Part shown: in pieces, positions 1 to 64,000 of the stretch | How the letters are laid out: each line of letters starts with the position of its first letter | Numbering within the stretch: the first letter of the stretch is position 1 | Source of the DNA: Monocercomonoides exilis PA203 | Taxonomy: Eukaryota; Protista; Preaxostyla | Assembly: GCA_001643675.2 (NCBI GenBank) | Contig: LSRY02000028.1 | Coordinates: 310,001-374,000, forward strand | Length of the DNA: 64,000 bases | Direction of reading: 5' to 3' | Made by a program: the position numbers and the translations under genes | The notes under the pieces: generated by a model | Told to the model about the DNA's origin: nothing | What the model saw: only the letters and a program-made list of their open reading frames with translations | Database searches by the model: none

Positions 1-409
1 ATTGTATAATATCAAAAACTGAACAATTTGTAAACTTCGATCATTAAGTGAACAACAAAATATAATAAACCTAACATCAAAACCTTTATAAAGAAAAATA
101 AAAATAAAACATACTCAAAAATGAATAAATCAAACATATATAACTGGTTTATGTGAAAGAACACATTCCCAACTAACTATTTGACGTGTTGCAACAATAA
201 AAACAAAATCTACATTTTCCAAATTATTTGACTTGTTCAGAAAAAAATGAACAACATACAAATTATAAATTAAGAAATAATCAACATATCAAAAAATTTA
301 TAAAAACAAACTGCTCTGTTGCAGAAAACACAAAAAACCTCCAAGAATTTCGATCAAAATTGATATATTATTTTTATATTTTTGATCACAAATAAGATTG
401 ACTGAAAAC

Positions 410-501
410 CGAATTGATTAATTCAAAACCAATAAAATAAACATAAAACGTTTTGACTTAATCAATTCGAATTGACCCGCTCAATTCGTTAAAGGTCAAC
501 T
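410..501. repeat. Tandem hairpins; probable right end of a DNA transposon extending left of the window
   Basis: CGAATTGATTAATTCAAAAC (410-429) and GTTTTGACTTAATCAATTCG (450-469) form a 19/20 inverted repeat. A second hairpin follows, CGAATTGA-cccgc-TCAATTCG (468-488), and the segment ends ...CAACT then AAT. The right end of the 4934-11429 element has the same architecture. Confidence 0.5.
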
Positions 502-875
502 AATTAGTGTGTAAAAAACCCGGACATGTAATAAACCCGGAACTCGATAATTTTTTGTTTTATTTTTTTTTCTGAAGAGTATTTTTCATGTCTTATCAAC
601 CAATTGTCACGTTACCGCTTTTATAATTAAAAGAAAACTTTCAAACATCGCATTGTTTCAAAAAAAAATAAGAAAAATTTTGAAAAATTAAAAAAAACTA
701 ATTCCACACTCATTCATTTAAAAATAAACATAACAAAAATATAATTTGAATTCCAACTTAACTGAAAATTATACTTAAAAAAATAACATGTTTTTAAATA
801 GTTAGAAAAAAATTTATAAAAAAACGCAAAGCGTTTGATTTTGATAACAATAATCAATTTCTCACCAATGGTTTG

Positions 876-1630
876 TTAAAAAAACACTTGAAATTTTTCA
901 AACAACATGAATAGAGAACAAAATTTGCACCAAAGGACAAAGAAAAGACTCAGGCTTTTCTTTAATTTTTGATCATTTTTGTTTGATGCAACAACAAGGC
1001 TTGGTATAACTTCAGGAGTTGTTAAAAACACTTCTTCCAGATTGAAAATACATTCCGATTTGTACTGATGCTCATCAAATAAATATCTGTCTTTTTTCAA
1101 ACCAAAAAAAGGCATTCCTTTGTTGAATGAGAAGCTATCTCCACTGATAAATGGATTGGATGGACAAAGAAAAGGTACTCGTTCGAATTGATAAAAGAAT
1201 ATGACCAAGTGTAGTATACATGTTTACTCTGAGTTGGCTTGTGTTGATCTTCAGCTATGTATTAATGAGGCAATAAACTCATAACAAAAAGATATAAACA
1301 CAATACTTAAAAAAAAGAAAGAAAAATCCAACTATGTCTCTCACTTGTTTTGCACACGGAAAGGCGCCAAGTTGTATTTTATCTTTAATTTTTGAGAAGA
1401 ATGCAGTTTTGTTTTGCTTGTTCAGAATTGGGGGGTCTTCCGATTCTGCTAATGTCCCTTCCTTCCTTCCTTGCCTTTGCTGCACGATAGAAACTGCTTT
1501 TCGTAACTAATCCGTTCTTTAAAAATATTGTTGGCCTAAACTTCTTCGATTCCATTTCATCCAACAATTCAAGCAACTTCTCTTCCCTGTCAACTGCATT
1601 GATTGCAATGTCATGGTTATCTTGCGTCAT
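876..1630 (-). pseudogene. pogo/CENP-B-like transposase remnant (HTH + CENP-B HTH + start of DDE_1 domain)
   Basis: Frameshifted pieces join as KSSFYRAAKARKEGRDISRIGRPP / ILNKQNKTAFFSKIKDKIQLGAFPCAKQVRDIV, a short intron, then ...YYTWSYSFINSN... and YKSECIFNLEEVFL (cf. pogo IFNxDET). It is truncated soon after. Confidence 0.55.
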
Positions 1631-1949
1631 TGAATCATTCTCTCCTTCGACAGCCTTTTGATTGAATCTTCTCCATTATCTTCCTTTTCTAAATATTCAT
1701 CCATTATTTCATCATCGCAAAAACAAAGCAAAGGGGGAATATCAACAATGATTTGATAAAGGTTCTTTTATTCGTTTCCATTAAAAAAATATCATAACTT
1801 TTTTTGAAAGAAAATTCCAATCGATTATTTTTATTTTTCAACTTGAAGAAGTGTTCAGTTTATGCATAATCATGCAAAGTGAAATGTGATAGATAAATAT
1901 GATTAACTCATTTCATAAAGACAACTTTTCGTTGGCGCATGAAACTGGG

Positions 1950-4409
1950 TTTGTAACAGAAAGATTTTAAGGGTTCAGAAGCTGCAAAGCCAGCTGGTTG
2001 ACGGAAGAGCTTAGGGAAGGAAGCTGATGAAGTGGAGGAGAAGGAGATACAGAAGGAGATACAGAAGGTGCCAAAAGAGATAGAGAAGGAGTTGATCCGG
2101 TCGAGGGATCAGCAGAAGTGAGTGGAGGTGGAATTGGAACAGAAGAAGATGAGAGCTCGGCTAATGCTTATGAAGAGATTGCATCTGATTTCTGTTGGAC
2201 TGCACTCAATGAAGACACAGAATTCTACTCCTTATGAAGTGTAAGTGAAGAAAGAGGCAAAGATGATGAGTGTGTTCTCCTATTCGCATAGTCCACATTC
2301 ACTGTCATTTGCTCTATGAACATCTTCCGCTGCGTAGACACAACAGCTGCTTTGCGGAATCCGTTAATCCTATTCTTGTCTGCCACAAACAGAAAGCCTC
2401 CGACTGTTCCTTGAAGCTGCCTCTGCTGCTCAGAGGGCACGATAATATCGTTGGAGGGATCAGAAAATGGATTGATGCTCATCTCAGATGAAGAATTGTT
2501 ACTTCCTGTTTGATTCTTATTTGTTTGATGTGAATTGCATCTTTCACTGAAAAGAGTGGTATTTGTATGGAAATTTCTTCCTCCACAGACATTGTGGGAG
2601 CACACGAAGTCGCATCCATTTGCATCTGAATCGCACACCATCATTTCTGAGGACATACACAGCAAAGCTAACAAGAGGGAATCTTCATTTCAAAGTGCTC
2701 TTTTCAGCTCTCCTTCTTCTACAGTCGAGAAAAAGTCCTTTCTCTCTGCAAAGTCACCTTCTGTTTCGAGGAGAGAAAGCACGTCAGGCGGAAGAATGGA
2801 AGCAGGAAAGCTCCTCTTTTGCGCAGCGCTGATGATGCGGTGCTCGAAGGAGGTTTGTTTGATAGCGTCGGAGAGGAGAAGGAGGGCATCGCGGACAGAA
2901 GAAATGGAGCGGTAGGGAAATGAAGGTGAAATAGAAAGAGGGGATAAGAGCATTGGGAGAAAAAAAGTGGAAGATACATCGATGTTGGTGGAAGAGATGA
3001 AGATGATGAAGCAGACTGTGGATAACCCAAAGCACTGCTTTTCCCCGCCAGCCTCTTCTGTGCCAAAGAAGTCATCGCCTTGTAAAATGCAAGTGGAGAC
3101 AGGATCGGGTTGACTGTATCGACCAGCATATTGAACACATTCTGCGGGCAGCTGGTAATGAAACCTTCGTCCATCATCGTCGACATCAGAGACGATGGGG
3201 CCGCACTGTCTGCCTCGCTGATCTTCCGAATGCGGTCGCCGCTGAGAATCCAGCCAGCACTGCTGAGCAGCTGAGATGGCAGCTGGCTGCTGTTTGTGGC
3301 GTTCATGCCGTGCTGCTTGGCTGTCTTGCCTGCTCTGCTCTCCTTCTGCTGTGATGCAAAGGAGATGATTGGAGTGACCAACAGCTCGATTTCCTTGGTG
3401 AGTGGAGAGAGGAGAGGGAAGAGAGCAGACTGGCAGATAGTGGGGGAGGAGGAGAGGACAGACAGAGGCAGGGCAGTTGTGTCTGAGGCAGCTGCATATG
3501 CACCTGTGTTTTGAGAGCTGTTGGAGATACCACACAAGTTCTGAATCTGATGTGAAGAAAATGTTGGAGCACGGATGGGTTTATAAGCATGTGATAATGA
3601 TGTCTTGAATGATGATGAAGAAGAATAGCTTGTTCTATCTGCACCGCAATGCCCATCTTCTGCTGAAAGCGTAGCGAGCGTTGTGATCTTCTCATATTGA
3701 TAATCGAACTGTTATGTGTGTGCCTTGAACCCAGGACTTTGTGCCTCGTCGACCTCACTAAGTGTCTCGAAAACTGCCACTGCTCCGTCAATGCCTTCAA
3801 TTCTGTCTGAAGGTGTTGGCGGGATTGGCTGCAGCCTACTTTCCGAATAAGAATCGACCGATTTTCTGAGAGGAGATGCAGCAGCATGTACAGAGAGAGA
3901 CTTATGCGCAGAGAGGGAGCTGAGGAAGGCAGAGGGAGAGTTGTGTGAGTTTGACTGCTTAGAGGGAGTGAAGGAAGAGGGGCTGTCATCATCTCCGGGA
4001 GGTGGGGCGTGTGATGAAGAGGGGTAGATGGAAGAAGAAGAGGAAGAGGTGGAAGAAGAGAATGAATGAGGAGAAAGAGGAATGGGAGATGGAGAAGGAG
4101 GTTGGGATTGGGGAGTGGGCATCTGACAGAAGATTGTCTGGGGTGGAGAAGAGGGGAAAGAAGAAAATGGCAGGTTGAGGGGTGGTGAGTGAGTAGTTTG
4201 TGAGGGCGAGAGATGCATGTGTAAAGAGGTAAAGCGGAGATTTTGGTGCTGGATTGACATGGCAAGTGGAGGAATAGATGGAGGCAGCTGAGTGGTGTTG
4301 TGCAGTGTGGAGAAGACAACCGCAGAGAGGGATGATGTTGAGATCGTTCACGCGCAATAAGATGTTTATGATAAAGAAACTTGTTATCACACAGGCTAAA
4401 TAATTGCAA
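1950..4409 (-). pseudogene. Disrupted Ser/Pro-rich host-like gene fragment inside the transposon
   Basis: GC-richer, coding-like block. ORFs 3303-4409, 3712-4260, 2719-3537, 2690-3535 and 2225-2674 chain together through frameshifts and in-frame stops. No family recognised. Confidence 0.5.
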
Positions 4410-5132
4410 ATTGGATTTTCAACTTCCCTGCGAGAACATTTCAGTATAGACTTTTGATTGTTTAAAACTGGAAAGAATTCGTAACGTTATAATCAATAAA
4501 AACATTTATAGTTGCGAATATTTCATAAACAATTAGAATATTTAATTCCAAACTAAATAATGATATGAAAACAATTTATACTTAACAAACTTGTTGATTT
4601 TAATTAAAACACATTTGTACATTCTTCTACATGAATTGTGGTGAATAATTACATCTGTTGTTTTTGCGTTTGTTTGGATTCATCGAAAAATAGAATGAAA
4701 AATTTGAAAAAGCAATTATCAAAGAATAAGAAGTAAGTAAATAAAATAAAGAAAGAATATAACTTTCAATCAAATGAACTGTTGAGATTTGAGTTGTTTT
4801 ACTCAAATTTGTTTTTATGAGAAAGAAAACTCACAAAAAACATTTTTCTTTAAACTGAAAATGGGATTTATTTTTTATTGATCTTAAATTATAATTAAAA
4901 AGGGAATTATTCCCGGGTATTTGACACGCTAATAGAACTTGATTGATTTGACTGCATCAAGTGGCATTAGATCGGTCAACATTTAATAAGATCGATCTAA
5001 TGCCATTGAGACTCAGTCAAATTGGATGTGACTCATTCACATCCGATGTTTTCAATTCTGGGTGTGATGATCACTTTTAAAAAATATCTTTAAAGGGTCA
5101 TTTCACTTGCTTGTTTCTGTTTTTTTCACAAA

Positions 5133-6864
5133 ATGTCACAATCAACTTTTTTAGACATATTAGAGAGAGTGGAAAAGAGAAATGCTATCACTGCACCAGT
5201 GCACATCACTCATTCACCTGCGAAAAAACCCCTCATCGAATCTGCTTGCAAATATATGAAAGTTGATAAAACTCATGCATTTTTCCGACTCACTGGATTT
5301 GCTCGTTTTGAATTCGATTTGCTCTATCAGTTATTAAGTAAAGAAATCCCTCTTCATCGTGGGAAAGAAAAAACAATTGAAAAATTTAAGGATCAACTCT
5401 TTCTTCTTTTGAATTTTTTGCATCTTGGATCAACATCCTTCACTCATTTTCTCGTTTCCTCTTTTTATGAAACACAAAATTCAACAATAAAATTGCTTCA
5501 CAGCATTGTTCAAAATATTAAAGTCAATCTGATCGATTTGTTCATCACATTTCGACCAGATAGATTAGATGATATGAGAGATGTGGGTGTTGTGGTCGAC
5601 TGCACAGTTCTTCCAATAAACAGACCAGCTGGAAGCTTGCAGTTTGGAACAAAATTCTACAGCGGGAAACATCATATATACTGCGTAAAGGCTGAAATTG
5701 GTGTAAACCCGCGCACCGGAACAGCCAGCACTGTCAGTTCCATTCATGCCGGCTCAACGCATGACTTTTCTATCTTCAAGGAGCATTTCCCACAATTTAA
5801 GGCGCAGCTTGGAGGCTCAAAGGTGCTTGCGGACTCGGCATACATCGGAGCGAGGGCTGATTTGGATGCATATATTACGAAACCTGTCGGAACTCCTCAG
5901 CTAGCATCGCGGTGAGTAATTGTTGAGCGTTATTTTGGTCGTTTGAAGACTCTCTTCGCTGTCTTTCGCCACAATTTGCCATTTCAGGTCGAAAAGATTG
6001 CTGACCACTTCATTGTTACATGCGCACTGACAAACTTCCACATCCCACACAACCCATTAACTGGACTTGACTGCGAAGCCAATCAGAGGTTCATCAATGA
6101 ACTATACCTAATTACAACAAGAAAAACAGAAGCAAGGAGACTTGTCAGCGATCGATATCGGGCGAAACTTAAGAATAGGCTTAACCCAGAGGCCTCTCCA
6201 ACTTCAAGAATAACAGTTCTGCTTGCGGAAGAAGCTTGTGTACTTTTTTATTTTCTACCCATATGTCATAATTTTTTTTAAAAAGTTCCTTTTGTTTAAT
6301 TTTCGAAAAGATATAAATTTCATATTTCGATCACATTTCTGTTCCAACTTTCCAAATTTCAATGTCATGAAAGCTAAATATTGACAATGTTTATTCTTCC
6401 ATTTTAGTGAAGTTTCGTGAGAGGGAACAGAAATATGATCGAAATATAAAATTTTAATTTTATTAGAAAATTAAATATAAGGAACTTTCCAAATAAATTT
6501 TGACATATTATTCTTTAAAACGTTTAATTTCTTCTTTTTCATATTTCAATAACCATAACTATCTTTTTCAGGTGATTCTGATGACCAACAAACCCAAAAT
6601 AGTGAAAAAGAAGAGAAAGAACAAGAAAAAGAAGAAAAGAAAAAGAAAAAGAAAATTTCTATTGAAGAAAAAGAAAAAAGAAATGAAATTATTATGTTGA
6701 ATAGTGAAAATGATGAAATAGAAGATGAAAGAAATAATGTTGTTGGCACATGGTTCATTCCGAACCAATGGAAAAGTCTTCGCCTTCTTCAACAATCTTC
6801 TTCTTCAACTTTTCCTTCTTCTTCATGTTCATCATCTGATGAGAAAAGAAAAAGAGAAAGTTAA
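5133..6864 (+). pseudogene. DDE_Tnp_4 (Harbinger/IS5-like) transposase with one in-frame TGA; probable intron 6238-6571
   Basis: Motifs FFRLTGF, VVVDCTVLPINRP, FYSGKHHIYCVK, GSTHD, VLADSAY, then R*VIVERYFGRLK (TGA at 5913-5915, in frame with ORF 5943-6281) and TCALTNF. A charged exon 6572-6864 follows the acceptor CTTTTTCAG. Confidence 0.85.
6261..6508. mobile_element. MITE-like hairpin element in the transposase intron
   Basis: Ends ATATGTCA...AAAGTTCC and GGAACTTT...TGACATAT, with long imperfect inverted arms (TTTCGATCACATTTCTGTTCC vs GGAACAGAAATATGATCGAAA). Confidence 0.7.
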
Positions 6865-8322
6865 TCGCCTTTACAATCTCTTTTAGCAAATATATAATGA
6901 GTTTTTTCATATTTTTTTATATAAACATTCACCTTCATCACCTTTTTTGATAATCACAATACACTTTTGATGTTTGAGATAATATTTGTTTTTGTGGTTA
7001 TTAAACATACTTAAAAATATAAAAATTTTTGATTGAAAATTGTTTTTAACTATTTAAAGCTTAAAATAAAAAATGAAAATATGAAATGAATGAAAATGAA
7101 CATTTAAAAAAACACGTATATGCAAATATTTAAAAATACATTCAAATATGGTATTACTGTTGTTTGATTTGTGAAAAAGTTGGAATCCTTTCAGAAAATA
7201 CATAAAAACTTGTTGCAAATACATAGTATGAAAAATAGATAATACAGATTGTGTATAAAATACCGAACATCGCAAAAAATTCCGGACAACTTTAACTATA
7301 AAGGGTTTTGATAATCTTTCAATTTTTGAAAAAAGAACCTGTATATAATAAAATAATTTGAGTCAACAATCATTTACATTCACATTTCAGATAAGTTTCT
7401 TTTGATTGAAACCCATTAAACATTTTATTTTTCATTTCATTTGCTTTTCCTTGAATTTATCTTTAAATTACATTGCTTGTGAATAATAGCAAGAAATAAA
7501 TGTTCTTGATTCAAAAAATATGCAAGTTAAACATTGTTAACTCAATTTATTTATCCATTTTGATAATGAAATGAAACAAGAACATGAAACAGATATTTTT
7601 GCAAACAATACATAATGTTCAAGTGAAAATGCACATATGCAACATTTGTTTTCAAAATAACAAAATATATAACTAAATACACAACAAAAATATTAAAAAA
7701 TAATACGGATCAAATAACAATAAAAACTCATTCAAAGATTAAAGGATCATAAGTTTGAAAGCAACATCAACATGAAAATACGCATTGTTATTCATAAAAA
7801 GCAACACAAAAATTAGTGATTACAAAGAAATCGGACAAAATCAACAACTCAAAACAATCGTGATTAAAAAAACGATAAAAAATAGATAGAATATACCATT
7901 TGAATTTATATTGTTAACTTTAAAGAATTATTCAAATACTAACAAATTTGTTCACTTGAAATTATTGTTTTCAAGCGAATGAGAAAAAAATTATTAAAGC
8001 ATCATAATTGACAAATAGAAATAAAATTTGTCGCAATGCAATCCATAAAGCAAACCTTCAATTAGTTTGTTTTATATCTTTTTCCGCCTGTTGCACTAAA
8101 GAATATAATAAAAGAAAGCACAAAAAGTTGAACATAATAGAGATCATCAATACCATTAATTAAATATCAAAAAATATGATAATATATTTGTTAATGTTTT
8201 TTTGAAAAATATTTCTTTCTGATTATTTGAAGTATAGAGTACGGAAAAAATAAATATTTTTGAACGCCAAACATTGAAGAAAAAAGCAAAACTGAGTTTT
8301 GAACATCAAAAACGAACAATTA

Positions 8323-9540
8323 TCACAAAACTTTGAGAAAAATTTTCTGGATAACATAACAGTTCACTTTCTTATCATTATTCAATTCACTTCTTTTATT
8401 ATATTCCACTTCATCATATCCTTCATTCGCATTACGCGAGGAATGTGAAATTGAAAACAACAAGAAGATTGATTTCACATCTGAAATTATTTCAAGATTT
8501 AATTCAACGATGTGACAAGTCGATTTGATATAATAATAAGCAATCGTGTTTAATATTTCTCCATCTATGCTGATAGCGCAACTTTTCAAAATAGCTTATC
8601 ATTTTGAAAACTTGATTCGATAACTGCTGTGTTTGTTCAATTAAAGCTCAATGAGACTGCAATTTTTATAAATTTTATTTCCATCAGAATGGCTTGTCAC
8701 ATTGAGTACATTTCTGATTGCTTTTCCTTCTGTTTTGCACATTATTTTTGAAAGATTATCCAACTTGCCCTTTTAGAACATAGACCTTCAAACACAGAAG
8801 AACACCAAACAATCTTTGCCTGATGTTCTTTTCCTTTTTCAGAAGTCCTATCACATTGTGCGCACTTCTTCAGTGTATCTTTAATTGTCCACAATTCAAT
8901 GCCTCGATTCCAGGCTCAACTTCCTCGTAAACTTTGTCAGCAAAAGATCAGTTGAGAAACACAAGCAAGCCAACAATTCAATCTCGGAATTCTTCTGTTC
9001 TGTTGTTCCCAACAATGGAGTTGTTATTTTGATGGATGCTTTGCATAATGAAAACAAAGGCTCTTTAGTGCAAACAACAAGGGAATCGCACACAATATTC
9101 TTACCTCTTCCGACAAATACCTTGTTGCCCGAAAACACAAAATTATTGATGAAAAGAAGAAGACTTACACTTTAAACACATAGTTGTTCTTGATAACGAG
9201 TGCTTCGCCTTTTCCGCGGGTTGCACTTTCACCTACGTCCTCACTCACATTGCACACGATGAAGGTGGTGTAGCTCACTGCAAACGAGTTGGTAGTGGCA
9301 GATGAAGCGAATGAGAAATGCCCACCATTTGCAGCTGTTTGCATGTTCAACAATACTGATGTGATGCTGCTCGCAGGAAAAGTGGCGATGGAGAGGGAGA
9401 GGGTGAGTGTGATGAGGAATCTTTGACTTTTTAAAAAATGGTAGAAGTGTGAATTTGATCACGTGATGATGAAAGAGAGGATAAAAAAAGAGAGAAGAAT
9501 AAAGAAAAATGTTAATAAGAAAAAGAAGGAGATTCAAATA
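8323..9540 (-). pseudogene. Degraded host-gene fragment, possibly a beta-helix surface-protein-like sequence
   Basis: Broken ORFs such as NGGHFSFASSATTNSFAVSYTTFIVCNVSEDVGESATRGKG and FSGNKVFVGRGKNIVC in a GC-richer island inside the AT-rich element. Confidence 0.35.
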
Positions 9541-9749
9541 CAGCGATTATGATCATGTTGATAGTGAAGAACAACGTGACAAAATGGAAGAGAATAAGGA
9601 GGATAAGCACATTAATGTGAATAATGAGAAAAAATTTAAACTACTATTCACGAGAATCAAAATTTGTAAACTTTGTTCTTTTTCACAATTCTATTCATTT
9701 CTCTGAAACTTCATATTTTTTCAAACTTTTTTATTTATTTAATTTTTTA

Positions 9750-9983
9750 AATGAAAAATTTTTTTGAAAAAAATTTTGTTTAATTTTCAAATTTTTGAAA
9801 TTCAATCGATCATTTTCTGTTTTTCACCAGATTTCATGAGAATGAATATAACATCATTGTCAATATTTTATTTTCATAACAGCAAAATTTGGTAAGTGGG
9901 AACAGAAATTTGATCGAAACATGAAATTTTTATTTTATTTGAAAATTAAACAAAAGGAACTTTTCTAAAATAATCACCCATAT
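9750..9983. mobile_element. Second, inverted and more degenerate copy of the 6261-6508 MITE family
   Basis: 9857-9964 closely matches the reverse complement of 6281-6390 and ends ...AAAATAATCACCCATAT. The left boundary is approximate. Confidence 0.6.
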
Positions 9984-10758
9984 GAAAGAATATTTGCTTT
10001 CAACTTCGAATCGAATTCAAATACTTCAATCTCTTTCTTATTCATTTGAATTTTCACATTTATTTCTCCGACATTCATTTTTATTATAGTATGATACTAT
10101 AAATAAATTTTGAGTTAAGCTTGCATCAATCAACAATAGAGTTAGTTTGTTTCCGCAAAAATAAAACAAAGCAATAATTTTCATTTTCAAAGTCAAAAAG
10201 ATTGAATGTGAAAGAAACTTTTCTCTTAAATAAATTGCCGATATGATAACTTAACATTTACACAACAACTTTATTAAATAACAATTTTCCATCAGTGAAA
10301 AAGAATTATCATTTAAGTTTCATTTCATTTTCAGATAAAAAACGTTTATGTGAAGCGATAAATTTGGATAATTATTGAAAAAATAATGCAATGATGACAT
10401 TATTTGTTGATTCATAAAACAAGATTGAAGCTATTTCGCGATTAATCGTTTCATGCCTATTGCATAGTCAAACATCCTCTTTAATTTTCTTTTCTTTTGG
10501 CAATATTCATTCTCCACTTGATTCAATTCCCTGAACACAAAGAAAACGAATAAATAAATTATGTATATAAATCAAAAACAGAAACCGGTTCTTCACTGTT
10601 TTTGAGTTATGTGCAACTTTTTCGAATTTTTAAAAGTGTTGGCTTCCGTTTTCAACAGTTTCATTTCATTTTTTAAATGTTGAATTGCAAGAAATGATTT
10701 TTTTATTCAGTTCAATGACCCATAAAATATTACTGCAACAAATATTTCAAAAACCAGT

Positions 10759-11023
10759 ATATGGGTGACTATTTTTGAAATCATAACTTTTTTCGGGATA
10801 TTAATATTTTCAAATGTTATTGACCATCTGGAAGAGATTTTGAATTCAAATGCTGAATTCATCACAACTGTTTTAAAAAAACATATGTGAAAGCTAAAAA
10901 AAGACGAAGACCTTTTTAAAATGCCTGTTAACTTTTCAGTGTTCATTTGCTGATATTCTCGGATATTTTTCTAACTGAAAATTTAGATTGAAGAAATATG
11001 ATTTCAAAAATAATCACCCATAT
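10759..11023. mobile_element. MITE with ATATGGGTGA termini
   Basis: TIRs ATATGGGTGACTATTTTTGAAATCATA (10759-10785) and TATGATTTCAAAAATAATCACCCATAT (10997-11023), 26/27 match. Confidence 0.8.
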
Positions 11024-11435
11024 CTTCATACAGAGCTGAATGTATCAATCAAATGAACACTTACAAGAAATTACTTTGAAAAATTCTTTTTGATCTAACC
11101 TTAATTTTAATTTTTGCCGGTATTTTTTGCGATGTCCGGTATTTTATACACAATATGTAGTGTAAAAACTGATCAAAAATGGCTTTTATAATATCTAATA
11201 AACACACAAACCAAATTCTAAAACACAACTAAAAACATTGGAAAAGAAATTAACAAAACAAAAAAAGTTAAGATCACAACACTCAAAACAAATTTAATTG
11301 ATAATTCCGAAGCTGAAAACATGTGAGATTGAGGGAAATTCGATTAAAAAAAGAGAAATTCAATAAACCATACATAAATCGATTTGACTGAGTCACATTT
11401 TCGCGACTCAGTCAAATCAATCAAGTTCTAATGTG

Positions 11436-11507
11436 GCTCCTATAGTGTAATGGTTAGCACCTAGGACTTTGAATCCTGTAATCCTGGTTCGAATCCAGGT
11501 AGGAGCA
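11436..11507 (+). tRNA. tRNA-Gln (anticodon TTG)
   Basis: Cloverleaf: acceptor GCTCCTA/TAGGAGC, D arm GTGTAATGGTTAGCAC, anticodon arm TAGGA-CTTTGAA-TCCTG, T arm CCTGG-TTCGAAT-CCAGG; 72 nt. Confidence 0.97.
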
Positions 11508-11512
11508 TCTAA

Positions 11513-11525
11513 TTTTCTCATTTTT
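11513..11525 (+). terminator. Pol III oligo-T terminator of the tRNA gene
   Basis: TTTT (11513-11516) and TTTTT (11521-11525) just downstream of the tRNA. Confidence 0.55.
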
Positions 11526-11680
11526 GCATTTTGATTAATAAACAATATTGCTGCGATTCGATGAATTCTTTAAAGATTTTTCTTATCAAAGCATTAACAT
11601 GACTTTCTTCAACTGCAAATCAAATGCAACATTTATGTTAAATTCTTTAACCACTATTATTTTTTTCCTATTTTAGTTTT

Positions 11681-13592
11681 ATGACAAATAAATTACCTGA
11701 CGATTTTGGAAAGGATTTAACTACGGATGAGAGAAATAGACTTGCAGAATGCTTTAAAAAGAAAGAATTTACTGATTTATTTTTCCAATACATGAAGGAG
11801 ATTTCAGAACCTGGCGCAAAGGAAGAGTACGATAAAATGATTGCTATGGCAGAGAAGGAGGCAAGAAAGAAAAAAGAGGAAGAAACAATAAAACAAGTTG
11901 TTCATCAAAATCCTCCATCAAAATCTAAAAAGAATCAATCAAAACCCAAACAGGAGACGCGAAATAAAAAACAAAAATCCGATGCGCGTGAAACCAAAGA
12001 TGATAACGGTTGCACGAGCTTCCAAGGAAAGAGAGTGGGTAAACCATCTCAGCAAAAAGTTCAAGCGAATAATCAAAAATCTGAACAAAAAGCAAAAAAT
12101 GTTACTCTTCCGAAATACAAAATTGTCCACTCTAGCTTTTTTGACATGGGAGATTACACTGAAGTTTGCACTAACTTAACTTCTTTATGAATTTTGCATC
12201 TCCAAAAACTTTCAGTCGAAAGACACTGATCTTGTAAGACTTCCCGATCAACTTAAAGCAACATTTGAACTTCCTCTTATTGTATGCTGAAGTGTTTTCT
12301 TTTTGAATTTGAATTTGCTCACGATTCATTTGTGCTTTTCTAAGAGTTCTGTTCAAGAAATTGATGTTGATTTGGAACCAAAGCGAGTTATTTTGACTTG
12401 TCCACCAGGTTCTGATCCATTAAAAACAAAATCTTCCAATTCTTCTTTATCCAACAATGATTTACCTGACTGTATATATTACGCAGATGTTGAACTTCCA
12501 TATCCTGTTATTGTTGATAGCTGCAAAGCATCATTTGATAAGTCAACACAACAGTTACTTTTGGTGTTTGGAGTTGACAAAACAGAAGAAGAAAAGAAGA
12601 AGAAGCAATTGAAAGAGCAACTTGAAAAAGAACGCAAGGAAATGGAATTGAAAAAAGACGAATCTGATGATGAAGATGAAATATTACAGAAAGATGAAGA
12701 TGAAAAACAAAACAAGATTATTGCCGAAAAAACAGCTGAACAATCAGTTTCATCAACTGACTCATCCAATTTACAGCAAAAAGAATCTGAACCTTTTTCT
12801 TTCAAAAAAACAGATCTTTCGTTGTCTATTGAAAAACCAAATACAAAAGACTTGCCCGAATCTTCAGTCGAATTCACAATCACCATCAAGCCGCAGACCG
12901 GAACAATTGACACGAAAAGCGTTGAAATAAGGCCAGAGGAAGATGGAAAGGCTATCCGAATTGATTTTTTGACGGAGAATCCAAGTCAAACACATTCATA
13001 CATTTTGCAGACGAATAATTCTTCCACTTCTTCACCATCAAATGAATCTTCTTCTTCTTCTTCTTCTTCTTCTTCTTCTTCTTCGACTGCTTCTGTGCAA
13101 CAAACTCCAAGCAAAATATCTCCTTCTTTTGATATCATTTCAATCCACCCCACAATAACTCCAATTGGTTTGTGCATTGTTGCGTCGACTGCATCGAAGG
13201 AGTCTGGGCAAATGCCAACTTCGGGCTTTCTTTCCTCTTCTGGCTCACTTCGCGAGATGCCCACCATCCATCCGCCTCCTCTTTCTCCTTCTGCACAAGC
13301 TGTGTTTGACAGAGAGTCACAGAGCTCTGAAGATCATTTTGGAGAAGATGTTGAGAATGGGAAAAACGAAACAAGCAATTCAGTTAATGATAATGGACAA
13401 TTGAATCAGAAAAATGAGGAGAAAACTCAAAGTAAAGAAGGGAAAATAAAAGGAAAAGAAGAAGAGGAAGAAGAAGAAATAGAGATTGTAACAACAAAAG
13501 CAGCTGCGCTTGATGCAAAACGAGACGAACAATTTTCTTCTTTCAGACAGTCTGTGAAAAATAGTTCACTTCTTGATTTAGATGATTTTTAG
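11681..13592 (+). CDS. DNAAF2: Kintoun/PF13-like dynein axonemal assembly factor (exons 11681-12163, 12216-12281, 12345-13592)
   Basis: N-terminal DLTTDERNRLAECFKKKEFTDLFFQYMKEISEP, then PKYKIVHSSFFDMGDY and a spliced CS domain RLPDQLKATFELPLISSVQEIDVD...YYADVELPYPV...KASFDKS. GT-AG introns keep the frame. Confidence 0.75.
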
Positions 13593-13837
13593 CACAAACA
13601 ACAAAAAAACAAATAATTTCACAATATTAATTTTTTATATTCGCGCACACTTTTTCTGTGAATAGCTGTGCAGAATCATCTTTCAAATTTTTAAACACAT
13701 TCTTGAGATGGTAAAATAAGCAAATGAAATGAGAAACAATTTAAAAAACTGCAAAGAAAAGAACATCCATGAAATGTCATTTTAAAGAAACACCTAAACA
13801 ATCATTTGCAAAAAGTGCTTTTGACTTCAAGAAATGT

Positions 13838-16800
13838 TCATCTGGGGCATCCTTTGTAGCAGGCATTCATATGGCTTGTGCAAGAGTCTTGGCATGCTTT
13901 GTTTCCTTTGCCGCATGTATTGAAGCACTCTGTAAACTGCTCATCGCAATAATATTCACAGACAAAAGTTGTAAGCTGGGAAAGAAATGAATAAGAAGTA
14001 TGTTATGAAAAGGAATATTTTTATTAAAACCACTCAACAAAATAATAAAAAAAAAGCACACTATTGCCGAGTTTTGTGTCTGACACGCCTTCAGCAATTT
14101 TGAGTGTTTTGTCCAGATTTCGTCGTAGCAGCGAGGATTCTGGATGGACGAGCACTTGTTCATGAGTGTGTCCACATACGGCCCATCTGCCCATCTCTTG
14201 CACTCTTCGGGCGAGGCAACCTCGCCATCTCCACTCGACTGCGATGCTGCTGATTGCTGGGCAGTTGGATACCTTTCTTCATACTCCTTACTTTCTTCTT
14301 CTTCTTCTTCTTGCTTTTGCTGTGTCGTTTTTCTATCTCTTTCATTCTGTTCAGACAGCGAAGCATCCACAGACTGGCTCTGAAGAGGATTTGCTGGATC
14401 ATCACCCCCATCGTCTTCTCTCACACACGAGTTGGCACACTGCCTGTAGTTCTTTGCACACCCAGCTGAGCAGTCCTCCTTTCTTGACGTGAGGCAGCTC
14501 CCTTCGCACAGCATCTGCTTCTCTCTGCACTCTCCAATGCACTTCGGATCGCCCCTCTCATTCAGACAGAGCGGAATGCACTCCACCTCACCCCGCTGGC
14601 ACTGCTTCTCGCAGCTCAGCCGGCCATTGCAGCTCGCCTGGCACTTCGCCCGCTCAGCTGCACACACTCTGCTGCACAAGTCCTTCGGCTGCGAGCAGCG
14701 CGCCTCGCAGTCGCGTGCCTGTGCCACACACTGCGACTCGCAGATGCTGTTGCCGAGACACATCTCCAGACAGGAATGGAGCGATGCTTTGCATTGGCCC
14801 GTGCAGTCCTGTGGAAATTGGCAGATTTAATGGATTATTATTTTGAATGAATTGTTGTCGACTTATTGAAAAATTAAACAAATAAAAAACAAACCAGCTT
14901 GACTTCTTTCCCTTCCTCTTCTTTCGGCTTCGATGAGTAGTCTTCAGTGCATTGTGCCTCGCAGCGCCTTCTGCTTCCCATGCAGTCGTCGTGGCAGGCT
15001 CTTCCTGCCCCGCTCCTTTCGCATTTGGCAGAACAATCATTGAATCCTGTGGAACACGACGACTGGCACAGCCGAAGCAGCGCTGTCTGTGGAAGAAGAT
15101 CGCTTTCCTGACTCCATCCGCTTTCAGACGCATCGCTCTGTCCATTCACAGAAGACGAAGTTAATCCTGTGTTTCTGTCACTGTTGGTGTCTTTATAAGG
15201 CCCCTTGTAAATCCTGTCGCATAATTCCAGTGAAGTCTTTCGCTTGTTGCGGCACTTGTTGTAGCAGGCATCATATTCACCAGGAGAGTTGATGGTGCTT
15301 CCTTCACAACTACGAACACAATCATCGAGTGAAACACCCGTCTCGCCAGCTGAAACAGAACAGTTGGCAATTTTTATTTATTAACATTAAACAGAAACAC
15401 ATTGGAAGTAATTGAATAAAAAAAGATAATAAAAATTGTTTGAAAGAGAATGAACCAAATAAAAGCAACACACTGCACTTCTTCCATCTTTCTGCATTGC
15501 TAATCGGTTCTGGTGGATCCTCTCCTGCAGAACACGCCTTTCGACATCTCGAATCTTGTGATCTGCATTCAGCTTCACAGCCAGTAAAGCCAGCATATCT
15601 GAAACACAAATAGAACAGAAAAGAATAAATACAAATTGATGAATACAAATAGATATAGAAATAGAGAAAATAAACACAACAGAAACACACTTGCATTCAC
15701 TCTGGCATCCACGTGTGAGCACATCACAGTATTCGTTGCATCCATCCAGTTGAGCTTGGAAGTCTTCTTCTGAAGAATAGCCAGCAGAACTCGGTTGAGA
15801 AGGAGGAGAAGAAGTTGATCGAGGAGAAGAAGAAGACGACGATGAAGGAGAAAGAGGAGAAGCAGGGGTTTTTGGTTGTTTGTTTGCCGTGTTGTCAGCT
15901 GTTGGATATCGATTTTGTGGAGAAGATGATGAAGTAGGCTGCGATGATGAAGATGTAACAGAAGAAGAAGAAGGTGATGAATTTTGTGAAGATGCCTTTG
16001 GCTGATTCTTTGCCTGTGGAATTCTCGCATTATCTTCGGGAATATCACTGCTGAGTGGAACAGCTGTCTTCTTCGGCTTCTCGTCTGCCTCAACATTTGC
16101 TGACAATTCATTCATTTCCTTCTCTTTCTGTTTTTCCTCCTTCTCTTTTCTTTCCTTCTCCTTTGCCTCATTCAGCGCCTTCTCCTTCAGCTGGTGCAGC
16201 GCTTTCCCTTCTTTCTCGCACTTCCCCACACACTCCCTCCTTCCTCTCCGGCAGCTCGTTTCACACGGCTGAAATCCATCGCACTTGTCTGAGCAGGACA
16301 CAAAAGTCGCATCGCATTCTTCTTCACAGGGCGAGTGGATGTGCACATCGCCCAACAGACGCTGCTCTTCGGCCTCGGCTGCCTGCTGTGCCTTCTGTTG
16401 TTTGTATTGCGAGTCATCTGAGTGGCAGTCGCGAAGACATTCTTTTCGACTCTGACGGCACACCTCAAAACAGCCATCATCCACACCACCACCACCACCA
16501 CCTCCTCCTCCACCTCCGTTCAATCTGTCTTTTGATCCTCCTTTTGTTCCTCCTTTTGAACCAGTGCTCTGCTGGCACTTTGCTGTGCACTCGTCAAACG
16601 TCGCCCCGCAGACATCTTCACATTCAGCCACAATCTGATCAGCATTTCCTTCTAAACTTCCTTCTCTTTCTCCCTCCACATTCTTGCTGTTCAGTCCGCT
16701 GTGTGTTTTTGCATCTGTCTCAATCTCCTTCACACACCCGTCTTTGCAGTCCTTCCTCGCAATTCTGCAGCCCATCTCACATTCTCTGCTGGGATTGCTG

Positions 16801-19800
16801 CCACATCTTCCCATGCACTTCTCAAATGAGCCATCACACTCACTCACACACGCCTCGTGCGGAGTCGGGGGATTGCGGCAGAGATGCTCGCACTGCTGGT
16901 TCAGTCTCCTGCACTGGTCAAAGCCAGCATCGTCGTCATCAGCGATCAAAGCAAGACACGCACTGAATGTGTCGGTGCATTGTGATATACATTGATCGAG
17001 AGGAGAAAGAAGAGGAGAAGAAGACGAAGAGGAAGGAGAAGATGACTTCTTATTTGGTTGAGATTCTGACTTTGATGGTGAGGGAGAAGCAGAAAGAGGA
17101 TCAACTCCGCTTTCGCAGATGGAAATACACGAAAATCGACTGCGGCGACAAGCTTTTTCGCATTCTCTGTCTGCTTTGCATTTGACATAGCATGTTGTGT
17201 AGTTGTGCTCACACTTGTCTTCACAGGGCAGTGCCTGATATTCTTCTTCAGTCAGCTGTGGGATAAGCAAGGAATCATCCTCTGACTCGTCTGAAGGGTG
17301 AGATGAAAGAGCAGATGGAGAAGAAGAAGAAGAAGAATCAGAAGAAGAAGATGAGGCATTAGTGTTACTGTTAATGCTAGTGTTTGTTTGTTGTTCATCT
17401 GGCTGCACTGCGCATTCAACAAAGCAGTTTTCTCCGCTTTCGAAGCATTTCTTTTTGCATTCGTCAGCCATCGTCTTTCTGAGCTGCTCTTCTTTCATTG
17501 AAAGTGCTCTTTCACCACTTCTGTTTATGTCAGCTGCAAAAGCAAGAGCCGAATTGTCGCAGTCAGCGCTGCATGTTTCAAAGGACGTCACACAATCCAC
17601 TTCACACGACGATAGAGAGATCTTTCTGCAGCCAATGACACATTTCTCTCCTTCTGCCTGGCACTGGTCAATACACAACTTAGCAGCAGCTGCTGAGAGA
17701 GACAAGGAAGACGCTGAAGACGGAGAAGGTGGTTGTGAAAAAGAAGGCTGGGAGCACATAGCCACACAGCGCTCGTGAGTGACTTTGCACTGCTGCTCAC
17801 AGGGCGACAAGGCACTCCATCTGACTTGCACGAAGCATTCATTCCCTTTGTCGAAGCAGCGCTGGCGGCAGGAGTCGTCGGGAGTGCTGCAGAGAGAGAC
17901 ACAGCGATCATATTCAGACACACATGTCTGCTCGCCTGGTGTCAGCTGAATGGAAGAAAGAAAAGGAAGAAGGAAGGAAGGAAGGAAGGAAGGAAAGATT
18001 GATTGAAATGCAATAATAACGACGATAATGATAATATATTTTTATTCAAATGAATAAATAGTATAAATAAACCTTCAGCTCAGCAGGTGATTTGCACAAA
18101 GAGAAGCAGTCTTTGCGCTGTGAAGTGATTGTCTCCAAACAGGACAGATCAGCCTCACCGCATTTTTCGAGTCCCTCTTCAAAAGCAGCATGGCAGCTGA
18201 GGTCGCATTGGGACACGTCTTCATCGGGGCTGAATGGACAGCGTCTGACACAGCTGCTTCTCTCTCGCCAGCACTCGCTGTCGCATTCAGACCGCTCGTC
18301 TGCGCTGCTGAAGGAGGAGTCGCATTGAGAAGAGCACTTTTGATAGCCCTCGTGGCATCTGGGTGTGCACGGGGTGGTTGGCTGTATGTGACAGAACAAA
18401 AAATGAGAATAAATTCAAATGAAACAAAAGATTATTACAATGATAATAAATAAATCAATAAATAAGGAAATTAAACCAAAGGATTGTTCTCATCTACACA
18501 GAGATGGCTGCACTCCTTCTTTTGTGCCAGGCACTGCAGCGAAAGCAGCTTGTCGCCGCGCGACGCTGTCTGACACGCTGACTCTGCTCTGCGGCACATC
18601 TCATCACACAACTCGTATGAGAATTGGGGGGAATCTTCACTTTGTTCAAGAGTGGGATATCGAGATGGAGTTGAAAATGAAGCATTCTTATTGACAGTAG
18701 GCGCAACTGATTGAGTGTTTGTATTAACAGAATTCCATTCCTTAGGAGCAACTGGATCCTGCGCTGTTGACAGCAGCTGTGTTGCCCTCTCTTTCTTTTT
18801 TGGATCGCATTTGTGAAAACAGCGCTCTCTGTCTGCGATGCATCGTGTGGCTGCCTCTTCCTTGGAGATGCCTTGGACGAAAGAGAGACAGCCCACAAAC
18901 ACCGACTGGCAGTCGTCAGTGCACCGCGATTGCCCACTGCGATATGCCACTTCTGGCCGGCACAGCTGCTCGCAAACGAAGTGCTTGTTGTCACATTTGG
19001 CAAGGCATTGAGAGTCCCCTCTGCAGGAATTGATACACTCTGCTTTCTGTGCCGAGCAATTTGCGGCACACGAGACAGCAGGATGCGCCAATATCTGCTG
19101 GATCGCTAAATCCCGCTCTGGGCGGCATTCGTCAATGCATCCGTGACGCATGTGCCAACAACCATCGCGACATGAACGAGATGCACATCTTCTTTGGCAG
19201 GTTTCAACTTCTTCATCACAGCGCGTTTCACAAGGAATCTGTTCAACAAAAGGCCATAAAAACATAACAGTAGAATTTCTGATCCAATTGTCTAATCTTT
19301 TAAAAACAAACCCCATTTCTATTTGGAATAGTTGCGAACAATTCCTTTGAAGCCTGAAAAAGAACTGCTGCAGATGCTGGAAGAGAAGGATAAGATTTCA
19401 CATCCTTTTTATGCAAGCATTTATCATGAAGCAAATCACATTTGTGAAAGCAAAATGTTCGCGATGTACTGCAGTGTTCATCTGCATTTCCTTTGTCCAG
19501 ACAAAGTCGATAGCCAACATCGCAGATATCATAATGATCATTCAGTGCAACCTGACAATAAGAAGTCGAACAATTTTTGAAATGATATAAAGAATTTTTA
19601 TGAATGTTACAAACTCTGCATGTTAATCCAATTTCGCAATCATCAACGCAGGAAGTGTTTGATTTGCATTGTTTTTGACAGAATTCCTATGTATTCGGTT
19701 AAAAAATAAAAAAATTTACATGTACCTCAATAACATCACCATTGAACAAATAATTCACACACAACAGCTGTGAATGACTGCGATGCAAATATATTACTGA

Positions 19801-19830
19801 GGTAAAATATGCAAATGTGTAAAAACATGG
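13838..19830 (-). CDS. Large multi-exon cysteine-rich repeat protein (roughly 25 CX3C-X6-CX3C...CX3C-X6-CX3C modules), probably extracellular
   Basis: ORFs 18471-19316, 18046-18399, 15387-17921, 14874-15149 and 13867-14763 share the Cys spacing and are separated by AT-rich introns. The last exon ends CYKGCPR-TGA at 13838. The 5' end is not resolved. Confidence 0.8.
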
Positions 19831-19974
19831 TAAAAGGCTGTCCCAGCACTTCTCAGCGAAAAGAAAAATCACAATAAAAAAGGGAAGGCCTGTGGAAAAA
19901 ATATGACATGGCCATGTAGTATTTTGACGAGAAAAAATATATGATCATTTGATCCATACCTTTATTATTTATTT

Positions 19975-20698
19975 ATGATCCTGATTTTTCTTTTTGTGGC
20001 TTTGGAGCATGCACAGGTCCAAGAAGCATGCTACAATTTGACTAGAACTCGGGGAAAAGCTGTAGTAGAAGGTCCTAACGAGCCAGCTGCACAAAATGCG
20101 CCAGATAAAAATGAATTGTTGAATGATTTAAAGCCTTTTTCTAAAGGCGTAATTGGATTTTGCATTGATATTGCAAGTAAATCCGTAACAAAATATAATT
20201 GCAGCACAAGTACTGGATATGTAAACGATAATGATGATCCAAAAAAGCAATGCGTTTGCGCAGAAAATCAATCCGTTTCTACTGAGGGTCTTGTGAATTA
20301 TCCAGGAGTTAAAAATGCAACATGGAAATGTTCTCAAGGAGTGCCTGTTCTATTTGCTACAAATTGTAGTTCAAAAGAAGAAGTTGGAGTAGAATACACT
20401 TTTCGGCCAAATCATGGACAATGCATAACATGTTTGTAGATTTTGAAAATTTTGGTGACGGTTGAAATGTATTGATTATTTGTTTTTTATTTAATAGCTG
20501 GGCAAGATACAACATGGTTGGCAATTGGTATTGCAATAATTGTTATTGTTTTTGTTTGTGTTTTACTGAGTTGCCTTGAGTGGAAAGTCGCTTCAGAAAC
20601 TCAAAGTATGAATTTTCTTTATAATCTTTATTATTCAAATAAATTTATCGTTTTTTACTTTTTATTTTTATATCAATTTCAAAGTTAAAAAACTTTGA
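19975..20698 (+). CDS. Small type I membrane protein with a Cys-containing ectodomain (3 exons)
   Basis: Signal-like MILIFLFVALEHAQ. Exon 2 (from 20498) encodes the TM helix WLAIGIAIIVIVFVCVLLSCL, and the last mini-exon ends KKL-TGA at 20698. Confidence 0.7.
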
Positions 20699-20859
20699 TT
20701 TGTTTCATATCGCCATTTTTACTAATTTTCGTTATTAATGTGTTTATATACTCCGCATTTCATCAAAATATAAAACAAGAAAAAATTGAAAAAGTTATAT
20801 TACAAAAAATGAATACGCAAGGTTAATGAGATGAGTCTTCTGAAGAAGAAGAAGTGCCA

Positions 20860-22537
20860 TTAGAGTTCTTTCTCTCTTTCTTTGGCGGCTTTCCTTGCCT
20901 CTTCAAGCAACCTCCTGTCTTCTTCGCGCTGTTTCAATTCTTCTCTGCGTTGAGCTTTTTTCTCAGCCCGTTCCTCTTTGTATTTTCTGCTCTTTTCTTC
21001 TTCTTCTTTCTTTTTCTTTTCCTCTTCGTCTAGTGGACGTTCTGGAAGAGGTTGTTCGTCAATAACAAGATCAGGAATGTGTCTTAAGAGAAACTTCTTG
21101 ATCCGCTCGGGGTAGTTGAAAGTTTCGCATTTGATTGGATTGGACTTATTCTTTGCGGGGAACAAGAAAAGAGACGGAAACGAGCCAATTATGTATTCTG
21201 GAGGGTAGTCGTTTGCTGTGGCATCAAAGTCAGCAACCACAAAGTTTGGATTGGAAGCTGTTTCGTTGGCCAAATGCTCATAGTCGAACGCCATCTTCTT
21301 GCATTTGTCGCACCAATTGGCGTGGAAGCGTATGAACACGTCTTTTGTCTCATCAAGAACTATGCTTTTGAAGGTATCTCCAACAACTTTCGTCACATTG
21401 GATTCCTGAACAGTTGGAATGGGCTCTGAACGAAGGTTCATCTGCAACTTTCCATCCAGATATTTCTGACAAAATTCGATAATTTCATCAGCTTCAATAG
21501 ACGGGCGAGGATTCTCATCATTCGGAGCATGTGCCCAATGCGCTCTGGCCTTTCCGAAAGGAGATGGATACCAATCCTCAATGGCAAATCCAGGCATGTT
21601 CTCAACAGCAATGCCCATCGTCTCTGTCAATTTTGGATTTTCTGTGTGATCAACAATCACAAACAGCATTTTCCCTTTGAAGTGATGCGCCACCTTTGCC
21701 ACTTGGCGGTTGAGCCAATCTGGCTCCATGTAGTTCATTTTGCAAAAGTAATACCCAACGGGTACGTCTGGACTGCCGTATTTCTTTGTGTTACCCCACC
21801 CGAGTTGTTCAAACAGTGGCTGTTTCGCTTCTTCCACCCAGCTAGCCAATTTCTCCTTCTCTATTTCATTTTTATCGTAGACATCTACAGTCTCATAGAT
21901 TTTGTGGAAAATTTCAATTCGTGTTTTATTTATTGTGCTGTTTACAACTGCAGCCCAAAGATCTCCAAAGACAGGGCTGTCACCTGCAGTTATGAATGAC
22001 TTGAAATCGCTGCAATTCCTTGAAGGGAAATATCCAATGATAATATGCTCGAAAAATGAAATGGCTTCATCCACTTCTTCGCGATTGTTGAATATGCGCA
22101 CTCTGCGAAGAAACTTCTCATCAACCCAATCCAAAATACCTTCCTCTGTCTTGTTTCCTTCGTAAACGGATGGAATCTTTTTTCTTGAAAATGATGAAAA
22201 ATAGTTTAAACAATAAAAAGACAATGAAGCTTGCATACAAATAAATTCTTAACTCTGGAAGATTCTCAAGATTTGCCTTCTGGCAAATCTTTGTATTCTC
22301 AACACAATCAACTTCTCCAATTTTCATTCCGTATCTTGCTGTTTCACGCATCGCCTTTTGGAAAATCTTCCGAAAAGAGTCGCTATCTTCATCACCAGGC
22401 ACATGATAAAGAATAGCCACAGGAAGCTCAGATTTAAATGACTTATAATTCTTTTTCGATAACTCATGAATTTTAGGGATGACAAGAGAGAAAGAATTCT
22501 GGAAGAAGAGAAAAACGATGAAAACTTCGAACATCAT
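20860..22537 (-). CDS. Protein disulfide isomerase family protein (a-b-b'-a'), 1 intron
   Basis: Signal peptide MMFEVFIVFLFFQNSFS, thioredoxin-fold motifs (GEVDCVEN; LRSEPIP...VTKVVGDTFKSIVLDETKDVFIRFHANWCDKCK; DATAND) and a C-terminal EKEL ER-retention-like signal. Confidence 0.9.
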
Positions 22538-22653
22538 TTTTTGAAAAACAAAATAAGGGTGAAAAAACAAAAATATTTCGATAAATGCCAAAAAGGGTTT
22601 GAAAACCAACTTCTGGCAAAGATGTGAAATGAAAAGAAGTGAATGAAAAGAGA

Positions 22654-25600
22654 CTAAGCTTGAGAGAAAAGAACTCCAAGGTTAACTTTACCAAATGTGC
22701 AGTGCGAAATGGCTTCATTTATCAGAGAAAGAACATCTTCAAGTTGGTCTTTGTCGTGATTCACATGAGGAACTAAATAAACAGCATGGGAATAAAAAAT
22801 GTTAAGTTATTATTTTTAAAATCAAAGAATAAATTTCAAAAATTGATGATGAATGAGCAAACCTAAATGTCCATAGCTTGGATGTTTATAAGGTGTAGGC
22901 GTCAACACTTCTCTGAGATACAACAGTTGAATGTAGTGTGCTTCTGCATCATGCAATTGCTTGATTTGTCCCCTGCATGATTTGTCAATGCATGTATTCG
23001 AACGAAGATTGAGAGCACCCTGGGCAGCAGTGCAAAGAGGATCATCACAGACAATCGGAGAATTAAAGTGCTGTGCGGCAATTCGACGAAGGAACAGCTG
23101 AGCTGCCATTCGCAACTGCGGCATCTCCACCTCGCCCTCTCCGCAGTGTGGGCATCTCAGGCTGAACTCCTTCTGCTGCGCCTCTTCCGCAGACGATGCA
23201 AGCGGCGGGAGTGAAATGATGTCTTTGCACAGCATGCACCGCATCGTCAGAGGCACACAGCTGCGAAAGCGTGTCTCCATTCCGAGCAAGTCCGTAGAAA
23301 CGAATTGACTTCTCCATCCAGTTGCATGTTGAGTCTCACGATATTTTGTCGTGTCCATCCCGAGGCATTCTGCTATCCTCACACCGTCCATCCCATCAAC
23401 ACACTCTGTCAGACGAAGAATGGCTGGGTGGATCTGCTGGGCAAAGTACCAGTCAAGATCTGGCTCGTATTTGTGCTTCAAGCCTGACTGCTCTGAAGAA
23501 GAAGAAGGATCAACTTCATATTCTTCTCCTTCGATGTCCATCTGCTGCTGCAGTTTGAATGCTTCTGCTCCTGTTTGTGCAACAAGACTCGGATGATGTG
23601 CCTAAATGAACAGGAAAAAAAAAAAAAAAACAAATATATTTTTAATAAAGATAAGAATCAGCAATAACATACTCTCTGAGCCCAGTTTTCTGGGCCTTTG
23701 CAGATGATGTATGGAATGGCATCGCCTGGCCGAACTGTCTTTTTCAAGCGCTGCAACTCTAACGCAACAACAACGTGTGGCTGCCCTTTTGGATCAGGAT
23801 ATTCCTCAGGCCGTTTGAAGATGCTTTTGGTGATTTCGAATTCTTTGATGTTCCACTCGCCTGTTCGCAATCGATTGGACAGTCTTCGCAAATAGTCGTC
23901 AATCTTCCCACAAACAGAGTCTGCCATCTGCTCCGCCAGCTGCATTTCACTTATTTCCTCCTCCTCCTCTCCTCCTTCACCCTTTTCGCCTTCTTTTTCG
24001 TCTCTTGTATCTAACATCATTGAAGCTGGTCGTGTGCTGTTTATTCTGTGCGACTGCTGCTTGTCTCTTTGTTCGTGTCTGCTTGTTCCGTTGTCTCCCA
24101 ACAGAATCCGAAGCACCTCTTTCTCTGCCTCACGGGTTATGGGACACCAATCACGACGCACAATTTCCAGACCTCTGTACTCCATCTCAAACCTGGCAGT
24201 CTCCGGATTTGTGATGGTCGTTTCAAGATCAGTGACTAGCTTCATTGCAGCATACTTCTTCTTTCGCAGCAGAAGCATTGCACTGAAAATGCCATCGATG
24301 TCGATGTGCAGAAAGTGCCTGTTTTTGTTGACGAGTGCAGACAGCCTGTTTCCAATCTCAATCACCTGCTTCACAGATGTGCTGTGTGTGTCTATCATCA
24401 GTGAATCTGTATCACCATAGATGACATGGTATCGCTCATTCGTCACTGTCTTCACAGCCTCCTGCAGCAGCAGACGACCGTTCCACGTGATCGTCTGCGC
24501 CAGACGCTTTGCGTAGAACCGCCCACTCTCAAACCCAAGGCACCCGTACATGCTGTTTGCCACAAGCTTGAAGGCCAGCTGCATTGTATCCAGCGATGCA
24601 ATCTCTGCCTTCTTCTGCAGGGCGATTTCTCTGCTGTGCTTCAGCAGCGCCATCTGCTTCCGCACTTTCTTTCTTTCTTCAATCAGATCTGCCACAATCT
24701 TCGGCAGCACCCCTTCGACTGGCCGGATGGTGATGCTCGACATGTCCTCTTCAGAGTATTGTCCACGTGGCAGTGTTGTGTGGCAGAGGTTCTTTTCTCG
24801 AATGATCGACGGATAAAGAGAGTTGAAATCGAGCACCAGAATGTAGTTGTTGTAAAAGCCTCTCTCTGCATCAAGCACAAACCCTCCTTTGTATGCTGCC
24901 TTCTTTCGTCTCGCTCTTTTGGATTCTTGTGGCTGTGCCTGCTTCTTCGCTTCTGGCTGATTTGAAAGTGTCATCTTCCTCGTCGCATCTTCCAATGTGA
25001 GCATTCCATCGCCTCCTGTTCCATCTTCTATTTCGTCTTCGTCTCGATCGCCTATCTCATCCGCATCTGCAACATCAATTTCTTCTGCCTCTTCTTCGTT
25101 TGCTCCATTTCCTCGCGGCTTCTTCTGTGTAACAACTTTACGTGCCTTTGACAACTTAGATAAAATACTTTTTCCTTTGACATTCTTCCCTCTTTCATCC
25201 ATTTCGTCCGCTTCTTCTCCTTTTTGCTCATCTCCTTCATGTCCACGTACCCCTTCTGTCTGTTCAGACCCTGTATTTGCTGTTCTTCTTGTGTTCTTGT
25301 CTGGAAGGATGATTGTTCTATCAGCAGCGAATCTGTGCAGAAGCAGATTTTCCACACGTTCAGCTCTTCCTCCGATGAGGACACGTGCCCAGAGCGTGCC
25401 TGTAATGTTTGCCAGCTGCTTTGTGAGTGAAACAACATTCAGAGCAAGCATCATTTCAAAGCTAATCTGAGAGAGGCGCTCGGTGTGCTTAATCATCCGC
25501 ATGACATCCATCGATGACAGACAGCTTGCTTTCACCAGCGACCCTTCGTACTCTTCCACATTCTTCGACAGAACTGTCTCGGAAAGTGTTGGAAGAGAAT

Positions 25601-27927
25601 AGTTCCGTTCTCTGCGGAATTCCTTCGCAGAAATCGCGACGTCGCACAGAAGTCGCCCAGCTGTTGCAAATTGCACAGCAAAATCGATGTTCCCACCAAC
25701 AAATGGGAATTTCGCTCTCTTCAACCGCCCAAATTTCTTCATCGTCTCTTCAATCAGCTTCTCGTTCTGCATTCCGAGTGAGCCTGTCCTCGTGTTTGCT
25801 GCCCTTCTTGCAGCACTCCTTTGATGATCCAGTCGCTGGATAAACACACCGAGGATGTCGTGGATAAGGTTGAAGCCAACCAGAACATCTGGATCATGCT
25901 GACTGATCAGCACAGCCAGATGCGACAGAAGTGCTGTCTCGTTTGGCTCAACATACAATTTGTAGTCTTCGAGATGCGAATCAGACACACCCACAGCCAC
26001 GCCTGCTGCTTTGTATCTGGTTTGATTGCGCTCATTCTGTTCTTTGGCGCTTCTGCTGGCCACTTGCGCGATGTCGTGTGGAAGTGGTGTGTTGTCTTCA
26101 CCAACAGGGCAGATGAGTGAGAAAAGAGGATACAAATGCTGCGGAGGAGGCTCCAGCAGCTCATTCGCATCCAATCCAGCAACACCCTTTCCGAGTGACA
26201 CAGACGACTGGTCGGTGTGGCCATCAGGCACAACTTGGTCATTTACGTGTGCACTCACTACAACAACCTCCTGCTGCTTAGTGGCGCTGTTGATGGATGT
26301 CTGCACAGACAGCGTCAGTGCTCTCAAAAGAGGCGGAGGAGGAATGTTCTCCTTCAACACTTCGATGAAGGCAGGATTGGACACACGATATTGGTGCGAG
26401 CAGTATGTGTTCAGCAAGTGTGCTTCCCTGATTTTTGGCCCAATGTTGGCGACTGTCAACCAGCAAGGTCCCATAATCTGCTGTGCAACCAGAAAGATTT
26501 CAGTCAACTTTCTCTCTGTTCCAAATATGTATGAATAAGTGTTTCCGCTTTTCGGCATCTTCTCGATGTCTGAGTGTGCTGGCACATTCAGTCTGAGATA
26601 GCGCCCTTCCTCTGGTGCCTCGTCAACACCATCGAATGGGAAGCGCCGTTGCACCCAGCGCAGTACCGACTCCTTCGCCAGGCTGCCCAATCGACTTCGA
26701 ATCTCTGCCTCGACTGCTGCCTCCTCAACAGGCTCGTCCTCTCCCGTCTCCATCGACAGTGCAGTTTGACGTGGAAGTACATACAGCTCTCTTCTGATCC
26801 CTTCAACACGAATGCTGCCTGAGACTGTTCGCTGAGTGAGCGGATCAACAACCTTCCCAAACAGAAACAGAAGCCCTTCTCTGCCTCGGACTTCTTGTGC
26901 ATCCAAAAGATAGAACAGAGTCTTGTTCTCTTTTGCTCCTCTTTCGAGCACTGCATGCGCAGAAGACGCTGAAAACGATGCAGCTTGCTGCGGTTTTGGG
27001 TTGAATATGTCTTCCTCTTCGTCTTCATCCATCATGTTTGATCCAGGCTCCATCATCGTCTCTGCATTATCGTCAGTTGCACCACCTTGTGATGAAGTCA
27101 AAGGCATTGACGAAGACAATGAAGATTCTGATTTCACCATTGGAAGTTTTGTTTGGGTTGTGATTGTGATTCGTTTTGCAGGTGCAGCTGGTTGAATGAC
27201 AGGAAGAACTTGAGCTGGCTCATCTGAATCAAAATGTTAGTCGTGCACAATTCACAACACCACAAGCAAAAATGATCAAACCTTCAAGTGACATGGACTG
27301 TGCTAATGGATCTACTTCTTGATCCCCGGTTTTTCCTTCAATTCTGAAAGTGAAAATGATTACGTAACAAAATTATTAAACAAAATTCAAACCCTTGCTT
27401 CAATGTCGATGATATCTGGTCAGCAAACGCATCAAGATCCACATTGGATATTGATTTGCCTCCTTCTGAAACGGGTCCTGTTTGTTGAAATTGCATTTGA
27501 AACAAGTTTGATTGTAACAAAATATTTTTTATGAAAATATTTCCAAAGCAAACTGAGAAAATGAAGTGGAACAGCTGAAGGAGGTAATTCCTTCTTTGTT
27601 TCAGCTCTTCTACGCGGTACTATCCCATCTAAAGGATTTCCATCTTCATCAACGCCCGATCCAATTCGAACAGGCCTTTCTGTATCGATCAATAAGAATT
27701 TACACTTTGTTCAATTATATAAAAACAAAAATAATACCTTTCATTTCTTCTTCATATTCTTTTCTTAAAAAGTATTTTTCTTCCGCAGATAGCTCATAAT
27801 AACTAATTTCATCTTCTTCTTCTTCAATCTGATCCAGAGGACGAAGACGCCCTTGAATTGTGTCCAACAATTCAGAAAGTGCTTCGTCTGTTTCTGACGT
27901 TTGCTGACGACGCCTTAGAGACGCCAT
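22654..27927 (-). CDS. POLA1: DNA polymerase alpha catalytic subunit (multi-exon)
   Basis: B-family motifs LVLDFNSLYPSIIRE, KLVANSMYGCLG, YGDTDS, KKKYAA and GLEIVRRDWC, plus GGRAERVENLLLH. C-terminal CysA/CysB clusters (CMLC..CPHC; CDDPLC..CIDKSC). The final exon ends VNLGVLFSQA-TAG. Confidence 0.95.
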
Positions 27928-28283
27928 GGACACACAAATTTGAACAGAAAATAAATCTTAATGGTCAATGATCAAATAAGTTTCAAAAAGAAAAATTCAT
28001 CGAACATATGATTTTTGTGAATAAAAATATTTGTTGAATTTTTGTGAAACCGAGAAACAATTATAATTACAATTTCGTTCTTTTCAATCAAAGTTTTTTT
28101 TTTCAGTTTCAAAAAGTCAATGATCCTCTTTTTTTTAAATAGAATTTGAATCAATCAACATGAACGCATTTTTGGATGACTATTTCAATGATTTCCGAAT
28201 CTGTCAATGAAAGATAAAAATAATAAATTTTTGATCTGAAAATCTTATTTAAGGTCTTTGAAACACAAGCTAAATTTCCAGAA

Positions 28284-28998
28284 ATGAGCAAGAAAGCACC
28301 CAAGCAGGAAGTTCAAGTATTTGGACGCAAGGTATGCATTATAATTTTTATTTTTTGCGTATCTTGCAATAATTTCATATCGTTTTTTGTATTGTTCATG
28401 AAATGTTTCTTTGGTGAACTTTTTCCTCTATTTATTTAATTGCTCAAAACTTTGCTGCATTTATATTTAACATTTCAATAATAAACAAATAACTGAAACT
28501 TATTCGTGGTTGACGTTCTTCTTATAGAAAACCGCTGTTGCTGTTGCCCGCATCACAAAAGGCAGAGGATTTGTGAAGCTCAACGGATGTCCAATTGAGT
28601 TGGTTGAACCACAAATTCTTCGCTACAAAGTTTTCGAACCATTGCTCCTTGTTGGTCGCAAGAAGTTCTGCAGGATCAACATCCGCTTGCGCTGCAATGG
28701 AGGAGGATATGTTTCACAAGTTTATGCCATTCGTCAGGCAATTGCAAAGGGACTTGTTGCATACTATCAGAAATGCATGTGCTTTAATTTATTAATCATG
28801 ATTTTAATTGAAATACATTATTTTGAAATTTACAAACAAAAAATTTTTTTAGATGTCGATGAAGTTAACAAAAAACAAATCAAGGATACTTTCTTGAAAT
28901 ACGATCGTTCACTTCTTGTTGCTGATTCACGTCGCTGCGAAGCTAAACAATACGGTGGAAAAGGTGCACGTTCAAAGAGAGCAAAGTCTTATCGTTAA
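28284..28998 (+). CDS. RPS16: 40S ribosomal protein S16 (uS9); introns 28332-28527 and 28775-28852
   Basis: VQVFGRK|KTAVAVA...[25 protein letters not shown]|YVDE...[32 protein letters not shown]. Confidence 0.97.
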
Positions 28999-29423
28999 TC
29001 ATATTATTTGTTTGGTGTGTTTTGGAAGTGAGCTGTATGAACTTCAATATTTTCAAAACACTTCATGAAGATAAGTTATGAAATTGTTTTCGCATGCTTT
29101 CTTGCTTGGTTCATCTCAACTCCAACACGCAATGAATTAAAAAATATTTTATTGAAAATTTGTGATGAATATAAAAATTGAACTTGATTTGTCTGTTAGA
29201 TTTAAACGATTCGATAATGATGCAATATCATTCAAAATTTGAAGAAACAAAATGAAAAGAAAATCATTGAACATAAATGAAAATTATGCACGGTTTTGAT
29301 CTAATTTTTATATCCATAAAGTTTTCCGATGGGTGTGCAGTCTATCAGCATTTGCATATTATTGTATTTTTATATGTTCAATTGTTATTTGTTTTCTATA
29401 CATTTAAATAAAAAGAAAAATCT

Positions 29424-30413
29424 TTGAAGCAAATTGATTCGATAATTGAAAAATTGGAAGCAGAAACAGGTGCAGAACCAATAAAGGTTGATCCTTCTGA
29501 TCCTTGGTTTGCAGACAATCTTGTGAAGAGTAAAAATGTATATAAAGTGAAATGCAATGCATGTGGATATTACTACACGATTCCTTTTGAAACAGAATGT
29601 CCAATATGTAAATTTAAGCCAGGTAAAAAGCATCCACCATATTTTTATTTAGATCTTGAGGGAATACAAAAAAGGGCAACTCCAGTGAATAGTAAAAAAG
29701 AAGAAAAGCCCGAGTCGAGCACTCGTCCCCCACAAGAAAAGAAAGAAAAACAACCTCAACAGCAAAAGGAGAAAAAGCAAAAACAACCAAAAGCTCAGCC
29801 TGCACCTGTTAACCCAGAAGTTGTTCAGAACGAAGCATTTTCATTGTGCAACTTCCGAATTGCTCGTCTGACAAATAGTCATAAGCATCCCGATGCTGAC
29901 AAATTGATAATTGCTGATGCAGACATTGGAGATGGACAAATTCTTACACTTGTAACAGGATTGATTCCACATTATCAGCCACCTGAATTGGAAAATCGTC
30001 TTGTTTGTGTTATTTGCAACCTGAAGCCAAAGAAGATGGTCGGAGTTGAAGGACATGTAATGCTCCTTGCCGCAACAGACACTCCAACAGGTAGATGCCA
30101 GATACTGCAACCTCCACCAAACTCCCAACCAGGAGATCGTATTTTCCCAGAGGACTTTCCGCTGTTGAAAAATAGAGAAGCACTTCCAGCACCAGAAGCA
30201 GAAAGCGACGACGATAAAGAAAAACGACTTCTCCAACTTTATGCAGGAGGAACAGGTGTTGAATCAGCCGAGGTGCCAAAGAGACAATTCGAAAGAGTTG
30301 TTGCTGGTTTCAAGATTTTGGGAGAAAAGCCACTGTTTTACGGAAAGCCACTTACGACGGCCCGTGGATACATAACAGCAATTGGAGTTGCAGATAATTC
30401 TGAATTCCATTAA
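29424..30413 (+). CDS. Arc1p/AIMP1(EMAPII)-like tRNA-binding OB-fold protein with an N-terminal CxxC...CPxC motif (true start probably in an upstream exon)
   Basis: FRIARLTNSHKHPDADKL...IGDGQILTLVTGLIPHY...VCVICNLKPKKMVGVEGHVMLLAA...PPPNSQPGDRIF. Confidence 0.85.
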   Translation: MKQIDSIIEKLEAETGAEPIKVDPSDPWFADNLVKSKNVYKVKCNACGYYYTIPFETECPICKFKPGKKHPPYFYLDLEGIQKRATPVNSKKEEKPESSTRPPQEKKEKQPQQQKEKKQKQPKAQPAPVNPEVVQNEAFSLCNFRIARLTNSHKHPDADKLIIADADIGDGQILTLVTGLIPHYQPPELENRLVCVICNLKPKKMVGVEGHVMLLAATDTPTGRCQILQPPPNSQPGDRIFPEDFPLLKNREALPAPEAESDDDKEKRLLQLYAGGTGVESAEVPKRQFERVVAGFKILGEKPLFYGKPLTTARGYITAIGVADNSEFH

Positions 30414-30578
30414 ATTTTTAATTTTTTATTGAAGAGACTTTTTTTGAAATAACAATATTTATGCTAAAATTTCTTCTATTTTTTAATGATTTTTGCAGCA
30501 AATTGCATTGAGCTTTATCCTTCACACAAAAATAAAAAAATTCACCAAAAAAATAATTTGATCGAACCCACGAGTAAA

Positions 30579-33500
30579 ATGAAAACAAATAAAGAAATTT
30601 CTTTGTCGGATGAGTTCGAAAAGGTAAAGGCCATATGGTTTGTGCATCATGTGACTTGCTTTTATTGAAGCCGTTTTTAACTGCATTTACGATTTTAAGC
30701 GAGAATATTGAAAAATTGACAAATTCAGAAAAACTTGCTGATAAAATTCAGTCGGTGAACTTATTGATGCAACTATATCAAAAAAGTATTGCGGACGAAA
30801 ATAGTAATACTTGTGTTGAATTGACAAATTTATTAAAAAATCAACTCTCGGTTCTTGGTCCAAAAGTGAAAAAAGCAATTGAAAAGTTTGAATTTCTTCA
30901 ATTGGAAATTTTATTTCTTAAAAATTATCGTGATAGTGAATTTCGAATGATTTTAAAGAAATGTGGATATCCAAACAGAGCAATCACACAATCTGTCCAA
31001 CCTATTGACCGTGAATCAATTTCAATTCAGCTGTCTTCTCAAAATTCGCAAAATACTGCTTCTTCAGATGAAAATACTGATAAAAATAGTTCACTTCATT
31101 CCACTTTAGATACACATTCTGAAATAAAATCACCTGCAAATGCTCAAAATTCAAATACGTCTACCGAAAACTCATTTGCTTCTCAAACTTCAGATTCATC
31201 AGATAAAAGCAGTGACAATCAAGCACAAAGTTCAAGCTCGGATTCGTCTTCAGCATCTGAATTGATTTCAAAAAGTCAAGAGCCAAAAATAGAAAGAGCA
31301 AATCTTATGCTAAACAGCATTAGAGTTTTATCGCTTCTGCTGTTAGAGCTGCAGATGCTTATCAATCAAAATTCTTCACCCAAGCAAGGGTCAGAAAGAA
31401 AAGATTCAGAAAAAAGCAGCGAAGTCGAGTTTTCTCCGCTATCTGCACCATTTCTGACTGAAGATGTGCCACTTCCTGTAGCTTTGCTCTGTGAACCGAT
31501 GATTGACCGTCTTGTATTCCACTTTTTCAGCGAGGAAGAGAAAAACCAGCTGACGTTGTTCCACAGCAAGAAGTCTGAGGAAGCATCTACTACGCAGACC
31601 GACTCTGAGGAAAAAGAGGAGGCGCTAGCATTCACTTCGCAGAGAGACAAGCCAGAGCTGATTCTGACGTATGCCGCCAACATGCTGAAGAAGCACCGCT
31701 CCTTCTTTGTGGGAGAGGTGACAGAGATTCTGCGGGAAGACAAGGAAAAGAGAGGGAAAAGAAGCAATCCAAAGGAAGGGCATGTTGGACCGTTTGATAA
31801 TAATGTGGATGCTTGGGTTTGTGGAATATGATTGTTGAATATTTGCTTTTATCATATGCTTCTTTTTTGATTTGATGGATGGCTGATTCATTTTTTATTT
31901 GTTGTTGTTATTAAAATTTCACAGACGATGTGCGTGCATTTTGTGATTAAGCCCATTTGCTTCAAATTAAAAGAGGATCTTGCATCGATCTTATTCCATT
32001 CACGTCTTGATTATCGACTCACAAAGCATTCTTCTCTTTCTGCCTCTTCCTCTTCCTCCTCTTCTTCTTCTACTTCCCCCATTCAAAAGACCCTTCCTCC
32101 TCCTGCTTATTCAAAAGAATCTGTCAAAGCTGATCTTTTTGATTCCAATGTGAAGCTGGAGTCAGTCATCGATGCCTCGCTTTATGTTCATTCATTCACT
32201 TCGCTTCCAAACGATGACTCCTTCGAGCCTTCTTCCTCTTCCTCTTCCTCTTCCTCAAAATCCTCTTCGTCCAATTCTTCCCCATCGATCTCAGTGAGCG
32301 AGGCTGCATCTGTCCTCCAGCACACATTCAACGAGATGATCCAGTTTGAGAAGCAGCTGCACGAACTCCTCCACATCCAATCTGATTCCATCGCTCCTTC
32401 ATATCTTTCGTCTTCTGAGGCATCTTCTGCACAATCAGAATCACAAACAGAATCACAAGCAGATTCAGACTCAAATTCATTGAATGACATATCTGTGCTC
32501 CGCATTCTCTCTTCCTCTGCCCCGCTGTTCTCGCTGTGGGTGCGGATGGAGAAGCAGGCGCTGTTCGACCGCGAAGAAGAGATCTTCGGCGACATTCAGA
32601 TGTTCAGCCCAGCCTTCGACTTCTCCCTTGACCCGTATCACGTGCCGCGCTTTGCGTACTTCTTCCACCTCCTCCTCGTCGGCTGCATCGACCACATCCG
32701 AATCCTGCCTTCGTCTGCTGCGATGGGCGTGTACTATGCCTCTGTGATCGGCCCCGTCTGCAAGCGCGTCGGGAAGCGGATGGAGATGCTGCTGAAAGAG
32801 ATGCGTGCCAGCGACCCGTCCTTCGCGCGGCTGTCGCCAGAGACCCCGCTGAGCCGGCTGGCTGTGCTGGGTGCTGTCCCGCAGGCGGCTGGGTACCCCT
32901 CCGCACACACGACGCAGACTGCACTCCACGACACAGCCTCGCTCCTCTCTGAACCTGTCCTGAAGAAGCTCCATTCCTCGGCTTCTGCAGCTTTTGCAGA
33001 GGAATCGTCATCGTCATCGTCTTCTTCTTCTTTGTTGTCTTCGAATGATCTGTCGCAGCTGAATATGAGGCTGCTGCCTTCTTTTCAGGCATCGAAGCCA
33101 CTTCTTGCTTCCACTCCTCATTCGTTCGACAATCCACTCAACATTTCACGAAACAATGTGCTTCTTGTTAATGCTTTGGAATTGATCATAACTCTTCTGA
33201 AAAAGGAGGATTCTGAACCAGTTTGTGATTTTATTAGTATTTTTTTGTTTTTTTTGTTTGAATTTTTGGCTTTGTTATTTGTATTGAATCGAATTTTCTT
33301 TCATGTTTTTTTTCAACATTTTCCTAAAAATAATACCAAAAGATTCTTATTGGACTAAACGAATTCCTCAAAGTGCACCCGTCATTCACACCATCTGCCC
33401 CATCTCACAAGCCAACAGCGTCTCTTCTGTATGCGTCCGAGCTCTCGCTAACACCTTCATCGACACACAGCACTCAGAACACAGGCGAAGCAGAAGGGAT

Positions 33501-34371
33501 CTTCAGCAACGAAGAAGTTCTGTTTGAGCGGCTGAAGAAGACGGCGGTGAATACGCTGGCTGATATCGTCCTCAGTGGATTTGACAAGGCGTCGGAGCCT
33601 TACAGAAAACAGAAGTTTGGAAATTATATTCGTTGAATCTTATTTGGAAATTACGTTTTTTCTTTTCTTTTTCTATTTTTGTTTCTTTCTCTCTTTCTCT
33701 TCCTCCTTTCGTTTTTTTTATTTTCCTTTTTATTTGTTGAATTATTGCAGTGCTATATTCACAGGAGCCGATTTGCCTGAGTCAGATTTTGATGATGTCA
33801 CACCAGAAGTATTAACTTTCTAATCATTCACATAAAAATTCATTTTTTTTCCCCTCTATTTTCATTTTTATCATCTTTCATTTTCAAAGTTTGCTATTCC
33901 TTTGGTTTCTCTGCAGCGAACAATTAGAGTCATCATTCAATTTTTATCTCCATCACTTATCACCACATTCTGGACATCGCTCGCAAAGAAGATCGATTCT
34001 TTCAGTTTGCCTCAGTTAAAACTCCCACTTTTCATTGTATTTTGGTGATTTTTGGTGATATATTTCTCCAATGTTATTATTTCGTAGTGGTTTCCTTCAT
34101 CACAACTCAACAAAACTTGGAAATGTCTTCCACAGGCATCAGACAGTTCATATCTGACTGCGAATATTTGGCCGATGCTTTCGATGAATTCTCATCCAAT
34201 CCTGTAAATTTCTTCCCCCAGTTTGTATAATTCGAATCATTCTGCCTTTTGTATTTTTAACAATACGTTTTTTTATTTTTTAGACTAAGGTCCTTGTTGA
34301 ATCGTCTTGTTGCAGATCCAAAATCTCTTGAAACAATTAGAAGCGAAGCAAAGCCTCAACACGAAACATAA
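30579..34371 (+). CDS. RINT1: RINT1/Tip20 family subunit of the Dsl1/NRZ tethering complex (multi-exon)
   Basis: PMIDRLVFHFF...TSQRDKPELILTY, LQHTFNEMIQFEKQL, LWVRMEK and SSTGIRQFISDCEYL resemble RINT1_TIP1 motifs and occur in the expected order. Confidence 0.7.
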
Positions 34372-34542
34372 ATTTTAGTAATCTTCTTCTTATCTGTTAT
34401 CTTTTCTATTTTATTGTGTAAATGTTGTGATTTTTTTAAATTTATTTGATGTTTGTTATAGTTTTGTTGTCTAATTGTTTTTTCAATAAAAAAGAATGGG
34501 CATTTTTCAAATTATTTATCATTTTCTTCTGGTTGTTTCCAG

Positions 34543-37353
34543 ATGGATATTTCAATACAAAACCTTGTTGCAAAATCTTTACAAGAAAATGCAAAACAAG
34601 CAGATATTATTCGGCTATACGAAAAAAGAAATGAATTAACAGAAATTGATTTATTTCATCCAAATTCCGAGAGCCTTCGTTTTCTGTTGCTTCGAACATT
34701 CACTGTTCCAAACATTGTGAGCTCAAAACAAGGAAGACAATTTTGTGCATTTCTATTTTCTCTTGGCGAACAATTGATTGAAGAAATACACGAGTTGATT
34801 AAGGAATTGCTAATTGGAGAAGAAACAGCTATATTGGCACGAAATTACGGTAAAATATATTACGCTGCATGGAAAAATTCTGAAGGAATGAATCGTCACG
34901 TGATAGAAACAACATGTATTCAGTCTTTGGCTCGTTGCTCTATTGTAATAAAAGACACACAACTTTTGACCAGCATTCGTTTGGTTCTTGACGCATTTCA
35001 TAAGCACAAAGCAATTGATGATGTAGGTGAAATGTTAAATCGATTGTATTCTCCGTTTATTTGGAGACATTTAAACTCGGCAAATCCACAAGTCCGATTA
35101 AGAGCAGCATTTACACTTTTTGTTGCGTTTCCATTATGTGATCCAAATGGAGATGCAAAAGAGAAAAGTGAGCAAATGGATCAAAATGTTACAGCCATAT
35201 GCTCTCTGTTTGGAGATCCATGCGTTGGAGTGCGATGCCTTGTTGCAGAGAGAACTGGACATATTCTGGGCACCTTTTGGGAATCATTGGGATCGGAATA
35301 CAACAGAAAATTATTGTCTGGTTTGGCAAAACTTTCATTAGATGGATCATCGTCTGCTGTTCGGTGTGCTGCACTTCGGGGACTTCAACGTGTCGCTTCA
35401 GAAGAAGAAAGATCACATATTGCATTTCGTGATATTTTGAGATCGACAGCTGGAGCTCTGCTATTTGATAAAGCTAAGAATGTTGTAGGAGCTTATGTTG
35501 ATCTTCTTCTTACGTTGAGAGATTCGTCTCTTATCCGAATTGAAGATACAATTTCTTTACCTCTCATTCTTTCACTGCTTTGTACTCACAGAAATAATCC
35601 TCCAATAGCTGCTCGTATAACATCGTTAATTGCTCCAACTTTCCTGCCTGATGCTGTAACTGTTACGCATCCTTCCTCTGCTTCTGCTTCTGCTTCTGCT
35701 TCTGCTTCTGCTTCTGCTTCTGCTTCCTCTGAAAAATCATCAAGTGATGATGAATCCGAAGAAAATGCAGAAGAAACAAGTGTTTGTGTACCAAGTGCAC
35801 AACAATTAATGCGAAGATGTTTTGATTTGCTGCAGCTGAGTCGAGATGGATGTCTTGTTTTCTTTTTGTACGCACCTCACATCGCATCGCTTGCCTCGTG
35901 TGCTGTCCTTTTAAAGGCGCTTGCAATTTTGGTGGCAAAGATGGGAAAAGAACTGTTGCCTGCTTGGACAAAGAAAGTGGTAGAAAGTGAAATAAATGAA
36001 GTTAAACAGAAAGGGAAAAGCAGAAAATCAACGAAAAAAGACGCTGAGCAAATGTACGAAATCCAAAAGAGAACTTCAAAGAAAATGAAAGGAAAAGAAG
36101 ATGCGGAAGAAAGTCAAGCAAAAACAAGAAGCTCCGCAAAGAAAGATGAAAAGAAAAGCAAAGGCAAAAAAAGAGGAAAAGATGGAGATATTTTTGACAG
36201 ATTGTCTCGACGAGTTCACACAAGCAGCCAAATGGAATCAGATACAGATTACGATGACGAAGAAGAGGAAGAAGATGATGATGATGAAAGCGAGAAAGGG
36301 AAAAAGTCATTTTTTGAAACTTCCAGAAAATCGTCAAAAAGCAAAGATAAAACCAAAATGACTGAAAAAACTCTTTCTGCTTTGTTTGAATATGACGATG
36401 AAGATGATGAACTTGTGAGGTTTGGGTTAGATAGAGAGATGAAAGGGATGATACGATGGATGGTAAAAGACGATGCACTCGCTAAAGCATTGAAGGAAGG
36501 GAAAAAACAAAAAGACGATTCTTCAAAAAAGAAAAAGAAAAAGAAAAGAGAGAATTTACCATCAAAACCAAAGAAATCAATCCTTCAGGATGACGACGAA
36601 GACGAGGAGGAAGAAGAAGAAGAACTTGATGAAAAACTCAGCAGCCCAATGAACAGCGAAAAAAAAGCTGCTGCAGATGCATCTACTGAAAGGATGGTTC
36701 AAGTGGTGAGCATGATTCTTTCATTTGTTACTGTTGGAGTGCTAAACAGAGCAATGCATTTAAAGAAGAAAGAAGAAGCGAATCACATTCTTTCTTTTGT
36801 TCAAGAAACATTCAGAAGGGAAAATCTTCTTTCAATTTTCTTACTGATAAGTGGGTTGGAAGGTCGATCTGAAGGTTTGAGGCAGAGTTCTACAGATTCA
36901 TCGACTCCCTCTTCGATCAATTCAATAATATATGAGTCAATAAGAAGAAAGGACGATCCTCTTTTAAATATTGTTAATCAGAGAACATGCGCACTGTCAA
37001 CGCTATGTGCTCTAATCAGATGCAATCTATTTTCATTTACGCCTTCAGCCGCTAAAAAAGCGTCAAAAGTGTCATTATCTTCAGCATCTCAATCCTCGAA
37101 TTCTGATTCGCCTATTTCAATTAAAGTTTCACCTCTCTTTTCATACCTTTCTTCATTTGTATCTCTTATAATTCGATCTGAAGATGAACCCATTTCAACT
37201 GCATCCGTAAAGTCTCTGGACAGTCTTTCAATATTTAGTGTGTGCTTTCTTTGCGTATCAAAATGGAAAACAACACATACAGCCACTTCTGCTATCATTA
37301 GTGCTCTTTCTTCAGTGGAAGAAGAAGAAAGTGAAATAGATGAAAAAGATTAA
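34543..37353 (+). CDS. NCAPG2: Condensin II subunit CAP-G2 (HEAT repeats)
   Basis: EMLNRLYSPFIWRHLNSANPQVRLRAAFTLFVAFPLCDP, LFGDPCVGVR..ILGTFWE and LSLDGSSSAVR. Confidence 0.85.
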   Translation: MDISIQNLVAKSLQENAKQADIIRLYEKRNELTEIDLFHPNSESLRFLLLRTFTVPNIVSSKQGRQFCAFLFSLGEQLIEEIHELIKELLIGEETAILARNYGKIYYAAWKNSEGMNRHVIETTCIQSLARCSIVIKDTQLLTSIRLVLDAFHKHKAIDDVGEMLNRLYSPFIWRHLNSANPQVRLRAAFTLFVAFPLCDPNGDAKEKSEQMDQNVTAICSLFGDPCVGVRCLVAERTGHILGTFWESLGSEYNRKLLSGLAKLSLDGSSSAVRCAALRGLQRVASEEERSHIAFRDILRSTAGALLFDKAKNVVGAYVDLLLTLRDSSLIRIEDTISLPLILSLLCTHRNNPPIAARITSLIAPTFLPDAVTVTHPSSASASASASASASASASSEKSSSDDESEENAEETSVCVPSAQQLMRRCFDLLQLSRDGCLVFFLYAPHIASLASCAVLLKALAILVAKMGKELLPAWTKKVVESEINEVKQKGKSRKSTKKDAEQMYEIQKRTSKKMKGKEDAEESQAKTRSSAKKDEKKSKGKKRGKDGDIFDRLSRRVHTSSQMESDTDYDDEEEEEDDDDESEKGKKSFFETSRKSSKSKDKTKMTEKTLSALFEYDDEDDELVRFGLDREMKGMIRWMVKDDALAKALKEGKKQKDDSSKKKKKKKRENLPSKPKKSILQDDDEDEEEEEEELDEKLSSPMNSEKKAAADASTERMVQVVSMILSFVTVGVLNRAMHLKKKEEANHILSFVQETFRRENLLSIFLLISGLEGRSEGLRQSSTDSSTPSSINSIIYESIRRKDDPLLNIVNQRTCALSTLCALIRCNLFSFTPSAAKKASKVSLSSASQSSNSDSPISIKVSPLFSYLSSFVSLIIRSEDEPISTASVKSLDSLSIFSVCFLCVSKWKTTHTATSAIISALSSVEEEESEIDEKD
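35677..35726 (+). repeat. (TCTGCT)n coding microsatellite (Ser-Ala repeat)
   Basis: About 8 tandem hexamer units inside the CAP-G2 ORF. Confidence 0.9.
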
Positions 37354-37460
37354 ATTATTATGATACTCTTTTATTTATTCATTTTTTTTTTAAATATTTT
37401 GCTTCAATCAAATTTTTTAAACATGATCAAAATATGTAAAATATATTTATTTGATTTTTC

Positions 37461-40044
37461 ATGAGTGAAACTTCGGATGCATCAGGAGGAGATGTCAGTC
37501 TATCTATTGAAGAAACAAATAAACTTCGTATTAGTCTGGGTCTTAAACCGCTTAATGTAAATGAAGATTCACTGAAGCGACGAGAAGAAGAAAAACGAAG
37601 AATTAAGGAAGAGCAAGAAAAGGAACAAGAAATCATTCGTGAAGAAGAAGAAGCAGAACGTAAACTTCAGTATATAACATATTTTATGACAATAAAATAA
37701 TTATTTTTTTTGATTTTTTGTATTTATTATTTCTTTCCATATTTTCTATATTCATTTTTTTTCAGAGAGAAAACTCATAAAAGCAATCAAAAACTTGTTG
37801 AAAAAGGATCAAAAATTGCAGAAGAGTACGCTCATGATGAAGAGTCAATATCTTCTTGGGCAAGCACTTTCATTGAACGATCAAAAGCTCTTGAGATCGA
37901 AGAAAAGAAAAAGCAGGAGATGGAAGCTAAAAAACGAATTAAATCAAAAAAGGAAGAAGCATTACAACAAGCAGGTATTTGAGACATTCTTGTTAGATTT
38001 ATAAATTTATGTTTTGTTTTATTAATTAGCTGTTCTTCATGGTACAAAAGTTCTTCATTCTTTGCAATCATTTGAAGAAGGAAAGGATGTAATATTGACT
38101 TTAAAAGATACATCAGTTTTAGGCGATGAAGAAGATGCATGGGAAAGTACATTACTTGTTGAGGAAGAAAAAACAAAACATCGATTAAAAATGGAGAAAA
38201 AAATAGCATCCAGAAAGATGAGAAATCCATTTGACGATATTGAAGAAGACGAACTATTTCCAGAAATGAATGGAGATGATAGACTATTAACGCGATATGA
38301 TGATGATGAAGTGTTCAAACGGCAAAAGGAGAAAAATTCATTTCGACTCAACCTTTTGGGGAATAACTCTTCTTCAAGTGCATTTTCTTCTCAATCAACA
38401 AAATCTACTTCAAAATCTCAATCATCTGATTTTTCTTCCGAACAAACACCTTCCTTTCTTGGAATTGAGCAGGCGAATGATGTCGATGGTGGGGTGAGGG
38501 TCCAGAGAGATTTTTACACGACGGCAGAGATGGATGAGATGTCGATGGGAAGCGGTAAAAGCAGCACATTCAAAAAGAAGAAGAAGAAGAAGAAGAATAC
38601 TTCTGCTGTGAAATCTTTCAGTATTAGCGATCTAATTGACGATGGAAATGAAACTGAAGCTCAAATGCAACAACCAGCCAGTTTGGATTCCGAAGCAAAT
38701 GGTGCATCAAAACTTCAAGCGACTGATTTGAATTCAAAAGCAGAAGATTATCTTTCTATTGCTGGAACGGATGAAGCTGACATACGAGAACGAATGCTCA
38801 GAGGATCTATTGCGCTCAAGACTGAGCCGTCATTGTTGAAAGCAGATGAATCGGAGCTGTTCTCTGCAGTTCGTCCAAATTTTGAAACTGACCAAAAAAC
38901 AAACAAAAAAGAAGAGAAAAAAAGTAAAGACAAAAAGAAAGATGTATTCGAGAGTTCTGTTGCTTTCAGTTATGAACCAGATGTTCCATCAGAATCAGAT
39001 TCTTTATCAGCAAAAAAAGAAGAAGGAGATTTAAAAGTGTTGAAAGACGATATTTATTCATTTAACATATTGTCCAGCTATTCAAATGAAAGATTATCTC
39101 AATCCTCTGCAGATCCATCTGCTTCGTCCATTTCCACTGAAGAAGATAATCAGCCTTTGATTGTGTTTTCTGATGCACATGAAATGACTCGATTGATTCG
39201 GACGGCTGCTGATAAAGATGAGGCCAGCCTTCCGAGTGTTATTCTGTCTGCAAAAGAAGAAGATGATGAAAGTGTTATGTCTTCTTTGCTTGGAAGCGGA
39301 GTCAATGCGAAAAAAGCAAAGCTAAGGAAAAGAACATGGGATGAAACGGAGATGGCTAGAAATGAGGAAGAAGGAAATGAGGAAGAAATACGAGAGAAAA
39401 AGAGACGGCTGACTGAAGAAGGAGATAGAGAAGATCAAATGGACAGTGATGCTGAAAATGATGAAAATTCGACAAACGAAGAAAACAAAGCAGAAAAGAA
39501 TAAAACGGAATCAGAAAAGGATAAAGGAGTGCAGGGCATTATAAACCTTCCTGTGTTTACAATGAGCGCTGCCACTGCTATTCAACAGCTTTCTGCACGA
39601 GGACTTCTGAGCACTGCAGTTGTTAATTCAACCAATCCGTTTCTTGTTGGCTCTGGCGATAATCTTGTAACTCCAGTTTCAGCAGGCATTCCTTCCACGT
39701 TTGATCTAACAAAGGCTACACCAGAAGACTTTGCAGATATTGATATTACTCATCGTGATGCAAAGGGAAGAGTCCTGGATCAGAAAGAAGCGTGGAAGCA
39801 GCATGCAAGAGAATTCCACAACCAACAGCCAAAGCCAAAGAAAGCAGCTAAGCACGAAAGGAAATTGGAAGGACGTGCAATGGTTATAAAAGCGCTGGGA
39901 ACTGATGGAGCTATGATCTCTTCCGACAGTTTCCTTGCGAAAAAGCAGAAAGAAACTGGAAGTGCCGGAGTTGAATATGATCCTACTGAAATTTACATGG
40001 AGAATAGAAGGATGAAAAAGAAGGAAAGAGATAGGAAAAGATGA
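37461..40044 (+). CDS. SART1: U4/U6.U5 tri-snRNP protein SART1/Snu66 (3 exons)
   Basis: HIND motif SLSIEETNKLRISLGLKPL, GTKVLHSLQSFEEGKDVILTLKD, and DAKGRVLDQKEAWKQHAREFH..PKPKK. Confidence 0.92.
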
Positions 40045-40064
40045 GGCAATAAAGCATTTCACGC

Positions 40065-41799
40065 ATTTATTTTATTGCATCAACTTGAAAAACATTTCAT
40101 TTTTTGGATTTAATTTTATAAATAAATTGTGTAATTGAGAATTTAATTTAAAAGCTGCATTATAAAGGATATAGAAACTGTTGCTTGTGTCTAAATTAAT
40201 TAATGATTAATTAAAGCAAAATTTTTCTATGCAAAGAAAAAAAAATTATTATTTTTCTATATAAACCAAGAAATTTGATTCAATATTTTTTATTAAAGAA
40301 AAGAAGCATTATTATATTTATAATTTAAAAAAGACATATTATTGAAGACATATCAATTTGAAAAATAGATACTGTTTTTAAAAAATAAAAAATTGAGCAT
40401 CAGAGTCAGCAAGCATGTTGATGTTCATTTTTGAGAATATGTTTCACGTGTTTAAAATAGCATCAAATACTTTTCAATTATGATAAACTTATTATTTAAA
40501 TTTAATTATTTTGAATATTTTTTATTTAAAAAATTTCGATACAAACAGATCATTGGTTAAATGTCAAAAAATGTTTTTTTCATAATATTTTGTCAACTTT
40601 CGTAAAAAATAGTACTTAAGACAAACATCGATTTCAATTTTTTGCACGCAAAGATGAAGAAATCGACTTTTTCAAAATATTATCATGTTAATTGAAATTA
40701 ATGATTTTTTTTGAAATAACATGTTGAATAATTAGTGTTAATGTTGGTGGACACTTTCAACAACTGTGGACAATGAAGTTATCTCAGCAAGTGTTGATTG
40801 CAGCATTTCGATTAATATTCTTATTTTCTTTCAGATAAATATCAGCTCTTTATTATTATCACAAACTGCAAACTTTTTTCATTAAAAAATCTTTGTTTTA
40901 TTCTACAGAAACAAATATTTTTTGTGAATGAAATTTCACTCATTTATTTCATTATGAAAAATATAATTATTTCGTAAATCAGTGGGATAAGAGTTTTTTT
41001 TTCTGTGAAACACCAGTGTTAAAATATGTTAATTTCAATATCAGAATATTAATCGAAATGCTGCAATCAACACTTGCTGAGATAACTTCATTGTCCACAG
41101 TTGTTGAAAGTGTCCACCAACATTAACACTAATTATTCAACATGTTATTTCAAAAAAAATCATTAATTTCAATTAACATGATAATATTTTGAAAAAGTCG
41201 ATTTCTTCATCTTTGCGTGCAAAAAATTGAAATCGATGTTTGTCTTAAGTACTATTTTTTACGAAAGTTGACAAAATATTATGAAAAAAACATTTTTTGA
41301 CATTTAACCAATGATCTGTTTGTATCGAAATTTTTTAAATAAAAAATATTCAAAATAATTAAATTTAAATAATAAGTTTATCATAATTGAAAAGTATTTG
41401 ATGCTATTTTAAACACGTGAAACATATTCTCAAAAATGAACATCAACATGCTTGCTGACTCTGATGCTCAATTTTTTATTTTTTAAAAACAGTATCTATT
41501 TTTCAAATTGATATGTCTTCAATAATATGTCTTTTTTAAATTATAAATATAATAATGCTTCTTTTCTTTAATAAAAAATATTGAATCAAATTTCTTGGTT
41601 TATATAGAAAAATAATAATTTTTTTTTCTTTGCATAGAAAAATTTTGCTTTAATTAATCATTAATTAATTTAGACACAAGCAACAGTTTCTATATCCTTT
41701 ATAATGCAGCTTTTAAATTAAATTCTCAATTACACAATTTATTTATAAAATTAAATCCAAAAAATGAAATGTTTTTCAAGTTGATGCAATAAAATAAAT
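40065..41799. repeat. Long inverted repeat: 757-bp arms (40065-40821, 41043-41799) with a 221-bp spacer
   Basis: The arms read as reverse complements wherever compared, have equal length, and are very AT-rich with no ORFs. Confidence 0.95.
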
Positions 41800-41982
41800 T
41801 AAGAATAATCCAATATAACTTTTATACAAATGTAATAATTAGTTTTCTATGCATATTCACATTTGCTTTTAACTTTGCAATATTAACATTAATCACATGA
41901 AATCGCAACAAAGATTGACAATATAATTTCAACATTGGTTCTACATGTAGGGATTTTCTCAATCAATTGAATTCTTTTTCTT

Positions 41983-44900
41983 TCAAGAATATAAATCATC
42001 ATCTGAATCATCTGATTCCTCAATTTTGGCTTTGCGACTCAACGTCTTTTCGTTCACAACTGATGTAATAAATGAAATGAAGTTAAGCACTTGACCAATT
42101 GAATTGTCTTGAGTAAACTTTTTTAGAATACCAAATGCAAGAGTACATATAAAGCAAAAAACAAATTGAATTTTAAACTTTATAATAAAATAATAACAAT
42201 ATTCACATACTGAAAATGGAGTTGCAAGCTGAGTAATAAATTCAAGTTGACGTTCAATTGCTTCTTTGTCCTTTGCGTTGCTGTACTTTTCAGATGACGA
42301 ATAAGAGCCCATCTTCGTTTTTCGTGCTGCTTGCCTTGCTGAGTCAATGGACTGTTCAAGCGCCGAGTTCAAATCAATCTGATCTCTCGCAATTTGATCG
42401 AACTCAGCCTTCATTGCTTCGATAGACGAGTGCTGTTCTTGAATCGTCTGATGCAGCTGCACCAACATCTCCTTGCCTTCTTCTTCATTTGCTCGCAGCT
42501 CCTCAAGACGCTCTCTCTGCCTCCCTTCCTGCATCCGAAAGAGGACCAGTGTTTGCTCCAGCGCAGCCACTTTAGCATTTTGCCTTCCGAGCTTCGCTTT
42601 GACAGACTGTTGGATTTGTTTCAGCGTTGGCGGCTGGCATTTCAGACGGTAGGATAGTTGCTGTCTCGCTTGAAGGAGACTTAGTCGCATTTCTATTTGA
42701 AAGGAGGAAAACAAACAAATTTGAAAAAAAAAAATGCAAAATAAAGAAGCAAACTTGATGCTTGCTGAGTCAGCTGATTTCTCACTTTTTCAGTGTCATC
42801 AGCGACAATTGCAGTTGAAGCTTTCACTTTCTGCTTCGCAAACGACTCCTGCTGAACTATTATTGCGCTCAAGGCATTGCTCTGGGTTTCAACTTTATTC
42901 AGCCTTTCTTCAGCATTAAACAGCCATTCGTCAAACTCCTTTTGCTCATTCTGCTCAGTTTCCTCTCTTTTTGCTATTTCCTTTTCGAGGCGCGAGCACG
43001 CAAGTGCTGCCTGGAGACGAGCATTGTGGATGGACCCAGCAATACGTGAGAGTGAATTCAGCGATCGAACAAGCGCATTTTCGTCTTCTTCTCCCTTCCT
43101 CAGTTTTTCATCAAGAACACTTTGTGTGGAGTTTCGGATCTGTTCAATGAGATCGTGCAGAAGAAACGTGGAAGAAGGCGAATTTGAAGGCACATCCGAA
43201 TTCAAAGAGCGAGTTCCGTAATCTCTGGCTTGAGACGAGTCTGACGAGAAGACAGAACGAGAAGAAGAGCGAAGTGATGAAGAAAGCTTTCTGGAATTAA
43301 CTGAAGTGCGGGTGTGTGGGCGTGAATGAGTGTGACGTGGGAAGGGCTGCGATGCGACCACATCGCTTTCATTGAATGGATGGCGGGGCGGTTTGGATAA
43401 GCGAAATGGAGACAAAAAGACAGACTGTGAAATTGTGGTAGGTTGCTTGATTGAAGCATCAGATTCAGAGTGGATGGGCGTGGCAGTCAAAGGAGCGGAC
43501 TCAGAATATGTCGCTGCCACAAACTGCAGAGAAGGTGACTGCGATGGGAGAGGCTCAGAAGACGAGCGGAGGGAGGTTTGTGACTGAGAGGGTGAAAGAT
43601 CAACAGAAGGATGAATGCGGATGAGGTGGGCGTATCTGTCTGGAGCAGATGATGGAACACGATGAGGTGAAGAAGACGATGAAGAAGAAGTGATTTGGGC
43701 GTCTGCTATTTCTTGGGGTTGTGACTTTTCTCGGTCAGTTAGTGGCTTTCCCCGATGAGAGAGAGAAGTGGAAGGAGTGGAAAGGGCTGATGAAGTGTGA
43801 GGTGATGACGAAACAACAGACGAAGATGGATTGGACAAACTATTTCTTCGCTTTACTAGTTCAGGAGAAGAACGTACAGAAGAGTGCTTTGGAGAGCGTG
43901 TGTGCTGAGGAAGGATCTGGTTGTATGCTTCAACTGCTGACAGAACAAGTGCAGGAACAGACGAAGACGAAGAAAGAGCGTCTCCCGAAGGCTGCACATT
44001 GGATTGTTGGTATTGATTATCCTGTAGTGATTCTTGTTGATAAGGAGCATTTGCTTCTCCAGAAGCAATGACTGGCTCAGATTTTTTGTGCTGATGATGA
44101 GGAGACGCTGCAACAGATGAGGAGCGTTTCAAAGCAGATTGCCCTTGTCTTGGGGGTGATTCTGTATGCGAGCGATGCATTTGCTTTGGCTTCCGCGGTT
44201 CAAATTGCTTTTGCTTTTTTGGTTTCTTTTTGAAATCTGATGAAAAGTCCATCACAACGCTGCTGACCGAGCCAGTTTCGCTTGCTGTATTAGGATCGTT
44301 ACTCTTTTCTCTGATTTGCTGGTTTCTTCCTCTTCGAGAAGGAGATGTGCGCCTCCTCTCAACAGACGGTGGAGAAGATTGCCGCATCGTCTGCTGGGTG
44401 GATCTTTGAGGAGACGTTTGTGTCGGAGAATTACTCCGATGCGAGGATGGCGGAGAAACTATCAAAGAAGAAGGCGACGTGGCAGAATCATCGACGTGTT
44501 GCAGGACCTGCGGATCATCACTGGGCCTGACTCTTTCATTGAACCTCTCTCGTTCTATTGAAAGCCTAGCAAACGGAGACTTCATCGCAACTTCCTCAGA
44601 AGTGTTGTTTGGTATGTCTTCTTCAACATTCACTTCGTCGTCATCTGCTTTTTCTCTTTCAGCTATCAGTTTCTTCCAAACAGATGCATTTTTCATAGCT
44701 TCTAACCGTTCTGCCTCTGTTCCAGGTGAGCTTGGAGATGGTGTCTGACTCACTTTCTCCTGCTCTTCATTCGCTTGTCTTTTGTTTTCCTTCTCTTTCT
44801 TCTTCTTCTTCTGTAAAGACGGACTTCTTTCAATACTTGCACTTCTTTTCTTCACCCCTTCCACATCACTGTGACGTTGTTGCTGTGTTCTATCCACACT

Positions 44901-47005
44901 TTGTGTTTGACCTCGCCTTGTTTTAACAGAAGGAGCTCTTTCTCCACGTCTGCCATCAGGATTTATCGCCTTTCCGGCCTGAGGAGACGCATCCTTCTGC
45001 TTCTGCTTCGTTTTCTGTGCTTGACCTGCTTTCTTTGCAGCACTCGGCTGTTTTCGTTCGGCTTCTGCAGAAGGCTCTGGTGGTTGTACGAGTGCTCCAA
45101 AGAAATCCTCAGGAATTTGAGATGGCGGAGGAGGAACAAAAGTCGGGTCCATGTTTGTCAAGTCAGAAACCCAAGTGAGAGTGTCGATGATCTGCTCCTC
45201 TGTTTCTCCTCCAACAACATCCTTCGATTTCTTCGCAGGCTTCGCTTGGATTTCATCTTCTTCTGTGAATGAGCCGTCAGCACTTTCTCTTTCTCCTTCT
45301 TCATTTATTGCTTTCTTCTCTGCACTGCCATTGGGGCTTCTCTCTCCATCTGGCAGTGTCTGAGGAGCAAGGGTCACAATCGACAGCAGAGATGCATTAA
45401 ACAAAGGAGATTTCATCAGCGCTGGCAGCGGAGTTGCTGTGGTTGTCCATGAATGCGCAGAAATGCGTCTGCCTGTGAGACAGCCACACAGCTGAGATAG
45501 AATGTTCAGGGACTTCTCAATACTCGCATCTTCTTTTTGTGTTTGTACTGTTTGAGATGGACCAGGCGACGGTGCAGCTGAAGACATAATTGTGTGAGGA
45601 GCAAGAATTATCAACTCAAACACAATTGGCTGAGGTGCAACTGCTGCTGTTGATTCAGAAGACGATGCTGATTCGCTTTGTCTGAGGGGATCGCCAGAAA
45701 ATGATGAGCTTAAAGAAGAACGTGATGTGCTGTCGAGTGAAGTGAAAACAGAAGAGCTGGAAAGAGAGGAGGAGGAGGAAGAAGAAAAAGCAGAATTTCT
45801 TCCAGGCGAAGGTGTTCTACTTCGGGAACCTCCGAGCCCTTTCGTCTTCTGCACTGTTGGCGGAAGTGTGGGATCGTATATAATTCTTATGCTGATGTGA
45901 GTTCTGAACAGTCCGTTTCGGATGGGCACATTTGAAAGCGCAGATTGGACGAGCGTGTCAAATTGCCCAATTGAAGTGAATTGTTCCTCGCTCAGACCAG
46001 CTATTTGTGTGAAGCTTGATGCTGTTGCCGGTTTTGTTGTGCTGCCTTTTGCAGAGGACGCTCTGCCAACTTGAGAAAAATGCAGCTGCACTCCGGTGAA
46101 GAGATCAACAAGTCGATCATTCAATATGTGCACTGCTGAGAATCGAAATGTTGGAGGGCCTGTCCTTCCCTGCCTAAGTCGTGTGAATGAAGAAGAAGAC
46201 CCAGCTCCACGAATCAGACTGGATGCAAAGTAATGAAGTGCTCCATCTGAAATAGAAGAAGGAAGAAGCGGCGAAAGTGATGGAGGAAGTTTATTTGATT
46301 CATTTGATGATTCACTCGATGAAAAAGATTGTCGATGAATTTCATCATATGCAGAAAAAGAAAAATTTGACGAAGATGGGGATGCTGACACATTGCTTTT
46401 GCTTTTTTCTTCTTTAGAATGAATAGATTTTATTATTTCTTTTCTTCTTGGTGATGCTGCTCTTGGAGAAAAAAGTTCGTTGTAAGTGACAGATGCAGGT
46501 GATAATGGAATTGATGATGACGGACTGACTGACCGCGAACGAGACGTCTTTGACGAAGTGCTCGAAGAATAATGAGGCACTGAAGCACTTTTTTCAAGAG
46601 ACTTCCCGAGGATCCACTTTGAATTTTCTGACGATGGAGAAACAATAATAGACGTTGAAACTCCATTTAAAAATGATTCCAAATGGGACTGTAATATCAG
46701 TTGATAAGTTCCTTGAAGATTTCTTGATCTAGGAAAAACCTTACGAAAGGGAAATCTGAAGAATAATTAATTATTAAAAGATTAAATATTGAATAAAATG
46801 CCAAAATGATTCTCAAACTTAACAATATGACCAGATTTTATCCTTATTTGTGCATGATTTTGGTCAACGAACATCCAATTTTCTTTGTGATGAGACCGAA
46901 AAGGTATTAAACAAGTGTTAACCTAAGCTCGAGCAAAAAACAAAGTAATCTTTTATTTTCAGGATAAAACAAATAAGCACAAACATTTTTTGCAGTTATA
47001 CTCAT
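41983..47005 (-). CDS. Highly divergent kinesin-like protein (degenerate N-terminal motor fold, low-complexity linker, C-terminal coiled coil)
   Basis: Collinear motor-like segments: FPFRKVF, LESFLNGVSTSII, FSAVHILNDRLVDLF, IAGLSEEQFTS, RTHISIRI, ELIILAP, EDASIEKSLNILSQL, LPALMKSPL..SIVTLAP and IIDTLTW. Short 5' exons start MSITAKN at 47005. Confidence 0.7.
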
Positions 47006-47156
47006 ATTTCTGTGTGAACCAATGTGTTGAACTTAAATGTTTTTGAGTTAAATAAATGCACTGATCTTAAATTTCAAGTAATGGCTTATTTCAAAAAATT
47101 TAACTCAAATATTCAAACATTTTAAAAAACTAAAATAAATGATATGTAAGAAAAAA

Positions 47157-50100
47157 TTAATCTGACCAAGGAATTTCGTTAACAGAACGAAGTATTAACT
47201 CAGCAAAGTCCATATTCGCTTCAATTAAACAAGCTCCGCTACCATCACTTCCATTAGGCAAGGTTGAAGCAAATCGAGGATTAGATTTGGCCAATGGTGA
47301 AAAAGTGCTTCCTTCAGGTTGAAGAAGCGAGCCTCCAACAAGCAAAGGCGAAAGTGAAAATGCCTTGTTCAGAGCCACAGTCTTTGCAGCTGGGCGTAGA
47401 AGTGTGCTTAAGGCAGGGCAGATTCTATCAATGGTGAGATTAGGGCTAGGAATGAATGAAGGAGAAGGAGAAAGAGACGAAGAGGAAGAAGCTGGAGAAG
47501 AAGCAGACGACAGAGATTCTGTTGAGGAAGGAGGTGGGGTCTGCTGAGGAGACGAGTAGTGTGACAAGGAAGACTTCAAAGGAGCAGGGCGAGGCGGGTG
47601 CGGTGGCAGAATCGGTGGCTGTGTTTCGTTGAGAGGAATTGTGGTGTTGAAGATGATGTCGTCTTCGAGCCTGATCTTCTCCAACGCCTCTAGACATTGT
47701 TTCTTCTCCTCTGGCTGCTCAGGGGAGGAAGACACAGCCATTGCTGCTGCACCTCCACGAGGATCTTTGTTTCTGTTGCTGATGGCAGAGAGGGCAGACA
47801 ACAGGAAGCGCTGGATGCAGCGATAAGCGCCTGCACGCGCATGGAGAGGGATTGGAGGCAGCGGAATGGGAGAAGACAGAGAAGAAGATGAAAGAGGAAG
47901 AGAAGAAGATGGTGATAGCTGTGATGAAGAGGTCGATGCGAAATATGTGGAAAGTGATGAGGATGTTGCAGACTGAGAAGCAACTTTTGATGTGTCGTTC
48001 TTTTTCGTTGCAAGCAATTCTGTGAGTGAAAGCTCTCCTTCTTTTCCTTTCCCTTCTCCTTCCTCCTCTTCCTCTTCTTCCTCAAACACTCCTTCAACAG
48101 TCGAAAGACGAAGGAGAAGATGGAATGCCCACAGACACATTGCAAAGCGGGGCTGGAATGGAGATTCTGTTTGAGTGAGTCGAGGTGTGCGAGGCTTTTG
48201 TGGAGAAGATGATGGATTTGCTGATGAGTCAAGCGGCATCGGCACATCAACACTGCTCAACGTCTGCATTCCGTCGATTGAAGTGGCGGACGATGAAGAA
48301 AGAGGCGAATCGTCTTCGTCTCCGTCCTTCTCGCCCCATCCGCACACAGTCCACCATCCGTTTGGATGCTTCATCACCCACAGCTTGTGCTGGCTGAGGA
48401 TATCCTCCACAATCACATGCAGAGACTGAAGAAGGATTGACGGAATCACCCTCAGCCCAACATGCAGCGTGGACGAGGCGTCTGTGATGGAATAAACAAG
48501 CTGTTGAAGAGCAATGCCACAAGAAGGTGATGAAGCAGGAGAAGAAGGTGAAGCTGCTGCTGCTCCTTTGTCTGCTGTGGGAGGAGCAACTTTTGGATCT
48601 TCGAGCACAAAGCGCCTGTGCCATTCTGAGTTCATCAGTGCTGCAATTGCAGCTGGGAGACGAGAATCCAACGGGAAGCGTGCAGAATACACAGACTGAG
48701 ACTGAGCAAGAGTATTCTGCACAACCACTGAAGTGTTGAGGGCTAACACACTTGTGAAAGGAGGAGGCAAAAAGATGAATTTGTCGAGTGGCGAATATTC
48801 TCCTTCTTTTGCATTGCCTTCCTCTGCAAGCTTTCCACTGACTGGCCTTCCACCTTCCTTTGCTTTTGTTCCTTTTCCTTCTTTTCCAGTTTCCTTTGCG
48901 TCTTTTGCTGTCTTCTTTGTTCCTTTGAGAGGACTCTGCGGGCGGTTCTGTCTCGAAGAAGGACGAGAAGGCGTTTTCTTTGTGTCGCTCATCTTGTTCT
49001 CAGTCGACGATGTTGTTGCATTCAAAGTCGAATCCAACGCCACAGAATTCGATCTCTTCGTTCTCTGCGCTTTCTCTCTCTCGTTTTCTGTGCGCTGATC
49101 ATCGAACTGAGCTGTGCCGTCAACCATCTTCCCCATCATCCATTCCATCTCTTCCACCCAAACAACACATCTGTTGGCATACTGCGGCGAGTACTGACAC
49201 AAAAGTCGGTGCAGCGCAGAAAGCTTGTGCGAGTTAGATGCTGATGACATGTCAGCTGAAGAAGAGGTTGAGATCCAATAGGAGGATGAAGGGGAAACAC
49301 CAGACGATGAAGAAACAGATGAAATGGACGAAAGAGACTCGCCGGCAAACGGAGCGACGATTGAAGATGATTCAGACAGCAGCTTGTTGAAGAGAATGCC
49401 AATGTGCGTCAGTGGAATCTGGACAGAAGAGTATTTCCCGTCTGGCAAGTCGGACATTCCACTCTCAGTCGTATCGTCTTCTTTGGCTTTCGATCCTTTC
49501 TTCTCTTCTTTCTCTTTCTTTCCTTCTTTCTTTTCTTTTCCGCCTGCTTCTCCTGCTTTCTTCTGAGCAGTGGCTTCATTTGCGTTTTTGAGAGAGTCAG
49601 CAGAAGCAGCATTTGCATCAGCATCTTCTGCTTCGACAGGAAGAAGTGAGAACGATTTGTTCTGCATTGCAAGCAGATCTGCTCGGATAGAGACAGGAAT
49701 TGATGACAATGGAAGAGAAGAGCTGGAAGAGTCCTGCAATGAAGCAGACGAAGGCGCAGATGCAGATGCAGAAGCAGAAGCAGAAGCAGATGAAGATGCC
49801 GATGAAAGAACAGATGAAAGAGTTCTCAGATTCTGCTGGGCATAAGTTATTCGTTCAAGGAGGCACAAAGCAGCATGACACAGACGTAGTTGGTGGATTC
49901 TTGCTGGATCAGCAGGAGAATATTGCGATGGCAGTGCAACAGTTGAAGAAAGCTCAGAAGAAAGCTTCGAAGTGGTTGTGACAGTCGTCTTAACAATCTT
50001 TGTGACTGTCGAATTGCTCGATGGATCAAACGTGGTTGTCTTCTTCATCTCGCTCTTTGAACTGCCCTTTGGCTTCCCTTCATTCAACGCCTTTCTCCTT

Positions 50101-53100
50101 TCTCTGCTTCTCTCTGCCTCCTTCTGCTTCCATCCAGGCGCCACAATACCCAGCAGCAGCACAATCTCACTCACTATTGCCCTTAACAGCGACAGATCAT
50201 GGAAGCTTCCACACCCGCCACTGGCTGCCCAGCAAGCCCTCGATAAGAAAGAGCCTGCCCACACAACAAGAGTGCGAAACACCTCGGCTGAAATGATGGG
50301 CTTTCTTTTGGGTGTTTGCGCGCCCTTTGGAGTGGGTGTGATGACAGAAGACGCAGCCAGTTCTTCTGCTGTCTTTTGAGGAGATTCAGGCGGAGGCAGC
50401 GATGAGACACCAACAGGCGATGTTTCAGGCACAAACAGAGAAAGAGGTGATGCGCTCAGAGGAGAACGCATCACAGCAGAGAAAGGTGGGCTGGAGCGAG
50501 CAATAGGTGGCTGAGATGGTTCATTAATTTGGCTCAAATCAGAAGTCAATGTACTCACATCGCTAACTGAATTAGAAAGGGGATCTTTCTTTTCTTCTGA
50601 AGAATCTGAACTGTCTTCTCCTGTTTTCTGTTTCTTCTGTTCTTTCTCTTCCACCCAAAGGCAGCCAACACCTCCCCATTCAGGAAACACTACAGAGTCA
50701 AGCGGAAGCAGTGCACGCACAATCAGTCTGCCACAAAGAAGCATCGTCTGAGCAAAAGTGTGTGGAGATGGAACATGTGATAAGAAGACTGTTGAGGAGA
50801 GGTTGAGAAGGGAGACAAGAGACGGTGCTGTGCTGCCAATAAGACTGCGCATTGGGACATACAGTGAAGAAGAAGAAGTAGATGAAGAAGAAGAAACAGG
50901 AGAAATTGCAGTAGATGAAGAAGAGGAAGATGCAGATGATGAAGGTGCTGCTGTTGTTTGTGATGTGACATCAGCACGACGAGTGGGGTATTGAGGAGCA
51001 GCAGGAAGTGTTGGTGAGATGTTGAGTGATTCAGAAGGAAGAGTGGATGAAGAAAGGAACGAGGCTCTAAGCATTGACGGGATGAAAGGTGTATACAGAT
51101 TAACTCTTGGTACAAGAAGCGGAGAAAGAGAAGGTGTCAGCGAAAGAGAAAGTGAAGGCTGATGATGGGCGTCTGAAATGATTGAGGAGAAAGTAGACAT
51201 TGATGATGTGGAAGACGATGATGAAGATGAAGCGGAAGCTGAAGAAGAAGAAGGAAGAAGAGGCATCATTCTAACTGACATGGCTTGTAATGTATCCAGA
51301 ATCAGCTTGTTCCTTTCATTAAATACAATCTCTGGAACAGATAAAGGAGAAACAGAAGAAGAACTTGTACTGCCACTTGCAGCAGAAGAAGAAGAGGAAG
51401 ATGCAGAAGCAAGAGAAGTGATTGGGTCAAAGCCAGTTGGAGAAGGAAGTGATGTGTATGAAGGATTCACGGGTGGAGTTGGAAGTCCGTGAAGAAGAGA
51501 TAGAGAGCAGAAGAGTGTGGATGCCATGGAAGCAATACGATGAGACAGCAGAAGCAAAGATGGCTGTGAAGAAAACGAAAGAGTGGATGAAAACGATGAA
51601 TCTCCGCCTGCTGCAAAGAGAGTGGACAAGAGCTGGCTCATTGACTTCTTCAGCTCGGAGAATTGTGGAGTGTCTGTGATTGCAGGTGCATCTGAAGACG
51701 GTACAAGAGTGGTGACACACTCAGGTACACCGCCCCACAAATGCTCTGCTGCAAACAAAAGGAGCGCTGCCTTTGACGAATCAGAAAGCGGAGGATGCGC
51801 TTGCGAGCGTGCCAGTTTGATGGCGAGTGTGAGCGGACGAAGAGAAGAGGCAAAGGCCTGCACAGCAAGGACATCTGGGGAGACTGCAGAAGCTGGGACA
51901 GTTGTGCCGTTCGAAGACACAACTGTTGTTGGAACAAGCGACCGCAGAATTCGTGTCTGTGCAGTGAGAGAGAGAACTTTCCATCGAGTGTCGTTGGCTT
52001 GCCGGGCGAGAGTAAACAGATCAGTCGACGAGGCAAGCGCTTCGCTCCAGCGCAAGGAGAAGATGTGGGTGTGGAGGATGTTTGCATTGAAGAGAGCAGC
52101 GTAGTGTGACGAAGTGCGGAATGTGGTGAAAGCATTGGCACACAAATAGGGTGATGAACCATAAGACGATGAAAATGAGGAGATGTACAGCGACAGAATG
52201 AGTGAAGGAATTGACGACTGCAAAGCCTGGCTTGAAGATTCTGTTGAAGAATGCAAAAGATGAGGATAGCACGCGCCAAGCTCAGCAAGAAGCATATCCA
52301 TCTCTTCGCTTTCTTCCTTCAAAAGTGCGTTTTCTACAGAATTTTGCATTACCTTGTTCCTCTTTTGCAGCTGCGTTGATCCAACATTAGAACTTTCTCC
52401 TTCGCCAGCCATCAATTGCATTTCTCTTCTGGTGTCCATCGTTCTTCCTCTCGCCATCATCTGCTCGCTCGCTCCTGTTCTTCTTGCTCTGCCCCTTGCC
52501 TTTACCAGCTGTCTTGCCAGCTTCCGTGCGACAATCACAGAAGCCCCTTCCTGCTGTGTCCCAATCATATCCAGTGCTGTACGAGAGATATCAACCACAT
52601 CTTGTATGCAGCCGTCCAATGCAGACACCCAGCAGCAGAGTTGGAGAGTTTCCAAGGCGAGTAGAAGAGTGTCGGTGTACAATGGTTGGACTGAGAACAC
52701 ATCTGGATACGATTGGTGGCCAGATGGTAAAGTAGAAGTAGAAGTAGAAGTAGAAGAAGAGGCTGATTGACTGCTTTGAGTGTGTGCATCTCCTTCTGAA
52801 GGAATCATACGAAGTGGCTGTGGAACTCTCTTTTTGGTGAATGGATCGACATGTGCAGGCGGAAGAGTGGACAATGAAAGCTCATCCACAAAGAGAGAAA
52901 TGATTGATAAAAGAAGTTGCGCAATCGGCAGAGAGGAAGAAGAAGAAGGCTGATCAGAACTGGTTGCATGGAGCATCTGTGTGAGTGTACTAACAGGATT
53001 GGAGGCAACAGAAAGTGCTAATGGAAGCAAAGGACGATTGATTGAAAGCGATGGGAATTGTGAATTTCCAATTGAAGATGAACCATTAGCACCCTGTTCA

Positions 53101-56100
53101 GCTGATAAAACATCCAACATTTGCTGATAAGATGATGAAGAAAGCAGTGAGTTGATACCATTTTTGGTAAGAACAGATTTTGATGTTGCAACAAATGGAG
53201 TGATTTCGTCTTCTGTAACATTTTCATGTTTGAATGTTGAAACTGCACCTTGTGCGGCTGGCTCATTAGATTCTTCCATTCCATAATAAGTTGAATAAAA
53301 TGGCTTGCGTGTACCATCATATGGATTGGCCGATGCATTGCCAGAAGAAGAAGAAGAGACAGAAGGAACTGCTTTTGACGAAGCAGAAGGTGGTCTTGCA
53401 GCACGTTTTGTTGCAGAACCCGGCTTCTTTGTTTGCTTCTTTGCAGAAGTTGGTTTTATTGGTGTGTGTACTTTCTCTGTTGATTGCAGAACTGGAGAAG
53501 TTGTTTCAGAAAGGCTCGACTGAGATGCGAAAAGTGGAGGCGGTCTCTTTGGAAGAGGTGGAATGTGTGTGAAAGATACGATTTCTTGTGTAGAATGGGA
53601 AGACGCTGAATCTCCGGTTTCATTCAATTGGCTGTCTGTTGATGTTTGATCGAGCAAATCAGCACCAGCAACCAGAGTGGAACTGTTGCTTTCCTCTGCT
53701 TCTGCCAGTTGCGCCTGGCATTGCTGCAGAAGAGCCAATTGAGAAGCCACCACAACAGGATTCATCACAGACATCGGACACGCAGATGCCTGCGATTGTC
53801 TCTGCTTTTCGTCATTTTCAGCTCCAGCTTCATTTCCTCCTCCAATTGAGTCACCATCACCTTCACGGTCTGATGTTCCTGTTTTGACTCCATACATTGT
53901 GAGGTGTGCATTGATCCCAGCAACCAGCGCTCTTGTGTCCATCTGCCCTTCTTTGTTCCCTTCAAGCAGTGCTGGTGTAGATCCCACAGTGAGTGGGGAC
54001 ATCAGAGAATTGAATGCCATTCCTGAGACAAGAGGAGGCACAAACGAGGAGGAAGAAGAAGACAATGAAGAGGATGAATCGCGTGCAGTTGTTCTGGTTG
54101 GCGTATTTGCAACGTCCTTTGAAGAGAAATATGTTCGAGAGTGAGTTGCCTGTTGGGTGTATGTGTAGATGAAGAGAAGGAACTGCACACGCGCCTGCAG
54201 CAGCAGAATCAGCATTTGTGAAGGCAAAATTGAGAGAAGAGGATTTGGTGAACAAGTGTTATTATCTCCTTCAGCACTTTCATTGCTTGATGCAAATGAA
54301 GAACTTGATTGATGAGAAGGAATAGAAAGATTGCACAGGAATGCCAGCGCTTTTCTGTTCTGTGCAGAATCTGCAGGCTCGTCGCAACAAAAGATTGGGA
54401 ATGGAGCATCATCGGGCAAAGTGTACAACACTCCTTTCCCTTCTTTGTTTGTACTTGACTCATCAGCTTCTGCTTTTTCCTTTTCGCCCTTCTTTTCTTT
54501 TCCTCCTTTTCCTTCTTTCTTCTTTTCCGCACCTTCTTCTTTCTTCGCCTTTGTTCCTTTTGCACCTGTCAGAGAAGCAGAGCCAGGTCTGCTGTCTGAA
54601 CCAGTCTTTCCTTCGTCTCTCTCATCTGATCCGGATTTATTGTCCTCTTTCCTCGATCTTCCTCTTTTCATTTTATCTGTCTCAAACAGTTTCTCTCTAT
54701 ACATTGCCCTCTTCAGTGCTGCGTCTTCCATCACTTCCCACTCGCTGAGTGTTGTGGCAGCTCCTGTATTGAACAAACACACCAAATAGACAAACGCCTC
54801 GCTCACAAAGCCAGCGTCGAGGCAAGCCAGCGCAGAATGGTAGGTGGACAGGAAAACGTGGTGTGCAGAATTAGCACAGTTGATCGCAATGTGCCGATAT
54901 AAGGCAAGAAGTGGTAGAGACTGCAGCGCGAAACCAGTGCGGCGCAGATGGATGCAGAAGAGTTCGAGTGAGGCACAAAGAGAAGCAGGGTCAGCAATGT
55001 GGGGATCTGCAAACAGATTTGAGAATGGAGAAGCAGAAGTTGGAGGAGGTGTCATGAAGAGAGTGAGTGAAGGCGATGTGGATGGAGATGTTGCAGAAGA
55101 AAGAGAAGAAGACGGGATGGCAGAAGCACCCGAAACAGCCAGTGGAGATAAGAGAGATGTGATGTTAATGCCAGCATAATCCATAAATCGGAAGGGAGGA
55201 GGAAGCTGCGGGAAATGCGCCAGAATCTCACAGCAGATTCCAGCGGCTGCAAGGGCTGCTTCAGAAAGACGATCAGCGTCGTCAGGGAAAGAGAATGTGG
55301 CAAGATTGTGGAGCAGCACAAGCGCAAGAAGCAAGTTCGGAAGAGGCTGCAGAGCAGAAGGAGAGTTGAGGTTGGAAGAGGATGAAGGTGCAGTTGAAGT
55401 GAGTGAAGATGTGAAAGTCTTTCTTGTCTTCTCATACAAAACAAGCGCATCTGAATTGTCTGTAAATGAAGGAAGGAATTCTACAGGTGTTGGCAGTGGG
55501 CAAAGTGAAGAGGTGTCCACAATAAATTCCTTGTTGCGGCCAGTTGCTGAAAATACAGGCGATTTTCCGCCTTTGCCTCTAATTGAACCAATTCCGCTCC
55601 ACCAACCAAACACTTTGCGCCAGCCAGGAGAATCGCTTGCTTCGTTAACATCAGAGGAAGAAGGTGACGATGATGAAGGTGAAGGTATAGAAGTGGCCAT
55701 GAGGAACTGCGGGCTCATGAACAGCGTGTCCAAAGCATCGCTCATCTCTTTTGTGGCTTCTCTTCTCATCTTTTCTGCAAACAGGTCTTCTGGATCGAAT
55801 GCAGACAGCAGCAGAAATAGCTCTGTTTCTGATCGTTTTGCGAGCGACGGGAAAGGAGAATTCTCTGCCGGCTGGTGCTTCTTCACAAGAGAAATGGCTC
55901 TTTCGCGTTCTGAGTCCAAATACGCATCGTCAAACTCATCGTCATCGACATTCAGCGCATTTGCCTTCTGCCTTTTTGCCCTTTTCTCACGAGCAGTCTT
56001 CAACAGCACCGCAATTTGCTCTTCTTCGTCTTCTTCACCCACCAGCCTCAGCAAAGGCAGTGATTGCAGAGTTCTCACAGCAGTGAATGACACTATGCGG

Positions 56101-59100
56101 ATGGCCGCCAGCTCTCTCAGCGCAACAGCAACCATGAACGAGGAGTGCTGAGAACGCAATGAAGAAAGAAGAGCAGAGTAGCGAGTTATCAGCGGGGTTG
56201 GGCGAAGAAGGCGGTAAAATGGAGGTTGATAAGGAGTTGTTGAATAAGCATTTGTTGAAGAAACAGATGTAGTTGATGTTGTGAGAGCACTTGATTTGAC
56301 CATCGACTGCCTGAACATGTAGTCAATCGGGAGCAGCTTCAGTTTTTGGCTGCCTTCTGGTTGTAGAGTGATAGGAGATGCTGCCCTTACAACCATCGAC
56401 TGGGTAGGTGGGGTTGATCGATAGCTGCTTTCGACGAGTGCTGTTGGCAACACCGCTCTCTCAAAGAGTGTCTCCAGAACTTTCACAAAGTCAAATCCAG
56501 TGCACGACGAAATAGCTGTTGAGCTTCCATCAGCATTGGCATCTTCGTCAAGCACAGTATTCATTGAACTGGCCGTTGCACTTGCCTGCAGACTCTTTCG
56601 TGTGGATGATTTCGGTCTGGCAGATGCCTTTCTTGTCTTTTTAGAAGGAGATTGCGAACGAGATGTTCTGCCTTTTTCTGGAGACGAAGGACGAGATCGA
56701 CTCTGCGATGCTCCAGAATAATTGGCTGAACTGGTGACTTCGCCCAATTCACCTCCTTCACCCATTGTTCGCTCCAAGTCCTGCTCAGCTCCTCCCGTTT
56801 CTTCCTTCTTCTTTCTTGCCTTTTCTTGCTCTCCTTTCAGCACTTGCTGATAGCACCACTCCATCCACATGCGCGATGCAGTTTGCATTTCGTTCTCTGC
56901 CACCGCCATCGAAGCAACAAACATCGACCCGTCTTCACGGCAGAGGTTGTGCTCCTTTTCAATCTTTGGCACAGACATTTGCGAATAGACAGTTGCAAAT
57001 GGTGTGGAAGAAGAAGAAGCTGATGTTGATGTTGTTTGAAGAGACTCATAAAATGAAGCAGATGTCTCGCTTGTTAGCTCAGATGAGATTGGCACATTGG
57101 GAACTTCACTTGCCTCAGGCCATTTGTCCTTCTCGCTCCACCTTATTCTCTCTGCAAAGCGAATCGTCTTCTGCCTCTTCAGTTCAATGGCCACACGCGC
57201 ATCTTCCCGTTCTTTCTGTCTTCTCTTCTGATTCTCCTCAATTTCTTTCTTCATCCGCTCTTCGTCTGCCAGAAGAGACTCCACTTCGCTTTGGATGTCG
57301 TCTTCTTTGCCGCTTTCTTCCGCATTCTCAGCTGCTTCTTTGGCCTTCTTTGTCTTTGCGGTTTTCTCTTTTGTCTTCTCTTTTGAAGACTGAGGACGCG
57401 ATCTCGATTTCTTCTTCTTTTCTGATGGAGTTGATGGCTGCGTTGTTGAAGGAGGTTGTTCGCTTTGCTGTTTTCCTGCTTTTCTCTTTTCCAGAAGCTG
57501 GCTGAAAAGAGGAGGAAGCGGAGGTAGCGATGGATAAGAGTATTGAAGAAGAGAAGCATTAATCAGATTGCCTCCAGTTGGAAGAGATGGCTTGAGATGA
57601 GTGGATAGTGGAATTGAAACTGTGTTTTCTGAAGGCAAGTAAAATGTGGTGAAAGCTGAGAAAGGAGAAGAAGCTGAAAGTGAAGAGCCAGCTTCTGTAA
57701 ACCAATAACAGTTTGAAACCTGTGAAGAATGAACGAGCGAAGGCGGTGCGATAATTGGATTAGAAGGCTGCGTGGCAAATGAAATGGCAGTTGAGGCTGA
57801 TGATGAGATAGCTGAAGGCGTTGTTGATTGAAGTGCATGCGAAGCAGAAGATGCAGAAACACCAGAAACTGACTGCATTGAGGACGATGATGACGCATAC
57901 GGCTTCATTGCAATTTCATCGGCTGAAGATGCTACAGCATCGAATGTGTTGTAGCTGCTTTCCACAAACGGATTGGGGGTTTGGGCAGCACCATCAGCCA
58001 AAAAGCGCGACAATGAGAAAGACGGAGGAAGAACGCGCATTTGCTCCATCCGTGTCAGATCACTCAGCCACGGCATGTGCAGCAAGATCAGAGGAGATGG
58101 GAGCAAAGGCGGTGCTGACTTGTGCATGGAATGCGATGATTGAGAAGAGTTGTTGGCTCCTCCTTGAGCGCCTGTGAGTGTCTGAGCGAAGAGCAATAGC
58201 TCGTTTTTGAGGCCAGATTCGGTGAATGATCCGCCCAGCAGTGAAAGCTTGATGATTGTCCGGATAATGTCAGCTGTTCCTGCGTGGAGCGAAGACAGCA
58301 AAGAGGGTGGAGAATACAGCTGATGGAAGAATAGAATGTCCAGAAGAGACGCAGAAGAGAATGGAGAAAGAGTGAACAGATCATCCTGTTTGAATGGAGG
58401 GAACGGTGTGTGCCATTCTTGATTGCTTTGGTCTTCAGAACTTGGTGTTGGATTCTGCATTGCATTAGTATTCGACTGGTTTGAAGATGAGCTATTTGGT
58501 GTTTTTTGCCATCTTTCAGTCCTTCTGTGATGAGAAAACGATGTGAATTTTCTCGTTTTTCTTTCAGAAACAGGGTTAGATGCAAAATCAGATGCAAAGA
58601 TAGTGAAGAAAGCTCCGAGTGTCGTGTTGTTAAGGAAAGAATACAAACGAAGCAAAAGAGAAGAATCCGAATTAAAAGAGCACGAAGCTCCTGGAAGTGT
58701 ATTCAATGGGTTGTGGAACGACAAAAACAGCAGCTGTGAAGGTGTGGGAGATGCGTCTGCAGCGTTTGACACAGCTGATCTTTGGTCATCACTTGCTGTG
58801 CTGAAATAAGACTGCATTGAATTGGATGATGGGGTGAACGGATTCGAGTGAGAAGGTGATGGTAGCTTTTCAATTCCTAATTGGAGCGTTGAGTCTCTCA
58901 AATATTCTGGTATTTCACTTTTAGCCTTTCGCTCTTTGGCTCTTCTTTCTCGCTCTTCCTCGTCTTCTTTCAGCTTCCTTTCTAATTCAATGCTCATCCT
59001 TTTTTCTTCCTGTTTGGCTTTTCTTTCATTCATTCTTCTTTGTCTCTCGGCCTCTCTCTTCACATTCAAAAGATGCAAACGAATATACGAGAACGACAGT

Positions 59101-62100
59101 GCAAGCGAAAGAATAGCAGACAGAAGTGTGCAAAGTGTGCGAGACAAGATCTGAGTCAAAGAACGAGTGATGAAGAACCTGAAGCAAAGGGAGGCGTTCA
59201 ACGACGGCAAAGACTGGAATATCAAAGTTGAGAATGCACTTGAAGAGCTGCTGGATGCAGAGGAAGGATACGACGAGAACAGCAAAGGCATCATTCCACT
59301 TCCCATCTGCTGATATGGCATTCCATAAGCATCTGCACCTCCGCTCTGCTGTTTCTTCATTCTTTCCTCTTCCTCTTTTCGCTTCTGCATCTCAAACACT
59401 TCATTCAGCCATTTCATCTTCCTCATCTCCGCCCACATTTCGCTTCCCATTCCGCTTCCCATCACACCTTCCAGAACAGAACTCATCCGCTCCGCCATAA
59501 CTCTCCAGCACTCTACCACCAAAGAGAAGTGCGATGCTCGTGAGGCAAGTGTTGCACCACGGCAGCAGTGCGACACAAATGACAGAAGTGCTTCAGCAAT
59601 TGCACGGCGAAGAGGCGGAAGCGAGAATGAAGATGAAAATGAGCAAGAGGATGATGCGGGCTTAATATACGATGAGACAGGTGGAAGAAGCGATGATGGA
59701 AGCGCAGAAGATGATTGCTCTTGAGAACTTGCTGTTGCATTTGTTGATAGACTGACTGAAGAGCTGGCAGAAGTTGGACGTTCTTTGCCCTTCTTCTCCA
59801 AAGGTGCACGTTGCTTCTTCTCTTTTTCTCCTTCTCCTTTTTTCGATCCTGTAGCTTTCTCCTTCTCATCTCCTTTTTGTGTCATTTTGTTCCACTCGCT
59901 CAGAATTCTGTCTCGTTCTTCTTCTCGTTCTGTTTGTGTTCGCTCTTGTTCTTCTGGGTCAAATCCAACAAACACTGCTTCATTCACAATTGATGATAAC
60001 GTTGGCACATCGCGCTTATCCAACGTAACTTCTTCTTTTGAAGCCTCCTTTTCTTTGTCGTCTTTGCTTGCTTTCTCACCTCCAGCTTCTGATTTCTTTT
60101 TCTTTTCTGTCTTTTTGCTTCCTTTCCCTTCTTTTCCTTCTTTTTCAGCTCCACTTTCTTCTCCTGCTTTAACTGCTGTCGTCTTCAGTGCTGGACATAT
60201 CATCGCAAAGAACCCAAAGTAGTGTGCAGGAGACGAATACATTTCATCAACGCATCCATTTGAAGAGCATCTCAATAGATAGGCACAATTTGGTGGGAGT
60301 AACGAAGGCAAATCTGCATTGGATTTTGACTGAGCATCAGAATTGTCTGATGCATCACCATCGTCTGCGATTCCATCACCTCCGTACAAAAGCCTTCCTC
60401 TCTTCTCTTTCCCCATTCCGTTAGCCATCTCAGCAGCTTCTACGCTTCCGGCAACTCTTGCAAACACCGAAAACAGAAGGTTGATCATCATTTCTGAGAC
60501 AGGAACGACAAACGATGGATCAAACAATGCAAAAGCTCTGAGTGACGAGGGAGAAGAAAGGAAAGGAGGCAACGTGAATGCTGCAGATGAAGAAGAAATT
60601 GGATAAGGTGAAAGAGAAATGGAAAGAAGAGGAGAAATAGCTGAGGAAATGTCAGAAATTGAGACTGAACTTGACCCTGTCTGTGATGCGTCTGATGAAT
60701 GATTGATGAGCGAGAACAGTTGACTCAGTGAAGAATTCATTATTATTCCTGTTGGCTCCGTTTTTTGATTCCACAAACTCAATTTCTCTTTTCCTGTGTT
60801 TTCTCCGTTTTCTTCACTTGCTTCGCTGCTGCTTTCTTTGTCTCCTTCTCCTTCCTCTCCATTGCTTCTTGCGCTGTCGCTCCTCTTTCCGCTTCTCAAG
60901 CAGATCTCCTCACCTTTCTTTCCTTCTCCGCTTCCCAATCCATTGCTTTCAGCAATCATCATTTCCTCTGCTCTCTTCCACTCACACAGCCCTGCCACCA
61001 TCTCAAACTGCGCCTGAAACGCTGATGATTCTCTCACACTCACACGCCACTTCTTCACCTCCGCCGAACGAATGCGGCACATCTTCCAAAAAGCAAAGAT
61101 GGTTCCAGCTGCACACAGCTTGTTGTTCTCCTCCCTCTTGTGCTCAATCAGTGCAGTCCGCTGCTTCTCTCTCTGCGCCTGTATTTGACGCTCCTCTTCT
61201 GCATCAATAGAAGTCGGTGTTCGTGTTGTTGATGACGGCATATCGTCTGTCTTTGCTGTATCTCCATCACTTTTAGCTTCTGCGTTTTCTTTTGTTTCTT
61301 CGGGTTGCTCTGCAGCTTTTCCTTTGTCAGCCTTCTTCTTTTCCTTGGGTGTTGCTGATCTTTTTGCTTTCGCTTTTGTCTTCGCCTTTGCCTCTGCAGG
61401 CTTCTCTTCTTCAGCTGCGGCTTTTTCCTTTTCTTCACTCTCAGCCTTCTGTTGAGTGTCGTCCAAAGGAATCTTTCCACTTCTTCTGTCTCGCAGTTCC
61501 TTTGCCTTCCGATCTCTTTCGTTCATCTCTTCATCCACCTCCTTTTCAATGTCTCTGAACCAGTTGTATTCAGTCTCATATTCGCTGTTGAAGATGTCAA
61601 GAACTGCTTGCTTTCCTCCTCTTGGCACATAAACACGCGGTGGGCACATGTAATGATAAGCCGAAAATGGAGATAGCTCAACTGGAGATGTGGGATCTAA
61701 CGTAATGGAAGAAGATGATGATGACGAAGAGGAGGATGAAGCTGAAGCTGAAGCTGAAGTTGAAGCTGAAGTTGAAGCTGATGCTGATGAATCTGAGGCA
61801 GACGATCCAATCTGCAGCCAATATGAAGGAAATGTTGCATTGAGAACGACAGGAGAAATAGGAGTTGCAGCTGATCCGATTGTGAGCGTCTTAATCATCG
61901 ACAGCACAGTCTGGTAGTTCTGCGGCTTCTGCTTCAGCATCTCTTCACAAATGAGAAGTGCAAGGCGCAAAAGGGATGCTGGCCACAGCAATGAGCTGTT
62001 GAATGCTAAAGCAGAAGAAAGAAGACTCAAAGGCGATCGCGTTGGCCGAATGTGTCCGTTCGCTTCTGCTGATTTTGCTGCTTCGGATGCTTCTTCTTCG

Positions 62101-64000
62101 GCTGCTTCTTCTTCTTTCGCTTTTCCTTTCCCTTTCCCTGCTGCCTCTTTCTTTTCTTTCTTCTCTTTTCCAGTTTTCTCCTTTTGTGCATCCTTTTCAG
62201 CTGCTATTTCTTCCGTTTCTTCGTTTGATGACGCTTCTTTTGGACGTGGTTGCTGGACAGCCACTCCACACACAGAAAGAAGCTCAGAAAGAGAAGGAAA
62301 GAGCGAAGGAGAAAACGGATTGGATTCGCTGGATTTGCTGCTTTCAGTAGAAGATGAAGATTTCTCGTCTGATTCCTTTTGTGCATTTGGAGGAAGAGGG
62401 AATGAAACAGCTGGAGGGGCTATTGACAACAGCTCCTCCCATGCTTGTGAAGGGTTGGATTCAATAAGAGAAGTGATGCGTGCAATCTGAGCATTAACAT
62501 CACTTGCAGCAAATGGATTGTGGAAATCAACAGGACTCTTTGCATTGCTTGTTTCCTGTGTGTCATTTTCTTGTGGCTTCTCTTTGTTCTTTGAAGCTTT
62601 TTGGTTTTTATCTTCTTGAATTGTTGTTGCTGTCTGTGTTGATGCAAGCTGATTGCCTTCATCTTTCCTTGTTTCTTTTTCATTCTCCACAAAGTTTGGT
62701 GTTCCTTCAGGCCAAATGAGTTCTCTGACAGAAGTTGTGCGCGTTGCCACTCCGCAAAAAGTGGCAGAAAGAGAGGCAAACGACGCACTCAATGCACGAT
62801 GTCCGAGAAGCAGGTGAATTCGCGAGAGCTGAGAAGGAAGAAACGTCAATTCTTTGACTGGTGTTGGTGCCAGCTGCGAGAAATCCTGAGAATTGCTGGA
62901 TGAGGACGAGGATGAAGATGAGTCTGAAGACGAACTGGATTGAGATTCGTTTTGAGATTCGCTAAGTGGAAGATGCATCTTAATACACATAAGAAGCAGA
63001 GAATCTAGTGTAAGTGCAGCTGTCAGCAAAGATTTGATCATTGCTGGAACAAGCATGGTAGACAAAGGTTGTGATGTAGATGAAATCAATCCAGCAGTTG
63101 CAGAAGTTTTATCTCCATCGTCAGAAGAAGAAGAAGAAGAAGCGCTATCTTGTGCTGATTGAGCTTGTGCTCCTTCTTTCTCTTTTTCTTTTTCTCCTTT
63201 TTTCACTTTATCTCCTTTTGAAGTACCAGGTCTTTCTTTCTTCGCCGCATTTTTCGAGTCTTCGCTGTTTTCCTTTGCCTTCTTCTCTTTTCTGGAAGCT
63301 GGTCTCTTTGTTGTTGTTGACAAAGTCGAGCCCAGCAATCCTTCTGATGTGGCAGTCGCATCCAAAGATGCTGTCTCCTGGTTGGATGCCTCTTCATCGA
63401 TCGTATCCAAAATCCCTCTTTGCCTCAGCCTTTCCTTTCTCTTCTCTTCTCTCTCCTTTCTTCTTCTTTCCATTCTTTCTTGTCTCATCCTCTCTTTGTC
63501 TTCTTCTCTTCTTCTGACAGCATTCAGCATCTCTTTCTCCACAACAGCGCATTCACCACTAAGAGTCTTCACCATTCCCATCACAGTCTCTCTCAAGGAA
63601 ACAACTTTAGTGGATGCATATTTTTGAGATATGGTTGGTGTCGAAGGAGAGAAAATCAATGCAGATAAGCAGGATGCCATTAATCGCTGTGCCCTGAACC
63701 ATCCCAGTGAAGGAAGAGAAGATGAGTTGGCATTCAAAGAAGATTGGCGCGCTTGTTCATTCCCTCCATTAGAAGCACTTTCACTCTTATTTGAGTCATT
63801 TCCATCAGAAAGTGGCAATGCTGAAGCAGCCATCGGATTAGGAACGCTTTTCAGTGCTTCCACAATCACCACCAACGAGCGAATGATAGCTGGGTGTGTC
63901 TTTCCTTGCACAGACAAAGCGCCTGTGTGAGAAAGCACAGCAAACAGACGCGAGGCATATAGAACCACATTCGAGTGGTCTCCAATGAGCAGTGCTGCTT
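47157..64000 (-). CDS. CFAP54: Giant (>5,600 aa, 5'-truncated) protein, CFAP54-like central-pair component
   Basis: Uninterrupted ORF open to the window edge. The segment SDALDTLF...LHNLATFSFPDD...NLFADPHIADP...LPLLALYRHIAINC...LDAGFVSEAF resembles the CFAP54 conserved region from memory. Confidence 0.55.
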   Translation of the reverse strand, partial: AALLIGDHSNVVLYASRLFAVLSHTGALSVQGKTHPAIIRSLVVIVEALKSVPNPMAASALPLSDGNDSNKSESASNGGNEQARQSSLNANSSSLPSLGWFRAQRLMASCLSALIFSPSTPTISQKYASTKVVSLRETVMGMVKTLSGECAVVEKEMLNAVRRREEDKERMRQERMERRRKEREEKRKERLRQRGILDTIDEEASNQETASLDATATSEGLLGSTLSTTTKRPASRKEKKAKENSEDSKNAAKKERPGTSKGDKVKKGEKEKEKEGAQAQSAQDSASSSSSSDDGDKTSATAGLISSTSQPLSTMLVPAMIKSLLTAALTLDSLLLMCIKMHLPLSESQNESQSSSSSDSSSSSSSSSNSQDFSQLAPTPVKELTFLPSQLSRIHLLLGHRALSASFASLSATFCGVATRTTSVRELIWPEGTPNFVENEKETRKDEGNQLASTQTATTIQEDKNQKASKNKEKPQENDTQETSNAKSPVDFHNPFAASDVNAQIARITSLIESNPSQAWEELLSIAPPAVSFPLPPNAQKESDEKSSSSTESSKSSESNPFSPSLFPSLSELLSVCGVAVQQPRPKEASSNEETEEIAAEKDAQKEKTGKEKKEKKEAAGKGKGKAKEEEAAEEEASEAAKSAEANGHIRPTRSPLSLLSSALAFNSSLLWPASLLRLALLICEEMLKQKPQNYQTVLSMIKTLTIGSAATPISPVVLNATFPSYWLQIGSSASDSSASASTSASTSASASASSSSSSSSSSSITLDPTSPVELSPFSAYHYMCPPRVYVPRGGKQAVLDIFNSEYETEYNWFRDIEKEVDEEMNERDRKAKELRDRRSGKIPLDDTQQKAESEEKEKAAAEEEKPAEAKAKTKAKAKRSATPKEKKKADKGKAAEQPEETKENAEAKSDGDTAKTDDMPSSTTRTPTSIDAEEERQIQAQREKQRTALIEHKREENNKLCAAGTIFAFWKMCRIRSAEVKKWRVSVRESSAFQAQFEMVAGLCEWKRAEEMMIAESNGLGSGEGKKGEEICLRSGKRSDSARSNGEEGEGDKESSSEASEENGENTGKEKLSLWNQKTEPTGIIMNSSLSQLFSLINHSSDASQTGSSSVSISDISSAISPLLSISLSPYPISSSSAAFTLPPFLSSPSSLRAFALFDPSFVVPVSEMMINLLFSVFARVAGSVEAAEMANGMGKEKRGRLLYGGDGIADDGDASDNSDAQSKSNADLPSLLPPNCAYLLRCSSNGCVDEMYSSPAHYFGFFAMICPALKTTAVKAGEESGAEKEGKEGKGSKKTEKKKKSEAGGEKASKDDKEKEASKEEVTLDKRDVPTLSSIVNEAVFVGFDPEEQERTQTEREEERDRILSEWNKMTQKGDEKEKATGSKKGEGEKEKKQRAPLEKKGKERPTSASSSVSLSTNATASSQEQSSSALPSSLLPPVSSYIKPASSSCSFSSSFSLPPLRRAIAEALLSFVSHCCRGATLASRASHFSLVVECWRVMAERMSSVLEGVMGSGMGSEMWAEMRKMKWLNEVFEMQKRKEEEERMKKQQSGGADAYGMPYQQMGSGMMPLLFSSYPSSASSSSSSAFSTLIFQSLPSLNASLCFRFFITRSLTQILSRTLCTLLSAILSLALSFSYIRLHLLNVKREAERQRRMNERKAKQEEKRMSIELERKLKEDEEERERRAKERKAKSEIPEYLRDSTLQLGIEKLPSPSHSNPFTPSSNSMQSYFSTASDDQRSAVSNAADASPTPSQLLFLSFHNPLNTLPGASCSFNSDSSLLLRLYSFLNNTTLGAFFTIFASDFASNPVSERKTRKFTSFSHHRRTERWQKTPNSSSSNQSNTNAMQNPTPSSEDQSNQEWHTPFPPFKQDDLFTLSPFSSASLLDILFFHQLYSPPSLLSSLHAGTADIIRTIIKLSLLGGSFTESGLKNELLLFAQTLTGAQGGANNSSQSSHSMHKSAPPLLPSPLILLHMPWLSDLTRMEQMRVLPPSFSLSRFLADGAAQTPNPFVESSYNTFDAVASSADEIAMKPYASSSSSMQSVSGVSASSASHALQSTTPSAISSSASTAISFATQPSNPIIAPPSLVHSSQVSNCYWFTEAGSSLSASSPFSAFTTFYLPSENTVSIPLSTHLKPSLPTGGNLINASLLQYSYPSLPPLPPLFSQLLEKRKAGKQQSEQPPSTTQPSTPSEKKKKSRSRPQSSKEKTKEKTAKTKKAKEAAENAEESGKEDDIQSEVESLLADEERMKKEIEENQKRRQKEREDARVAIELKRQKTIRFAERIRWSEKDKWPEASEVPNVPISSELTSETSASFYESLQTTSTSASSSSTPFATVYSQMSVPKIEKEHNLCREDGSMFVASMAVAENEMQTASRMWMEWCYQQVLKGEQEKARKKKEETGGAEQDLERTMGEGGELGEVTSSANYSGASQSRSRPSSPEKGRTSRSQSPSKKTRKASARPKSSTRKSLQASATASSMNTVLDEDANADGSSTAISSCTGFDFVKVLETLFERAVLPTALVESSYRSTPPTQSMVVRAASPITLQPEGSQKLKLLPIDYMFRQSMVKSSALTTSTTSVSSTNAYSTTPYQPPFYRLLRPTPLITRYSALLSSLRSQHSSFMVAVALRELAAIRIVSFTAVRTLQSLPLLRLVGEEDEEEQIAVLLKTAREKRAKRQKANALNVDDDEFDDAYLDSERERAISLVKKHQPAENSPFPSLAKRSETELFLLLSAFDPEDLFAEKMRREATKEMSDALDTLFMSPQFLMATSIPSPSSSSPSSSDVNEASDSPGWRKVFGWWSGIGSIRGKGGKSPVFSATGRNKEFIVDTSSLCPLPTPVEFLPSFTDNSDALVLYEKTRKTFTSSLTSTAPSSSSNLNSPSALQPLPNLLLALVLLHNLATFSFPDDADRLSEAALAAAGICCEILAHFPQLPPPFRFMDYAGINITSLLSPLAVSGASAIPSSSLSSATSPSTSPSLTLFMTPPPTSASPFSNLFADPHIADPASLCASLELFCIHLRRTGFALQSLPLLALYRHIAINCANSAHHVFLSTYHSALACLDAGFVSEAFVYLVCLFNTGAATTLSEWEVMEDAALKRAMYREKLFETDKMKRGRSRKEDNKSGSDERDEGKTGSDSRPGSASLTGAKGTKAKKEEGAEKKKEGKGGKEKKGEKEKAEADESSTNKEGKGVLYTLPDDAPFPIFCCDEPADSAQNRKALAFLCNLSIPSHQSSSSFASSNESAEGDNNTCSPNPLLSILPSQMLILLLQARVQFLLFIYTYTQQATHSRTYFSSKDVANTPTRTTARDSSSSLSSSSSSFVPPLVSGMAFNSLMSPLTVGSTPALLEGNKEGQMDTRALVAGINAHLTMYGVKTGTSDREGDGDSIGGGNEAGAENDEKQRQSQASACPMSVMNPVVVASQLALLQQCQAQLAEAEESNSSTLVAGADLLDQTSTDSQLNETGDSASSHSTQEIVSFTHIPPLPKRPPPLFASQSSLSETTSPVLQSTEKVHTPIKPTSAKKQTKKPGSATKRAARPPSASSKAVPSVSSSSSGNASANPYDGTRKPFYSTYYGMEESNEPAAQGAVSTFKHENVTEDEITPFVATSKSVLTKNGINSLLSSSSYQQMLDVLSAEQGANGSSSIGNSQFPSLSINRPLLPLALSVASNPVSTLTQMLHATSSDQPSSSSSLPIAQLLLSIISLFVDELSLSTLPPAHVDPFTKKRVPQPLRMIPSEGDAHTQSSQSASSSTSTSTSTLPSGHQSYPDVFSVQPLYTDTLLLALETLQLCCWVSALDGCIQDVVDISRTALDMIGTQQEGASVIVARKLARQLVKARGRARRTGASEQMMARGRTMDTRREMQLMAGEGESSNVGSTQLQKRNKVMQNSVENALLKEESEEMDMLLAELGACYPHLLHSSTESSSQALQSSIPSLILSLYISSFSSSYGSSPYLCANAFTTFRTSSHYAALFNANILHTHIFSLRWSEALASSTDLFTLARQANDTRWKVLSLTAQTRILRSLVPTTVVSSNGTTVPASAVSPDVLAVQAFASSLRPLTLAIKLARSQAHPPLSDSSKAALLLFAAEHLWGGVPECVTTLVPSSDAPAITDTPQFSELKKSMSQLLSTLFAAGGDSSFSSTLSFSSQPSLLLLSHRIASMASTLFCSLSLLHGLPTPPVNPSYTSLPSPTGFDPITSLASASSSSSSAASGSTSSSSVSPLSVPEIVFNERNKLILDTLQAMSVRMMPLLPSSSSASASSSSSSSTSSMSTFSSIISDAHHQPSLSLSLTPSLSPLLVPRVNLYTPFIPSMLRASFLSSSTLPSESLNISPTLPAAPQYPTRRADVTSQTTAAPSSSASSSSSSTAISPVSSSSSTSSSSLYVPMRSLIGSTAPSLVSLLNLSSTVFLSHVPSPHTFAQTMLLCGRLIVRALLPLDSVVFPEWGGVGCLWVEEKEQKKQKTGEDSSDSSEEKKDPLSNSVSDVSTLTSDLSQINEPSQPPIARSSPPFSAVMRSPLSASPLSLFVPETSPVGVSSLPPPESPQKTAEELAASSVITPTPKGAQTPKRKPIISAEVFRTLVVWAGSFLSRACWAASGGCGSFHDLSLLRAIVSEIVLLLGIVAPGWKQKEAERSRERRKALNEGKPKGSSKSEMKKTTTFDPSSNSTVTKIVKTTVTTTSKLSSELSSTVALPSQYSPADPARIHQLRLCHAALCLLERITYAQQNLRTLSSVLSSASSSASASASASASAPSSASLQDSSSSSLPLSSIPVSIRADLLAMQNKSFSLLPVEAEDADANAASADSLKNANEATAQKKAGEAGGKEKKEGKKEKEEKKGSKAKEDDTTESGMSDLPDGKYSSVQIPLTHIGILFNKLLSESSSIVAPFAGESLSSISSVSSSSGVSPSSSYWISTSSSADMSSASNSHKLSALHRLLCQYSPQYANRCVVWVEEMEWMMGKMVDGTAQFDDQRTENEREKAQRTKRSNSVALDSTLNATTSSTENKMSDTKKTPSRPSSRQNRPQSPLKGTKKTAKDAKETGKEGKGTKAKEGGRPVSGKLAEEGNAKEGEYSPLDKFIFLPPPFTSVLALNTSVVVQNTLAQSQSVYSARFPLDSRLPAAIAALMNSEWHRRFVLEDPKVAPPTADKGAAAASPSSPASSPSCGIALQQLVYSITDASSTLHVGLRVIPSILLQSLHVIVEDILSQHKLWVMKHPNGWWTVCGWGEKDGDEDDSPLSSSSATSIDGMQTLSSVDVPMPLDSSANPSSSPQKPRTPRLTQTESPFQPRFAMCLWAFHLLLRLSTVEGVFEEEEEEEEGEGKGKEGELSLTELLATKKNDTSKVASQSATSSSLSTYFASTSSSQLSPSSSLPLSSSSLSSPIPLPPIPLHARAGAYRCIQRFLLSALSAISNRNKDPRGGAAAMAVSSSPEQPEEKKQCLEALEKIRLEDDIIFNTTIPLNETQPPILPPHPPRPAPLKSSLSHYSSPQQTPPPSSTESLSSASSPASSSSSLSPSPSFIPSPNLTIDRICPALSTLLRPAAKTVALNKAFSLSPLLVGGSLLQPEGSTFSPLAKSNPRFASTLPNGSDGSGACLIEANMDFAELILRSVNEIPWSD

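Follow-up and report, generated by a model that had tools for sequence, protein, structure and literature searches.

A PHIS DNA transposon family that probably targets tRNA genes in Monocercomonoides exilis

All of the cases of Pol III start-site targeting collected in one review table and one survey are retroelements (PMC5911963, PMC5006619). Through TFIIIB, Ty3 of S. cerevisiae lands 1-4 bp ahead of the start site (PMC5911963). As these sources describe them, Ty3, Tj1 of S. japonicus and Tyl3, Tyl6 and Ylt1 of Yarrowia are Ty3-gypsy LTR retrotransposons that settle at a specific position 5' of many different tRNA genes and leave the gene intact. DGLT-A and TRE5 of D. discoideum and NLTR-A of Dictyostelium purpureum target tRNA 5' flanks in a gene-dense protist; all three are retrotransposons, and the main text of the source does not contain the term 'DNA transposon' (PMC5006619).

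Some DNA transposons also prefer multicopy RNA genes. Dada elements are DDE DNA transposons that are specific to multicopy small-RNA genes and form tandem insertions; each family splits one type of RNA gene from inside and makes a 6-7-bp duplication, the enzyme is related to hAT, P and MuDR, and the described Dada-U6 and U1 families lack TIRs (PMC8869645, PMC3706591). Pokey, a piggyBac-type element of Daphnia, shares this preference, but it belongs to another superfamily, and its insertions lie within 28S rDNA as well as at other sites. Those eukaryotic DNA transposons that the Dada papers name as target-specific insert into genes or microsatellites (PMC8869645, PMC3706591), and we found no DNA transposon parked at tRNA starts in the literature searched. 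Pangu, which is the same as Harbinger2 (PMC12730594), combines a DDE transposase with an ANT duplication and a TIR of 11-40 bp that starts with AG or GG; the part of its description consulted reports neither a tRNA preference nor a metamonad host (PMC4482050).

The locus that we compare with these systems lies in a 64-kb stretch of M. exilis DNA (the window; Table 1). There, a PHIS (Pangu/Harbinger2-like) DNA transposon stops 6 nt short of an intact tRNA-Gln gene, confirming the observation that opened this analysis; the right end of the element, the flanking AATs (4931-4933 on the left, 11430-11432 on the right) and the tRNA start given in the first-pass annotation were all reproduced. This gene is the sole tRNA and the sole Rfam match in the window, and runs of four (11513-11516) and five (11521-11525) T residues lie beyond it. 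The chance expectation for a perfect 21-nt TIR pair in 12 kb is 1.5e-4, and subterminal fold z-scores at the two ends are -4.5 and -6.8. A 22-nt TIR with a T start was dropped, as no duplication would then remain. Three features had been absent from the first-pass annotation: the nested element, exon 2, and an in-frame TGA (5913-5915) at transposase codon 261, where the closest copies have Arg.

Table 1. Features of the locus, in window coordinates
Position	Strand	Feature	Details
402-501	.	Candidate PHIS-like end, third element	Two subterminal palindromes, AG inward, then AAT (502-504)
505-506	.	Left TA duplication of pogo-type element	
507-4929	-	Pogo-type element, non-autonomous	Imperfect TIRs 507-523 and 4913-4929, 14/17
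945-1704	-	Pogo transposase remnant	Frameshifted, residues 1-233 of about 470
1900-4400 (approximate)	-	Decayed coding-like DNA inside pogo element	GC-rich, Ser/Pro-rich
4930-4933	.	TAAT junction	Pogo right TA (4930-4931) overlaps PHIS left AAT (4931-4933)
4934-11429	+	PHIS (Pangu/Harbinger2-like) DNA transposon	2,581 bp without nested insert
4934-4954	+	Left TIR	21 nt, AG start; then subterminal palindrome
5133-6237	+	Transposase exon 1, DDE_Tnp_4	92-97% identity to six family members
6238-6571		Predicted intron	
6260-6508	.	Palindromic repeat within predicted intron	Related copy 9755-9984
6572-6864	+	Predicted exon 2	Charged, low-complexity tail
7245-11157	.	Nested TIR element inside main element	TA-flanked (7243-7244, 11158-11159)
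11409-11429	-	Right TIR	21 nt, perfect; subterminal palindrome on inner side
11430-11435	+	Spacer AAT + GTG (GTG 11433-11435)	6 nt from element to mature tRNA
11436-11507	+	Intact tRNA-Gln(TTG)	A and B boxes; ARAGORN; Rfam 69.6 bits, full model

The transposase places the main element among PHIS transposons. It matches PF13359 with E 6e-12 (up to 3.5e-26 in paralogues), and across 70 sequences both D residues of the D, D, E triad are invariant and the E is at least 90% conserved. The structure model appears to share an RNase H-like fold, weakly resembling DDE transposase and integrase cores with one fold match at E <0.001; a sequence search for a solved structure of the transposase found none. 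Its nearest homologues are M. exilis proteins, and in a quick tree of 72 rows, built without named Pangu references, an M. exilis group falls within a branch that holds Blattamonas and unnamed proteins.

Judged from its sequence features, the main element looks Pangu/Harbinger2-like: it pairs a DDE transposase with an AG-start TIR of fitting length, and the AAT on both sides in the window may be an ANT duplication. Unlike most Pangu elements, this one copy lacks a second ORF across its 2,581 bp (nested insert excluded), where 6559-6864 is predicted exon 2, and one flank of another copy reads GAT. The earlier label 'Harbinger-like' should be read in the Pangu/Harbinger2 sense and not as canonical PIF/Harbinger, for which a TWA duplication rather than AAT is expected and whose Myb/SANT second ORF was not found in the ORF listing or Pfam scans. 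ISL2EU, with an AT duplication and a GG start, was rejected since the main element starts with AG and AT is not repeated on both sides; membership in Dada was rejected on the upstream insertion, the intact gene and the 3-bp duplication. No Pfam match to LTRs, reverse transcriptase or integrase appeared in the ORFs and frames scanned.

Other copies indicate that the position beside tRNA-Gln is not peculiar to one locus. Flanks were sampled from contigs of four DNA runs on one sample, probably also the source of the window, and those behind right ends of the element were scored by matching the pattern by eye. The distance between element end and tRNA start had been named beforehand as a test, and it was passed on a small sample. 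Behind the right end, 11 rows were found among the matches listed; seven are single contigs that reduce to five distinct flanks, and four mixed-consensus rows (13 contigs), like 10 further rows, were excluded from the count. In one mixed row, nine letters match the core of the pogo TIR, out of register with both window ends, which is a hint only. Among the matches listed, four of the five readable flanks show a tRNA-like 5' end with an A box on the same strand, as called from the first 20-25 nt of each tRNA-like sequence. The layout is a short spacer, a 7-mer beginning with G, and the A box, in strict form in three flanks and in relaxed form in one, because its row stops at 30 letters. The right TIR lies 5, 7, 9 and 10 nt from the tRNA-like start in these flanks, and 6 nt in the window. 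The fifth flank is not tRNA-like, with AG after GAT, and may be the end of another element. The pattern occurs by chance at about 0.001 per site (56 strict and 176 relaxed hits at 127,920 positions in the window); at this rate, four of five has P 5e-12 and four of 30 has P 3e-8.

All five tRNA starts and spacers, window included, differ from one another, so these are separate insertions that are not bound to one tRNA sequence. The trinucleotide beside the TIR is AAT in four cases (window included), ATT in one and GAT in one; five of six fit ANT and all six fit N-W-T, with both sides seen in the window and one side in the other copies, and no empty site was seen. Such variation is as expected if position outranks sequence. 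Two rows with other tRNA-Gln copies have no such element end upstream, which indicates that occupancy is partial. No match was found by alignment-based scans of genome and viral contigs or by the TIR pattern in genome contigs, and seven distant metagenome loci (25-36% identity, short contigs) contained no tRNAs and no clear termini.

Could this arrangement arise from untargeted insertion, by selection against other sites, duplication of one old insertion, or chance? DNA transposons make up 4.5% of the assembly, with repeats clustering in gene-poor regions (PMC8767320), and the sample of readable flanks is small. Yet with 153 predicted tRNA genes in 74.7 Mb (PMC6759080), the per-end chance from tRNA density is 1e-5 to 4e-5; a single duplicated locus is ruled out by the five different tRNA starts and spacers, and selection is unable to reduce megabases of intergenic sequence to a span of 6 nt. 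Untargeted insertion is already largely refuted by the right-end flanks, and we regard it as highly improbable. The first-pass proposal that a DDE_Tnp_4 element targets tRNA 5' flanks is borne out in this small sample, and we put the probability that the PHIS family targets tRNA genes at about 0.9.

Compared with the systems above, the family resembles Ty3 in using a narrow window 5' of different tRNA genes (five sites, 5-10 nt) and leaving the gene intact. The Ty3 group, as the sources present it, comprises retroelements with an integrase, whereas this DNA transposon has TIRs and makes a 3-bp duplication, and its sites are nearer the mature 5' end, at or inside the presumed start. The nearest match in distance is NLTR-A, 2-6 bp before the mature tRNA (PMC5006619). 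In contrast to Dada, the family sits outside the gene, beside several tRNA types, with a 3-bp duplication, perfect TIRs and a PHIS enzyme.

As the cause of this targeting, we lean, by analogy with Ty3, towards tethering of the transposase to Pol III factors. A PHIS transposase tethered to the Pol III initiation machinery would end the element 5-10 bases before the tRNA, likely cutting at a nearby N-W-T trinucleotide; by the yeast rule, which puts the presumed Pol III start at about -10, insertion would occur at or just inside it. Because tRNA genes have internal promoters, the gene would stay functional and be targeted again, and successive insertions may push older elements upstream into stacks. 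The tether could be the W-x-x-P-x-QW[KR]S motif that lies in the disordered tail, comparable to the small targeting domain of Ty1 integrase, and its partner would be TFIIIB, TFIIIC or Pol III. A candidate motif, W-F-I-P-N-Q-W-K-S, lies at 6751-6777 in the exon 2 tail and is kept in the window and four paralogues from four different 90% clusters; the motif region has predicted pLDDT <50 in the P0024 model. One subfamily (P0011, P0012, P0013, P0026) lacks this motif in its annotated tails, and none of the remaining stored relatives has it.

Two alternatives dispense with this tether. The transposase itself may read A-box DNA and cut 12-17 nt upstream without a host protein, much as has been proposed for Dada families, which would recognise primary sequence, that of the A box included (PMC8869645, PMC3706591). 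The A box does stand at a similar distance in all five tRNA-side flanks, but that distance spans 6 nt, the five genes have different A boxes, any one Dada family uses a single site in one RNA type inside the gene, and domain scans found no extra DNA-binding domain in the transposase; we consider this reading unlikely. Alternatively, the tRNA start could be simply a nucleosome-free, bent or melted AT-rich patch that is open to PHIS and pogo elements alike. Use of the same places by two unrelated superfamilies fits such a patch, as does the preference of Hermes for nucleosome-free regions in yeast (PMC13273895). Against it, about 18,000 protein-gene promoters should compete with the 153 tRNA genes, yet four of five readable flanks are tRNA-like within a 6-nt span, and Mu and P favour open promoters without enrichment at tRNA genes (PMC7337890). 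It seems to us equally unlikely.

The tethering model also bears on the elements upstream. The pogo label for 507-4929 held up: the element has short TIRs with TA on each side, as the pogo type requires, and its transposase remnant shares 78-82% identity with M. exilis proteins P0186-P0189, of which three have a PF03184 DDE_1 domain; the pogo assignment came from 1388-1675 only. This match stops at residue 233 of 472, soon past the first catalytic D and before the Pfam-matched 260-403, so the window copy is truncated, with an incomplete catalytic domain by tblastn and Pfam comparison. None of 59 candidates proved homologous to 879-1223, a Pfam scan of the element gave no transposase domain, and 1900-4400 had no Pfam match and no match among 191 stored proteins. 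Atlas matches for 1388-1675 are HTH clusters below 0.9, a lead only. The pogo ends are not palindromic (fold z +1.4 and -1.0), unlike the main-element ends and unlike 402-501 (z -5.8). It is plausible from this palindromic structure that 402-501, described earlier as a hairpin-rich end followed by AAT, is the end of a third element; its opposite end was not found in 1-489. The claimed overlap of the pogo TA with the PHIS AAT was likewise recovered, and the AATs of the reconstructed empty site fall at -10 and -6, within the 5-10 nt range.

Stacking appears to recur across the genome. Taking accession order as a proxy for gene order, 28 transposase gene models include five consecutive-accession pairs against 0.04 expected (0 of 200,000 simulations), an expectation that climbs to 0.84 if transposon genes are confined to 5% of gene slots. 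The partners belong to different subfamilies, with 56-69% identity over the same region. The pogo family, three of whose five relatives lie three gene models from a PHIS transposase, appears to use the same hot spots as the PHIS family; to our knowledge, co-location with PHIS genes is not a known property of pogo elements.

Only a little short of an even chance, in our estimate, is a variant compatible with tethering, in which PHIS alone targets tRNA genes and pogo inserts into or beside resident elements. Either insertion order yields the same junction, from which the order is not readable, and for the other two pogo relatives any known PHIS gene is more than 600 gene models away. The nested TA-flanked element, whose ends agree at 38 of 41 positions and have a core resembling that of the pogo ends, lies 278 nt (near end) and 4.2 kb (far end) from the tRNA. 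(It has no coding match and no transposase domain in a Pfam scan, and blastn and tblastx found no match between it and the pogo element, or between either and the rest of the window.) On the other side, pogo used the one TA that lies between two element ends, even though 151 TA sites were on offer in the PHIS element by itself. Its more decayed look (about 80% to relatives, against 92-97% for the PHIS copy) would mean that pogo came first, 6-7 nt from the tRNA. The broadest form of the tethering model, that two unrelated cut-and-paste superfamilies, PHIS and pogo, each evolved Ty3-like Pol III docking in oxymonads, with tRNA starts as self-renewing pads for stacked elements and the nine-residue tail motif as a portable signal, is rather doubtful.

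Targeting of Pol III start sites has evolved many times over. If the present case is true, it would be a safe-harbour strategy independent of retro-integration and would extend such targeting to metamonads. With a single gene and about 2.6 kb, the element would also be a compact system for deleting or grafting the candidate targeting peptide, thereby allowing direct tests of the tethering model in DDE transposases and possibly providing a tool for safe-site gene delivery.

The main element encodes a DDE_Tnp_4 transposase, and an intact tRNA-Gln(TTG), the sole tRNA within the 64-kb window, starts six nt past its right TIR. M. exilis proteins make up 12 of the 13 homologue matches of this transposase (best, 95%). 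Six family members are 92-97% identical to it, and 5574-5912 is identical to one member of the M. exilis homologue cluster. Codon 261 is an in-frame TGA, and a predicted intron links exon 1 to exon 2, the tail of which matches paralogues. Without the nested insert the main element measures 2,581 bp; contigs of the transposase relatives P0036 and P0177-P0183 are 2.5-2.8 kb, approximately that size.

Features of the window at and beyond the tRNA-Gln locus
Feature	Position	Description
Candidate third-element end	402-501	AG start, AAT, palindromes; fold z -5.8
Pogo-type element	507-4929 (-)	TA flanks; ends alike at 14/17
Main element (PHIS)	4934-11429 (+)	perfect 21-nt TIRs, AG start; AAT both sides; palindromes within each end
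Predicted transposase intron	6238-6571	
Palindromic repeats	6260-6508 (transposase intron); 9755-9984 (nested element)	73-77% alike, MITE-like
Nested TA-flanked TIR element	7245-11157	3.9 kb of main element's span
Inverted repeat in nested element	10759-10785; 10997-11023	27 nt, 96%, 211 nt apart; possible small MITE
tRNA-Gln(TTG)	11436-11507	
Host gene directly downstream of tRNA-Gln	11651-13592	weak PIH1_CS match, E 5e-4, under curated cut-off
Perfect inverted repeat	40065-40827; 41037-41799	763 nt, AT-rich; spacer 209 nt; flanked by two convergent ORFs

We assign the main element to PHIS only; by features alone it appears Pangu/Harbinger2-like. Its AG start and 21-nt TIR agree with the AG start and TIR length (11-40 bp) given for that group in the available text of PMC4482050 and PMC12730594, and its AAT duplication may correspond to the group's ANT target, but it lacks the second ORF usual there. 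The first-pass annotation called it Harbinger-like, a label we withdraw, as its features depart from those of canonical Harbinger elements. ISL2EU and Dada membership were rejected on the same basis. Dada elements, as described in the accessible parts of PMC8869645 and PMC3706591, insert within genes and generate duplications of 6-7 bp. The 763-nt inverted repeat elsewhere in the window is either a fold-back element or a product of misassembly.

The first-pass annotation proposed that transposons of two superfamilies had stacked upstream of tRNA-Gln through tRNA targeting. The DNA next to other copies of the main element bears on this claim. Four DNA runs (one sample from one study, probably the window's own) supplied contigs, which were aligned to 11357-11522. 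Among the 16 loose-end rows listed of 26, at least 11 lie behind the right end, and seven single-contig rows yield five distinct flanks, one of them present in three runs; four mixed rows, comprising 13 contigs at an agreement of 0.50-0.65, could not be read and do not enter the count. Four of the five flanks have a tRNA-like start, in which a duplication (AAT, AAT, AAT and ATT) and a spacer (7, 2, 4 and 6 nt) precede a G-started 7-mer and, at tRNA positions 8-18, an A box by the general consensus. A pairing D stem is visible in one. The fifth flank reads GAT, then AG, and has no A box. Patterns were matched by eye, strictly in three flanks and in relaxed form in one that ends at 30 letters, and the sample is small, covering the right end only and the first 20-25 nt of each tRNA-like sequence. 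Because tRNA starts and spacers differ among flanks, these are separate insertions.

The background of this pattern, counted over 127,920 window positions, is 56 in the strict form and 176 in the relaxed one; at p 0.001, four of five flanks has a probability of 5e-12, and even four of 30 would have 3e-8. The available text of PMC6759080 gives 153 predicted tRNA genes in the 74.7 Mb M. exilis genome; the per-end chance is then 1e-5 to 4e-5. The pattern is real and extends beyond a single-locus curiosity, and the targeting of tRNA 5' flanks by a DDE_Tnp_4 element, as first proposed, is supported by this small set of flanks; we put the probability of tRNA-start targeting by the PHIS family at roughly 0.9. 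Occupancy of tRNA genes is incomplete, since in two rows the DNA upstream of further tRNA-Gln copies has no element end. Loose ends at 11428 reveal one other copy, in three runs, with a short tandem duplication of the last TIR bases. At 11432, nine letters directly behind the PHIS end in a mixed consensus of four contigs match the core of the pogo TIR, a hint that other loci may have pogo-like ends separating PHIS from the tRNA.

Stacking was also assessed at other loci, with accession order as a proxy for gene order (backed by shared contig sizes and, for three pairs, consecutive locus tags). The 28 M. exilis PHIS transposase accessions (21 + 7, picked by homology rank) include five consecutive pairs, where 0.04 are expected and five were reached in 0 of 200,000 simulations. 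The two members of each pair align over a shared stretch of protein with 56-69% identity, so they represent different subfamilies, and split genes or fresh tandem copies are ruled out as their source. Of five pogo gene models, three sit just three accessions away from a PHIS gene (P 4e-6 at random; 0.004 or 0.03 if transposon genes fill only 10% or 5% of slots); the other two are more than 600 away. To the extent that accessions track gene order, these data show shared hot spots, without telling whether each is a tRNA gene. In P0190, a pogo transposase model, a second pogo-like N-terminus is seemingly appended, possibly another stack.

Judged by the general features of pogo elements, the element at 507-4929 is pogo-type on account of its TA flanks, similar ends and DDE_1-like transposase; the latter is truncated and frameshifted, and its 78-82% identity to DDE_1 proteins bears out the original pogo label. 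The stretch at 402-501 looks like a PHIS end, and no partner for it was found in the window. Taking the elements out reproduces the empty site reported in the first pass, with insertions at -10, -7 and -6. The pogo/PHIS junction sequence is identical whichever element inserted first. Greater decay suggests that the pogo element arrived before the main element; the nested relative, far from the tRNA, nonetheless shows that such decayed TA elements can come in later. Whether the pogo family targets tRNA is close to an even call.

Insertions fall within a 6-nt range, occur at several tRNA types, use a loose N-W-T site and leave the gene intact. Position-specific tethering, as in Ty3, has this pattern. 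The available text of PMC5911963 describes Ty3 as dependent on TFIIIB, with insertion 1-4 bp from a start site that itself lies ~10 bp ahead of the mature tRNA. NLTR-A, 2-6 bp before tRNAs in the accessible part of PMC5006619, is closest by distance, yet is a retroelement. We somewhat favor tethering as the mechanism: the transposase would dock at the Pol III initiation complex, then use an N-W-T close by. Because internal promoters would leave the tRNA gene active, the site could be reused and older elements shifted upstream. That the transposase instead reads the A box directly is improbable, and equally so that exposed chromatin at tRNA starts attracts insertions; against the latter, the available text of PMC7337890 describes no tRNA enrichment for Mu and P. 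Tethering of both the PHIS and pogo superfamilies is doubtful. A candidate tether is the tail motif W-x-x-P-x-QW[KR]S, hypothesized by analogy with the small targeting domain of Ty1 (PMC7459421, in the part available). It is present in the window's transposase and in the related proteins P0005, P0009, P0010 and P0024; the stretch has pLDDT <50 and is covered by few sequences, and the tail differs in one PHIS subfamily.

A profile search recovered 3,737 transposase relatives at E 0.001, with Blattamonas nauphoetae in one of the 10 clusters examined. No tRNA was found in seven distant metagenome loci. In L002, a metagenome locus without a tRNA, nested palindromes at 4391-4490, about 3.4 kb away from a distantly related transposase, resemble the hairpin-rich element ends of the window.

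We found no DNA transposon targeting tRNA 5' flanks in the freely accessible full-text literature searched. Such targeting is absent from the available text of the oxymonad genome papers PMC8767320, PMC6759080 and PMC10703272, whose supplements may bear on the topic, and the accessible portions of PMC13269885 and PMC13273895 mention no elements other than Ty at tRNA genes. The PHIS elements of M. exilis probably represent a known strategy, tRNA-start targeting, in an element class with no known use of such targeting.
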